From assembly GCF_021869535.1 (NCBI RefSeq), contig NW_026262668.1, positions 28,582,001 through 28,646,000 on the forward strand: 64,000 bases of DNA, in the 5' to 3' direction. The notes under the pieces are model-generated. The model worked only from the letters and a program-made list of their open reading frames with translations. It had not been told where the DNA came from and ran no database searches. This document shows positions 1 through 64,000 of this stretch, one piece after another (the stretch's first letter is position 1; every line of letters begins with the position of its first letter). Made by a program: the position numbers and the translations under genes. The DNA is from Mytilus californianus (Eukaryota).

Positions 1-424
1 ACTCTGCTATAGCTAGTAGACTATTAATCCTAGAGGTATTACCAGCCCAGTAGCAAGAACTTTGGTACTGGCCTGAAAACATAGATATTGGTTTTTTATA
101 ACTATTTGCTGTTATAAAATTTCAAAACCATCTTAAATAAGCAACTTATAGCTTGTATTCCTTGTTCAGTTTTGTCTTTACTTTAGATCCTCTTTGGTTT
201 TATCATCTCTTCAACATTTGTATTAGGTTTTGACTTTCATATACTTTGGCCTCAAGCATCACTGAAGACACATCTGGTGCAGTAAAATTGGTACCAATAA
301 TATTATCTAACAGGTATTTACACTTGAAGACTAAAAAAATTTTCTCAATGTTTGAATTAACTCCCAATACACTTCTCCAAAACATTCACTTTATAATAAA
401 AAGTTCTTTTTTAAAACCCCTGAA

Positions 425-584
425 ATTCTCAAGTTTTGGGAGCTAAAACCATGCCTCAACTGTACCATACCCAGGCCCCCCCTTTTGTGGGAAAAATTTG
501 GTTGATTATATAGGGAATCACTGAAGCATGACTGGAGCCCCCCCCCCCCCCCCTTGATTATATAGGGAATCACTGAAGCATGAC
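425..584 (-). repeat. Fragment of a hAT-like MITE family, with a 31-bp direct repeat (502-532 and 554-584) around a poly-C run
   Basis: TTGATTATATAGGGAATCACTGAAGCATGAC occurs twice. The reverse complement resembles the GCTCCAGTGATTCCCT segment of the CAGTGGCGGATCC-headed fragment at 58061-58139. Confidence 0.5.
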
Positions 585-1071
585 AAATGAGATTTCCATG
601 GTCTATGAAATTGTACTTTTAGTTTTAAGAGAGACAATTCAACACTAACAGCAATGCAGTCAAGAGAAATTCCAAGAAGGGAAGAAAAAACAGTATCACT
701 TTCTTACTTATAAAAGTTTTTAAAAATCTGGATGACTAAAGGAATTAACTCTGCCTTCAAAAAATGTTAAATGTACAAATGTACAAGTAAATATAATTAC
801 ATGTACAATTGTTACTGCTTACTGCATGTATCCCGGAACTTCAGAACTTTTTGCTTTTGAGTATATCTCACATCTTCATACTCAGTACAAAAAAATGTAG
901 ATGACTACATACAATATTATACAAAATAAATAGCTTTTGTTCAAATATTTATATTATTAAAACTGAACACATTATGGTTACAACTAAATGTACTTGGAAA
1001 ACCAAAAGATTAAGTTCTCCATGTATAAGTAAATCTAGTCCTTTCAAGAATAATCTCTTGCTCAGCCGACA

Positions 1072-1995
1072 CTACAATTTTTCAACTGTTTCTATACATC
1101 TATCTTTGAAATAGATATGCCTGTCCATTTTAGGGTTATGATCCTTCTTACAGAAGAACGAAGTCAATGCCATATTGCTTTTGTCAGCGTTTTCATCTTC
1201 ATCATCATCTTCCCATTTCACTGGGGCTGCATCTTTTTCTAAAATTATGGCTGCCGTAGACCAACTAAACCTAACAAATTGTGGAAAACCAAATACATAG
1301 TCCATATTGTTAGCAAGAAAACTTTTAGTGTTAGGATCGGCTGGATAGCCTGAGCCATACTGAAGATCTTCTGTATTTATTTCTTCTTGGAATTTCCATT
1401 TTTTGACAGCCTTATCTCTGGTGACTTTAGCACATATACTGGCAGCACTAACAATTGGATATAGAGAATCAGCTTTCTTTGCTACTGTGATGTCAATAGC
1501 TGGGAATATACCTTTAAGTTTCTCTTGGTACTTTGTTGGATCTCCCACTGTATCAACATAAACTTCAGCAATGTTAGCACCCCTTTCAATTGCGAGAGCC
1601 ACCAGCCTGATTGCACAGTCATGTGATAAAGCATTAAGGTTATATTTTGTTCTACGAAGCATGCTAGTTGATATAAAGGTAGGGGAGAGCACTTCAACAA
1701 TCCATCCCATCATTTCATTGGCTTCATTTATCTTATCAAAAATGCTCTCTCTTTGTTCCTCTGTCAAGGTCTTAGAATCGGCAAATCCCATTTCTCCAAA
1801 TTTCTCCTTCATGGATATTGGACTGAAACAAATTCCATAAACCATAGGACCGAGAACTGGTCCCCTTCCTGCTTCATCTATTCCCAACCAGCATGGCTCG
1901 GACTTGACACATTCTGGCAGTGGAGATTCTAATATTAAATTCTTCATATTGTCTTCGTTCCCTAGCTTAGATTCCACTTCCTCCTTAACCTCCAT
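1072..1995 (-). CDS. RNASEH2A: Ribonuclease H2 subunit A (catalytic), intronless CDS, 307 aa
   Basis: RNase HII motifs GIDEAGRGPVLGPM, VYVDTVG, KADSLYPIVSAASICAKV and YGSGYPADP; eukaryotic C-terminus RHIYFKDRCIE. A splice acceptor (minus-strand tttctcttcag, exon starting at 2036) just upstream of the ATG implies a 5'UTR intron. Confidence 0.97.
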   Translation of the reverse strand: MEVKEEVESKLGNEDNMKNLILESPLPECVKSEPCWLGIDEAGRGPVLGPMVYGICFSPISMKEKFGEMGFADSKTLTEEQRESIFDKINEANEMMGWIVEVLSPTFISTSMLRRTKYNLNALSHDCAIRLVALAIERGANIAEVYVDTVGDPTKYQEKLKGIFPAIDITVAKKADSLYPIVSAASICAKVTRDKAVKKWKFQEEINTEDLQYGSGYPADPNTKSFLANNMDYVFGFPQFVRFSWSTAAIILEKDAAPVKWEDDDEDENADKSNMALTSFFCKKDHNPKMDRHIYFKDRCIETVEKL

Positions 1996-4283
1996 ATTGA
2001 CTTTAATTACTGGTATTAAACAATCGTCTCCTGGATCTGAAGAGAAATTAAAATAGGAAATTTACAACAGTGCCTCTGTTTGAATATTGTACAAGTACAA
2101 GCATCACAAAAATCCCCATTGCTGGTTTTATGTTAGTAAAATCAATGTGAAAAATGGATTTTCCTAGATTAACATGATTAAAGGGTGCATCATTCTGATT
2201 AACAACCCTGTCATATAATTTAAAAATATCTAGTTCAAATAAAATAATATTTTAGAGCAAATCCCCTACTATTTTTGTTTTGAAAAATGATCAATCACAC
2301 TAGTTGCAGTGAAAAATCTCCCCTTAAGTAATTTTTTAACTGAATTACATAGACAATATGTCATTGTATGTCAACAAAAGCATTTTATCATTTTTAACAG
2401 GTTTTTTCAACAATAAATGATTTAACACAATAAGCAGACATATCAACTAATGTTAAAAGAAGGGCCAAAAGCTTATGCATTGTGTCATATATGTTAATTT
2501 GATGTAAAAAGAAAAATGTCACGTTTCTGGTTTACCATGTTTACCCAGTCAACTAGTATATTTTACCCCATTTGAACTATTTCAGCCTAACATACACCAA
2601 TGTATTAAAATATTTTGTAGTTAACTTGAAATTGATGACATCTAGCCTTGGGTCATAAAAACTTTGAGCATGATTGAAGTACTGGACTCAGAAATCAACC
2701 AATCAAAATACTGGAATTGGTGTTTCAAGCACAAATTTTGTACCTGGAGTTCGAGTAAAGTTTTAAGACAGAGAATCCTAATGTACAATCCAGTGCTTAT
2801 AACTAAGTGAGTGACTAATGTATAACATTTGTACAAACAGAGGCTTCCTGAACAAAACTTCCCATTTTGATTTCTAAGTATTTACATACACCTTACTTCA
2901 GCATGCATGTTTAGTGTGCTTTGCACAAGAACTCCAATGCTCTTCAGTTATAACAATACAAACTTGTTCAAAATTTATGTGTCATTAATTCCTAATTATT
3001 ACTAACTACTTTTTGCAGAATCTAAAATGTTTGTTTTAATCTGAAATTATCTGTGCATGCTCTGCAGATGATGGACATCTAAAATAAAAATGGGTTTGTT
3101 TGCCAATAAACATGAGGATGCTTGACTACAGCTTGACAAAACGGTACATGGAATCCATTGGATTTTAAGTATTCCCTTTCAGGTCTGAGCTTTATCACGG
3201 TCTAGTCAACATCTAATATTAGAAAGTGTGTACTTTAAAAACAAAAGTAAACTATTATCAAAAGGTTTTTTTTCATTTCATTACATTAATATAGAGTATA
3301 GAACTAGATTATGCATCTGACTGCTTCCATTACAAATTTCAAAGGATTCACTATCATTTAAATAACGGAACCCATATTTAAAGTAAATACCCATTTTATT
3401 TCTAAACAGTAAACATGAAGGTTTAAGTTTTGAATATATTTACAAAATTAGGTTTTAATATTTTCTTTTTCAACTTGTGGTGGTTGTTGAAATGTATATT
3501 TAAGTTTAACATGTATGTCATATTGATAAATAGTTCTTTTCTTTCATAGATCTTTTTTTCAGTACCATAACATTTATTATATTCTTCATATTGCAATAAA
3601 CTAAAATATAAAATCTACAAACAATTAAATACCACCAAATCATAGTTCGTCACATCTGGTTTCATAAAAAAAGGGTTGAAAAAAAAATTATTCCCTTGAA
3701 TTTGGCAGTTGTAGGAAATTAACCCTGCATTTCATTGCAGCAAACAAATTGTGAGCCATAAACCTATATCTTGGGTATTTCAAAGCACCATTCTTTTTTT
3801 AATTTGGTGTTTCTATTAACATGATTAAATATTTTTGGAAACTTGAGTTGACATGGTTACTAAAGCTTGTAAACAGGAATAAAAGGGGTGAAAATTTGAT
3901 TGGTTATTTTCTGGTGATGGTTATTATCTTATATGCAATGAAATGTTATGTGAAATTTTCACTGTATAACTGGACAGGATAAAATTTGACTCATGCCAAG
4001 AACATGTATTTCTTTACTTGAAACAAAGATAAAGTTCTTCTGCACAATTTTTTGAAAAGTTACAATTTAACAGACTAATAGAGGAAAACAATGGTGGTAT
4101 TACTCCTTAAATTAAAATATCTTTATATGTATATATAATGTTATGCTTATTTATTTATGCACATTCAATGTACATGTACATGTTAACTCAAGTGGCAAAA
4201 TTAAACTACCTTACTTGGTTTATATATTCTTTATTGAAAGCCCCATAATTTTCTTAAAATGACCATGTGAAACACTATGATAA

Positions 4284-5559
4284 GGCCAGACTTTTTTTAT
4301 TATCTGTTTAACGAGATCCGCCGACTCCAATTTCCCAATTTCAGAATAAAAATAAAAGAAGTGCTTTTTACTTTTATTTTTCCCGCCGACTGTTACGAAA
4401 TCCTCAGAACAAAAATAAAATCTGTGGTTTACGATACCCGCTTTCGTCATCGGTAATATTTAATTTTTACCAAGTCGATGAAACAGCAATTTCAAAGTAA
4501 AGAAATTAAAGGCATAAAAGATTTATGACTTAAAAAAAGAGGTTAAAGCATTGATTTTTTAAGCTGGTGGCATGTTTTTTCATAAAAACAATTTGTTTAA
4601 AACCACTTTCGCCGGTACTTGTTACACGAGAGAGTACATCAAATCATTCTAACTTTCGGCTAAATAAGTTATTACTTCATTTGAACTTGATGAAATTAGC
4701 CTGAAGTAAATTTGTAATCCATGTATTGCATTAAAAACGTCATATTCCTTTCCAAAAAGCGTATCAAACATCGTTTATTTTTGTAAAGTTGTCTCCGACA
4801 TTTAAATTATTGGGTATATTTTTGAAGAACTCCGGATCGGAGTCTGGATTTTATTGGAAGCGGACCTGCTATGACCGAAATCCCGATTCTTGCGATAATG
4901 ACTGCGGACGCATGAATGGCACTGCTGACAGACAAAAATTGATCCCAAAAGGAAAAATTACGCATACCACACGCATTAACGTACTTTTGGTTAGATATTT
5001 TTGATTAATGTTTATATTTCCTTTTTAATGCATTGTTTCAATATATAAGTTAATGTTGCTCAACCATGTCTATTACACTAATATAAAATAATAATATTAT
5101 TTCCAAGCTTAACGGTTAAATAAATATATCTTTTTAATGAAAAATAATTAATTTCATGAAAATGATAACAGAGTAGTTTTTTTAATTGAATTGTATATAC
5201 AATATAAACATGTAACATACACTAAGAGGTTCCTGACTGGTAATATACATACATATAGTGTATATGCAGGGAGGTTGATATATTTATATTTGCCTGGTGC
5301 ATATGCATGGATCTAAATTTATAGAGGACATACAGAATCAAAAGATATTTTTTATGTTCATATTAATAGAAGGGTTAATATACTGGTCTGTTTTCATTTC
5401 ATTGTTCTTGTAAATTCTTATAACATGTATAATGGTTTTATTTTTATTTTTAGTGTCAACTGGACCAACTTTGCACTTTTATTTTTTTTTTATTTCGTCC
5501 CCTTGACCCTAATTTTTTACAAATTTTCTCGTTAAATAGATAAAAAAAAAAGTCTGGCC
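4284..5559. mobile_element. Non-autonomous PIF/Harbinger-like TIR element, 1276 bp
   Basis: Imperfect ~33-bp TIRs GGCCAGACTTTTTTT...TATCT(G/A)TTTAACGAGA at both ends, flanked by TAA (4281-4283) and TAA (5560-5562). A 3-bp TAA TSD with GG termini is typical of PIF/Harbinger. No transposase ORF. Confidence 0.8.
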
Positions 5560-6583
5560 TAATGATAGTTATCAAAATAACATGGATTGGATACATGACA
5601 TAATTAACTCTAAGCATTTCCCCAAAGAACATAACTGTACACTCAATTTTTTTCTCAGTATAATTCTACCAGTTGTTTAAAGATAAGATGGCTTTCCCTT
5701 CTTCTATCCCAATATACAAGATTACTTTATTAGCCAATTATGGTGCCCATTGCTGAGCCTAGTAATCATTCATAACAGAACAAATACATTAAACAAAAAT
5801 AAAATCTTTGATCAACAATGAATTCAATCATTGGTTAGAATGAAATGACAAAATAATGACAAAAAGAATAATAATTTAAACTTGTAAGAATACATAAATC
5901 TAATTAACCAGCCCTTTCCATAGAAGCTGGTAGCAGGCGGTTTTCTCTGTCTATAGCACAGAAATCAGCCAACTACTTTACCCCTTTAAGAAAATCACAA
6001 AAAAATGTTTTAGAGAGAGATTGATACGATAAAAATAGTTCTATTTCTAACCTTATAGTGTTTTAAAATAAAATTCCTTGTTGTGTATTCGTATATATGT
6101 TGGAACAGGATCGCTGTCAGTTTCTCTGTAAGAGTAATGCAACAATAGTAGTTACCAGTTGTTGTCATTCCAAGCATTGTTCGTAAGATGATACCTGACT
6201 GGCCGATTGGCAAGTCCTTTATTTAACCGGACTACAATTGGTTCGCTTATTTTAGCTTACGTGTATCATGGCAAAACATAAACAATGCGACATAACCCAT
6301 TGGGTACAAAAAGTACAGAAACAAGGTGACTAATAAAAAAAAAACTGGATGACAACTGATTATATTATATGAATTTCAATGATTGTTGGGAAAAGAAAAG
6401 ATATCTTTCTCATAAAGTAGATCGATTTTCTAACCCTAATTTAACAGTAAAATGTGCTGACTGCCCCTTCTATGCTATTGTTAAAATTCATAGTTTACAA
6501 TTGTATTCAGCTTTGTTCAGCAGCGACATTTAACATTGTTTAATAAATTGTATAACAAAATGTGTAGAAATAAATTCATAGAG

Positions 6584-7043
6584 AACAAGAATGTGTCCAT
6601 AGTACACGGATGCCCCACTCGCACTATCATTTTCTATGTTCAGTGGACCGTGAAATTGGGGTCAAAACTCTCTAATTTGACATTAAAATTAGAAAGATCA
6701 TATCATAGGGAACATGTGTACATGTACTAAGTTTCAAGTTGATTGCACTTCAACTTCATCAAAAACTACCTTGACCAAAAACTTTAAACTGAAGTGGGCA
6801 CCATCATTTTCTATGTTCAGTGGACCGTGAAATTGGGGGTCAAAACTATAATTTGACATTAAAATTAGAAAGATCATATCATAGGGAACATGTGTACTAA
6901 GTTTCAAGCTGATTGGACTTCAACTTCATCAAAAACTATCTTGACCAAAAATTTTAACCTGAAGCGGGGCAGAAGGACAGACGAAGGAACGAAAGAACAG
7001 ATGCACAGACCTAAAAACATAATGCCCCTAGGTGGGCATAAAA
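6584..7043 (-). mobile_element. Helentron/DINE-like non-autonomous element (HINE) with two internal ~175-bp repeats
   Basis: On the minus strand it starts TTTTATGCCCACCTAGGGGCATTATG, continues with an (xGTC)-like tract and ends GGGGCATCCGTGTACTATGGACACATTCTTGTT. The block TCATTTTCTATGTTCAGTGGACCGTGAAATTGGGG repeats at 6627 and 6804. Confidence 0.7.
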
Positions 7044-7189
7044 CGGGGTCCTGACAGCTAAAATAAGAAAATAGAATATTGCCAGATCAATGAGTAACCT
7101 ATAACAATATACCCTATGGGTAGTGCTCCACAATTAATGGAGGAACTGTTTTCTTTAGAATATTAAAACTAAGGATAATTTATAAGTTA

Positions 7190-7456
7190 CAGCAGATTCC
7201 ATTGAGTGTGTAGCCAAAGGTAATATCTTTGGTTAGCTTGCTTGTTAGCTGAACCGTGAAGTCATTATTAGGTCAGGTATACTACCCTCCTTTCGAAGTA
7301 GCATAGTCCAACAGACAGATCGATTGGTTTTCTGTCGGACTAGTCTATTCTTAAAGTAGGGTAGTTTACCTAACCTAACAATGACTTCACGGTTCAGCTA
7401 ATAAGCAAGCTAACCAAAGATATTACCTTTGGCTACACACTCAATGGAATCTGCTG
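7190..7456. mobile_element. Fully palindromic (foldback) MITE, Tc1/mariner-like
   Basis: 77-bp TIRs with one mismatch (CAGCAGATTCCATTGAGTGTG...), imperfect symmetry continuing to the centre, and TA on both sides. Confidence 0.85.
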
Positions 7457-7991
7457 TAAGAAGAAAACAATAAATATACCTGTTGTAATGCCCTGTATCA
7501 TATGGCTTGTAAACTCTTTTCTATATAAGAAAATTCAAAAAGAATTTGTTTTAAAATATCCTTTTTAAGACAGTCCCATCTTGGCTTGTAATAACAGAAA
7601 ATATCTAAATGCTTTGTTACCAAAATTTAAAATTCACAAAAGATTCCAAGAGCCTTGAAGAGGCAGTAAATGAACAAAAGACACTAGATTGGTATACTTC
7701 AAAATTTTAATAAGGTAACAACTAATGTGAACCACAATTCATTAAAAAATTAAAAATTCACAGAATTGTTATGATAATATACATGATATATCACATCATG
7801 ATACAATTAACTGGTATACAGCTTATATAATATGAATGTGATGGCAATAAAAATGTAAAGCTCATTTGATCCTATTCAATGAAGACCAATATTCCTACCC
7901 AGCTCTTTATGCTTGACTTGAGATTTTGCACACATTGTTCTGTTTATCATGTTTTATAATAAAGTCCAATAATATAGTCTTATATATAAGT

Positions 7992-8072
7992 TCTGAGACT
8001 ACTATAACACATGTGTTATAGTAGTCCTGGGAACAGTATATCTAAATACATATGTTCCTGAGTAGTCTCAGA
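7992..8072. mobile_element. Collapsed MITE containing a perfect 30-bp palindrome
   Basis: TCTGAGACTAC ... GTAGTCTCAGA termini; perfect palindrome GACTACTATAACACATGTGTTATAGTAGTC at 7997-8026; a related end at ~51857-51877. Confidence 0.55.
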
Positions 8073-8149
8073 TAAGTTATTAGTCCAAATAATTATGCCA
8101 TTTTTGTACAGCTTTTTGATAATTTTTTTTTGGACGCCTTCCTTCAACG

Positions 8150-10178
8150 TATTCTTATATTAAAAGCTATATTCTTATATTAAAAGCCAAAAAAATGAAA
8201 ATACTGGCATAGCTCCTCTAAGAAGTGAAGGTACATTGCACTCAAATCCATCTGAGAAAGCAAACATACTGAACAAACAATTTCAGTCAGCTTTTACATC
8301 TGAAGCAAATACCGACATTCCAGATAAAGGTCCTAGTATTCATCCCAAAATGACAACCATAACAATATCTAGGGATAGTGTTTATAAACTTATCAAAAAC
8401 ATAAACCCTAATAAAGCTACTGGTCCTGATACCATCGCAGGCAAAGTACTCAAACAAAACATTGAGATATGTACAGACATCCTCACATTAATATTCACCA
8501 GATCATTAGAAACAGGTAAAGTACCATCTGACTGGAACCACGCTAATGTCACACCTGTATTCAAAAAAGGGAATAAACATAACCCAGGTAACTACAGACC
8601 TATATCCTTAACATGCATAGCTTGCAAATTACTTGAACACATCTTTGCAAGCAGCATGATGCAACATCTCGAAACCAATAACACACTGTATGAATTACAA
8701 CATGGATTTAGGGCAAAGCGATCATGTGAGTCTCAAGTTATCTCACTCATTCATGAATTATCACAAAATAATGACAAGAACATACAAACAGATCTCATAA
8801 TCATGGATTTTGCCAAAGCTTTTGACAAGGTACCACACAAAAGATTACTATATAAAATGAAATACTTTGGCATATCAGATCAAATCATAAACTTGGTCGA
8901 ATCCTTTCTTTCAAACAGAACTCAAACAGTACTTTTAGAAAACACGTCATCTTCAAAAATACCAGTCACATCGGGTGTGCCACAAGGTACAGTGCTAGGA
9001 CCTATACTTTTCGTTATTTACATAAATAACCTTTCAGAATACATCAAACATAGCAAAATCAGACTCTTCGCAGATGACAGTATAATTTACAGACAAATTA
9101 AATCTCAAAACGACTGCCTCAAGCTTCAAGAAGATCTAGAAGCCGCCATACGATGGGAGCAAGACTGGCTCATGTCTTTCCACCCAGACAAATGCAACAT
9201 CATGAACATAACAACCAAAAGAACTCCCATCCACTTCTACTACAACATGTATGGGCACATCTTAAAATCAGTAAAACATGCTAAATATTTAGGTATCACA
9301 ATCTCTTCAGATCTAAAATGGAACACCCACATCCAACAAACAGCCGCTAAAGCAAATAAATCTTTATGTTTTATCAGAAGAAATCTCAAAGTCCAGTCAC
9401 AAAAAATAAAAGAAAGAGCATACCAAACCATCATAAGACCCAAATTAGAATACTGCTGTACTGTATGGGACCCCTATACAAGCGAAAACATTAGATCATT
9501 AGAAAAAGTACAGAGACGAGCGGCAAGGTATGCATGTAACAGACATCACAATACCAGCAGTGTGTCTGAGATGCTAGACACCATGAAATGGCAAACATTA
9601 CAAGAACGCCGACTAAGAACAAGGCTAATAATGTTCCACAAAATTATAAACGAAAATATTGCCATTCCATCGCAAAATTTACTACAAAAGAGTCAGTCCA
9701 CCACAAGATCCACCAATAAAGATGCTTACCGACAAATCCAATGTAACAAAGACAGCTACAAATTTTCTTTCTTTTGTCAAACAATTAAAGACTGGAACAA
9801 ATTATCCTCAGTCATAACAAAAAACACCACCACAGAAACTTTCAAGGATGCACTCACTCACGATGTGCTCCTTCAGACCTTGATACCTATCCACACCTGA
9901 AGTAATCAGGCAATCATGTTTTTATCTTAAATTAAAAATAAAAATAAAAAATGAAATATTAGAAAAACTACATAAAAACGAAAAATCTAAAAACAAAGAA
10001 AATTGTAAAAATGAATAATAATATAACAAATATACAAAAATATGGAATACAAAAAATTTGACAATCTATGTTTAACTGCATTTATAAATACATAAATTTG
10101 AAAAAAATTTACCAGGTATGCGCCGGAAAGTAAACATCAGTATGTTGATGGTTTTCTGAAACTGAAGAAGAAGAAGAA
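8150..10178 (+). mobile_element. 5'-truncated non-LTR retrotransposon (CR1/L2-group LINE) with 3'UTR and (GAA)n tail
   Basis: RT ORF followed by an A-rich 3'UTR that ends in GAAGAAGAAGAAGAA (10164-10178). The 5' end breaks in the post-endonuclease region (YSYIKSQKNENTGIAPL). No TSD recognised. Confidence 0.88.
8236..9900 (+). CDS. LINE ORF2 reverse transcriptase portion, 554 aa uninterrupted, endonuclease missing
   Basis: Motifs KATGPD, PVFKKG, NYRPISLT, QHGFR, DFAKAFDKV, GVPQGTVLGP, LFADD and KYLG; CR1/L2-type C-terminus YCCTVWDP..LEKVQRRAAR. The ORF-track start codon is TTG, not a true initiator. Confidence 0.9.
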   Translation: MHSNPSEKANILNKQFQSAFTSEANTDIPDKGPSIHPKMTTITISRDSVYKLIKNINPNKATGPDTIAGKVLKQNIEICTDILTLIFTRSLETGKVPSDWNHANVTPVFKKGNKHNPGNYRPISLTCIACKLLEHIFASSMMQHLETNNTLYELQHGFRAKRSCESQVISLIHELSQNNDKNIQTDLIIMDFAKAFDKVPHKRLLYKMKYFGISDQIINLVESFLSNRTQTVLLENTSSSKIPVTSGVPQGTVLGPILFVIYINNLSEYIKHSKIRLFADDSIIYRQIKSQNDCLKLQEDLEAAIRWEQDWLMSFHPDKCNIMNITTKRTPIHFYYNMYGHILKSVKHAKYLGITISSDLKWNTHIQQTAAKANKSLCFIRRNLKVQSQKIKERAYQTIIRPKLEYCCTVWDPYTSENIRSLEKVQRRAARYACNRHHNTSSVSEMLDTMKWQTLQERRLRTRLIMFHKIINENIAIPSQNLLQKSQSTTRSTNKDAYRQIQCNKDSYKFSFFCQTIKDWNKLSSVITKNTTTETFKDALTHDVLLQTLIPIHT

Positions 10179-10379
10179 TAATAGGACTTTTTGCTTGTTT
10201 TTTTTTAGAATGTCAATATTATTTATATTGGATTCCAAAATTTTGAAAAGAAGCGTACCAGATGAAGATAATTGCATATCATATGTTTTATATTATGTAA
10301 GAATTTCAAAATATAATGTTGTCAACTTACATTATTTAACAGCTCGAAGAGTTAAAGAGTGTGGTCAAAATCTTCTCAC

Positions 10380-10616
10380 TTTCGCGCCATTTTTCCAGTG
10401 AAACAACCAGAGGTGCTCCGAAATGCGGTCGTCTACTTTACCGCAGCTTCTTCTCATTCAAGGGGTGCAAAAAAACGTTTGATTTTTAGTAGTAAATAAC
10501 GTCCGAAATTGTTGAAGTCCGAAAAAATTACCTGAAATCGTGTAAAACATGTAGATTCTTCACATACTGACTGCGTGTCATGAAAATGCGCACGCACATG
10601 CATTATCCGGTTAAGA
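10380..10616. promoter_or_regulatory. CpG-enriched promoter region upstream of GOLGA2, possibly bidirectional
   Basis: Local CpG/GC enrichment, NRF1-like TGCGCACGCA at 10587-10596, and a strong minus-strand donor CAG|GTAATT at 10532/10531. Confidence 0.45.
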
Positions 10617-13600
10617 ATGGCTGACACTGCCAAACGGGAGAAAATCGCTGCTGCTAGAAAGAAGGTTATCATCTAATTTCGTTACCCGTTTAATACTCAA
10701 TTTTCGTAGATATTGTACAGGAAAGTATGGGTATTTTGTCCATATCAAATGACCCACATAGTAGTTTGGTTTCCTAATATTTTCTTCCTTTTCCCTCCAC
10801 AGTTATTTTGACAGCAGCCGGTTCATCAGTTCAATCATGTACACAGTGATACGATATATTAATGGAGACAGTCGTTATTGCATATATGTAAAATGATAAA
10901 CAGTGTACATGTACTATAGGAGCCTTGGTGGCTGAGTGGAATATGTAGTTTATCAACAGTGATCACTACTACACTACTGTCACTAGCCTGTAAACATAGA
11001 CCTTATTGCTAGTTTGGAATCTAGGAACTTTACTTGAGAATCTTCAACATTTGAACTATTGACATCATACAACAATCACTTTTCCTTTGAGGCGTCAGGC
11101 ATTTTCTTTTGTGACGTGAAAATTTTACGGGAACTTTTGTGATGTCTAGTAATTGTCCTGGTGGTGGGTTGTATATAAGTTAGTGACACATCTCCATTAA
11201 TCCTGATAGGGAGTGTACATGGATTCCACTGTACCCTCTCAGCAATCGAGGGGTGCTCCGTTCAGGGAGGGATCTCCGTACATACAATACAATACAATGG
11301 CGGACAAATAGTGATAAAGGTGTATTGAGGTTGTAAAAGAAGTTTAGAACCCCTCTCGTGGCTAGTTCCGTTCTTAGTATTTCAATCTGATTAGACTATG
11401 ACTGTCTTTTCCTGCTTAAGGTTGGATAAAATGGGTTATACAGAACAAATAGTCGAATCAACTATAATATATAGGAAGATTAAAATTGATAAGTTATTAG
11501 ATCTAGTAAGAATTTATCTTGGTATTCAGTTGAGAGTTTATGTATGTTGACAGGCTGACAGTTTATCACATGTATGTTGAAAGCTGACATTTTGACTGTT
11601 TTACTAGTTACAGTTTGGAACTGATAAAATGAATTTATGTATCGTAATAGGTTTGCTCTGGAAAAAAAAACAGCTCAGCTGTCAACCAATTATTCTAATA
11701 TATACATTATACTGTCTTTTTGTCAACCTCAAATCTAATACCTGTTGACATGAAAACCTCTGATTTATACATCTTAGATTTGTCAACACTAGCTGTCAAC
11801 CAATTGTTCCAATATACTCTCTACTCATCAATGGTATCCGGTCTGTTCGCCCTACTTTTACAGAAAAAGTATATTAATATTAATCAGTCAGGGATATAAC
11901 TCTATAGGGTTATTACAGAAAATAACTTGCATGTGTTATTACAGATACTTTTATGAGTTGTCTACTCTTTAATACTTAAATTTACTAAATCTGTAATAAC
12001 ATATGTTTGTTATTTGTAAAATAAACCATAAATATTTTTATTTTTAGTGGGCTCGAGGGAACTCTTGAAACTTTGCGCAGAAACTAAATGCATAGCCTTG
12101 ATAACTAACTATTAATTTAGATTAATACATTTTTCATTAACCATGGTAAATCAATGAGACAAGGCTTTTAAGTGATTAACTTAGCTGTAATAACAAGGCT
12201 TAGTTATTACAGGCATGTAACTTCTTAAATGAGACACTTGGGAATTACTGGGAAGCTTGCGCAGAACCTCATTACATGCTCTGATCATTACTTCTTACAA
12301 TAAATTAAAATTCATTGTAATTGAGCATGATCTATGTCTGAGCAAATGCTTTGAAGTGATGTAGAGAAGCTGTAATAACACCCTTTAGTTATTACAGGCA
12401 TATTTGTTCTGTTATAACATAGGTGTGATATGCATGATTGGCAAACTATGAACTGTTATATCTTTCTATAGTTAAGTATAGAGACATAAAGACAGTAGCA
12501 ATATCAATAGAACTTGTATACATTTTAACAAAACTAATGATGTATATTGTCCCTTTGAAACATATAACATACATATGTTATCACAGTTCTTTGATTTTTT
12601 TGTCCACAATAACAAGCGTATGTTATTTTTCTCTAATAACCCTATAGAGTTATATCCTTGACTGTTAATGGTATTAAGGTTTTAGTAAACTTACTGTAAA
12701 TTCAGAAATTATTGCGAATAATGCCATTTGCATTCTGATATCTGACATATATTTGTATGCAGCTTTTCCACAAATCGCAATAATTAATCTCGCATTTTTG
12801 TCCATTCTGCAAAAATCGCAATAATAAATGCATGCAATAATTTCTGAATTTACATTATTCATATACCATGTATACAGTGATATACTGATATGGATAATAT
12901 TGAACAAAATATATATATTTCTCAAAATTCATGAGAAAACATGGAAATATTTAAAATTAATGTCTTGTTTTGGAGCATTAATTGTTCTTAATTATAATGT
13001 CTTTGTAATGATTGTTGTATTAATAGTATTTGGTGGATTTATAATGAAAACAACATTTTTATAAAGTAAACTAGTCAGCTTGGAATGATGGTGTATGAAT
13101 TGTAAAACATGAAAAGGAAACTTTGAATTATCTATAAACATGATAAATTCATTTATTATTACACATACATTTACTGTCTAGATTGACTTACTAGAATTAT
13201 TGAGAAATGAGAACTATTCCTAAATTGGTCACTCTGAGCTATTAGAACTGAAATGGGACTCTTACCAAATTTCTGAAACTTAATATTTTGTGTCCCTTTT
13301 TTGGATAAGATCCAAGACAAACATATTTTCTTCAGTTTTTTTTATACTTGGCAAGATAGTAAAATGAGGATTTTTTGGAAAAAATACAAAAATTGGAGAT
13401 TACCACAATGGTAGCGGACATCACCCTGTCAATGTCTGAATGATTTTAATTTATGTAAATACTGATATTCATGTCAGCTCAGTTAAAATAAAGGTTAGAT
13501 TGTTTGCCCAATCATTATTTTGTTGTCTGGTATATCAAATTCAGTGTTTGTAATCAATTCTTTTTTGCTAAACTATATTAGGGACACGTGTCCATCAAAT

Positions 13601-16600
13601 GTTTTTTTTAAGATTGTGTTCAAAAATCATGAGGCAACATTAGGGAATTTTACAGAAAATCAAGGGCGACATAAATTCCTCCCTAGGGCTTCTCTAGAGG
13701 AAATTTGGGCATCCTAGGGAGACATAGTCGCTCACTTGGCCTGGTGAGGTGACCCTTGATCTTACATTTAAATATTTGCAAATGTTTATAATTACTGTGT
13801 TGTAAAGTTGAATCCTGCTGCCAGTCATGCCAGTGACTCGTTAGAGTTTGATTCAATAATTAAATCAAAATTAAGCCTGTAATAGTCATATAGACATGAT
13901 AGATGACTAGATGACTGTTGACTAGTGTTAAATTAATAGTAAAGTTCTTATTTTTTTATTTTCATGGCAGATTATGATAAATGGAAAGCAGTAATGTATG
14001 CATATACATTTTTTTCAGTTGAACCAGTTTAAGAAGAAAACTGGGAAGACTTCTCCAGCAAATGCTAAAAAGTCTAAAATCAATGATGAATGTACACAGA
14101 ACCCAGAAAATGATATAAAGCAAACAGCTGAAAACACATTCCAAAACATAAATGGTAATTCTGCAGCAGAAATAATCCAGGTAAAACACATCCTTAAACA
14201 TAAATGGTAGTTCTACACAAGATAAATTCAGGTAAAAACCCTTCCCTAAACATATATGATAATTCTACAGGTCAGATAAAATACAGGTAATACAAATTCC
14301 AATAGACAAAACATAAATGATAATTCTACAGATCAGATAAAATACAGGTAATACACATTCTAATAGACAAAACATAAATGATAATTCTACAGATCAGATA
14401 AAATACAGGTAATACACATTCCAATAGACAAAACATAAATGATAATTCTACAGATCAGATGAAATACAGGTAATACACATTCTAATAGACAAAACATAAA
14501 TGATAATTCTACAGATCAGATAAAATACAGGTAATACACATTCTAATAGACAAAACATAAATGATAATTCTACAGATCAGATAAAATACAGGTAATACAC
14601 ATTCTAATAGACAAAACATAAATGATAATTCTACAGATCAGATAAAATACAGGTAATACACATTCCAATAGACAAAACATGAATGATAATTCTACAGATC
14701 AGATAAAATACAGGTAATACACATTCTAATAGACAAAACTTAAATGATAATTCTACAGATCAGATAAAATACAGGTAATACACATTCTAATAGACAAAAC
14801 ATAAATGATAATTCTACAGATCAGATAAAATACAGGTAATACACATTCTAATAGACAAAACTTAAATGATAATTCTACAGATCAGATAAAATACAGGTAA
14901 TACACATTCTAATAGACAAAACATAAATGATAATTCTAAAGATCAGATAAAATACAGCTAATACACATTCTAATAGACAAAACATAAATGATAATTCTAC
15001 AGATCAGATAAAATACAGGTAATTAACATTTTAATAGACAAAACATAAATGATAATTCTACAGATCAGATAAAATACAGGTAATACACATACTAATAGAC
15101 AAAACATAAATGATAATTCTACAACAGATATAATCCAGGTTTGTTTTAAATAGAAAATGTCCATTTTTCCCCATATGTAACTGTTTAGACATTTTGACTT
15201 CGACGAAATTAATGTTCGTTTTTGTGATAAAGATACATCTACAGATGGTCCGAGTACACAGTTATCGTCCTTTGATTTTCGTTGTCCTCAAATGTAGTCC
15301 CTAGTGTGGACAGTGTGTTACTTGCCATTTTTTTTTATACCCCTTCCAAATTTATTTCTCCATGTTTTATGACTCAAATAGCAATTAGGGGGGTGAAATG
15401 ACACTGTAAAAAAATTTGGGTCATGAATTTTAAAGTAAAGTAGTGATTTGGTCCAGCTGAAAAATGTTAAAAATTAGCACTTTGGAAGCTGTCAAAAGAT
15501 TTGAAGACCCCCTTAACATAAAATTGTCCATATTTTGAGTTAGAGCCGATGAAGTTTTCTATAATTTTGATATAATTTGTCCCAAAAGTAGTACAACACA
15601 CTGTAAAAATATTATTGAGAAAGCGCAGGTGGGATTTTTTTAATTTTCATTTATTGTCTAAAAGAAATGCACTACGAAATAACTGTGTACTCGGACCTAA
15701 GAGGTGAAATCAGGAAATATAGAATCTGTACTTTGGCAACTTCCTTGAATGATTTGATGGTGTCAATTTGTCAAATAGCATAAAACTAAAGGATTTAAAC
15801 TTTTATTTGATAGAATTTCTGCAAAAATGACCAATTTGGGCATATTATGGTCAAAATAAGCATTTCATAGCTTTTTCAATTTTGATGCATAAGTGGCATT
15901 CTGACTTTCTATCTGACAGGTTTTTATGTGTCAATATTTGTGTTTCTATGCTTCAATCCAGTTGTATTACTCATTTGTGAACTCTGAATCTACAGAAAAG
16001 AAGATTATCTCAGACAATATGTACAAAATGTGTTGTATATATGACCCTCGTCTAACGCCCTGTTTGGATCAAGTTAAATGTGAGGAGCTTGGAACATAAA
16101 AGTTGAAGTCCATAATAAAGACCTCACTAAATTTGTATAAAAAGCACTTAACAATGTCTTTTGTACCTGTTTCATGTCACATAATATCTTTCTTTTCTTC
16201 TGTAGGATAGCAAGTGGTTCAAATATAAGCTTGTTGCGACTAAAATTGCATGCATGTTTTTCACTAAAAAGTGAAAAATCTTTGTATCAGACCATACTGT
16301 CAGCAAAAAAAGTTGAATGCAAGAGTCTTTTTGTGCTCAGATTTATTGTATCATGTCACCTGAGTATAGAAATGATAGAAAAGACACAAATTTTTATTTC
16401 CTATAGCTTCAATATGCATTTTTAAATGTAAATATGTGCTACGGCCTAAATTGACCCTAAATTATTTTCAGTCTTACTTGGCCTAAGACCCTTTTAAACT
16501 AATATGATATGTTATTTGTGAGTTTTCTTTCCATTTAAAGTACATTAAATATATATGTAAAGATGATTTATAACCAAAAAGCTTTACAAATTTAAAATTG

Positions 16601-19600
16601 CTGGAAAATATTACATCTTCATGTAAGGCCCCCCTTCATTGGAAAACCTCCATTTTTAGGCACAGGCTCATATAAATTTGACTTTTTAATAGTTATGATA
16701 AGTCTGATAAATCAAATGAGTACTCAATTGCTTTTAATACATAATATTTTATATATTAAGGCATTTCAAAAGTATTTTTTTGCAATATTTAAATTTTTTA
16801 AGCCCCAAATGTTGATAGTTGAAATTTTTCAATTTTAACGTCTACATTTAACACGCAAAGTTGAATATAGAATTAGTCATATTGTCTATGATATATATCC
16901 TATTGCCATGAAACTTTGTAGGCAGTCTTATAATTTATTAAGCTTTGGTCATACCAAGTTTCATTAAGATTGGTCAACTTTTTCTACCCTATTAGGTCCG
17001 AGTACACAGTTATCGTCCTTTGATTTTCGTTGTCCTCAAATGTAGTCCCTAGTGTGGACAGTGTGTTACTTGCCATTTTTTTTTATACCCCTTCCAAATT
17101 TATTTCTCCATGTTTTATGACTCAAATAGCAATTAGGGGGGTGAAATGACACTGTAAAAAAATTTGGGTCATGAATTTTAAAGTAAAGTAGTGATTTGGT
17201 CCAGCTGAAAAATGTTAAAAATTAGCACTTTGGAAGCTGTCAAAAGATTTGAAGACCCCCTTAACATAAAATTGTCCATATTTTGAGTTAGAGCCGATGA
17301 AGTTTTCTATAATTTTGATATAATTTGTCCCAAAAGTAGTACAACACACTGTAAAAATATTATTGAGAAAGCGCAGGTGGGATTTTTTTAATTTTCATTT
17401 ATTGTCTAAAAGAAATGCACTACGAAATAACTGTGTACTCGGACCTAAGAGGTGAAATCAGGAAATATAGAATCTGTACTTTGGCAACTTCCTTGAATGA
17501 TTTGATGGTGTCAATTTGTCAAATAGCATAAAACTAAAGGATTTAAACTTTTATTTGATAGAATTTCTGCAAAAATGACCAATTTGGGCATATTATGGTC
17601 AAAATAAGCATTTCATAGCTTTTTCAATTTTGATGCATAAGTGGCATTCTGACTTTCTATCTGACAGGTTTTTATGTGTCAATATTTGTGTTTCTATGCT
17701 TCAATCCAGTTGTATTACTCATTTGTGAACTCTGAATCTACAGAAAAGAAGATTATCTCAGACAATATGTACAAAATGTGTTGTATATATGACCCTCGTC
17801 TAACGCCCTGTTTGGATCAAGTTAAATGTGAGGAGCTTGGAACATAAAAGTTGAAGTCCATAATAAAGACCTCACTAAATTTGTATAAAAAGCACTTAAC
17901 AATGTCTTTTGTACCTGTTTCATGTCACATAATATCTTTCTTTTCTTCTGTAGGATAGCAAGTGGTTCAAATATAAGCTTGTTGCGACTAAAATTGCATG
18001 CATGTTTTTCACTAAAAAGTGAAAAATCTTTGTATCAGACCATACTGTCAGCAAAAAAAGTTGAATGCAAGAGTCTTTTTGTGCTCAGATTTATTGTATC
18101 ATGTCACCTGAGTATAGAAATGATAGAAAAGACACAAATTTTTATTTCCTATAGCTTCAATATGCATTTTTAAATGTAAATATGTGCTACGGCCTAAATT
18201 GACCCTAAATTATTTTCAGTCTTACTTGGCCTAAGACCCTTTTAAACTAATATGATATGTTATTTGTGAGTTTTCTTTCCATTTAAAGTACATTAAATAT
18301 ATATGTAAAGATGATTTATAACCAAAAAGCTTTACAAATTTAAAATTGCTGGAAAATATTACATCTTCATGTAAGGCCCCCCTTCATTGGAAAACCTCCA
18401 TTTTTAGGCACAGGCTCATATAAATTTGACTTTTTAATAGTTATGATAAGTCTGATAAATCAAATGAGTACTCAATTGCTTTTAATACATAATATTTTAT
18501 ATATTAAGGCATTTCAAAAGTATTTTTTTGCAATATTTAAATTTTTTAAGCCCCAAATGTTGATAGTTGAAATTTTTCAATTTTAACGTCTACATTTAAC
18601 ACGCAAAGTTGAATATAGAATTAGTCATATTGTCTATGATATATATCCTATTGCCATGAAACTTTGTAGGCAGTCTTATAATTTATTAAGCTTTGGTCAT
18701 ACCAAGTTTCATTAAGATTGGTCAACTTTTTCTACCCTATTAGGTCCAAGTACACAGTTATCGTCCTTTGATTTTCGTTGTCCTCAAATGTAGTCCCTAG
18801 TGTGGACAGTGTGTTACTTGCCATTTTTTTTTATACCCCTTCCAAATTTATTTCTCCATGTTTTATGACTCAAATAGCAATTAGGGGGGTGAAATGACAC
18901 TGTAAAAAAATTTGGGTCATGAATTTTAAAGTAAAGTAGTGATTTGGTCCAGCTGAAAAATGTTAAAAATTAGCACTTTGGAAGCTGTCAAAAGATTTGA
19001 AGACCCCCTTAACATAAAATTGTCCATATTTTGAGTTAGAGCCGATGAAGTTTTCTATAATTTTGATATAATTTGTCCCAAAAGTAGTACAACACACTGT
19101 AAAACTATTATTGAGAAAGCGCAGGTGGGATTTTTTTAATTTTCATTTATTGTCTAAAAGAAATGCACTACGAAATAACTGTGTACTCGGACCAGATGGG
19201 ACAAGTTGTGTCCATCATAGCAGATCTATTTCTTTGTTTCTATGACTATATATTAAGTCTGAGGAAACATAAGTAAATTGATATTTTTAACATAATATTT
19301 AAATGACAAATTCGTTCCAAATGAATCCAGATTCTTCGTTGTATTACAAATATCATTTATACTTCTGATCTTGCCTAGAAAGTGACCTTATATCAATTAT
19401 ATATATTTATATCCAACAGTTTTAAAAAAAGAGGCGAAAGGTACCAAAGGGACAAAAAAATCATTCGTTGGAATTTAAAGAAACTAACAACACAGTGGGA
19501 AAAAAGTGAAAATTGTTTACAAAACACTACATACAAATGACATATTATATATTCTAATCTATGCTTTAAGAGAGTTAATATTTTTAGTACTACATTTAAT

Positions 19601-22600
19601 ATCTTTATGTTCATATATAAAAAGGAACAATTTAAGCTTTGTATAACTCAACACTGACATACATGTCCAAGTGGCAGAAATGCTGATTTGTCAGTCTACA
19701 GGCAAGCTCCACTACTGCAGACTAGTCAACTGAAAGTTGATGTTATTATGATTCAACAAAGATTGTTATTTATAAATGTATGTAAAGTAGTGTCATTGTA
19801 GAATTTTATAAGTATGTAAAAAAAAACCTATATGTTTTCATGTGTGTTTGTGTAGATTTGATAATCTGAAATTGTCTCCTACTTTTTATTCAGACTACAG
19901 ATTCCCCAGACTCCATAGAAAACAGAACAGATAGTGAAGATCTAAAGTAAGTTAAATATACAAAACAACCAAAAAGTAAATATTTCATTCATTAAAAACT
20001 CAATTTCATTTTTAGTTTTATTTGAATTATATCAATGAAATGTTTGAAATTGCCAAAAAAAAAAAAAAAAAAATGTTATCTGAAGAATATTGACTCTTTA
20101 AGATCATATTTAGGAGATTCTAACTTTATGTGATGTATAGAAATAAAACATCAAATATAAAAGAGACCGATACAAATACACCTGTTCCAATATATGAATG
20201 AGGCTTTTCCAGAGTTGTTAATCTGTGTTCATTGGGGAGAGGGTGTGTTGTGTTTATTAGAATGATTTGCTGTTGAAGCACATTGATTTAATTAGAGTTA
20301 TTTTCCTGATGCATGTAGTTTAAAGGAGGTTTGGTTTGCTTGCTTGCTTTGTTTGTATAAACATTTGCTCAAGCATTGTGATTAAAATTGACATCTGGAA
20401 TCAATAGCTAGGCGGGGCTTCAGCTTGTATACATTATACTCTGCATTATACTTTAACATCCAATAACATTTAAGTATAATGTATACAAGCTGAAGCCCCG
20501 CCTATCTATTGATTGCAGATGTCAATCTTAATTACAATGCTTGAGGCTGAGCAAACATTTATACAAATAAAGAAAGCAAGCCAACAAAACCATTAAACTA
20601 CAAGCAAAAGGAAAATAGCTCTAAAGGCTTTTTAAGTTTAAATCTAAATGATATTAATTAATTATTTTGAGACATACCGGGTATTTATTTTTATGCCCCC
20701 GCCGTAGCGGAGGGGGCATTAAGTTTTACCCTTGTCCTTTTGTACGTACGTCCCAAAGTTGGTTTCCATTCTCTAACTTTAGTTTGCCTCCACCAAATGT
20801 TATGAATCTTATACACAATGCTTATTACCACAAAACACAGATCAAGTTTGAATTTTGGTGGCATCACTTTTACCGTTCTAGAGTTATGCCCCTTTACAAA
20901 TGGAAAAATTGCTGAATTTTTTGTTTCTATTCTCTTACTTTAGTTTGCCTCAACCAAATGTTATGAAACTTATACACAATGCTTAATACCACAAAACTCA
21001 GATCAAGTACAAATTTGGGTAGCGTCACTTTTACAGTTATTGAGTTATGTCCCTTTGTAACGTTATATGCAAGCAGGGGCGTCATCTGTGTCCCATGGAC
21101 ACATTCCCCATTTATTTATAATTGTAAATGTTATGCATAGATGGTGAATGTGAAGTCATCAAACCCCTAGCCCTCATTAATATCTGGAAAATATAATACA
21201 AACATCATTGCAACTTTCATTATTAATTTGTATCTTAATAAGTGATTTATTATTTTATTTTTGTCCAGTAAAATGAGAACACATCCCAATTTGCCTCCAG
21301 GAAGGTACTTTTAGTTTCTTTTTTAATACAAAATCTGTTTTCTCAATCTGTTGGTCACATGTAGATGTGGTTTTATATTAAATTGCTTTATTGAACTACA
21401 AAGGTATAATGGTATTTTACATCATGTGCATTATCTGAAAAGGTCTTTGAATTTAGAGTAATGTTTAGTAACATTTACATGTTTGTAAAATTCAGATATT
21501 TGTGGATCTTGGTTTTATTGATTTGTTATACAATGTAGTATTTATTCATACCTACTTGTGACTGACAGAATTTGATCTTTACACCTATTTGTGTTAATTT
21601 AATGTAACTGTCTCAAACATTTCCATGTGTAATCGGCATGAGATTGCTTATAATTAGAAAATAACTTTTGAATGAAATGCACGGATTTCTTAATAAGTAT
21701 ACTCCCCACATCATCTTTTCCTTATAGCTTCAGAAGTGTTCTAATACCATTTTTAGTGAAATTTTTGAAGAAAATTAATTTGAAGGCCGTACAGTTGCCT
21801 ATAATTGTTCCAATCATTTGAACTTTGGTGGATAGTTGTCTCATTGGCAATCATACCACATCTCCTTATTTTTATATTGTACATGATAATGAAATCTCAA
21901 TGAAAATTCCTGATATTAAATCTCTGAAGAATTTCTCTTAGTGTCAATGCTTATCCAATGAAAATATTTAACCCGTGTATAAAGCAAAAGATCATTGCTT
22001 TTTTATCAATCCATAATACAGACATGATACATGCACCAGTCTTCACGAGAAAATTTTAACTCTGTCAGGAAATTTCTGTAAGTTGATTGTATATGTCGGA
22101 ACATGTTTTAGTTAATGGCATAAAAGTGGATTAAAAGTACAAAATTTCATTGATATGATATGCTGATATGCAGTCAATAGAAATTTAACTGATATTGAAA
22201 TTTTGATTCAAGTTTGTATGAATTTTTAAGCTCTTAATATGAATTGTAGCTATGGTTGAATCCGATTTATTTAACGCAGATATGTTTATATATTTGTCTT
22301 TCACAATTGATATCTCCCACTTATTCTTTGAGACCCTTGCTCTTTCCTCTAGTGAATGCTAATATAAATGCTAAACTGATCAATGATCTGTCCCTGACTT
22401 TATATGCATCTATAAAGATAATTAAATAAATGTTTCTGAACTGTTTTCAACATATAACCGTCTTGTATATATATATATCTGATACTTTTTCCCAGACTAT
22501 CCCGTTACGTAGACCTGTAGTTTCATAAATTTTGGTGTATATTTAATAGATACATATTATGTAGAAAGATAAGGTTGAATCATCAAACAATTTAGAAAAG

Positions 22601-25600
22601 GCCATATAAAGATTCATATGTTTTTTTTTATTATTAATTTTTAATCAAGCATGACTGAATACTCTTTACAATTTATCATAAGGATTAAATCCAAAACATA
22701 CTTAATTTTATATTTTGCTATTGAATAGTTAAGGCAAATTCTAATAGAACATTTGTGTTATAGTCATATACAGTATATCTTAGGGGAATACTATATGTAT
22801 GATTAACATTTATTATTCAGGACTACAGCCTCCACAGAAAGTCTACACCAACTATCCAGACAGTTAAATGGACTTTTGGCAGAGGTATAACAAGTGTTAT
22901 AACAAAGTTGTTGCTACTTAGCTTTAACAAGATGAAAAATTATCATTAGCTGTATTTCATACCTACAATTATCATTTGAGAATAACATTGCATGTACTAA
23001 CGAGTGTTTTAAAAAAACATCTGTAATGTGCAAATAAGGTTGCCACAGTTTTCCAAAAAATATTCAAAACATGTAAAAATTTCTGAAATTGGTAAAGTTT
23101 ACATGTTTCACTGCACTCACTGCTAAGTTCAATCAACTGCTGCATACCATAGAAATAGGTACCCATTAATTTTGCCATGTACATCACAATTTGGGGATTT
23201 TTTTATTCATAATTACATCTTTTTATTTTCTATCATGTTTATACGTTATATTGAATGAAGGAATTGTTATGTTTTAGTCTAGTGCATTGATTGGAGCAGA
23301 TGATATTGATACATCTAGTGTAGCAGAACTTGAAGTAAGTATGAATTATGTTTTACTTTCAAATGAACGTCAGGGCAACCTTTGTTAAATGAGATCAATA
23401 TTTCAATAGGTGTGTTTGAGTCTACTCAAAACAAACAGGAAATACATACACTGACATAGAAGCTAAATTATACAAAGACTCTGCTAAACATCTCAAATGT
23501 CATGTAGATTGTCTCTCTCCTAACACTATATAATGTTACATTTTCTTACCAGCTATTACAGCAAGTAAATACAAATTTTGAGGTGTTGTATTAAAACAGT
23601 ATGATACTGACCTTTTTATAACCCCTGCTGAGACGGGGTATATACTGCTTCTGTCATTCTCTCGTCTGTCCATCTCATGAAATACAAAGATAAAGCTTTC
23701 TGAAATTTGTTATCAGGCTTCATGAGCATGTTTTTTTTACACCCATCACTCAGCAACTTCCAGCAAGAGAATCATTGTATCAAAGTTAGCATAAGCTCAT
23801 ACTATATTTTGTTCTACCATTAGATGAATGTATGGAAAATATATGGAATTTTATGCAGATAAAAAAACTTTTTGTGAGTAGATATTGTAATTTGATTATT
23901 TTACAGAGAAGAAATCAAGATCTTGCTGCTTTGTTAGAGAAACATTCCCAGGCTAATGAGCAATTAAATCTACAAATACAACAGATTGTAAGTGATTTAT
24001 CATACAGTGATTATTTTTTACACCAGTTTCAAGTTGTTTGCAATTTTAAGAAAGAAACTATTATTTTTTTATCAGCACTTCAAAAACAATTGATATAAAG
24101 GACCAAAATGTCATTGTTATAAACATGTCAATAGATAAACAGATGCCAGATTAAGTTCAGTTGTAGCCAGAACTGAAAATTTTGCTCCTCACATTTCCAC
24201 GTTATTATACAACTGGCTTTCAAGTGAGTGAGTAATTTTTTTTGCACTGAAAATTGAGGTTTTTTTCAGGTCAGGACAGAATTTTGCATTGCAACAGGTA
24301 TCCTTCAGAACGCTCAAAGGGTGGTTTCAAGAGTTCATGCACAGTCAAGGGTCATTCAATATAGAATCATATGTATTCAACAGACAGCTCATACATGTAT
24401 TAAAGTATATTTTGTTATTATAGAGAGATCATTCTAAAAATCTACAAGGCCAACTAGAGAGAGAAAGAGAAAATTTTATTACAAAACAGAAACAGGAACT
24501 AGGACCATTAAAAGATCAACTTCAGGTAAGTGAAGCATATCAGTTTTCATCAGATTGATATTTAAGCTAGTTCACAAATTTATTATAAAAAAGACGAGAT
24601 GTGGTATGATTGCCGATGAGTCAACTCTCCACTAGAGTATTAGCTGACTTACAATCTCGTTATTCCATGTTATGAATGGGTGAGGAGTCAATGATTTAAA
24701 AATAGTTACATGTAGATATCAATGTTATGATTACATCACACCTTTATTTTGTACTAGTACTGTTAACCAACCAAGTTTTGTGACCTTTGCTGGTAGAAAA
24801 ATAACTTTAATATAAATCTTCACCAATATGTAAAACTTGGATCTTCTCATATAAATACATCAAGAAAATTCGAAAATTAGGAATATATATATAGTGAACA
24901 ATGTGGATAAGAAAGTACTAAGTGCATAATAAAGTATCCGTGAACATAAGGTGGTGTACAGTATGTGAAAAAAGATAAAATGGCCTTCGCTGTTGAATAG
25001 TCGCCAATCAAACACTATGATTTCATTTTTTCCATTTTAACTTTTATGGTGTGGTAGAAAGTCATAATATATATATCATTAGGTTACACTTAATTCATAC
25101 ATTATATTCATTAATTTGATCTATATTATTATTGAGATTTCTTTGGCCTTTATTTTTTTACAAGGTACATATACAAACAATTGGCATATTAGTGGCAGAA
25201 AAAACTGAGACACAATCACAGTTAAACCAGTCACAGAAATTAGCTGAGACCAGGTTTAGTAAGTATCCTAAATAACTGCAATTGTTAAAATACATGAATT
25301 TGTAGACTGAAAATTTTAAATTAGTACAGGAATGTTTCAACTCCTTTCTCTTTGAAAGCAAAAAGTAAAAAAAAAAGCAATTTGGTTGATTTTTTAGCTC
25401 ACCTGACCTGAAAGGTCAAGTGAGCTTTTCTCATCACTTTGCGTCCGTCGTCCGTCGTCCTGCGTCCGTCGTCCGTAAACTTTTACAAAAATCTTCTCCT
25501 CTGAAACTACTGGGCCAAATTTAACCAAACTTGGCCACAATCATCATTGGGGTATCTAGTTTTAAAAATGTGTGGCGTGACCCGGTCAACCAACCAAGAT

Positions 25601-28600
25601 GGCCGCCACGGCTAAAAATAGAACATAGGGGTAAAATGCAGTTTTTAGCTTATAACTCAAAAACCAAAGCATTAAGAGCAAATCTGACATGGGGTAAAAT
25701 TGTTCATCAGGTCAAGATCTATCTGCCCTGAAATTTTCAGATGAATCGGACAACCCGTTATTGGGTTGCTGCCCCTGAATTGGTAATTTTAAGGAAATTT
25801 TGCTGTTTTTGGTTATTATCTTGAATATTATTATAGATAGAGATAAACTGTAAACAGCAATAATGTTCAGCAAAGTAAGATTTACAAATAAGTCAATATA
25901 ACCGAAATGGTCAGTTGACCCCTTTAGGAGTAATTGCCCTTTATAGTCAATTTTTAACCATTTTTCGTAAATCTTAGTAATCTTTTACAAAAATCTTCTC
26001 CTCTGAAACAACTGGGCCAAATTAAACCAAACTTGGCCACAATCATCATTGGGGTATCTAGTTTAAAAAATGTGTGGTGTGACCCAGCCAACCAACCAAG
26101 ATGGCCGCCACAGCTAAAAATAAAACATAGGGGTAAAATGCAGTTTTTGGCTTATAACTCAAAAACCAAAGCATTTAGAGCAAATCTGACATGAAGTAAA
26201 ATTGTTTATCAGGTCAAGATCTATCTGCCCTGAAATTTTCAGATGAATCGAACAACCTGTTGTTGGGTTGCTGCCCCTGAATTGGTAATTTTAAGGAAAT
26301 TTTGCTGTTTTTGGTTATTATCTTGAATATTATTATAGATAGAGATAAACTGTAAACAGCAATAATGTTCAGCAAAGTAAGATTAACAAATAAGTCAACA
26401 TGACTGAAATGGTCAGTTGACCCCTTTAGGAGTTATTGCCCTTTATAGTCAATTTTTAACAATTTTTCGTAAATCTTAGTAATCTTTTACAAAAATCTTC
26501 TCCTCTGAAACTCCGTGGCCAAATTAAACCAAACTTGGCCACAATCATCATTTGGTTATCTAGTTTTAAAAATGTGTGGCGTGACCTGGTCAACCAACCA
26601 AGATGGCCGCCACGGCTAAAAATAGAACATAGGGGTAAAATTCAGTTTTTGGCTTTTAACTCAAAAACCAAAGCATTTAAAGCAAATCTGACATGAAGTA
26701 AAATTGTTTATCAGGTCAAGATCTATCTGCCCTGAAATTTTCAGATGAATCGGACAACCCGTTATTGGGTTACTGCCCCTGAATTGGTAATTTTAAGGAA
26801 ATTTTGCTGTTTTTGGTTATTATCTTGAATATTATTATAGATAGAGATAAACTGTAAACAGCAATAATGTTCAGCAAAGTAAGATTTACAAATAAGTCAA
26901 TATAACCGAAATGGTCAGTTGACCCCTTTAGGAGTAATTGCCCTTTATAGTCAATTTTTAACCATTTTTCGTAAATCTTAGTAATCTTTTACAAAAATCT
27001 TCTCCTCTGAAACAACTGGGCCAAATTAAACCAAACTTGGCCACAATCATCATTTGGTTATCTAGTTTTGAAAATGTGTGGCGTGACCTGGTCAACCAAC
27101 CAAGATGGCCGCCACGGCTAAAAATAGAACATAGGGGTAAAATTCAGTTTTTGGCTTTTAACTCAAAAACCAAAGCATTTAAAGCAAATCTGACATGAAG
27201 TAAAATTGTTTATCAGGTCAAGATCTATCTGCCCTGAAATTTTCAGATGAATCGGACAACCCGTTATTGGGTTTCTGCCCCTGAATTGGTAATTTTAAGG
27301 AAATTTTGCTGTTTTTGGTTATTATCTTGAATATTATTATAGATAGAGATAAACTGTAAAAAACAATAAATGTCGGCAAAGTAAGATCTACAAATAAGTC
27401 AACATGACCGAAATTGTCAGTTGACCCCTTTAGGAGTTATTGCCCTTTATAGTCAATTTTTAACCATTTTTTCGTAAATCTTAGTAATCTTTTACAAAAA
27501 TCTTCTCCTCTGAAACTACTGGGCCAAGTTAATTATAGATAGAGATAATTGTAAGCAGGAAAAATGTTCAGTAAATTAAGATGTACAAACACATCACCAT
27601 CACCAAAACACAATTTTGTCATGAATCCATCTGTGTCCTTTGTTTAATATTCACATAGACCAAGGTGAGCGACACAGGCTCTTTAGAGCCTCTAGTTTAA
27701 TGAACTGCTATAGGTGTTGAGCAACACTTACAGTCAAGTTGCAGTAATCAATATATAGATTGACAATTTATCATTAATATTTCTTTAAATGTCCTTATTT
27801 CTGCCTGTCACTGAGAAATAAATAAACTGAAATTATACAAAGTATTTTATTTTAAAGAATTAGCTTTGTATATCATGTGTCATTAAAGAATCGCTATCAA
27901 AATTATATCTTTGCATAATTTGTTTAAAATAGATGAAATAGAAGAACTCTCAGGGAGATTAAAAGCTTCAAGACAAAGAGTAGCAGATCTAGAGAAAAGT
28001 CTTTCAACAACAAGTACATCTAGTCAACAGTTTCAAAAGGTTTTTTACAGTTTTATTTGTAAAGGGGTTGTTACATTAAAACATACACCTACTTTGCTTA
28101 TTGTTGAAGGCTGTTAGGTGCTAACTTTATCATATGTTCTCTAGTGGAGAGTTGTCTCATTGGCAATAATACATCTTTTTTTTTAATATAGGACCCAGGG
28201 AAGACGCTTTCAAGTGGTGTATAAAACACCTATAGAGGCAATTTTAGAATTTCGCTCACATTTTTACTGTTGACACCCATCCATAGTTGAGATTTCAGAA
28301 TGCCTTACCTTGGTCCAATGTATGTTTTAAGGGGACAGCCTTAACAAGTCTTTGTGAATTTTCACTTCCATTAAACTATGACTACATTTTATAAAGTGAA
28401 TTTCAGCAAAATGCTGTAACAATAATGAAGCGCTTACACATTTTTTGTAATTTTTGAATTATTGATATTAAGTGCAACTTCAGAGAGTTACTGCATTTCT
28501 TTGTCAACCAAAGTTCCCATTCAATAACTCTATGCTTTAAACTCAATTTATAAATTAAAGTTTAATGTTTTTGTACAAGTTTTTCAGGTTTTAACATTTT

Positions 28601-31600
28601 TCGTGTTGCAGATAGTAAAAAGCCAAGTTCAAATTCATATGAAATGATCATATGTGTTTGAGACAAAAGAAATTATTAGCATGGCCCTTACTTATTTTAA
28701 AATCAGCATAAAACAAGAGTATTTGTCATTTAAGTAATATTTCTCTATTCGTAATTTCAAATTTGGAGATGGTAACAGCCAAGATGAGAAAAAGATTTTT
28801 TTTTTATTTCAGAGTAGTAAAGACTTTGCTAAAGATGTTGACAGATTAAAATTGGATTTGTATAAAGCAAAGTAAGTCTAAATTAAAATTGATTGTCTTT
28901 TTTTTAAATGCTGTTAATTCACTTTTTGATTATTAATCTTAATACTTAAATAATTAATTATTGATTTATTTACTTGACAATTATTTTATGCACAATTAGC
29001 ATGAAAAAGAATACTTGTATTATGTTTCAACTTTATTTTTAAATTAAAAAGTGTAAATTTAGCTAATTAGAAACTATTATTTGGTATAGCATCAATACGT
29101 TTGTATGCCCTTCCTAGGATAGATAATATGTTTTCCGGCCTGTCTTTCATTTAGTCAGTCCTTCCGTCCCATATCAGGTTAAAATTTTGGTTTAAGGTAG
29201 ATTACTATGAAGTTGTGGTCAATTCAACTTGAAACTTAGTACACATATTCATTATTACGTGAAATTTAAAAAAATGTGTCTATTACAAATTATGGTTTGA
29301 ACCAGATTACACAGAAAATGGAAATTAGATAGTGTGAGTAGGGCATGGTGTCCTATGGACTAATAACCATTTTGTGTCTTAAATTTTAACAGTATTGAAA
29401 TAAAGATAGTTTTTATATGCCATTTTCTGTTCACAGCAAATCAAATGAAGAACTGCAGCAACAGACTTCTGAATTGTCTGGTAAACTTCAAGCAAAGGTA
29501 GGTAATCCATGAAAAAGAACAAATCATTTTGCAGTCAAAGGAGAAGGTATGATAAGGTCTCTTTTTGACCCCTTGCATTGGAAAATCAAAAGTTATAAAT
29601 CTATCTAATACATCCTTCAGAAGTTCATAAGATATCAGTATTAATAGTTTAAAAATATGTCTTTCATATTTGCATAAGAGCTTTAAACTTCTTACATTTG
29701 TGCAAAACTGAAAAAATAGCTTCATTTTGAGATATTGACATTTAAACTTTATTATGAGCAAGGCTTTAACAGAAAAGACAGAAAAGACACTTTGCTACAT
29801 GATGTATTTTACAAAGATGTTAATGTGTGTAGAAAAAAATTTGTGCTTGAACTTGGGTATAACTATTTTGTCCAAAAACTATGTATGAATACGCTCATTT
29901 GGACAAATATGTCAATTTTAACATATTCATGACATCTAAAGTGACTATATCAACCTGTTCATTTAACAATAGAATTGCAGTGGTATATTTTTCAAAGGCT
30001 TGAATAATGTCACTATTTTTGCAATTTTAGAGGCGAAATAACCTCCTTCTTTATTCATATGAATTTTTTAAGAAAAAAATTTTATGTAATGATTAAGGTA
30101 TTTAATGTCATTTGCTACAGACTGACAATCTTAGTACGAGTAAAATATCAAAAAAGATAATCGTAGTGTTTTACAGATCTACCAGCTGAATCACATTTAT
30201 TGTAGTAAAAAAGTACACAAATTGAAATTAGAAAGTTTATATGCATTTATAAGAAGTGTTGAAATTTATAATTTCAAGATACCTAGGGAAGATACTTTTA
30301 ACCTGCTTTAAGGACCTTGGTATTAAAGCATACTTGTTATGAATGCTTGTTAGCAGTCCTATGTTTTTAACTCTTTGTAATGTGCCATACTTTAATAGTG
30401 TAAAAGAGAGACAGAAGACACTTAAAAGGAACAATAAAAAAAAAAACAATATGAAAGCAAAAAATGAAAAATGTTAACAGTTCAAATATTAACAGCAATA
30501 TCTTATTTGTTTTAATAAAAAAAGACCTTACGTTTGATTGTAACACATTATTGCTATGTACTGTACCCATCTTCAAATGTTTGATCTCTGACCTTTGTTC
30601 ACTGAAAATTCGAAATTTGTGTTTATATGGTCTCTAAAGTGTTTTTAAACCACATAAAATAATTTCTTAACATTTACAGGTAACTGAGTGCACAGGATTA
30701 GAACAGTCAATAGATGAACTGAAGAATAAATTAGAAATGGCAGAATTGTATAGTAAGCAAGTATCTAGTCACCAGGATGGAGGACAGGAATCTCTGAAAA
30801 TTGTAGAAACGCTAAAACAAGAAAAGGAAGAATTACTCACTAAAATCCATGAGGTATACTTGAACACTAAAATCCATGAGGTAGACTCGAACACTAAAAT
30901 CCATGAGGTATACTTGAACACTAAAATCCATGAGGTATACTGGAACACTAAAATCCATGAGGTATACTTGAACACTAAAATCCATGAGGTATACTCGAAC
31001 ACTAAAATCCATGAGGTATACTCGAACACTATAATCCATGAGGTATACTCGAACACTAAAATCCATGAGTATACTCGAACACTAAAATCCATGAGGTATA
31101 CTTGAACACTAAAATCCATGAGGTATATTTGAACACTAAAATCAATGAGGTATACTCGAACACTAAAATCCATGAGGTATACTCAAACACTAAAATCAAT
31201 GAGGTATACTCGAACACTAAAATCCATGAGGTATACTTGAACACTAAAATATCATATTACTTAGACACTGGCATATATGTGTCAATTAATGGATTCAAAT
31301 TCCTGTTAGAACAAATATTTACTATGGCTTCATTTATTTTTGTGGGTAAAAAAATTTATGGATTGAAGAAAATTGTATTTCTAATGATACTCAATTTTGT
31401 AGTTTTGACAATATCTGTGCAGAAAGTTGTAGGAAGTTTTGTATTTGTTTTAATGTGTGGTTCACCAAGAAATCCATGAAAATTATTAAACCTAAAGGGA
31501 GGTAATCATGTTTACATCACTCATTACTTTTGTTGCAAGAAAAGGATTTTACATATCAGGTACATTGAGTTGAAATCAGAATTAACCTTTTGTAGAGAAT

Positions 31601-34600
31601 TTATTGATGCTACTTATCATTAATGTGATTTTTGTATGTTGAAGATATCTTGAATTGTATGTTTTAAAGTACAGAATTATGTTGGAGGTGCATGTAAATG
31701 AAAAGATTGGAAAAGTTCAAACAAAAGTGTTTTGTCATATGTTGAGATAATATAAATAATTATAAATGGTTTTCAGTATACAGAGGCATTCCAAAGAGTG
31801 AGTACAGAGAAAGACCAGCTAAGTGAACAATATCAACAGTACATGGACCAGTTACAGGGACATAATAAAAAGTTAACTGAACAGGTAATTCATCACATGT
31901 CAAGTTCTTCAAATAATTTGTCAAGTCCATAATGCTCTGAACAATAGTCATACAAATAAAATTTCATTATATAATGTACTTTAAGTTAGTTATTTATTAT
32001 TTATTAGAGATTACAAATTGCACATCCTGGAAAATCATTTTTGCGTAAACTTATCCTTGTCTCATGGGTTTTCGTGCTATTAAGAATGCATTGTGACATC
32101 ACAATTTCCATTGCAAAAGCATGCAAAGTACAAATTCATATGACGTACGAAAACATATGATCTGACCATAAGTAAGGCAGAAACCTTGCAACTTGATTTC
32201 AATAAGAATAGACATCTAGACAATTTTAAAACTGCAACAGCAGTTAATTATATTATTAGATAAATGACAAGACCTGCATTTATCAATATATTTACTTTCA
32301 CACAATACTATAGCTCTTATGTATTTCATAGAGACAACTTTAGTGAAATTTAGGATTTTCAAACAAGAAAGTTGTGTATTCATTGGAACAAAGATTGTTT
32401 ATTGTCATGTAAGAAGGAGACTACAAGACCGAAAACGGTAGTATGATTCGGTGGACAGTTGTTGCAGTAAACATATGTACAACACATTCTTTTGTGTTAA
32501 TATCCAAGGTACAAACGTATATATACGGCCAACAGATCAGTAAACAAAAATGAATATTTAATAGCAGTGAAGTTTGCAAGAATGACATGCAATGGGACCA
32601 AAACATGACAGCTAAAGCCATTTTTAAGTACAATATCCTCCTGTTACATATGCATATATAAATGTATAGTGAATATTTTGTTACTTTCTATAGATTACAT
32701 CATTAACAGAGGACAGAGAAAATTTATTAACAAGTCAACATGACCTAGAATCTTCAGTATTAGAATTACAACGAAGATTAGGTATGTAACTATAACTTGA
32801 TATTGGAAACTAGGGTCATAGAAAGAGAAATGTGTGGCCATTTAGAGCAGTTGTCCTTTTTACTCAAGTTAAAGCTAAGCTTTCTTCATGGATGTGATAT
32901 ATAAACAATAGAATGTGATATGTAATTCAAGTCCTTTATGGTTAACGATTTGCTCTACAGAGGTATGTACCAGACTTTATCCCACAATCAATATTTCTAC
33001 TATACAAATACAGGTGCACAGATTGCATGAAGCCATATACATAGTAAACATATATAGTCATCTGGTATCCTGCTTCTGTTTTAAAGACTCGGGACAACTA
33101 AGAGGTTGACAAAAAATGTATAGACACCTGTATATAGATAAAGACTGTAAATAGACCTCTATGAGTCTGTTGGTTTATTTTATTATTTGGGTGCTATTTC
33201 ATTGATGTATACCCCACATCTCCTTTTATTCAAAGCTACCAGCAAAGAACATTAAAATACACATGAACTTATTTTGTGGATCACAAGAATTTTTATTGAT
33301 TTATAGTCAAATGTAAACGAGACACATAATGCAAGATATAGATGTGTATTTTTACAGAAGATGTGGATAGCAACAATACCAGTGCCAATAATGATTTGAT
33401 TCTACAGAAAGATAATGAAATGCATCAATTAAAAGAACAACATGATGACTTTATACAGAAGTATGAAGCACAGATGAGAGATAATGTCCAGCTTAGCAGG
33501 TAAATACAACACTTGATTAAAGAAAGGTGCTTTTATTTTGTTATTGCACTCTCCAAATACATTTGTTTATTAAAGAACTATTATGTTTTAAGGTTGTATT
33601 TGGAGTACGTACAGTTTTTATGCTAAACATTTATGAGGAAATTTTTTGTTCAATTGCAAAGGTTTATGGGTCAAATAAGCCTAAATGTTCATATGATTTG
33701 GGTTATTTTTTAGCTAAAGAAAAGCCTGACTAATCTTCCTTATTAACTAGACAAATCTTCCTTATGAACTATCAGTTAAATTGTTTCATTACACATTTAC
33801 ATTTACTGAAAGCTTTTTATTCTAAAGCTATAAAAAAGCAGGATTGATCATCTGATAAATTTACATGTTCAAATTAGCTCCGTAATGTACCTTTTCCTTT
33901 TATGAAAACAACCATCATTTGCCAAAAAAATAGCATAAAAGAACATAGCTTTACATTGCTTATGATATCTGTTAAAGATGAAAGTTGTCAGTCTGAAATA
34001 TGTTTTGAAATCACCATTCCCTCTCTTAAAAAAATACATGTAATTTTTTCGTCAAAAATTCTAAAAGATTGGGAAATTATCTGTATTATAATTAATTACA
34101 GACTTTTAGAAGAAAAAGAAGACAAGATTACACAGTTAGAAGACAGGATGTCAGAAGTCAACAGAGAAGATGGGGACAAAGCTCATCTACTGGAGAGTAT
34201 ACAGAGTAACAAAACAGCTCTTAGTCGAGCACTTACTCAAAATAAAGAACTTAAACATCAACTGGCAGAGCTACAGAATGGTTTTGTTAAAATGGTGAAT
34301 ATTAGATATTAGAAATTATATATTAACAATGTTTTATCATATTTTTTGGGGCAATCTTTTATCTTTATTTAGGATTAGAGTAGGTTATTTTTTAACTGGA
34401 TTTTCGAAAGAAAAATCGGTTATTGTTTTGGGGGTGTACGGCAGGCAGGCGGGCGGCTGTCAAACAGTGTGTTCATTAACATGAAAACGCTTTGACGAAA
34501 TTTTTTCAAATTTAGATATGTTGTTTACTGTGACTACTGATATGATATGATACTCATATTGAGACTTTAATATATAGCTTTTATGATAACAATATACCAG

Positions 34601-37600
34601 AAGAAATGTCAACCTGCTTGGACAAATCAGTAATGTATGATATAATTCAAGACTTACAGGAGTAAAGCGGGTGGTGACTATATTGCATTCCCTGCATGTG
34701 ACCATTCTAGTAACGTGATCACTTTTCTGATCTGTCCGACACCTACTTTCATTTTCAAATACTTTAAATTAATAGTGGGGATATGCTTAGCTCATTAATG
34801 AGTGTAACTTCTTGTTTGTTCATAATTTCCATAAAAATTGCAAACTAAAGCAGATACAAAAAGTGTTATAATCATCATTATAATTATACTTTAAATGATA
34901 ATCTAGTAAATAAAGCCATTTTCAGTGCTTGAGTATATTATGTTGTAAACATACAGACAAAAAATTCTTCAAATTTAACAAAAATGTTGCCCTTAGGTAT
35001 TCGAGTACAAAAAAAGATAGTGATAATTTCTAATTTTGCAGTGAACAAGTTGAAATTAAAAAAAAAACAAAAAAACAACCAGAGCAAATAGCATGAATAG
35101 TAAAAATGAGGATTGAAATAAATTATAGACTTACTTTTACAGAGTAATGAGAACATGGAATTGATGACCCGGATACAGTCTGAACAACATAGCTCCAAAG
35201 AATTGTTTTGTAAACTTACCCAACAAGAAGATGAACTCCGAGTTTTGAGAGATGCTGTAAGATTTTTAGATGTTTATATTTATACATGAACCTTTTAGTA
35301 GACTTTAGATAGTATTAAGATAATACTCACACTCTAGGAGTGGACAGTGGCGGCTATATTGCATTCCCCTTGTCCCTTCGTCTGTTCATCTAATAATCCA
35401 ACAAATATTTGTTACGCTATTGTCAGGTACTATTGAACAGAATGACATCATATTTGGTCAGCATCTTAACAGCCACAAGTTTTAAAGTGTAAGCACTTTT
35501 CAGATTTGTCAGACACCTACTTCCATGTTTACTGATACTTTGAATTATTCGATACATGTTCAAATTAGCTCCGTAATGTACCTTTTCCTTTTATGAAAAC
35601 AACCATCATTTGCCAAAAAATAGCATAAAAGAACATAGCTTTACATTGCTTATGATATCTGTTAAAGTTGTCAGTCTGAAATATGTTTTGAAATCACAAG
35701 TTTCCTCTCTTAAAAAAATATATGTAATTTTTTACAGAAGGGCCAAGTGAGCTTTTCTCATCACTTGGCGTCTGTCGTCCGTCGTCGTCGTTAGCTTTTT
35801 ACAAACATCTTCTCCTGTGAAACCACTGGGCCAAATTTAACCAAACTTGGCCACAATCATCATTTGGGTATCTAGTTTAAAAAATGTGTCCGATGACCCC
35901 GCCAATTAACCAAGATGGCCGCCATGGCAAAAAATAGAACATAGGGGTAAAATGTAGATTTTGGCTTATATCTCTGAAACCAAAGCATTTAGAGTAAATC
36001 TGACATAGGGTAAAACTGATTATCAGGTCAAGATCTATCTGCCCTGAAATTTTCAAACAAATCTGACAACCTGTTGTTGGGTTGCTGCTCCTGAATTGGT
36101 AATTTTAAGGAAATTTTGCAGTTTTTGGTTATTATCTTGAATATTATTATAGATAGAGATAAACTGTAAACAGCAACAATGTTCAGCAAAGTAAGATCTA
36201 CAAATAAGTTGACATGACCAAAATTGTCAGTCGACCCCTTTAGGAGTTATTGCCCTCAATAGTCAATTTTTAACAATTTTTCGTAAATTTTTGTAATCCT
36301 TTACAAAAATCTTCTTCTCTGAAACTACTGAGAGAAATTTAACCATACTTGGCCATAATCATTATTAGGTTATCTAGTTTAAAAAATTTGTCCGATGACC
36401 CCGCCTTTCAACCATCATGGCCGACTTGGTCAAAAATAGAACATAGGGGTAAAATGCTGTTTTTGGTTTATATCTCTGAAACTAAAGCATTTAGAGCAAA
36501 TCTGACAGGTGGCAAAAATGTTCATCAGATTTAGATTTATCTGCCCTGAAATTTTCAGACGAATCCGACAACCCGTTGTTGGGTTGCTGCCCCTGAGTTA
36601 GTAATTTTACAAAAATTTTGCAGTTTTTTGTTATTATCTTAGATATCATTATAATATCTAATAATTAATACTATTAATTATGATTTTAACCTTATTTTAC
36701 ATCATTTCGAAAGCATCAGTAAATATAGGTGAGCGACACAGGCTCTTGAGAGCCTCTAGTTATTAATGTATATATTTCAATACATTACATTGTGTAGATA
36801 AATGTTGACATTTTATAGATAAGTTACAATCTATATTAGTTTGACAAATGAAAGAAAAAATATTTGGAACTATTAATTATATTTGATTATAATTTGAAAA
36901 TATATATACACTGTATCACATCATATCTAATTTTAGAGAACTATTAAACATATCTAATGTTTTTTTCACTCATATAATCAGTTTTCCACACTGTTTTTAG
37001 TCATGCTTGAAGATATTGACATGATATTTACTTTTTGTTTACACCATGACAAGTTATAGAACAAGTTAGCATTTTGTTCCAGTAAAACGAATTTTTACCC
37101 GGTAGGGGACTATGTATTGCCATGCAATACTCTCAGAATGCTTGTTTTAATTGGATTTTAATTTATGATTTAACATGTAGATCACTCTCCTTATTTTTCA
37201 TTACCAGTTATCTGTGAAACAGTCGAAGTTAACAGATTTAGAACAATCTACCCACGAGGCAAAGAAGGAAATGTACCAACAAGAACAATTACATGATAGA
37301 CTAAGACATTATGAAGCTCAAGCTCAATTGGTGGAAAGTCTTGGCAGAGAATTACATAATTCACAGGTATTCAAGGAACATTTGCATCAAGTCAAATCAT
37401 GGATCTGTGGTAGTGCCACAAGGTCCCTATGTAGGCTAATCTTAACAAAACTGTTGTGGTTACTACAAAATTTTAACGAGCAGGTATTAAATACGATGAA
37501 AATTAGCTACAAAGTTCTTTTGAGTCAAACAATGGCAGAAACTACTCTATTGCTATTATTAACACACACAGGATGCCAAATTATTTCATACTCATAGTTT

Positions 37601-40600
37601 CAGAAAAACTGCAGATATCAAAATAATTTCTTTAGGGCAATGTATTCTTAATTTGGCGGTATTTCAGATTTTTATGAAATTTTGTATTCATTCAAACATG
37701 TTGAAATGCATCTGAATCTTAACAATGTTTCCTTTTAGAAATGGGTCACTAAAAACAAATTGATTTATAGATCAATAACAAGTGGGTCTATTTTTATATC
37801 CCAGGTATAAGAAATATAGGTACACAACAAACAGAACAAAAGTTGTTTATAATCTTTATTTAAAGAGTGAAAACACAATGACATATATTACATCAAACAT
37901 GTAGTTTCTTATAAGAATTCAATACTGTGCATGTGGCACACAGCTCTTCATCTTTCTTATGGATTTCCTTTAATATCTATATTGTTGATCTGTAATTTTG
38001 CATTTTGGATATAAGCATATTCTGCTTAGTTGCATAATTATGTCTGACAAATAGATTATGCAAAAAACCGCAATCGACTGAATATAATAATAATAATGAA
38101 ATTGATATTTTGTTCAGTAACTGAAATTGTATCCTTTGGTATGCAGGAAAAAGTCATCTATCATGATATTTATACTGCAACTGGTTGTGTTTATTTCCTA
38201 AATATAGTAACACAGCTATGTTTTGTGCAATGTCAATTTCATCATGGATCACTTTTTCTACAATCAGGGGTTCATTAAGGGATGAAAATAAGTTTGAAAT
38301 TTGTGTTACAATTTAAATATCTATCAATGTATTAATTTAAGTTGCAGTATTAAAACAAAATTAGGTCAATGTCAGAAAAATATAAACTTTTTTGTATTCG
38401 GCATAAAACTGGAGAATGGATTGGTAAAACCTACCCCTTCCCCAGTTTCTCAGCCTCATACAAAAAAGATTATATTTTCTGACATTGACCTAATATTGTA
38501 TATTTGTGAAAATAGAGGTAAACCTGAATAAATTTTGAATTCAGCCTTGTGTACTACACAATGAAGTTGTGTTATCCTAAGAATTTATGTTACTTTATTC
38601 ATTCAGAAATAAAGAATAGTTACTTTTATGTTTAGGATATGGTGGAAGCCTTAAAAACACAGAACAGTGAGTTGCGAACCATGTTAATTAAAGCTACTAG
38701 TCATAAAGAGAATGGTAACACAGACTCTGAGGAGGAGAAGAAGAGGGATGATGTGGTAAATACTTAAGTTACAAACTGTAATTTTGACCAAGAAGAATTT
38801 GATGTGAAATAAGTTAATGCTTAAAATATGCATCAACAATTTATGTTAATGTCTTATGGCTTTTTATATTAAACTTAAAATTTGTGAAAAGTTTGAAAAA
38901 TCTATGTTAAAGTCACATAGATTTTATGTAAAATGAAAGATGTGCATTCAAAAGATATTTTCATGTAAAACATCATTTCTTTTGAATTTCATGTAAACCA
39001 TGCTTGCCTATGTACTTAATATGTAGCAATCATATCAATCGTACAATTTATGAAAAAAGGTTACACATTTTAATTTTGATATTTTACTAACTAAATGTCA
39101 TATATTATGACATGGATGATAATTCTTCCCATACAGCCTGATCATGAACTTAAATTGACGTTTTATTTACAATGGAACGTAGATCAGATTAGGGAGTGAA
39201 TTCCCTTTTCAGACTTTTCATAGTGCATCTCATATAATTTATATTTCCCATGACCATGTTTAAAAGTAATGGTAGTTTTTAAAATAACTTGACATTACGC
39301 ACAAAATGTCAAAAATAAAAATGTGTACAAAAGAAATCCTTGATTTCTGTTGTTTGAATGTACCATCATTGTGTCATTTAGGGCATAATTGGCTTCAAAT
39401 TGCTTATCTGTATTTATTATTGTCTATTTAGGGCAAATCATGCTGTCATTTAACTCCCCCTACATATTTATTAACTTCGATAATTTTTTTCCTCCACAGA
39501 TTGATTCCTTATCATCAGCCATTCAACAGTTAGAAATAGAAAGAAACCAACTAGTAGAGAGTCTTAAAGAACAAAGAGAATTGTCAGACAGTCTGTCTAT
39601 CAAAGTATCAGATTTACAAGAGGAAGTTGTCCAGAAAAGTACATATATGACAAGACATTTTTTTTAAACATTGAATATAGATACTTAATCTTCTATTGAT
39701 AAATAAATATCTTATACATTTTTGAACTATTTGCAGACATATACTTAAAAAGGCAATAAAATGTTATTGGCTTTTGAGTTTTTATTTTAGCGTATCTGCT
39801 TGGATAAAAGTCGTCTTTAAACTGTAAACTTTAAATAAAAAATCTCCAATATTCAGGAATTAGAGATATTGGGATGGACGAACTCACATGTAGTCATATT
39901 ATTACTGTTTCTGAAATGCCATATTTTGTATTTTCAGGTGCATTCCAGTCAGAAGACAATAATATAGTAAGCAGAGTAGAGTATGAGCAGTTAAAACAAG
40001 CCATGGAATTAATACAGGTATATTTGATATTAATGATTACTAAAATAATAAACTTATATAGAGAGTATAAGGAATAAAAAATCCAACTGGACAGTACAAG
40101 ATCAGGACAACTGAAAATAACTCTAAGTGCAAAAACTATATCACCAAAACTAAATTGTATTAATGCTCATAAAGCCCTGGAATGGATCTGGTGCAATGGA
40201 AAGTTTAGTATATCCTGATCGGTATGCAGCAACCATTATCTTGCTCAGTAATCTAAAGTCTTCTTTAGTGTCGGAGTAAAAAAAAAACTATACAGTAATT
40301 GAAAAATGGAACACCGCATAGAAGCAAACCATTATTTTGGTTTTTTACTTAAACTGAGAATGAAGTTTTGATACAGCTACCTATAATGGAATTTATTAAT
40401 GCTACCCCCAAGTATCATTCATTTTAAATAAATCAGACTTGAAAACTTGTGGAGTTGTTTACCGATAATTTTTGTATGTCTAATCTGTTACATATCTTTC
40501 TTGTTAGATTTTTATGTTGCAGGAATATAAAGTCCATTTAGTATAGGGACAGTCTTATTTATAATTATTGTTGATTCTACTTACAGAATAAGTATATGAA

Positions 40601-43274
40601 AGTGATGAGAGATAAGGCTGAGTTATCAGACAAGGCTGATGAGCTGGAACATACAGTGTTACAGCTGCAAGGAGAATCTGAAACTATAGGTAAGATACAG
40701 GGATACAGTTTCAGGGAGAATCTGAAACTAAACCAAAGATACAGGGATACAATTTCAGGGAGAATCTGAAACTAAACCAAAGATGCAGGGATATAGTTAC
40801 AGGGAGAATCAGACAGTAAAGTTAGGAATAAAATTGCTTATATCCTTATATCTAGAAAAAAAGTTTTAAGAACTGTACACATAAAATTCAGAAATGTATC
40901 AGTTAGGCTGCATGAACAAAAATAATTGTTCTTTAGGTTTTTCAAATGTAAAGAGAGGTGGTGAGAGAAATTATAAAAAAACAAATCTCAATGAATCTCT
41001 CGGAGTTAAAACAAAATGAAATGAAATACTTTTGTTTTGCTGAAACCAACAGTTGTTTGATTATTCCAAAACAAAACTGACAAAGTGCTCAATATTTTAA
41101 TTGTCATTGTTCAATTTAAAATTTATTTACATGTATTTATATCTGTCAGGTGAATACATCTCCTTATATCACCACCAGAGGGCACTATTGCAGCAGAGAG
41201 AATTACAGAAAAACGATTATATTTCACATTTAGCCAAAGACAGAGAAGAGATGTCGGTAAGTTTGATGTTTAATAAAAAGTTAGATCTGTAGCAAGACTG
41301 GAAAAATAAACAGTACTTTCATTGAGTGAATTTATAAAGAACAGTTGAATGATAAAAATTGATTTAGGAAAGTAAAAAAAAAATTATTAAGTGCACAATG
41401 CAATTTTAAGTCTAATGACCCAGATAAACAATGGGCTTAACAGTATAATTTGCATATCCTAATTTATGATCCAATTTTGATTTTTAAGGATTTCCAATAT
41501 TTGGTTTGAGTTCAATTGACAAAAAATAGATTTTGAAATACTTGTCTCATGCTACTAATTAAATTTGACATCTTTTAATTTTTCTGTATTATAAGAGCTT
41601 CAATTTTATACAGAAAAGGGGGATGGGAGGGTACACCCACTTGGGTCATCCATCTGTGTACACTTTTGAAGCTACTACTCCATTCCAATGCAACTGACAG
41701 AAAATGTTTGTACTTTGTGGCATTGTTCAGCTATTTTGTTTTCTTTGAAAAGAGCAGGGGCTTTCCAAAAAATGAACTTCACCTACACATAATAATTGAG
41801 ACAACCAGGAAGCTTATGAATTTGTTAGCTCAGCAGTTACTTTACAACTAGAATTTCTAAAATACCAAGAGAATCTTTTGAGTTGCACTGTTACTGTAAT
41901 TTTATGAAATAAACCTATGTTGTGCTGTTATCTTATTTAGTGAGTTTTAACCTTTTCTATCATTATCCAGTTAAAACTGGGAGAACTACAGACACTGATG
42001 ATGCAGTTACTAGGAGAGAAAAATATGTTACATAACTACCATGAAGAATCGTCAATAACTTCACCTGATGTCAGTATACAGCCTCATCTTAGCCAGGAAC
42101 CTATGGTTAACGGTACAGGTATGTTAATGACTGGAACACTTATGTAATTTAACATTTTAGATATTTTAATAAATAAATAATCTGTATTAAAGTTATTATT
42201 AGGGATTCTAATGTTAAAGTCCAAAAAGTACTGCTGATCTATTTGAAGTAGTAATATGTTTGTTTTTTTGCATTTTTTGTAATATAGTAGATATTAGTGA
42301 GAATAACTTGAATTTGTATTTATCTGCAAATCTAAAAAAAAAAAACGGTTCTTACAAATGCATATTATTATAAACATTTCATAGAGTCAATATCATAACA
42401 AACTATCTAACAATCAGATTTACATAATGCAACATTTATGAGTTTTGCTAAGATCAAAATAAAAGGAAGGTTCCAGAATTAAAGAATAATTATCATATAA
42501 AACAAAACTTTGTTAAGAAGGTTTTCTAAGGTGTGATGTTCATTAGGTACTGTAGTTCATTTACTTTCGTGGATACCAATTTTGGTTGATTAGAAAAAAA
42601 TGTATTTTCGTGGATTTCTGATTTTGTTGTTTTGCCAAATTTGATACACAAGTTTTTAGAAAATGTGTACTCTTCTGAACATTTGAATTCTTGGTGAACT
42701 TATACCGATGAAATCCACGAAAATTGGTATCCCAAGAATAATGATGAATCCACAGTATTTTATATCATGATTAAGAGAAACGATGATGATGGGAGTTTTT
42801 AACGACCTTGACTGGCTATACAGCCCTCGCACGGTCGGTAAGAGAAACTATATAGTATATCAGTTTGTCATATATTATTTTCATACTATCAACCTCTTTC
42901 TGTTCAAAGTTGATTTTTTTCCAGATTGGCCAGATTATACGAGTTCTGAAGAAGATTCAGATAGTGAAGTGGAAACAATTGTGGGTGGACAGGAAGGTAC
43001 AACAGACACTTTAGGGGAGGTAACTCCTCAGGACCATATGAACCACAACCACCATCAACATCATCATGAGCATCATAATCACGAACATCATCATCATCTG
43101 ACAAAAGACCAACGAACTGTTGAAAAATCAAAATCTAGTGAAAACACAGAAGGCACTGCCACAAAAATAATGAACCTGTTATCAGAAATAAGTCATAACA
43201 ACTATACTGATCGAACTGTAGATCATAACTTTTTACCTTGTAAATATTGTAAGGGGAAGGTTTATAATGTATGA
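10617..43274 (+). CDS. GOLGA2: Golgin subfamily A member 2 (GM130) orthologue, 26 coding exons, about 982 aa
   Basis: Hand-spliced GT-AG exons with consistent phases: 10617-10664, 14019-14180, 19894-19946, 21269-21304, 22821-22884, 23278-23334, 23907-23987, 24424-24525, 25165-25258, 27933-28039, 28813-28871, 29437-29497, 30680-30853, 31777-31884, 32694-32781, 33358-33499, 34102-34294, 35143-35256, 37208-37366, 38636-38755, 39500-39638, 39938-40017, 40587-40689, 41150-41256, 41971-42118, 42925-43274 (sum 2949 nt). GM130 signatures: N-terminal [87 protein letters not shown]; ends PCKYCKGKVYNV. Small extra exons could have been missed. Confidence 0.93.
10919..11030 (+). mobile_element. Degenerate tRNA-derived SINE head (same family as 60918)
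   Basis: GGAGCCTTGGTGGCTGAGTGG (A-box-like) ... GTCACTAGCCTGTA matches the copy at 60918. Confidence 0.5.
11885..12664. mobile_element. Non-autonomous TIR element, 780 bp, with apparent 5-bp TSD
   Basis: ~36-bp TIRs CAGTCA(G/A)GGATATAACTCTATAGGGTTATTA(C/G)AGAAA; TTAAT on both sides (11880-11884 and 12665-12669); internal CTGTAATAAC...GTTATTACAG hairpins. Confidence 0.7.
12694..12855. mobile_element. Tc1/mariner-type MITE
   Basis: TA-CTGTAAATTCAGAAATTATTGC ... GCAATAATTTCTGAATTTACA(T)-TA. Confidence 0.75.
14181..15140 (+). repeat. 61-bp minisatellite (14 units plus degenerate flanking units) starting at the GOLGA2 exon 2 donor
   Basis: Unit GTAATACACATTCTAATAGACAAAACATAAATGATAATTCTACAGATCAGATAAAATACAG with period 61 from 14287 to 15138. 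Confidence 0.95.
15247..19193. mobile_element. Composite tandem structure A-B-A-B-A (A = 451-bp TIR MITE, B = 1297 bp, period 1748), flanked by AGAT
   Basis: A at 15247-15697, 16995-17445 and 18743-19193, each with 19-bp TIRs GGTCCGAGTACACAGTTAT. B at 15698-16994 and 17446-18742; identical ORF-track peptides lie 1748 bp apart. AGAT at 15243-15246 and 19194-19197. Confidence 0.88.
20292..20624. mobile_element. Foldback MITE, ~333 bp, in GOLGA2 intron 3
   Basis: Arms are reverse complements along most of their length, for example ATTGACATCTGGAATCAATAGCTAGGCGGGGCTTCAGCTTGTATACATTATACT versus AGTATAATGTATACAAGCTGAAGCCCCGCCTATCTATTGATTGCAGATGTCAAT. Confidence 0.8.
20688..21113 (+). mobile_element. 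HINE-like element (TTTTTATGCCCCCGCC family) with two ~161-bp repeats
   Basis: 5' hairpin ATGCCCCCGCC...GGAGGGGGCAT; 3' end GGGGCGTCATCTGTGTCCCATGGACACATTCC; same family as 49657. Confidence 0.7.
25391..27696 (+). mobile_element. HINE/DINE-like element carrying four ~502-bp tandem units
   Basis: Subterminal inverted repeats GCTCACCT / AGGTGAGC, 5' hairpin, (GTCC/GTC)n tract, 3' hairpin AGGCTCTTTAGAGCCT and a T-rich insertion site. Units start at 25481, 25983, 26485, 26987 and 27490. Confidence 0.85.
30838..31250 (+). repeat. 27-bp minisatellite (15 units plus a partial one) spanning the GOLGA2 exon 13 donor
   Basis: Unit CACTAAAATCCATGAGGTATACT(T/C)GAA; one 26-bp unit at 31054-31079. Confidence 0.95.
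33862..34049 (+). repeat. Intronic segment duplicated at 35553-35733
   Basis: TACATGTTCAAATTAGCTCCGTAATGTACC...ATGTAATTTTTT is present nearly identically at both positions. Confidence 0.85.
35735..36761 (+). mobile_element. HINE element (same family as 25391), 5' terminus missing
   Basis: Begins GAAGGGCCAAGTGAGCTTTTCTCATCAC; internal units match the 502-bp unit; ends AGGTGAGCGACACAGGCTCTTGAGAGCCTCTAGTT. Confidence 0.8.
40668..40810 (+). repeat. 44-bp tandem repeat (~3 units) copying the 3' end of GOLGA2 exon 23
   Basis: The exon-end sequence GGAGAATCTGAAACTA recurs in the intron; AGAT(A/G)CAGGGAT starts at 40693, 40737 and 40781. Confidence 0.85.
42550..42755. mobile_element. Tc1/mariner-type MITE (degenerate)
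   Basis: TA-CTGTAGTTCATT..GGATACCAATTTT ... AAAATTGGTATCC..AATGATGAATCCACAG-TA. Confidence 0.65.
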
Positions 43275-46200
43275 GGTCACAAATATTGTAGATTTTAACC
43301 AATAGAATTCATTTAATGATGATCAGAGAGTTGTTGGCATAGGTCAGTATTGACAGACCAAGCTACCTCAGTTGTCAGCGAATATGTCCACTCTGGCAAT
43401 GGATATCAAAAAATTTGAGTGTGAGGGTTGCTTACTTTGGTTATATACCTAGTGAATTAAAGGTGGCTGTGAATTTGCTTTCATCTGTTGATACCAGTTT
43501 TCATGGTTTGCCAGAAAAGCTTTGGTTCATGGGCTTTTAAATTCATGCACATTCCAGGCATATCATGTAGACAGATCATTGGCAAGATGATTATTTTATT
43601 CAATGTTTCTTATGAAACATGAAATCTTTCATGAATAAAAGTAGTTCACAGTATATTCTAAAGTTAGGGACCAATGCTATCTACATATTAAAAGAAAGAT
43701 ACACTATGAGTATTTGAAAATGAATGACATATGAACGCATGAGTGTACAACAACATAGATTTGTAATCTTTTGGATGGGGATGGAGAGGATTCTAGAACA
43801 ATAATTATTGCCTTACTACATTATTAAAGTCATCAATAACAAAACCTTGCATCAGATGAGTGCAATAACATGTTAGAATAATTATTTACTTCAACACATT
43901 AAATGATTTTAAGTAATCCAGTTGTAAAGTTAGTTGATTATGTTTTGAATCCACCTTTGCTTCAGTATTTTCACAAAAATATTCATGTTCATCTGAGAGT
44001 TCTGCTTATTTGTAAACGTTGAAAATAATTGTGCAGATCAAATATTCTTTGTATTCAAGTGCCTATAAGCCCTAGGCTGTCAACATTGATAACAGGTTTA
44101 TTTGTTTGTTTATAATGGAACAATTAACATGTTTCATTTTTTGATTGCATGGTTTAAAGTCCATCATTTGAAGGGTTTGTTTGTTTACCCGTTACATCAG
44201 TTCCAAATTATATAAACATAATTTAGAAAGCCTTAGAAAGGATTACTGTTCATCCGTTGCTAGCATTGGTGCTTCTAAGTCCACTCAATGTTCATTTCAA
44301 TATCATTTTTATGTACTTTGATTCATCTGACACTGGTGGAGGTATCAGTGATATTTTTATCCACTGGGTGAGTATTATAGACCCAGCTGTTAAGATGGTG
44401 AACTGAAAAATGATGGGAAACTGGATTGAATTATTATATCCAGAAATTGATTATCCCATTCCTTGCCATTTGTTTGTTCTTTTGAAAAAGTGGTTTGCTT
44501 TTTCAATTTAATTTCTATATAGAAACTATCCTGTAGCAAACAAAAATGTGTATGCCCAACTTATGCCTGAGTATTTAGGTTTTCAGCATAATCTGTGATA
44601 TTTGTTTATCTATCTATATAACAAAACATCACAAATATAAAAGTGTATGTTTCTTAACGTACAGTTACAGGGAGTGCTCAATGTAAAGATATTTTTAAAT
44701 ATAAAGTCAAATATAATTCCTTACATCATCAAGTTTCCTTTTATAATAAGGCTGTATAAATTTAACCTCTTCTATTTTTAAAGCGAGGTCAAATCTTGAG
44801 TTTTTATTTTAAGATGTGTCTTGTAAAAAAGTTTTCTAGACTTTCACCAATACAATAGCTTTTTAGTCAAAATCATCCGTTTCATCAAACTGCTTACAGA
44901 ATCATTAAATACAGTCAGGGTAACTTTCTTGAAACGGTCACATTTAAGGTAGAATATCTATCATGGTCATCCCCAGGAGCTTAAACAATATTCATTGGTC
45001 TCCTGTTAAATGAAGGGGTATGTTAATGGACAAGTTTTACCAGTATATGATTTTTCAAGAAACTATTTTACCTTTACATGATAGTATCCATAGTGTTAAA
45101 AGTAGTCAGTTAATTTTCACTTGCTATGGCTAATATGCACTAAATTTGAAGAAGAAAAATATTTTTACTAATAAAAGCAAGAAGTTGCATTCTTTAAGTC
45201 TGAAACTGGTACTTGAATATTTATTCCTCTTCTTAAAGTCATTTACAAAATTAATAAAGATATATTTTTGAAACACTTCAATAAGAGAACTTTAACTTTT
45301 TCCCCGGAAGATTAAAAACTGCTGGTCCAGTTACTCCTCAATAGTATTGTTCACAGTAGGTACTTATATTTACTGATTGAAAAAAGACTTGCATGTTTAA
45401 ATATCTTAGATTATGGTACTTGCATGAAAAAATGTATGCATAAAACAGACTTCCAAATATATATATTATATATTAAATGAAAGCAGAATTTTTAATATAA
45501 GGTGTTTCTCTGTTATATTGATATTGAAAAAAAAATTTGATTTCATTGTTCTTGGTTATTGAACAACCTCCTTGTAAAGAATTGTATTTTTCTTATAGCT
45601 GGTCTATTGTTATAGCAGGAAACTGTATATCTTGTTTATATCAAATGCATTTAGGAAATAGATATGTCAGTGTGGATGTGTCTGAATCTTGTTTGTTATT
45701 TATAAGGTAAGGGAGTATGGGTGAGATCTACACAAGAAGATGCATTTACAAATATATACAAATATTAATGGCTGAAAATGTGTCTTATAGATTTAGCCAA
45801 CTATATCAACAAATTATCAATTACATAGTTTAACAATCGTCATATTTATCACATCATATACAAATGCAGAACTCTTTGTGTAGTTACGTTATTGTGTTAA
45901 TAAAAACAGTCAATAAACCATGATTGCAGTGTGATTTATAATTGGTTGTGATGGGTTGCTGTTACTTCTAAATCACATCATTCATAGATTGTATAACAAT
46001 GTAAAAATAGACGGCCTAGTTATACATAACAGTCATCTACATCATTTTCATTTTCGAGTAACATCTTTCATATTATGTCAATTCAAAGGGAGGCTTGCTT
46101 TATTTCTTAATTCTTTGATTTTGAGAAGAAGAAATGTTTGTTTTATTTTAAAAGATATTCATATTATGTTTGACTGCAATGGTGAATATGTTAACGTTTG

Positions 46201-48370
46201 ACCTTGAAAAATTGTCAAGACTAGGGCATCTAAAAAAAAAAAACACTGGTCTTTGAACTTTTAAAAACATGATTCACTTTTTTTAAGAAAACTAAACCTC
46301 TATTTAATATTTTGGGAAGACAAAATAATGGAGTTAGCAATTTTTAAAACATATATTTCATTCTTGAATATCAAGTTGAAGGAATAAGTGATGAATATTT
46401 TTCAAATTCGCTGTTTTCAGAGTTTCCAAATGATGTTATTATGAATAGCCTCTCTTCAATGATATAAATTTGAATTTTATGCAGAGTTGTTTAATAATTG
46501 AAACAATCTTTAGGTATTAAATTCAATATATCTTGAGTGAACAGTGAAATTAGGCCTTATATTCAGTCAAGTTCAACATGAGCAAGTTTGTCAGTGCCTA
46601 ACAATAGAATAGCAATTAATAAAAATAAAATGGATTTACTTCCTGGTAAGAAAATTGATAAACTTACAAATGGTTTATACTACGACATGATGCACTTTTT
46701 TTTACCAGACAATGAAGTTACTGTGTGATTTGGGAAATGAGAAAACAGAAAATTATAATTTATTTAAAAATGGTGAACATAAGAGAATAGAGTTCAGCTA
46801 GAAAGTTGTTTGGAATTTTACTACCAAACAGTAAATCTAAAAATAATAACTTTAAGGGTATGTCATTTAGGCTTCATACATGTCAAAAAGAAACATTGTT
46901 TTTCTTGCAAATTTGCAATATATTTTTAATATATACCCAGATGACAAGAACAACTCATTAAATTATTTCACCCTGTTATCCTCTTACAGTGGCTAGAGAG
47001 GGTGACTCAACACTTTTTTTCTGTAAAAAAATCTTCATAATCTATCAGATGCTTTATAAAATCAAATTTCAATTTGCAAGGAAAAATGTTCAATGGATTT
47101 CTTTCCAAATCCAGCATACATATGCATGGATGGGAATATACATTTATAGTCATTTTTGTATGTCTTGTTTAACTTAAAAGATATATGACATTTTATGTTT
47201 TCTCATTTGCCAATTCCCAATATATTTCAATAGAGTATTTACAGTAGTATGGTGCTCAAATAAATACACAGAGCAGGATGGTACACTTGTTAGCCTTGTA
47301 AGGGGATTATTTGTTAAAACATTTCATTGTTATGTATAAGTATATATTTTCATTATACTATGCATTTTATTTATTTATAATAAAGAGAAACTAATATCGT
47401 TTACATTATTTAAGTTATTTACACAGCATTTAGAATAGCATAGTATTTGTAGGCCCATATCCAGTTAGAGTAGGACAAATGTAAATAGAGACTAGCCTTT
47501 GTTTGCTGCAGTTTATCTTGCCTGGGTAGTGAGGAGTAAATTATTTATTTATTCAGAAATGTCAAATTGGAATGAGCCATGTTGTTCAAATGAAGGCTAA
47601 AATACTGTAAATTCTAAAAATATTTTAATGTAATGATTTTGTTAAAGCAAAAATGCTATGGGATAAATATGCAACTAATTAGAATTAACTAGCATTTTTG
47701 TGTGTAGCATTTCCTTATATCACAATTTGTCCATAGATCAACAATGAACAATATCATTTCTGAACTTAATTATTTATATTGAGAGCATTTGCCTTGAGCC
47801 AAATCACTAGAAACAGTGTCTAAAAAAATAAGTTGTGGTATGATTGCCCTTAAGACAACTATCCGCCAGAGACCAAAGGACCAGGATGTAAATCGGATAT
47901 TCTCTTTCACAAACCCTATTAGGTATACCGTTTTTAAGGGGGTGTTTCTGTTGGTGTTAAAACAGTTCTCATGAAGTTTGTTTTAGTAATCAACATTCAT
48001 GTTTGCTTCATGTAACAATTGTTGCCCTAATCTATAAGAATTTTTTTTACAGTTTAATTTTTATTGAGGTATTATTTCCATAAAATGATAGTAAATTGAT
48101 ATATATGTTTTTTGTAAGATATGCATAGTAGTTTGAACACAAATTCTTACATGGGAGGTGTAACTTGATGAAAAAAATACACATTTTATTATCATTATTG
48201 GTACAATATATTTGGTAGTTCATGCATGGACATGAAAAAATTAACAGCTGGAAGAATACTAATTGGACAAAAAAAAACTGAAAATAAATAACAGAATTAT
48301 TATATTCATTTGGCAAAAAAGATTCTGTATACTTGTACTGCAATTGCTTGAATAACTTTAAAACAGCTTA

Positions 48371-48691
48371 CTGTTACTTGACTGTAAGTGTTGCTCTCCA
48401 GCTATTGCAGTTTATTCAAAATTCTGACCAAAATGCAATTTGTTTTATCAATCTTAACTGTTCAACTGATCAGAAATTTTAACAAACTGCTGTAGAAAAC
48501 TACAGTCCAGTGGTGAAAGTGAAACATGATGAAATAAAGCATACTTACAATCCTATTAGACTTGAATTCCACTTCATTGAAATTTTGAAAATGATAAGAA
48601 TTTCTATACTTTCTTTTATTGTAATTGTCATAAGAAAGGTGATAGTAAGTAATTTTTGAGGTGGAGAGCAACACTTACAGTCAAGTCACAG
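48371..48691. mobile_element. Tc1/mariner-type MITE, 321 bp
   Basis: ~30-bp TIRs CTGTTACTTGACTGTAAGTGTTGCTCTCCA / TGGAGAGCAACACTTACAGTCAAGTCACAG with TA on both sides; another end of this family at ~27718. Confidence 0.75.
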
Positions 48692-49071
48692 TAAGATGTC
48701 TCGAGCATGAAACTCAATACCTATATTTAAAAACCTATAACATTCAATCTAACATTAAAATAACTCAATATATTTCAACAAAAACTGTTATACATGTTCA
48801 AAATTTGTTCAATTTTGATAAATAGATATAAACAGTATAATACAGTCAATTTTGACCTCTGCCATGACATTTAATCATCTGTTATTTTTCTATTGACACA
48901 CTGATCTTTTTCAGGAATGAGAAAATTCTGATTTGTTAAGCAAATTTAGTCAAAGTTCTTTGTCTAGTTCACTTGACCAGAAGACAGTTTTTGACATGAC
49001 AGATTTACATGAAAGAAGTTGTTTTGGAATAGTTGAGCAAACCAACAATGATGAAAGATATAATTACTTGA

Positions 49072-49378
49072 TTTTTAGCTCACCTGGCCCACAGAGCCAA
49101 GTGAGATATTCTCATCAGTTGGCGCCAGTCATCTAACCTTCGTCATCATTTGTTAACTTTTGCAAAAATCTTCCCTGAAACTACTGGGCTAATTGGAACC
49201 AAAGTTGGCCACAATCATCATTGGGGTATCTTGTTTAAAAACGTTTTAGATGATCCTGCCTCTATACCAACATGGCTGACATGGCTCAAAATAGAACATA
49301 GGGTAAAATACAGCTTTTGTCTATTATCTTGAAAACCACTTTAGAGAAAAATCTGACAGTGGCAAAAATGTTGAGATC
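49072..49378 (+). mobile_element. Degenerate 5' part of a HINE (family of 25391)
   Basis: TTTTTAGCTCACCTGGCCC...GCCAAGTGAG followed by a diverged unit (CTGAAACTACTGGGC...CTTGGCCACAATCATC-like). Confidence 0.65.
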
Positions 49379-49656
49379 TACCATATTGGAGAGTGGTTTT
49401 TGTTGAAGATGCACTTATATCCCTGTGCATGACACAGACTCTAAATATAGAGCCTATTATTTTATGCAGGCTGGTATCAGATTGAAATTAAACAACAGAA
49501 ATGAACCTCCTTAATTTTATTATTAAAAGAGCGTAATCATGACCAAGTTGGTATATTCTGTCAATATATATGTTCCTGGTATATTTGAATTGTTTACATC
49601 TGTTTACATCTGTTTCTATGGGCTTTAAAAGTATAATGTAGGCACATGGTTTAGGA

Positions 49657-50406
49657 TTTTTTATGCCCCCGCCGAAGCGGAGGGGTCATTAAGTTTTACC
49701 CTTATCTGTCTGTCTGGACGTCCATACATCCCAAAATTGGTTTCTGTTCTCTAACTTAAGTTTGCCTCAACCAAATGTTATCAAACTTATACAAAATGCT
49801 TATTACCACAAAACACAGATCAAGTTTGAATTTTGGTGGTGTCACTTTAACCGTTCTAGAGTTATGCCCCTTTATAAATGGAAAAATTGCAAAATTTTTC
49901 ATTTCCGTTCTCTAACTTAAGTTTGCCTCAACCAAATGTTATGAAACTTATACACAATACACAGATCAAGTTTGAATTTTTCATTTTTTTCTTCTAAAAA
50001 TATCGATGTCATTCTTCAAGTAATTTTTAAAATTGGAGTTATCTTCCTTTGTCCATGATTATAGTTGAATCAACTACAATCTATGCTTTATACAATGCAA
50101 TGTTTAATTTTGCCTTCCACTGATAAAACACAGATCAAGTTGAATTTGGGTAGTGTCACTTTAACCATTATTGGGTTACATCCCTTTATAAATCGAAAAA
50201 TTGCAAAATTTTTAGTTTCCGTTCTGTAACTTAATTAAGTTTGCCCCAACCAAACACGAATCCTATACACAATACTTATTACCACAAAACTAAGATCAGT
50301 ACAAATTTGGGTAGCGTCACTTTTATTGTTCTTGAGTTATGTCCCTTTATAATGTTGTATGCAAGCGGGGGCATCATCTGTGTCCATGGGGACACATTCT
50401 CCATTT
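49657..50406 (+). mobile_element. HINE-like element (family of 20688) with internal ~160-bp repeats
   Basis: TTTTTTATGCCCCCGCCGAAGCGGAGGGGTCAT start, (GTCT)n tract and GCGGGGGCATCATCTGTGTCCATGGGGACACATTCT end. Confidence 0.7.
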
Positions 50407-50646
50407 ATTTGCATCTAGTATACGTTTTTATAATCAAATTATAGTATGGAGCTTCGAGATTTTAAACTTTAAACTAAAGACAAATTTTCAAAAAAGAGTA
50501 GATTATGGTAGGTGCAAATACAGTTGGATCTGCATAAGCATAAATTCCACAGAAGATAAAAAGATAAAAGATTGATATAATAACATTCAAAATTCACAGT
50601 ACCAAAAAAATAAAATATATTGGTAAAGTGAAATACCTTTCTAATG

Positions 50647-50721
50647 AGTCATACCAGAAGTCCATTACTAGTAAGAAGTCATACCAGAAGTCCATTACTA
50701 GTAAGAAATCCATTACTAGTA
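50647..50721 (+). repeat. 30-bp tandem repeat, 2.5 copies
   Basis: AGTCATACCAGAAGTCCATTACTAGTAAGA twice plus a partial copy. Confidence 0.85.
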
Positions 50722-50939
50722 CATTGAAGACCCATTGGTGGCCTTCTGCTCTATGGTCGGGTTGTTGTCTCTTTGACAAATTCCCCATTTCCATTCTCAA
50801 TTTTATTCTGGTCATACCAACAGAGTAGGTGTGTTTGAATAACAACAAAAAAGCTTCGTGATACAACAAATATTAAAACTTTAGAAGTATTTTTAAAATA
50901 TACCTTAAGGTTTGATGTTTGTTATAACACAAAGCTTTT

Positions 50940-51758
50940 TTTTTTGTCTCCCCTGCGACGAAATGTGCGGAAAACGAGACACAGGGGTTGCTTTTCAGGC
51001 GACAGTGACTGCTGGGGCGGTGGCGTCAACAATTGTTAAGTTTTCTGCTTAAGTTAGTGATAGGAACTACTTGTGATAGATCATTTATATGTAATGTAAA
51101 ATTGTATTACTATCAGTATATATATATAAGTTTGACGACTATTTCGAGGCCCTGCCCCGTAGGTCATGGTCCAGCAACTTTGAATAAACTAGCAATTTCC
51201 AATGTTAAGTTTTCTGCTCAAGTTAGTTTGATAGGAACTACTTGTGATAGGTCATTAATATTTAATATGAAGTTGCATTACTATCAGTACGTATCAGTTA
51301 GACGACTGTTTTGAGGCCCTGCCCCCCCTAAGTCATGGTTCAGTGACTTTAAATTGATAAGCAATTTTCAATGTTAAGTTTTCTGCTTAAGTTAGTTTGA
51401 TAGGATATACTTGTGATAGATCAGTGGAATTTTGTATGAAGTGGCATTACTATCAGTACATATCAATGTGATGACTATTCGAGTCCCTGTCCCCTAGGTC
51501 ATGGTCCAGTGACTTTGAATTAATTAGCAATCTTCAATGTTAACTTTTCTGCTTTAAGTCAGTTTGTGACAGATCAATGATATTTTGTATAAAGTTGCAT
51601 TACTATCAGTACATCTCAGTTTGTCGACCATTTTTATGCCCTGCCCACAAGATCATGGTCGAGCGACTTTGAATTAATAAGCAATGTTGATGTCTATCAG
51701 ATTGTCTTTTTCTGATTTTATGTGGACAGGCGAGACATATCTCTGTGTCAACAGTTCA
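50940..51758 (+). mobile_element. HINE-like element with ~4 internal ~169-bp repeats
   Basis: T-run then GTCTCCCCT start with matching AGGCGAGAC near the 3' end; TTAAGTTTTCTGCT-like blocks at 51036, 51205, 51374 and 51540. Confidence 0.65.
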
Positions 51759-52412
51759 TTTAAATTTTCGTTCACCTATTTTCAGTCTAATTTCTAAATT
51801 TACCAGATGTTGAAACTTTTAATTTTTCAGTGATCCGTTTCCAGTAACATTCTTGATCTGAGACTACTATAACACTAGATAAGTCTCGGTATCGATGTAT
51901 GGTACCGCTTTTTAGCTCTTCTTGACCCGTTTAAGATCATATAAGCTGTTGCAATCCTTCCGTCATCACCATTTTAAAAGATCTTCGACGAAACTACTGA
52001 ATCTATTTAAACCAAACTCTTTGGGTGTATAGATATTATAAAATTAGTAATTGTGATTATCCATAAATTAAGCTCAGAAGTAGCGACACGTTTAAATTAT
52101 ATTGAAGATTTAGTTAGTTTATTAATTTATCCCAAACGAAATTTATCTTTCGTTCTTTGTCCTTTGTAATGTCCCCCTTTGTCAGAGAATATAATAAAAA
52201 CTAACCGGACAGACGTCTATTTGATTTGCCAGATATTTCTATAATAATTATTATATACGTCTTTACAATTCAAATATTTAGTAATCTTGACCATATATTT
52301 ACACGTTATATAAATGAGGACAGTATACAAAAGATACATCATCGGTTATGATAAGTGTAACATACATGTAGTTAAAAAGATTTTAAAACTATATTTTACG
52401 TGAATTTTGACA

Positions 52413-53375
52413 ATGGAAGTAAAAATTGTTAAAGTGTTGATACTGTTTGGATTGTTGTTAATTTCATTTGTCCTAGGATTTATACCTATCAAATGGATTT
52501 GGCATTTTAAAGAGAAAACGAAAGAAAAATCCAAAACTTTTCATCTTGTGATAAGTATCCTGAGCTGTTTTGCTGCTGGCGTTTTCCTTGCTACGTGTTT
52601 ATTACATTTACTTGTTGAGACACGCTTGATCCTGGAAGATCAGTTAAAGGACGTAGAGATATTTTCAGAGTACCCAGTATCAGAGTTTATAATGGTGATT
52701 GGTTTATTGTGCATGTTAGCCACGGAACAGCTGGTCATGACGTACCAAGAGTATATAGAAAACACAGAGGAAACCGAAGATAGTCATCTTACTCTTATAA
52801 ACGAATCTTCTTTTGAAATGACCGAGCGGAACGAAAACGATGCAAACAGACTTTCTTCATCAGAAGAACAAAGAACCCGTATGAATATGTCTGAATCTTC
52901 CATTGAAGGTTTAAAACAATACAATACAACAATGAGAAGACCGAGCGCAGTTCAGAATAAGATATCACCGGCTGAAATGCATGCATCACAGACCGACAAT
53001 TCTGTGTTCAGATCAATTTTGCTGATTTTAGCTTTATCTCTGCATTCAGTTTTTGAAGGACTTGCCGTAGGACTGCAGACAGAGACATCGTCTATTCTCA
53101 AGATTTTTACCGGTCTTGTTATCCACAAAGGAGTCATATCTTTTAGCCTAGGACTCGCACTATCTCAGAGTTCTCTGTCGTACTGTGCATCGTTGAGATC
53201 ACTGTTGATCTTTTCTGCGGCTTCTCCAATCGGAGTTGCTATCGGGTTGATCGTAGATGGATTGGGAGTTGGATCGTCACCTTCATTAGCAATAGGAATT
53301 TTGGAGGGACTGGCTTGCGGCACTTTCCTGTATGTTACGTTTTTCGAAATACTTCAACATGAATTTAGTAATTGA
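52413..53375 (+). CDS. ZIP (SLC39A1/2/3-like) zinc transporter, intronless. Open for 320 aa; the TM8-like helix continues in frame after TGA to 53453
   Basis: FAAGVFLATCLLHLL (TM2), LALSLHSVFEGLAVGLQ (TM4), VIHKGVISFSLG (TM5), ASPIGVAIG (TM6) and LEGLACGTFLYVTFFEIL (TM7). The first ATG is at 52413; the ORF-track start at 52407 is TTG. May be a nonsense allele or pseudogene. Confidence 0.9.
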   Translation: MEVKIVKVLILFGLLLISFVLGFIPIKWIWHFKEKTKEKSKTFHLVISILSCFAAGVFLATCLLHLLVETRLILEDQLKDVEIFSEYPVSEFIMVIGLLCMLATEQLVMTYQEYIENTEETEDSHLTLINESSFEMTERNENDANRLSSSEEQRTRMNMSESSIEGLKQYNTTMRRPSAVQNKISPAEMHASQTDNSVFRSILLILALSLHSVFEGLAVGLQTETSSILKIFTGLVIHKGVISFSLGLALSQSSLSYCASLRSLLIFSAASPIGVAIGLIVDGLGVGSSPSLAIGILEGLACGTFLYVTFFEILQHEFSN

Positions 53376-53552
53376 GAAAAACGAATGATAAAAGTATTGT
53401 TTTTGTTTGTGGGGTTTATGTGTATGTCTGCGCTGTTTATAATTCATAACTGAATTATTGTTATTCTTAAGACTCGCTCTATTCTTGACTTAAATACAAA
53501 AAAAAATATGCCAGTGTATCGCCACTTTCACCCTTTAATTTTGCGGTTATTG

Positions 53553-54777
53553 TTTTTTTTTTGTCGAGCCTTCGACTTCTGTCTCAGAAAGCTCGACATA
53601 GGGATAGTGATCCGGTGGCGGCGGCGGCGGCGTTAACTAACTTCTTAAAAGCTTAATATTTCAGAAGGTAGAAGACCTGGATGCTTCATACTTTGTATAT
53701 AGATGCCTTATGATATGAAGTTTCCGTCTGTCATATGTCCACTGTCCTTGACCTCATTTTCATGGTTCAGTGACTACTTGAAAAAAAAGTCAAGATTTTT
53801 TGTAATGTTAATTTCTGTCTTATTATGAGTAATAGGATAAATATATTTGGTATGTGCGTACCTTCCAAGGTCCTCATGCATGTCAGACTGTTTTCACCTG
53901 ACCTCGGCCTCATTTCATGGATCAGTGAACAATGTTAAGTTTTCGTGGTCAAGTCTATATCTCAGATACTATAAGCAATAGGTATACTATATTTGGTGAA
54001 TGTAATGATTGTAGTAAGGTGTACATGTCCAACTGGCAGGTGTCATCTGACCTTGACCTTATTTTCATGGTTCAGTGGCAAAAGTTAAAGTTTTTTGTGT
54101 TTTGGTCTGTTCTTCTTAAACTTTAAGCAATAGGTCAACTATATTGGGTGTACGGAATGATTGTAAGGTGTATATGTCTGTCTGGCAGGTAACATCTGAC
54201 CTTCACCTCATTTTCATGGTTCATTGGTCAATGTTCAGTTTTCCTGGTTAACTTTTTTTCTTAGATACTATATAAGCAATAGGTAAACTATATTTGATGC
54301 ATGGAATTATTTTAAGGTGTACATGTCTGTCTGGCAGGGTTCATCTGACCTTGACCTCATTTTCATGGTTCAGTGGTTAAAGTTAAGTTTTTTTTGTGTT
54401 TTGGTCTGTTTTTCTAATACTGTATGCATTAGGTCAACTATGTTTGGTGTATGCAAACATTTTACGGTGTAAATGGCAATCTGGCAGGTTTTATTTGACC
54501 TTGACCTCATTTTACGGTTCATTGCTCAATGTTAAGATTTTGTGTTTTGGTCTGTTTTCCCTTAACTATGAGCAATAGGTCAACTATATTTGGTGTATGG
54601 AATAATTATATTAAAGGTGTACATGTATTTCCGGCTTGGTTTATCTGACCTTTACCTCATTTTCTTGGATCATAAATGTAAATGTGATACTTGTAGTAAC
54701 ATTTTATATTTAGGACTATCAACATAAAATCAATGGTCAGTATAGTAGGCGAGACATTTCAGCGTGTGCACTCTTGT
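53553..54777 (+). mobile_element. HINE-like element with ~7 internal ~149-bp repeats, ~100 bp downstream of the ZIP ORF
   Basis: T-run, GTCGAGCC..GCTCGAC hairpin and (GGC)n tract; CTGACCTTGACC-like blocks at 53898, 54047, 54196, 54345, 54495 and 54645; ends AGGCGAGACATTTCAGCGTGTGCACTCTTGT. Confidence 0.75.
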
Positions 54778-55212
54778 GTTTTTATCAAATCTATAATTTT
54801 CAAATAAGTACTAATAACATTCTACAGTATGGAAAAAATGAAACCAGTTTCCGCTGCCGTTAGAGTGTATACGTGAGGAGCTTAGGGGCTTGTAATAACT
54901 TATACTGTGATCAATTAATATTTACCAACAGAAAATAAAGAATGTTTTGTATGTTTGCACAATTGTTTCATTGTTTAAGACTATATGTTGACCTCTTGAT
55001 GTCTTTTATTTTTGTGTGTTGTTGGTCTGTAGCCTCTTGAATGTATACTACACATATCCTGTGACAAGCCTTATTCAACTAAACAGATACATCTTTCGCC
55101 CAGACCACCTGACAGGCACCAAATAAGACAGGGTCTTGTCAAGAACATAAGTTGACCTCTAGTTCTCTATGGTTTTTTTTTTTAGGTGTATATAGATATA
55201 GGTATTCTTGTT

Positions 55213-55510
55213 CGGTTTTCAACAATGGATGAGCACCCAAACCACCTGAACATGTAAGGTTTTCAACAATGGATAAGCACCCAAACCACCTGAACAGGTA
55301 CGGTTTCCAACAATAGATAAGCACCCAAACAACCTGAACAGGTACGGTTTTCGACAATGGATAAGCACCCAAACCACCTGAACAGGTACGGTTTCCAACA
55401 ATAGATAAGCACCCAAACCATCTGAACAGGTACGGTTTTCAACAATGGATAAGCACCCAAACCACCTGAACAGGTACGGTTTTCAACAATGGATAAGCAC
55501 TCAAACCACC
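55213..55510 (+). repeat. 44-bp minisatellite, ~6.7 copies
   Basis: Unit AACAATGGATAAGCACCCAAACCACCTGAACAGGTACGGTTTTC; it explains the three repetitive minus-strand ORFs in the track. Confidence 0.92.
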
Positions 55511-56565
55511 GTTAGCAGGCGCTTAGCTGGGCGAGACTTGTCGAGTTGTGGTTGCATTCAACAGTGACGTACACTCTTAAAACATAAATATTAGAAAAGT
55601 TCGCTTTAGCATGACGTTGATAGGTAAAAATTACATATGCTCATTCTCTTGTGCGAGCAAAATAAATATATTTATTCTAATTTTGATTTCAACAAAGGCC
55701 TTTTAAAATGACACTTCCGTCATATGTAAATTAATATAGATACAAGAATTATAGCCTTTTTTCTTACATACATGAGCGTTGCAATGCACATGATTTAATG
55801 TTTTAGAAAATAATATGAATATGAAAAAGAAGTTGTCAGGTGAGGCAGCAGAATGGAGAAATTGATATAAAAAAACAACATAATAGCTTAATTAATCCCG
55901 CCGAACTGAACCAGGGGAGGATTAAGGACCCCTGCCCCCTTATGGCGCTACATATATTCACCGTCTTAGAATCTGTGCGATTTTAAGCTTGACATATTGT
56001 ACCTGTCTGTTGTTGAAGACTTTATGCATTTTAGTTATTAGTGTCGTTGGGTTGTTGTCTCATTGGCGAATATCCCACATCTCTCAATTTATACGTATAT
56101 CTATCTTGTAACATATTTACAAAGAATGACTGGGTGTATTTTGTACAAAGGTACGACACATCCCTGGGCAGGATTTTATTTCAAAGTTAAATTGTGATAA
56201 AGTTTTCCTTGATGGATCTATCGGTCCAACAACTCATCATTCCGACAGTCCATACCTGGACACCCCACTAGACCGTTAGACGGTTTCTCCTGCAACCCAA
56301 CTTATTGTCTGATTGGAGGGGAACCAGAAAAAGTCAAGATAAGAATATCCTTAAATTCACTAGAACACGTATAAGTCATTTTTTACTTTCTGGGAGCCTG
56401 TAGCAAAGCCATTTTAAAATTGCACTTCCATCCTTTTAATATAATAGAAATATAGCCTTCCGTTCTATCATAACTGAGCGCAAACTATCTTATAATTAAC
56501 TAACATCAATTGGAGAAGCCAGATGCAAATCACACTTCAGTGAGACAGTATCTCAACATATAATT

Positions 56566-57765
56566 AAAAACCAATTGTTCAGAGAACAATTGAAGGTCTT
56601 TCCACCAGTAAGGATCTATTTTGATATGAAAAATATTAAAATTAGGTTTTAAATGTCAATTCCAGCGTCAAATGACAGCTTAATGTACGCTTATTCCAAA
56701 AATATATGGTTTCTATACAAAAAAAGATAAATAAGGGAGATACTTTTTGACTTCCGGTTTAAAAAATGTCACTTCCGGTATTGTTTGATAGTTTACTTGA
56801 CACTGATTCCAAAAATATATAGTTCTATATACTTTTACAGTAATTTAATACAATAAATAGCTACTTCCGGTTTACAAAAGGTCACTTCCAGTTGGCTTTT
56901 TCAAGGTCAAATGGCTTGCAACCTAATGCAAAAAGTCCCATGGCTTTATCATGTATATATATGAGGTAAAAGCAGAGGTCAATATATAGAACGTCGAATC
57001 AACCTTTGACCTTGACCCCAATTTCAGGGTCATGAAACAAGGGCTTCAAATCAAAATACCCTAGGTCTCAATTATATATGATGAATGAGTTATATCACCA
57101 TACATGTAATTTTGAATATGATAGGGGAGAAAACTCCCATTAAATGTCTCCGTACCCTTTCAACTCAAATTTACGTGTTACGACATGTCGCAACTAACAA
57201 TTCTGTAAAAAAATTTGTCGATATCTTATAAGATTTCTGAAAATTAGTGATAACAAGCCAAAATCAAAATTTATAACATGACCTTGACCTTTGACCTTGA
57301 CCTCATTTTCATTTTTATGGACCAAGGACCTCAAATCAAAAGACCCTAGGCCTCTATCACTTATGGTTTTCCAGTTACAAATACATTTCACATATATCAA
57401 ATACAAAAGGGGAAATAACTCTCATATGGAGTCTTCGTAATGCTTCGGTCTGAATAAAACCTAACATCCTGAGGATATAACGAGCAATTTGGAAAAATAA
57501 ATTTGTCGCTTTCTTTTACGGTTGCGGAGGAGATCTCATAACAAGAAAAACAGTGTTTGGGGAGATAACTCTTACAAAGAAAAGTGTTCGGTTAAACAGG
57601 GTCAGTTTCAAAAGCGTATAAACTGTATGATATCATATACCAAAAAACTAAGCGACATCTTTTGAAACAAAAATACACCGCAAGAAAAAAATTAGGCGGA
57701 AGAAAAAAAAAATAATCAGAAGAAAACCAATAGGTCTTTCCACGGAAAGGTGGAAAGACCTAATA
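56566..57765 (-). mobile_element. HINE/DINE-like element on the minus strand
   Basis: Terminal palindrome TAGGTCTTTCCAC..GTGGAAAGACCTA (57731-57762), subterminal copy AGGTCTTTCC at ~56594 and end hairpin CAATTGTTC-AGA-GAACAATTG (56572-56592). Confidence 0.7.
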
Positions 57766-57829
57766 AAGAAAACAAAATAGAGACATCAAGAATTAGATAT
57801 TGGTATATGGGTTCCTTGCAAGGTCAACA

Positions 57830-58725
57830 TGTCCGTCAGACAGGCCGGGTTCATGGCTCAGTGATAAAGTCCGTATATTAGAAACTATAAGCTAAATATG
57901 TCGTCTATATTTGGTGTACGGAATGATCGTATGGTGTACATGTCCGACTGGCAGGTTTCATCTGACCTTGACCTTATTTTCACGGTTCATTGGACAATAT
58001 TTGGTTTTTGAGGTTTGGTCTTTTTCTCAGATACTATAAGCGATGTGGACATTATATTTGCAGTGGCGGATCCAGAAATTTTCACAAGGGGGAGGGGCCA
58101 CTGACTGCCATAAGAGGGGGCCCGCTCCAGTGATTCCCTTTGAATTCATATTTATGGTTCATTACCCAATGTTAAGTTTCATGGTTTTGTTAGTTTAATA
58201 GATGCTATGAGCAATAGGTTAACTATGATTGGTGTATGGAGTGATTGTAACGTGTACATGTCTGTTCGTCTGGTAGTGTTCATATGACTTTGAACTCATT
58301 TGTCATGGTTCAATGTTTAGTTTTTGTGGTTTCTTCAGTTTATCAGATACTATGAGCAATAAGTCAACTATAGTTGGTGTTATTATGTATTGTATGATTG
58401 CAATGTGTATATGTCTGTCGGAACGGTTTCATATGACCTCATTTTTATGTCATTGTGCAATGTTAAGATTTCATGGTTTTGTCAAGTTATCAGATCTATC
58501 AGGAACTATAAGCAATAGGGACACTACATTTGGTGTATCGAATGATTGTAAGGTGTGCATGTCTGTCTGGCATGTATTTGTTTAAACCTTGACCTCAACT
58601 TCATGGATCATTGATAATGTTAGGTGTATGAGATAAATTTACAGTAAAACCTTCACATTACAGACTTTGGACATAAATTCGATAATGATAAGTAAAACAT
58701 GAGACATTTCACTGTGTGCACTCTT
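57830..58725 (+). mobile_element. Degenerate HINE (family of 53553) interrupted by a hAT-like MITE fragment at 58061-58139
   Basis: ~150-bp repeats with TGACCTTGACC; 3' end GAGACATTTCACTGTGTGCACTCTT; inserted CAGTGGCGGATCCAGAAATTTT. Confidence 0.6.
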
Positions 58726-60344
58726 TGATCTTTCCATAGTATATCATAGTCATATCCAAAAAAATGCAATCTCATACATGAGGGTTCAACTGGGTTGTTT
58801 TTCTCTCCCCTTTCTCTCATTCAAGTTACCAATAATTATATTGTAATATTTTTGAGTATTCACAGTACAGAACTTTTTAGTAAATACTCTGTCATATTCA
58901 TAATATTTCAACTTAAAATGTGTTATGGCTCTCTTACAAAATATCTTATCCATACGATGTTACAATTACAGTAGTTTATAAATTTTGACCTTTTATTATT
59001 AATTCCATATTACAGGGTCAAAATTTATAAATTACTGTTATTGTACATGTAATAATGTATGGGTATAAAGAAAGAAGAATCAAAGCATTAAAGAAGCAAA
59101 AAGAAGTTAAAATATTACAGAATATTTACCCCCAAAAATTAAAACACCAATTTCTTTTTTCAAGAAAAAATGAGGAGTCAATTCCCCAAGTGCCTGTGAT
59201 CATTTGCATTAGGAAATTTAAAGAATATTTATTAGTGCAGGCTGCAACTAATTCTGCACTTTTGATCCTTAGTCATTACATATACTATTGAATTACCTCA
59301 ACATGTACTTAACTAAGTCAGAAGGCTTTTCTGCAGTAGGAAGTATCAGAGAGATGTGTCTTCACAGTCATCGCTGAGAACATTATTTATAAGCAAGGAA
59401 GTATATTTTGTTAGTAATAAATCCTTGGTTATTAATAACCTCCAAATATTAGTATCATAGAAAAAAAGGATATGAGGTATTCATCCATGATACAAAATCA
59501 GTATATGCACAACAAAACACACAAAAAGCATAGGAAAGGTGCTTTTATTGCTGTTCTTCATCTCCAAGTCACAACACAGAGCAAATAAACTCTCACCTCA
59601 CTGCAAGTTTAAGACAGCCCCTAGCACCATATTTTCACATGTCATGAGCATCAAGATGAGTACCAGTAATGGCAAAGAGCCTGGCTGATAATTTTTTCTG
59701 AGCCCCTGAGTTCCCCTACTGTTTTTGGTCTGATTGATATATGTAGCACAATCATTGGATGTCTGTGTTATGTTACTTTTTGTAATAGATTGACCTATGA
59801 CCAATTGATAAAACATCTGTCAATCAAAAGTCAACAATAGTAACCACAGATTTAATACCATTACTACAGCTAATTGTGAATTTACTTTGTCCATCAATCT
59901 ATGGTAAATGTTTACATTGGCAACTTAACCATATTACTCTATGCTCGTCTTATATTGTCATAAGCGTTTTTAATCTACTACTACTGTTTGAATGAGTATG
60001 TCATGTATGTTTGTGCTTAAATGCCCTTATTATTCATTTAAATGGCTGTTTTGAGGTGTTTAGTTTATATAATAAAGAATATAAAAATTCAGCTCAACAC
60101 CTCTCATGGGGGAAATCCCCATAAATTGTGAAGGTTGGCAGGTCTGGTACTTTGCTATACAGTGTTTATTACTTTAATAAGTTTCAGCAAGGTTTTGATT
60201 GCAGACCGTGATATTCTCTGTTACACAATGTAAATTTATTCAGTTTTTTAGCCTTATTTAAGCCTCTGGCTATTTAGAGATTGACATATTGTTTAACCAT
60301 ATGTACAAAATGATGTATATTGTTGATGGTTTATCAAATAGATA

Positions 60345-60606
60345 TAAGAAGATGTGGTATGAGTGCCAATGAGACAACTCTCCATCCAAGTCACAATTTG
60401 TAAAAGTAAACCATTATAGGTCAAAGTACGGCCTTCAACACGGATCCTTGGCTCACACCGAACAGCAAGTTATAAAGGGCCCCAAAAATGACTAGTGTAA
60501 CAGTAAAACCATTCAAACAGGTAAACCAATGGTCTAATCTATATAAAAAACGAGAAACACTTATGAACCACATCAACAAACGACAACCACTGAACATCAG
60601 GTTTCC
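60345..60606 (+). repeat. Copy of an abundant interspersed repeat (GATGTGGTATGA(T/G)TGCCAATGAGACAACT family)
   Basis: The same motif is seen in either orientation at ~21830-21875, ~24595-24635, ~28145-28170, ~47835-47865 and ~56045-56085. Class not determined. Confidence 0.6.
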
Positions 60607-60917
60607 TTTATATACAGTACTGTTGACCACTAAGACCAGATGTCTTTTTTGTGTTGTTGAGTTGACGTACAATGTATACCCCATGCTAGTTAAAATTAAA
60701 ATATACAAATGTAAATACATCTGTCAGAAGACAGTGTCTTAATGAAAAAAAAAAATGTACATGTATAAAAAATGAATTAACTTCTGAATATGACATGGCT
60801 TCTTTCCCTTTAGGGATTCAATTCCTTTTCATTGCTTGCAAAAGAGAAAGCACAGGCACTGGTATCTCTCTTTTTTAAAAATTAATTTACCTACATGTAT
60901 ATACCTTAATATAATAC

Positions 60918-61163
60918 GGGAGCCTCGTTGGCAGAGTGGTCTAAGTAGTCGAACTACTGTGTCACTAGCCTGTATAAACTTTTGTTATGAGTTCGAATCC
61001 AGCAGGTGGACTCAACTTCAATCTTAATTGACTAGGATTGTCAGTTTTCCTTCCAAAGGTTGTGGTTCTCTCTGCGCACTTCAACTTCCTCCACTAATAA
61101 AAGCTGACTGCCACTAAATAGCACATTAGAGCTTATAGTGGCGTTTAACACCAATCAATCAAT
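60918..61163 (+). mobile_element. tRNA-derived SINE with a V-domain-like body and (CAAT)n tail
   Basis: A-box-like TGGCAGAGTGG, B-box GAGTTCGAATCC (60989-61000), body GGTTCTCTCTGCGCACTTCAACTTCCTCCAC and tail AGTGGCGTTTAACACCAATCAATCAA. Confidence 0.75.
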
Positions 61164-61727
61164 TACATGTATATGATACTGGCAAGTGTTTTATTAAGGT
61201 ACATGTATTATTAGTGTATACATGTAATTTTTTTTCAGACAAGTGCCTGTGAGATGAGGCCCGGAAAAATCCTTGGAGAGACTTGATGTGTTTAAAGAAA
61301 TACATTGTAAATTGATACATGTACATTTAGACCAAAAATAAAATTAAAATTGTTTGATGTTGCCTACTAACCCACATAAAAAACAGCCTACCCGAAAAAA
61401 AATTACGACATTTCAAAGTTTTTTGGGGGCTCTAATCATGTCTTTTTCTTGTCTAAAACATGTGACTTATATCATGTATATGTTGATCGATGGCAAAAAA
61501 AATCCCTACCTACCTACAATGTACCAAACCCTACAAGGCATGGGTAGGCAACATCAAACAAAGAATTTGTTAAGGGTGGCCTGTATAAAGTTCACAGAGA
61601 CAAATGTAATTATTTCAATAATCTAATTTTGGTACAGGAGTCAGAAGAATTCAAGAAACCTTCATCATTTTGTGTTATTCAACAATTTATTTGAAAAAAG
61701 TTCAAGATTGACACTTGATGAATTATA

Positions 61728-61729
<2 letters not shown>

Positions 61730-61759
<30 letters not shown>
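61730..61759. repeat. (TA)n microsatellite
   Basis: About 15 TA units. Confidence 0.95.
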
Positions 61760-61760
<1 letters not shown>

Positions 61761-61970
61761 GTGTTCTTGATCAGTTGAAATTCTTGTATGATACATGTAC
61801 ATGTATATCTTTCTGTAAATGTTTATGTGACTATCATGACTATTCAAGTTGGTTCAAGGTACGCAAGAAATGAAAGTCACAACAGTATTTTATTTACCCT
61901 ATGAATTCAGGTTTACTCAATTCAGGAGTAAACTCACTGATGAGGCAGATGGTAATGTTTTTGTATATAA

Positions 61971-62576
61971 TTAACTATCAGAAGGCTGAATATATGTCTC
62001 TTCATTCATACTTATTCTTGTCACTCTTGCACCGTAATAGTCAATTATATAATCTGATCCGTCAGAAGGCATAACTACTTGAGCTGCAATTAGCAATATG
62101 TCTACTAGCTGTCCAAGAAAGAAAAATCCAAGTGTTGAAAATTTCAGAAGTCCTATCGCTGGATATCCAAGATAAAATCTGTCTATTCCAAACATTCCTA
62201 AAAAGACAGACAACAGAAGCGCTGTTTCAAATGAATGTCCATTTGTCCATCGACATGAGACATTCTTGTAAAATCCAGGAGTTGTTCCATTAAAAGTCAC
62301 TTCAGCTCCACCATATTTTGATGATTTACAAGTCACATTCGCTGCTGGCATACATTCTACTGGAACAGTTTTTGTTGTTTTATCACAATTCTCTTCACTT
62401 TGAGTTTCTATATCTACAATTGGCTCTTTGCATACATACTGACCCAGTTGCAAATTTTCACAAGGCAAAGCTTCCTCAAAAGATATTGCATATATCACAT
62501 TTGTATAAAATAGAGTCAACATGTGAATTGTCAACACACTTGTCAAATACTTTAGGACATATTTTAGGTAGTTCAT
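61971..62576 (-). CDS. TM2D1: TM2 domain-containing protein 1 (beta-amyloid binding protein-like), intronless CDS, 201 aa
   Basis: Signal-like N-terminus; CENLQLGQYVCKEP; TM2 domain LLLSVFLGMFGIDRFYLGYPAIGLLKFSTLG..LVDILLI; TM2D1-type tail PSDGSDYIIDYYGARVTRIS. Confidence 0.92.
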   Translation of the reverse strand: MNYLKYVLKYLTSVLTIHMLTLFYTNVIYAISFEEALPCENLQLGQYVCKEPIVDIETQSEENCDKTTKTVPVECMPAANVTCKSSKYGGAEVTFNGTTPGFYKNVSCRWTNGHSFETALLLSVFLGMFGIDRFYLGYPAIGLLKFSTLGFFFLGQLVDILLIAAQVVMPSDGSDYIIDYYGARVTRISMNEETYIQPSDS

Positions 62577-63378
62577 CTTTATTTGTCACATAACTAGTAT
62601 TACTATTAACTAGGCATACATAAGATATCACCATATGAGAAAGTACTTCCAATTTCGTTGTTGTTTGTTGACAAATTTCACAGGAAATGGTACAGAGTTG
62701 TCTAACTTGGAAAATATTACGCAAAATAATCCTGTGTGTTTTATTCCTAAAAAAGATGATTTAAAATGCATTTTCTTTTGTCTGTATCTCGAGATTTAAG
62801 GAAATGAATTTCAGGAATGCTTTTTTGCAAAACAGTCCTTTCTTCGCTATAAAATATTTATTCATTATTATTTAATCGGATATACCTACGCAGGTGTTGT
62901 TGGTCACCTTTCTAAAACGTGCATAACCAACTTTTTTCTTCGAAAAAGCAAACAAATTATGTCTTCAAGTTCAAGAAGATATTTCTTCGGATAATGATTC
63001 TGATCTTGATATACTAGCAATAGAAGCTTGTAATAAGATGAAGAAGTTGTTAGAAAAATCAAATAACACTGGGAAAAAGAAACAAATGACCCTAACTCGT
63101 GATAGGAAAATGAAATGTGACACTTTAAACGAAAGTGAGAAAGCAAAATCTAGTCAAAACCTTTTTGACTTTGTAATTGATAAAACACCTCTAAGGTATG
63201 AGAATGAAGAAGTCACCAAAACATTACAACCATCTACAGAGACTGATGACAAAACTGAAGAGAGTTCAAGTCTTGACTCAAACAAGGCAAAAAAGAAAGT
63301 GTAAGACATTTCATTACTTACCTTTAACACTTTTATTTCATTTCATTGTTAACCGAGATGCACATTGAAACGATGATA

Positions 63379-63863
63379 TGTGACTGGATTGCTTCCCTTC
63401 AGTATTAGATACTTAGCTATATATACATGATATATATAGTCAGTCATACATGTAAGTGGTTAAGCTAAGGAAGTACTTCTTTAGCTCAGTCAGTTAAAGC
63501 ACTGCCTTGTAACACAGAAGTCCCAGGTTCGAGTCCCAGTGGAGACAATGTGATTTTCTCATAAGAATCATTGAGAATCATGCTCTCCGGTTATATTTGA
63601 CGCCCAACTAAAAACCCATGGTGGTTAGAGAGGTTTTCAAGCTAGGGTATGTGTTATTAGAGTCATTAATTGATAATGGTATGATGACTCTTGGGGTGGG
63701 GGAAGTTTGACAGGATTGCTTCCCTTCAGTAGTAGATACTTAGTCAGCCGTTGAGCTAAGGAAGTGCTACTTTAGCTCAGTCGGTTAAAGCGCTGCCTTG
63801 TAACACAGAAGTCCCGGTGGAGACAGTGTGATTTTCTCATAAGAATAATGCTCTCCGGATACA
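63379..63863 (+). mobile_element. TRIM (miniature non-autonomous LTR retrotransposon) with tRNA-like LTRs, Helenus-type
   Basis: 5' LTR 63379-63595 starts TGTGAC; degenerate PBS TGACGCCCAAC at 63598-63608; PPT GGGGTGGGGGAAG at 63693-63705; 3' LTR 63706-63863 ends CA; GATA on both sides (63375-63378 and 63864-63867). Confidence 0.85.
63474..63547 (+). pseudogene. tRNA-Thr(UGU)-like sequence inside the 5' LTR (second, B-box-deleted copy at ~63766-63827)
   Basis: TAGCTCAGTCAGTTAAAGCACTG-C-CTTGTAA-CACAG-AAGTCCCAGGTTCGAGTCC contains an A box, a TGT anticodon loop and a B box. The anticodon and acceptor stems pair poorly, so this is not a functional tRNA. Confidence 0.7.
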
Positions 63864-64000
63864 GATATATATGTAAATACTAAGTCTGATGTAAAAAAAG
63901 AAAAGTGGGAGATACATAATAATAATTTCACTTATTTGTTCTTCAATTTTTATCAAATTATCAGTTGTGGTTATCTGTTATTCATTTAGAAATGTTTGTG

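What the first reader, a model, noticed from the sequence alone, without database searches (positions are those of the whole stretch)
63379..63863. 485-bp LTR retroelement whose LTRs carry a tRNA-Thr-derived Pol III cassette
Seen: two direct repeats (63379-63595 and 63706-63863) with TG...CA outer termini and a 4-bp TSD (GATA/GATA). They enclose only 110 bp, containing a PBS-like TGACGCCCAAC (one mismatch from the tRNA-Lys PBS TGGCGCCCAAC) and a PPT abutting the 3' LTR. Each LTR contains a tRNA-like A box and CTTGTAA anticodon loop; the B box GGTTCGAGTCC is intact only in the 5' LTR. Established: plant Cassandra TRIMs carry a Pol III (5S) cassette in their LTRs. From memory, a TRIM group named Helenus has tRNA-like LTRs and 4-bp TSDs in animals; this needs checking. 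Inference: a non-coding element transcribed by Pol III from its own LTR and mobilised by a Gypsy partner, in effect a SINE-like promoter on an LTR chassis. The LTRs have diverged (~45-bp insertion in one, B-box deletion in the other), so this copy is old; the family may be uncatalogued in this genome.
Basis: partly seen in the sequence, partly recalled or inferred. Interest (0 to 1): 0.75.

Follow-up and report, generated by a model that had tools for sequence, protein, structure and literature searches.

The report
Old copy of mussel Helenus-1 TRIM
This is a real but old and decayed copy of Helenus-1, a miniature LTR retrotransposon of mussels whose repeats carry a tRNA-like RNA polymerase III promoter; the class and this mussel family were published in 2024, so the element is ordinary. 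Public RNA reads add first evidence that the family is transcribed from that promoter.

Summary
There are two direct repeats (217 and 158 bp, 91% alike), TG..CA outer ends and GATA/GATA target-site duplications. The 110-bp interior holds a tRNA-Lys primer-binding site with one mismatch and a purine tract. Each repeat carries a tRNA-like module.

The element is one of a dispersed family in this 1.65-Gb genome. Most sampled full copies (24 of 30) have perfect 4-bp duplications, two have identical LTRs, solo LTRs are common and some copies form tandem arrays. One copy has an empty site in another sequencing run.

The scan had reached the same verdict on three other stretches of this genome.

The tRNA-like part is not a tRNA gene by ARAGORN or Rfam. 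Its assignment to tRNA-Thr is plausible but not proven.

The new result comes from stranded RNA runs of a related organism. They show a discrete one-strand RNA that starts 12 nt upstream of the A box, which fits Pol III. The RNA reads through the LTR's only T4 run and mostly ends 10-11 nt inside the 3' LTR, which is unexplained. The Gypsy partner was not identified.

The parts
63375..63378 (+). 5' target-site duplication GATA
   Evidence: same 4 bases at 63864-67; 24 of 30 family copies have perfect 4-bp TSDs
63379..63595 (+). 5' LTR, 217 bp (a typical family LTR is 177 bp; this one has net insertions of 29, 1 and 10 bp; the inner end has mutated from CA to TA)
63470..63470 (+). position equivalent to the sharp RNA 5' end seen on copy L010 (12 nt upstream of the A box); the inferred Pol III start site
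   Evidence: (L010 position 1519) carried over by alignment; not measured on this copy
63482..63493 (+). A-box-like TAGCTCAGTCAG of the tRNA-like module in the 5' LTR
   Evidence: A box kept in 55 of 58 and 28 of 32 sampled LTRs
63506..63512 (+). anticodon-loop-like CTTGTAA in the 5' LTR
63526..63536 (+). B-box GGTTCGAGTCC (T-arm), intact only in the 5' LTR
   Evidence: (the T-arm is the only part that Rfam models touch)
63554..63557 (+). the only T4 run of the 5' LTR; a candidate weak Pol III terminator
   Evidence: in most copies the only T4 runs are one per LTR, at the same LTR position; the RNA reads through it
63596..63705 (+). non-coding interior, 110 bp
   Evidence: 91% identical to the interior of L010
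63598..63608 (+). [quoted passage not shown]
   Evidence: PMC10886601 Fig. S2C
63693..63705 (+). polypurine tract GGGGTGGGGGAAG directly before the 3' LTR
63706..63863 (+). 3' LTR, 158 bp (7-bp and 13-bp deletions; the 13-bp one removes the B box; the inner start has mutated from TG to TT)
63773..63784 (+). A-box-like TAGCTCAGTCGG in the 3' LTR
63832..63835 (+). T4 run of the 3' LTR
63864..63867 (+). 3' target-site duplication GATA

Best explanation
Window 63379-63863 is an old, inactive insertion of Helenus-1, a terminal-repeat retrotransposon in miniature (TRIM) of Mytilus mussels.

Shown: it has two LTRs, a tRNA-Lys primer-binding site, a polypurine tract and a 4-bp target-site duplication. 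It belongs to a dispersed family with young copies, solo LTRs and tandem arrays, and that family matches the published Helenus-1_MyCo/MyGa.

Supported by RNA reads from a related organism: family members give a discrete sense-strand RNA. Its 5' end lies 12 nt upstream of the A box of the tRNA-like module in the 5' LTR, which is where Pol III starts on a type-2 (A box/B box) promoter. This RNA runs through the LTR's single T4 run into the interior.

Inferred: a minor fraction that continues to the T4 run of the 3' LTR would carry the terminal redundancy (R, about LTR positions 63-149) needed for reverse transcription. That reaction would be primed by tRNA-Lys and the purine tract and carried out in trans by the proteins of an autonomous Ty3/Gypsy element, whose integrase makes the 4-bp duplication.

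This particular copy has lost the B box of its 3' LTR, has a mutated primer-binding site and mutated inner LTR ends, and has LTRs 9% diverged. It is a fossil, probably lying in an intron.
For: - Anatomy at the stated coordinates.
- Family in the same genome: 57 scored matches of 719 candidates; 53 exact LTR-end/PBS junctions; 129 exact LTR starts not preceded by the purine tract.
- 24 of 30 full copies have perfect 4-bp TSDs. LTR identity ranges from 87.6% to 100%. In most copies the only T4 runs are one per LTR, at LTR positions 146-149.
- 25 of 40 sampled LTR starts are solo LTRs, 15 of them with perfect 4-bp TSDs.
- Tandem LTR-interior-LTR-interior arrays: L009, and PBS junctions 279-302 bp apart at four loci.
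- Empty site: a contig of run X15 joins L010 1449 to 1913 and skips the element.
- Match to published sequences: exact hits of five motifs, and the printed Helenus-1_MyCo/MyGa LTR and interior sequences and sizes.
- RNA: in stranded runs X22 and X23 the cover is nearly all on one strand. 98 of 116 and 214 of 243 molecules end at L010 1519, which is LTR position 63 and 12 nt before the A-box T. Depth jumps about 35-fold there and continues past the T4 run.
- This genome's real tRNA genes end in T5-T6, so T4 may be a leaky terminator.
- Three earlier follow-ups of this scan reached the same family on other DNA.
Against: - The RNA evidence comes from another organism's variants (reads are mostly 90-95% alike), not from this genome or this copy. 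The one RNA run of organism B gave only 18 reads.
- The strand call assumes the usual library chemistry, in which the first mate is antisense to the RNA.
- About 70% of molecules end at 3' LTR position 10-11, before any R region. The main RNA therefore cannot be a canonical replication template.
- Read-through of a T4 run is not what a strong Pol III terminator would give.
- No polymerase assay exists.
- ARAGORN and the Rfam tRNA model do not recognise a tRNA.
- No autonomous partner sharing LTR ends, primer-binding site and purine tract was found.
Confidence: 0.85

Rival explanations
1. It is an ordinary Pol II-transcribed TRIM. The tRNA-like module is only the relic of a SINE that once landed in an ancestral LTR, and it plays no part in transcription.
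For: The module is not a tRNA. The RNA reads through the T4 run and ends at a site without a T run, which is unusual for Pol III. Kojima 2024 says Pol III use is not validated.
Against: The RNA 5' end sits 12 nt upstream of the A box with a 35-fold jump in depth. A and B boxes are conserved between Helenus families of distant bivalves. In most copies T4 runs occur only once per LTR, just behind the module. A polyA-type cDNA run gave almost no reads (X21).
Confidence: 0.1
2. It is a head-to-tail pair of tRNA-derived SINEs moved by a LINE, and the GATA repeat is a coincidence.
For: The tRNA-like head and short size resemble a SINE.
Against: There is no A-rich or LINE-like tail. The unit has TG..CA ends and a primer-binding site and purine tract exactly at the inner LTR borders. 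TSDs are uniformly 4 bp in 24 of 30 copies. Solo LTRs have their own 4-bp TSDs. About 62 nt of conserved LTR lie upstream of the RNA start.
Confidence: 0.01
3. It is a local tandem duplication or satellite with a period of about 280-330 bp, not a mobile element.
For: Some loci are tandem arrays of LTR plus interior.
Against: Copies are dispersed over many contigs with unrelated flanks and TSDs. One copy has an empty site in another run. Two sampled copies have identical LTRs.
Confidence: 0.01

Closest known systems
Helenus-1_MyCo (Mytilus coruscus) and Helenus-1_MyGa / 1B_MyGa (M. galloprovincialis), Kojima 2024, Biology 13:119 (PMC10886601), Data S1 and Table S1
   Same: LTR start TGTGACGGGATTGCTTCCCTT; the module ...CTTCTTTAGCTCAGTCGGT...GCTGCCTTGTAACACAGAGGTCCCGGGTTCGAGTCCCGGTGGAGAC; ATTTTG behind it; LTR end CTCTCCGGTTACA; TTGGCGCCCAAC primer-binding site; GAGGTGGGGGAAG purine tract; 4-bp TSD. 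Sizes also agree: MyCo 182/102/466 against 177-186/99-103/about 456 here. The interior of the window copy reads almost like the MyCo interior.
   Different: The commonest subfamily sampled here has a 177-bp LTR, with CCCTTCATTAGTAGAT where MyCo has CCCTTAGTAAATCTGGTAGAT. The MyCo-like form also occurs (L014, L017, L028). An earlier scan note calls this genome the California mussel, a species not in the paper's list. Identity to the published sequences was judged by eye and by exact motifs, not by a computed alignment.
Cassandra (plant TRIM with a 5S rRNA Pol III promoter and terminator in its LTRs)
   Same: A small-RNA gene module with an internal Pol III promoter and a T-run terminator inside each LTR; non-coding interior with primer-binding site and purine tract; tandem LTR-interior arrays (PMC7215508).
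   Different: The module is tRNA-type (A/B box) rather than 5S-type (A/IE/C). The host is an animal. The TSD is 4 bp rather than 5 bp. Origin is independent (PMC10886601).
tRNA-derived SINEs (SINE2)
   Same: A tRNA-like head that supplies an internal Pol III promoter; short, non-coding, and dependent on another element's proteins.
   Different: It has LTRs, a primer-binding site, a purine tract, TG..CA ends and fixed 4-bp TSDs. It has no LINE-derived or A-rich tail, and the promoter lies 62 nt inside the repeat, not at the 5' end.

Membership tests
TRIM (terminal-repeat retrotransposon in miniature) | Two short direct LTRs with TG..CA ends flanking a short non-coding interior | tested here: met
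   LTRs of 217 and 158 bp, interior of 110 bp, outer ends TG and CA. ORFs called across it do not match any element coding frame, and the interior is too short to code.
TRIM (terminal-repeat retrotransposon in miniature) | Primer-binding site just after the 5' LTR and polypurine tract just before the 3' LTR | tested here: met
   TGACGCCCAAC lies 2 nt after the LTR (family: TGGCGCCCAAC); GGGGTGGGGGAAG abuts the 3' LTR.
TRIM (terminal-repeat retrotransposon in miniature) | Target-site duplication of fixed length; dispersed copies; solo LTRs | tested here: met
   GATA/GATA here. 24 of 30 copies have perfect 4-bp TSDs. 25 of 40 sampled LTR starts are solo LTRs, 15 with perfect TSDs. One copy has an empty site.
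Helenus (Kojima 2024) | tRNA-derived sequence with A-box and B-box motifs inside the LTR | tested here: met
   TAGCTCAGTCGG and GGTTCGAGTCC. The module matches this genome's own tRNA-Thr at 52 of 77 positions, against 41 +/- 2.8 for shuffles. It is not a tRNA by ARAGORN or Rfam, as the paper also reports for most Helenus.
Helenus (Kojima 2024) | Animal Helenus make 4-bp TSDs | tested here: met
   Table S1 of PMC10886601
Helenus-1 of Mytilus (MyCo/MyGa) | Sequence identity to the published LTR and interior (same family by the usual 80% rule) | tested here: met
   Exact hits of 13-17-nt motifs from all parts of the LTR in Data S1, and by-eye agreement of the printed sequences with copies L008, L014 and the window interior.
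TRIMp3 (TRIM transcribed by Pol III) | Transcription from the internal Pol III promoter | tested here: inconclusive
   the sense RNA 5' end lies 12 nt upstream of the A box in two stranded runs of a related organism, which fits Pol III. There is no polymerase assay, the reads are not from this genome, and the main 3' end is not at a T run.
Gypsy-dependent non-autonomous element | An autonomous Ty3/Gypsy in the same genome that shares the primer-binding site, purine tract and LTR ends | tested here: inconclusive
   An intact Gypsy (L032/L036) shares the purine tract and TGT...TTACA ends but uses a tRNA-Leu primer-binding site.
Functional tRNA-Thr gene | Cloverleaf recognised by tRNA finders; paired acceptor and anticodon stems | tested here: not met
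   ARAGORN finds none in the window or in 30 loci. There is no Rfam tRNA hit, only the T-arm. The acceptor arms do not pair, and the anticodon arm is 1 nt short compared with the real tRNA-Thr(UGU).

The most novel reading that the evidence does not exclude
The main Helenus RNA may not be the replication template. It may be a discrete Pol III transcript of about 230-260 nt that starts 12 nt before the A box of the 5' LTR, ignores the T4 run and stops 10-11 nt inside the 3' LTR. That stop is about 52 nt upstream of the next LTR's start site. It could be where a polymerase coming from upstream meets the TFIIIB/TFIIIC complex sitting on the downstream LTR (roadblock termination), or it could be a processing site. 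Only rare read-through molecules would then carry the terminal redundancy needed for retrotransposition, so the element's own second promoter would throttle its replication.
Probability: 0.15. Interest if true: 0.5.

Novelty: already known. Interest (0 to 1): 0.2.

Why it matters
For annotation, this stretch should be masked as Helenus-1, a TRIM with a Pol III-type promoter. It should not be reported as a new element class or as a tRNA gene. The copy is a fossil, probably in an intron.

The wider value is small but real. Kojima 2024 states that Pol III transcription of Helenus is unvalidated. The public RNA reads laid here give a mapped 5' end at the position expected for a type-2 Pol III promoter, and an unexpected dominant 3' end just inside the 3' LTR. 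Both make the transcription model directly testable.

Tried and rejected
- tRNA gene: ARAGORN on the window and 30 loci found nothing. Rfam at E<=1 and E<=10 gave no tRNA and no ribozyme, only weak T-arm hits.
- Structure of the RNA: folding the 228-nt RNA gave z = -0.94, so there is no special structure and the 3' end is unpaired.
- Partner search, lead from a loose read end (...CTGTTCTCTTCTTTGGCGCCCAAC): no match in this genome with up to 2 mismatches.
- Partner search, families sharing the exact purine tract plus TGT. One is a repeat of over 8.5 kb with no second LTR within 17.7 kb and no ORF of 150 aa or more, so it was dropped. The other is an intact Gypsy whose primer-binding site is tRNA-Leu and which shows no further similarity, so it is not shown to be the partner.
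- Partner search, non-Helenus sequences before ACATTGGCGCCCAAC: only 5 hits. The one read (L080) has no Gypsy features.
- Partner search, tRNA-Lys primer-binding sites followed by G: several families were listed. One (L093/L094) has a roughly 1.3-kb upstream repeat and no ORF.
- Asymmetry idea (B-box deletion only in 3' LTRs): rejected as a sampling bias of the query. In an unbiased sample the same 13-bp deletion is in 5 of 32 first LTRs, including 5' LTRs.
Published sequences were not typed into tools.

Full report
**1. Observation.** A 217-bp repeat (63379-63595) and a 158-bp repeat (63706-63863) align in four gapless blocks of 89-94% identity. A global alignment gives 144 matches, 14 mismatches and 4 gaps, or 91.1%. 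The outer ends are TG and CA, and GATA flanks both sides (63375-78 and 63864-67).

The 110-bp interior begins, after TT, with TGACGCCCAAC (63598-608). It ends with GGGGTGGGGGAAG (63693-705), directly before the 3' LTR. Each LTR has an A-box-like TAGCTCAGTC(A/G)G and a CTTGTAA. GGTTCGAGTCC is present only in the 5' LTR, because the 3' LTR lacks 13 bp there.

Against a typical 177-bp family LTR, the 5' LTR has net insertions of 29, 1 and 10 bp, and the 3' LTR also lacks 7 bp. The inner LTR ends have mutated (TA and TT).

**2. It is a family, and it moves.** The whole LTR-interior-LTR unit recurs in the window's own 1.65-Gb genome. There were 57 scored matches from 719 first-look candidates. I found 53 exact LTR-end/primer-binding-site junctions and 129 exact LTR starts not preceded by the purine tract.

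An alignment of 30 copies with their flanks fixes the borders at TGTGACGGG...CCGGTTACA. From:
- The typical copy is 177 + 102 + 177 bp.
- 24 of the 30 copies have perfect 4-bp target-site duplications of unrelated sequence.
- LTR pairs are 87.6-100% identical, and two pairs are identical, so the family was active recently.
- The window copy, at 91.1%, is among the oldest sampled.

In a sample taken in list order, 25 of 40 LTR starts are solo LTRs, 15 of them with perfect 4-bp duplications. Tandem LTR-interior-LTR-interior arrays occur in L009 and at four loci with junctions 279-302 bp apart.

A contig of run X15 joins the two flanks of copy L010 and skips the element. This is an empty site, so the insertion is polymorphic or lineage-specific. 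The window's own empty site could not be sought.

**3. What it is.** Kojima 2024 (PMC10886601) defines Helenus as TRIMs with a tRNA-derived sequence in the LTRs. The paper reports that:
- Animal Helenus make 4-bp duplications.
- Pteriomorph bivalves hold 51 families.
- Some bivalve families are read as tRNA-Thr by tRNAscan-SE.
- Many use a tRNA-Lys primer.

Its Data S1 contains exact matches to motifs from every part of this LTR. It also prints Helenus-1_MyCo (182/102/466 bp, TSD 4) and Helenus-1_MyGa (183/125/491). Their LTR, primer-binding site, interior and purine tract read like the copies here, and the window's interior is nearly the MyCo interior.

So this is Helenus-1 of Mytilus. I compared by eye and by exact motifs, because the published sequences could not be typed into tools, and I built no consensus. 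Three earlier follow-ups reached the same family on other stretches of this genome.

**4. The tRNA-like module.** It is not a tRNA gene. ARAGORN finds none in the window or in 30 loci. Rfam gives no tRNA hit, only the T-arm.

Against this genome's own tRNA-Thr(UGU), found as a 117-copy, 916-bp tandem array with tRNA-Cys, the module matches 52 of 77 positions. It matches tRNA-Cys at 47 of 75, and shuffled sequence gives 41 +/- 2.8. A tRNA origin is therefore clear. Thr is plausible, since the loop CTTGTAA is identical, but it is not proven. The acceptor arms do not pair, and the anticodon arm is 1 nt short.

**5. How it works.** The retroelement chassis and its mobility are shown. The next question is transcription.

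I laid two stranded RNA runs (X22, X23; organism C, coded) on copy L010 at 90% likeness. The reads carry MyGa- and MyCo-type variants.
- Cover is almost entirely on one strand. With the usual chemistry, that is the element's sense strand.
- Depth jumps about 35-fold at L010 1519, where 98 of 116 and 214 of 243 molecules end with no loose letters.
- Position 1519 is LTR position 63. It lies 12 nt before the A-box T and 5 nt before the position equivalent to tRNA +1. From established knowledge of type-2 promoters, this is where Pol III starts.
- The RNA continues past the T4 run. The loose ends show that ATTTTG is also present in the expressed variants.
- In most copies the only T4 runs are one per LTR, at a fixed position. 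The two real tRNA genes I read end in T5 and T6, so T4 may be a leaky terminator.

One feature is unexpected. About 70% of molecules end at 1745/1746, which is 3' LTR position 10-11, and sequencing adapter follows directly. Cover beyond that point is about tenfold lower, with minor ends at 1849/50 and about 1% reaching the 3' T4 run.

The main RNA therefore has no terminal redundancy and cannot be a canonical template. Only the read-through fraction could be, with R at about LTR positions 63-149. I infer that fraction to be the template. It would be reverse-transcribed from a tRNA-Lys primer and the purine tract by a Gypsy's proteins. Kojima 2024 argues for Gypsy from primer-binding-site similarity and the 4-bp duplications.

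The 3' end is unexplained. The RNA has no notable fold and no ribozyme match. A roadblock at the transcription-factor complex on the downstream LTR, about 52 nt before its start site, is a speculation.

Caveats:
- The reads are from another organism.
- The strand rule is assumed.
- The one RNA run of organism B gave only 18 reads.
- Nothing identifies the polymerase directly.

**6. Partner.** I could not identify it.
- An intact Ty3/Gypsy (L032/L036) shares GGTGGGGGAAG|TGT and TGT...TTACA ends with Helenus-1. It has LTRs of 1744 bp that are 99.94% alike, a gag, a PR-RT-RH-IN polyprotein and a third ORF. But its primer-binding site is tRNA-Leu, and nothing else is similar.
- A second family with the same purine tract is not a recognisable LTR element.
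- Several tRNA-Lys families have LTR ends like Helenus. The one sampled has no ORFs.

**7. This copy.** Its LTRs have diverged by 9%, the 3' B box is deleted, the primer-binding site is mutated and the inner LTR ends are mutated, so it is a fossil. Eight of its 38 LTR differences from copy L010 are CpG transitions.

The same 13-bp deletion lies between the two GTCCCGG repeats of the T-arm. It recurs in 5 of 32 LTRs of an unbiased sample, so it is a slippage hot spot and not a feature of 3' LTRs.

The element lies about 180 bp downstream of an ORF that ends at a donor-like AG|GTATGAG. It is probably in an intron of the gene that earlier notes place just downstream. I did not check this.

**8. 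Verdict.** The kind and the family are already published, so interest is low. The only new matter is the RNA picture: a Pol III-like start, T4 read-through, and a dominant end just inside the 3' LTR. It deserves a proper test.

Noticed in passing
G000:C110:65.55-65.67 Mb (L081-L092): There are 117 exact tRNA-Thr(UGU) matches, all on one strand at a 916-bp period. Each unit holds tRNA-Thr(tgt) and, on the other strand, tRNA-Cys(gca). This is a large tandem tRNA gene array.
   Followed up: partly
L010:1519-1746 (copy at G000:C121:4484826-4485281); equivalent to window 63470 to about 63716: Stranded RNA runs of a related organism give a discrete sense RNA from LTR position 63 to 3' LTR position 10-11, with adapter directly after the end. 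The 3' end is not at a T run and lies before any R region, and it is unexplained.
   Followed up: partly
L032:667 to L036:9496 (G000:C110, about 43705666-43716995): An intact Ty3/Gypsy element with LTRs of 1744 bp that are 99.94% alike. It has a gag of 351 aa, a PR-RT-RNaseH-IN polyprotein of 1257 aa and a third ORF of 729 aa with no clear Pfam match. Its primer-binding site is tRNA-Leu, and its purine tract is identical to that of Helenus-1. At least 12 copies share the junction.
   Followed up: partly
LTRs of L017, L018, L023, L040, L050, L061, L064, L071 and window 63809/63810: The same 13-bp deletion of the B box, between two GTCCCGG repeats of the T-arm, recurs in independent copies. It looks like a slippage hot spot.
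   Followed up: yes
L003, L004, L006 (G000:C140:827573, C90:3432099, C140:257505): Three Helenus copies share the same flanks, and the 5' flank (about 36 bp) is repeated after the element. The insertion therefore sits in a larger duplicated or tandem unit, or in uncollapsed haplotigs.
   Followed up: no
window 62904-63197: An open frame rich in Asp, Ser and Lys ends at a donor-like AG|GTATGAG. It is probably an exon of the gene that earlier notes place downstream (DNTTIP2), which would make the Helenus copy intronic and in the sense orientation.
   Followed up: no
G000, several contigs: At least ten other repeat families carry a tRNA-Lys primer-binding site (TGGCGCCCAACG...). Three of them have LTR ends close to that of Helenus-1 (..CCTGGTTACA..CCTGTTACA..CCCGGTTTCA). 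They are candidates for relatives or for the partner.
   Followed up: partly
L035/L037 (G000:C154:43290500-43300499; C143:26175300-26185299): A repeat of more than 8.5 kb, 97-98% alike between copies, contains the same GGTGGGGGAAG|TGT junction and internal 30-60-bp tandem repeats. It has no ORF of 150 aa or more and no second LTR within 17.7 kb. Its nature is unknown.
   Followed up: partly
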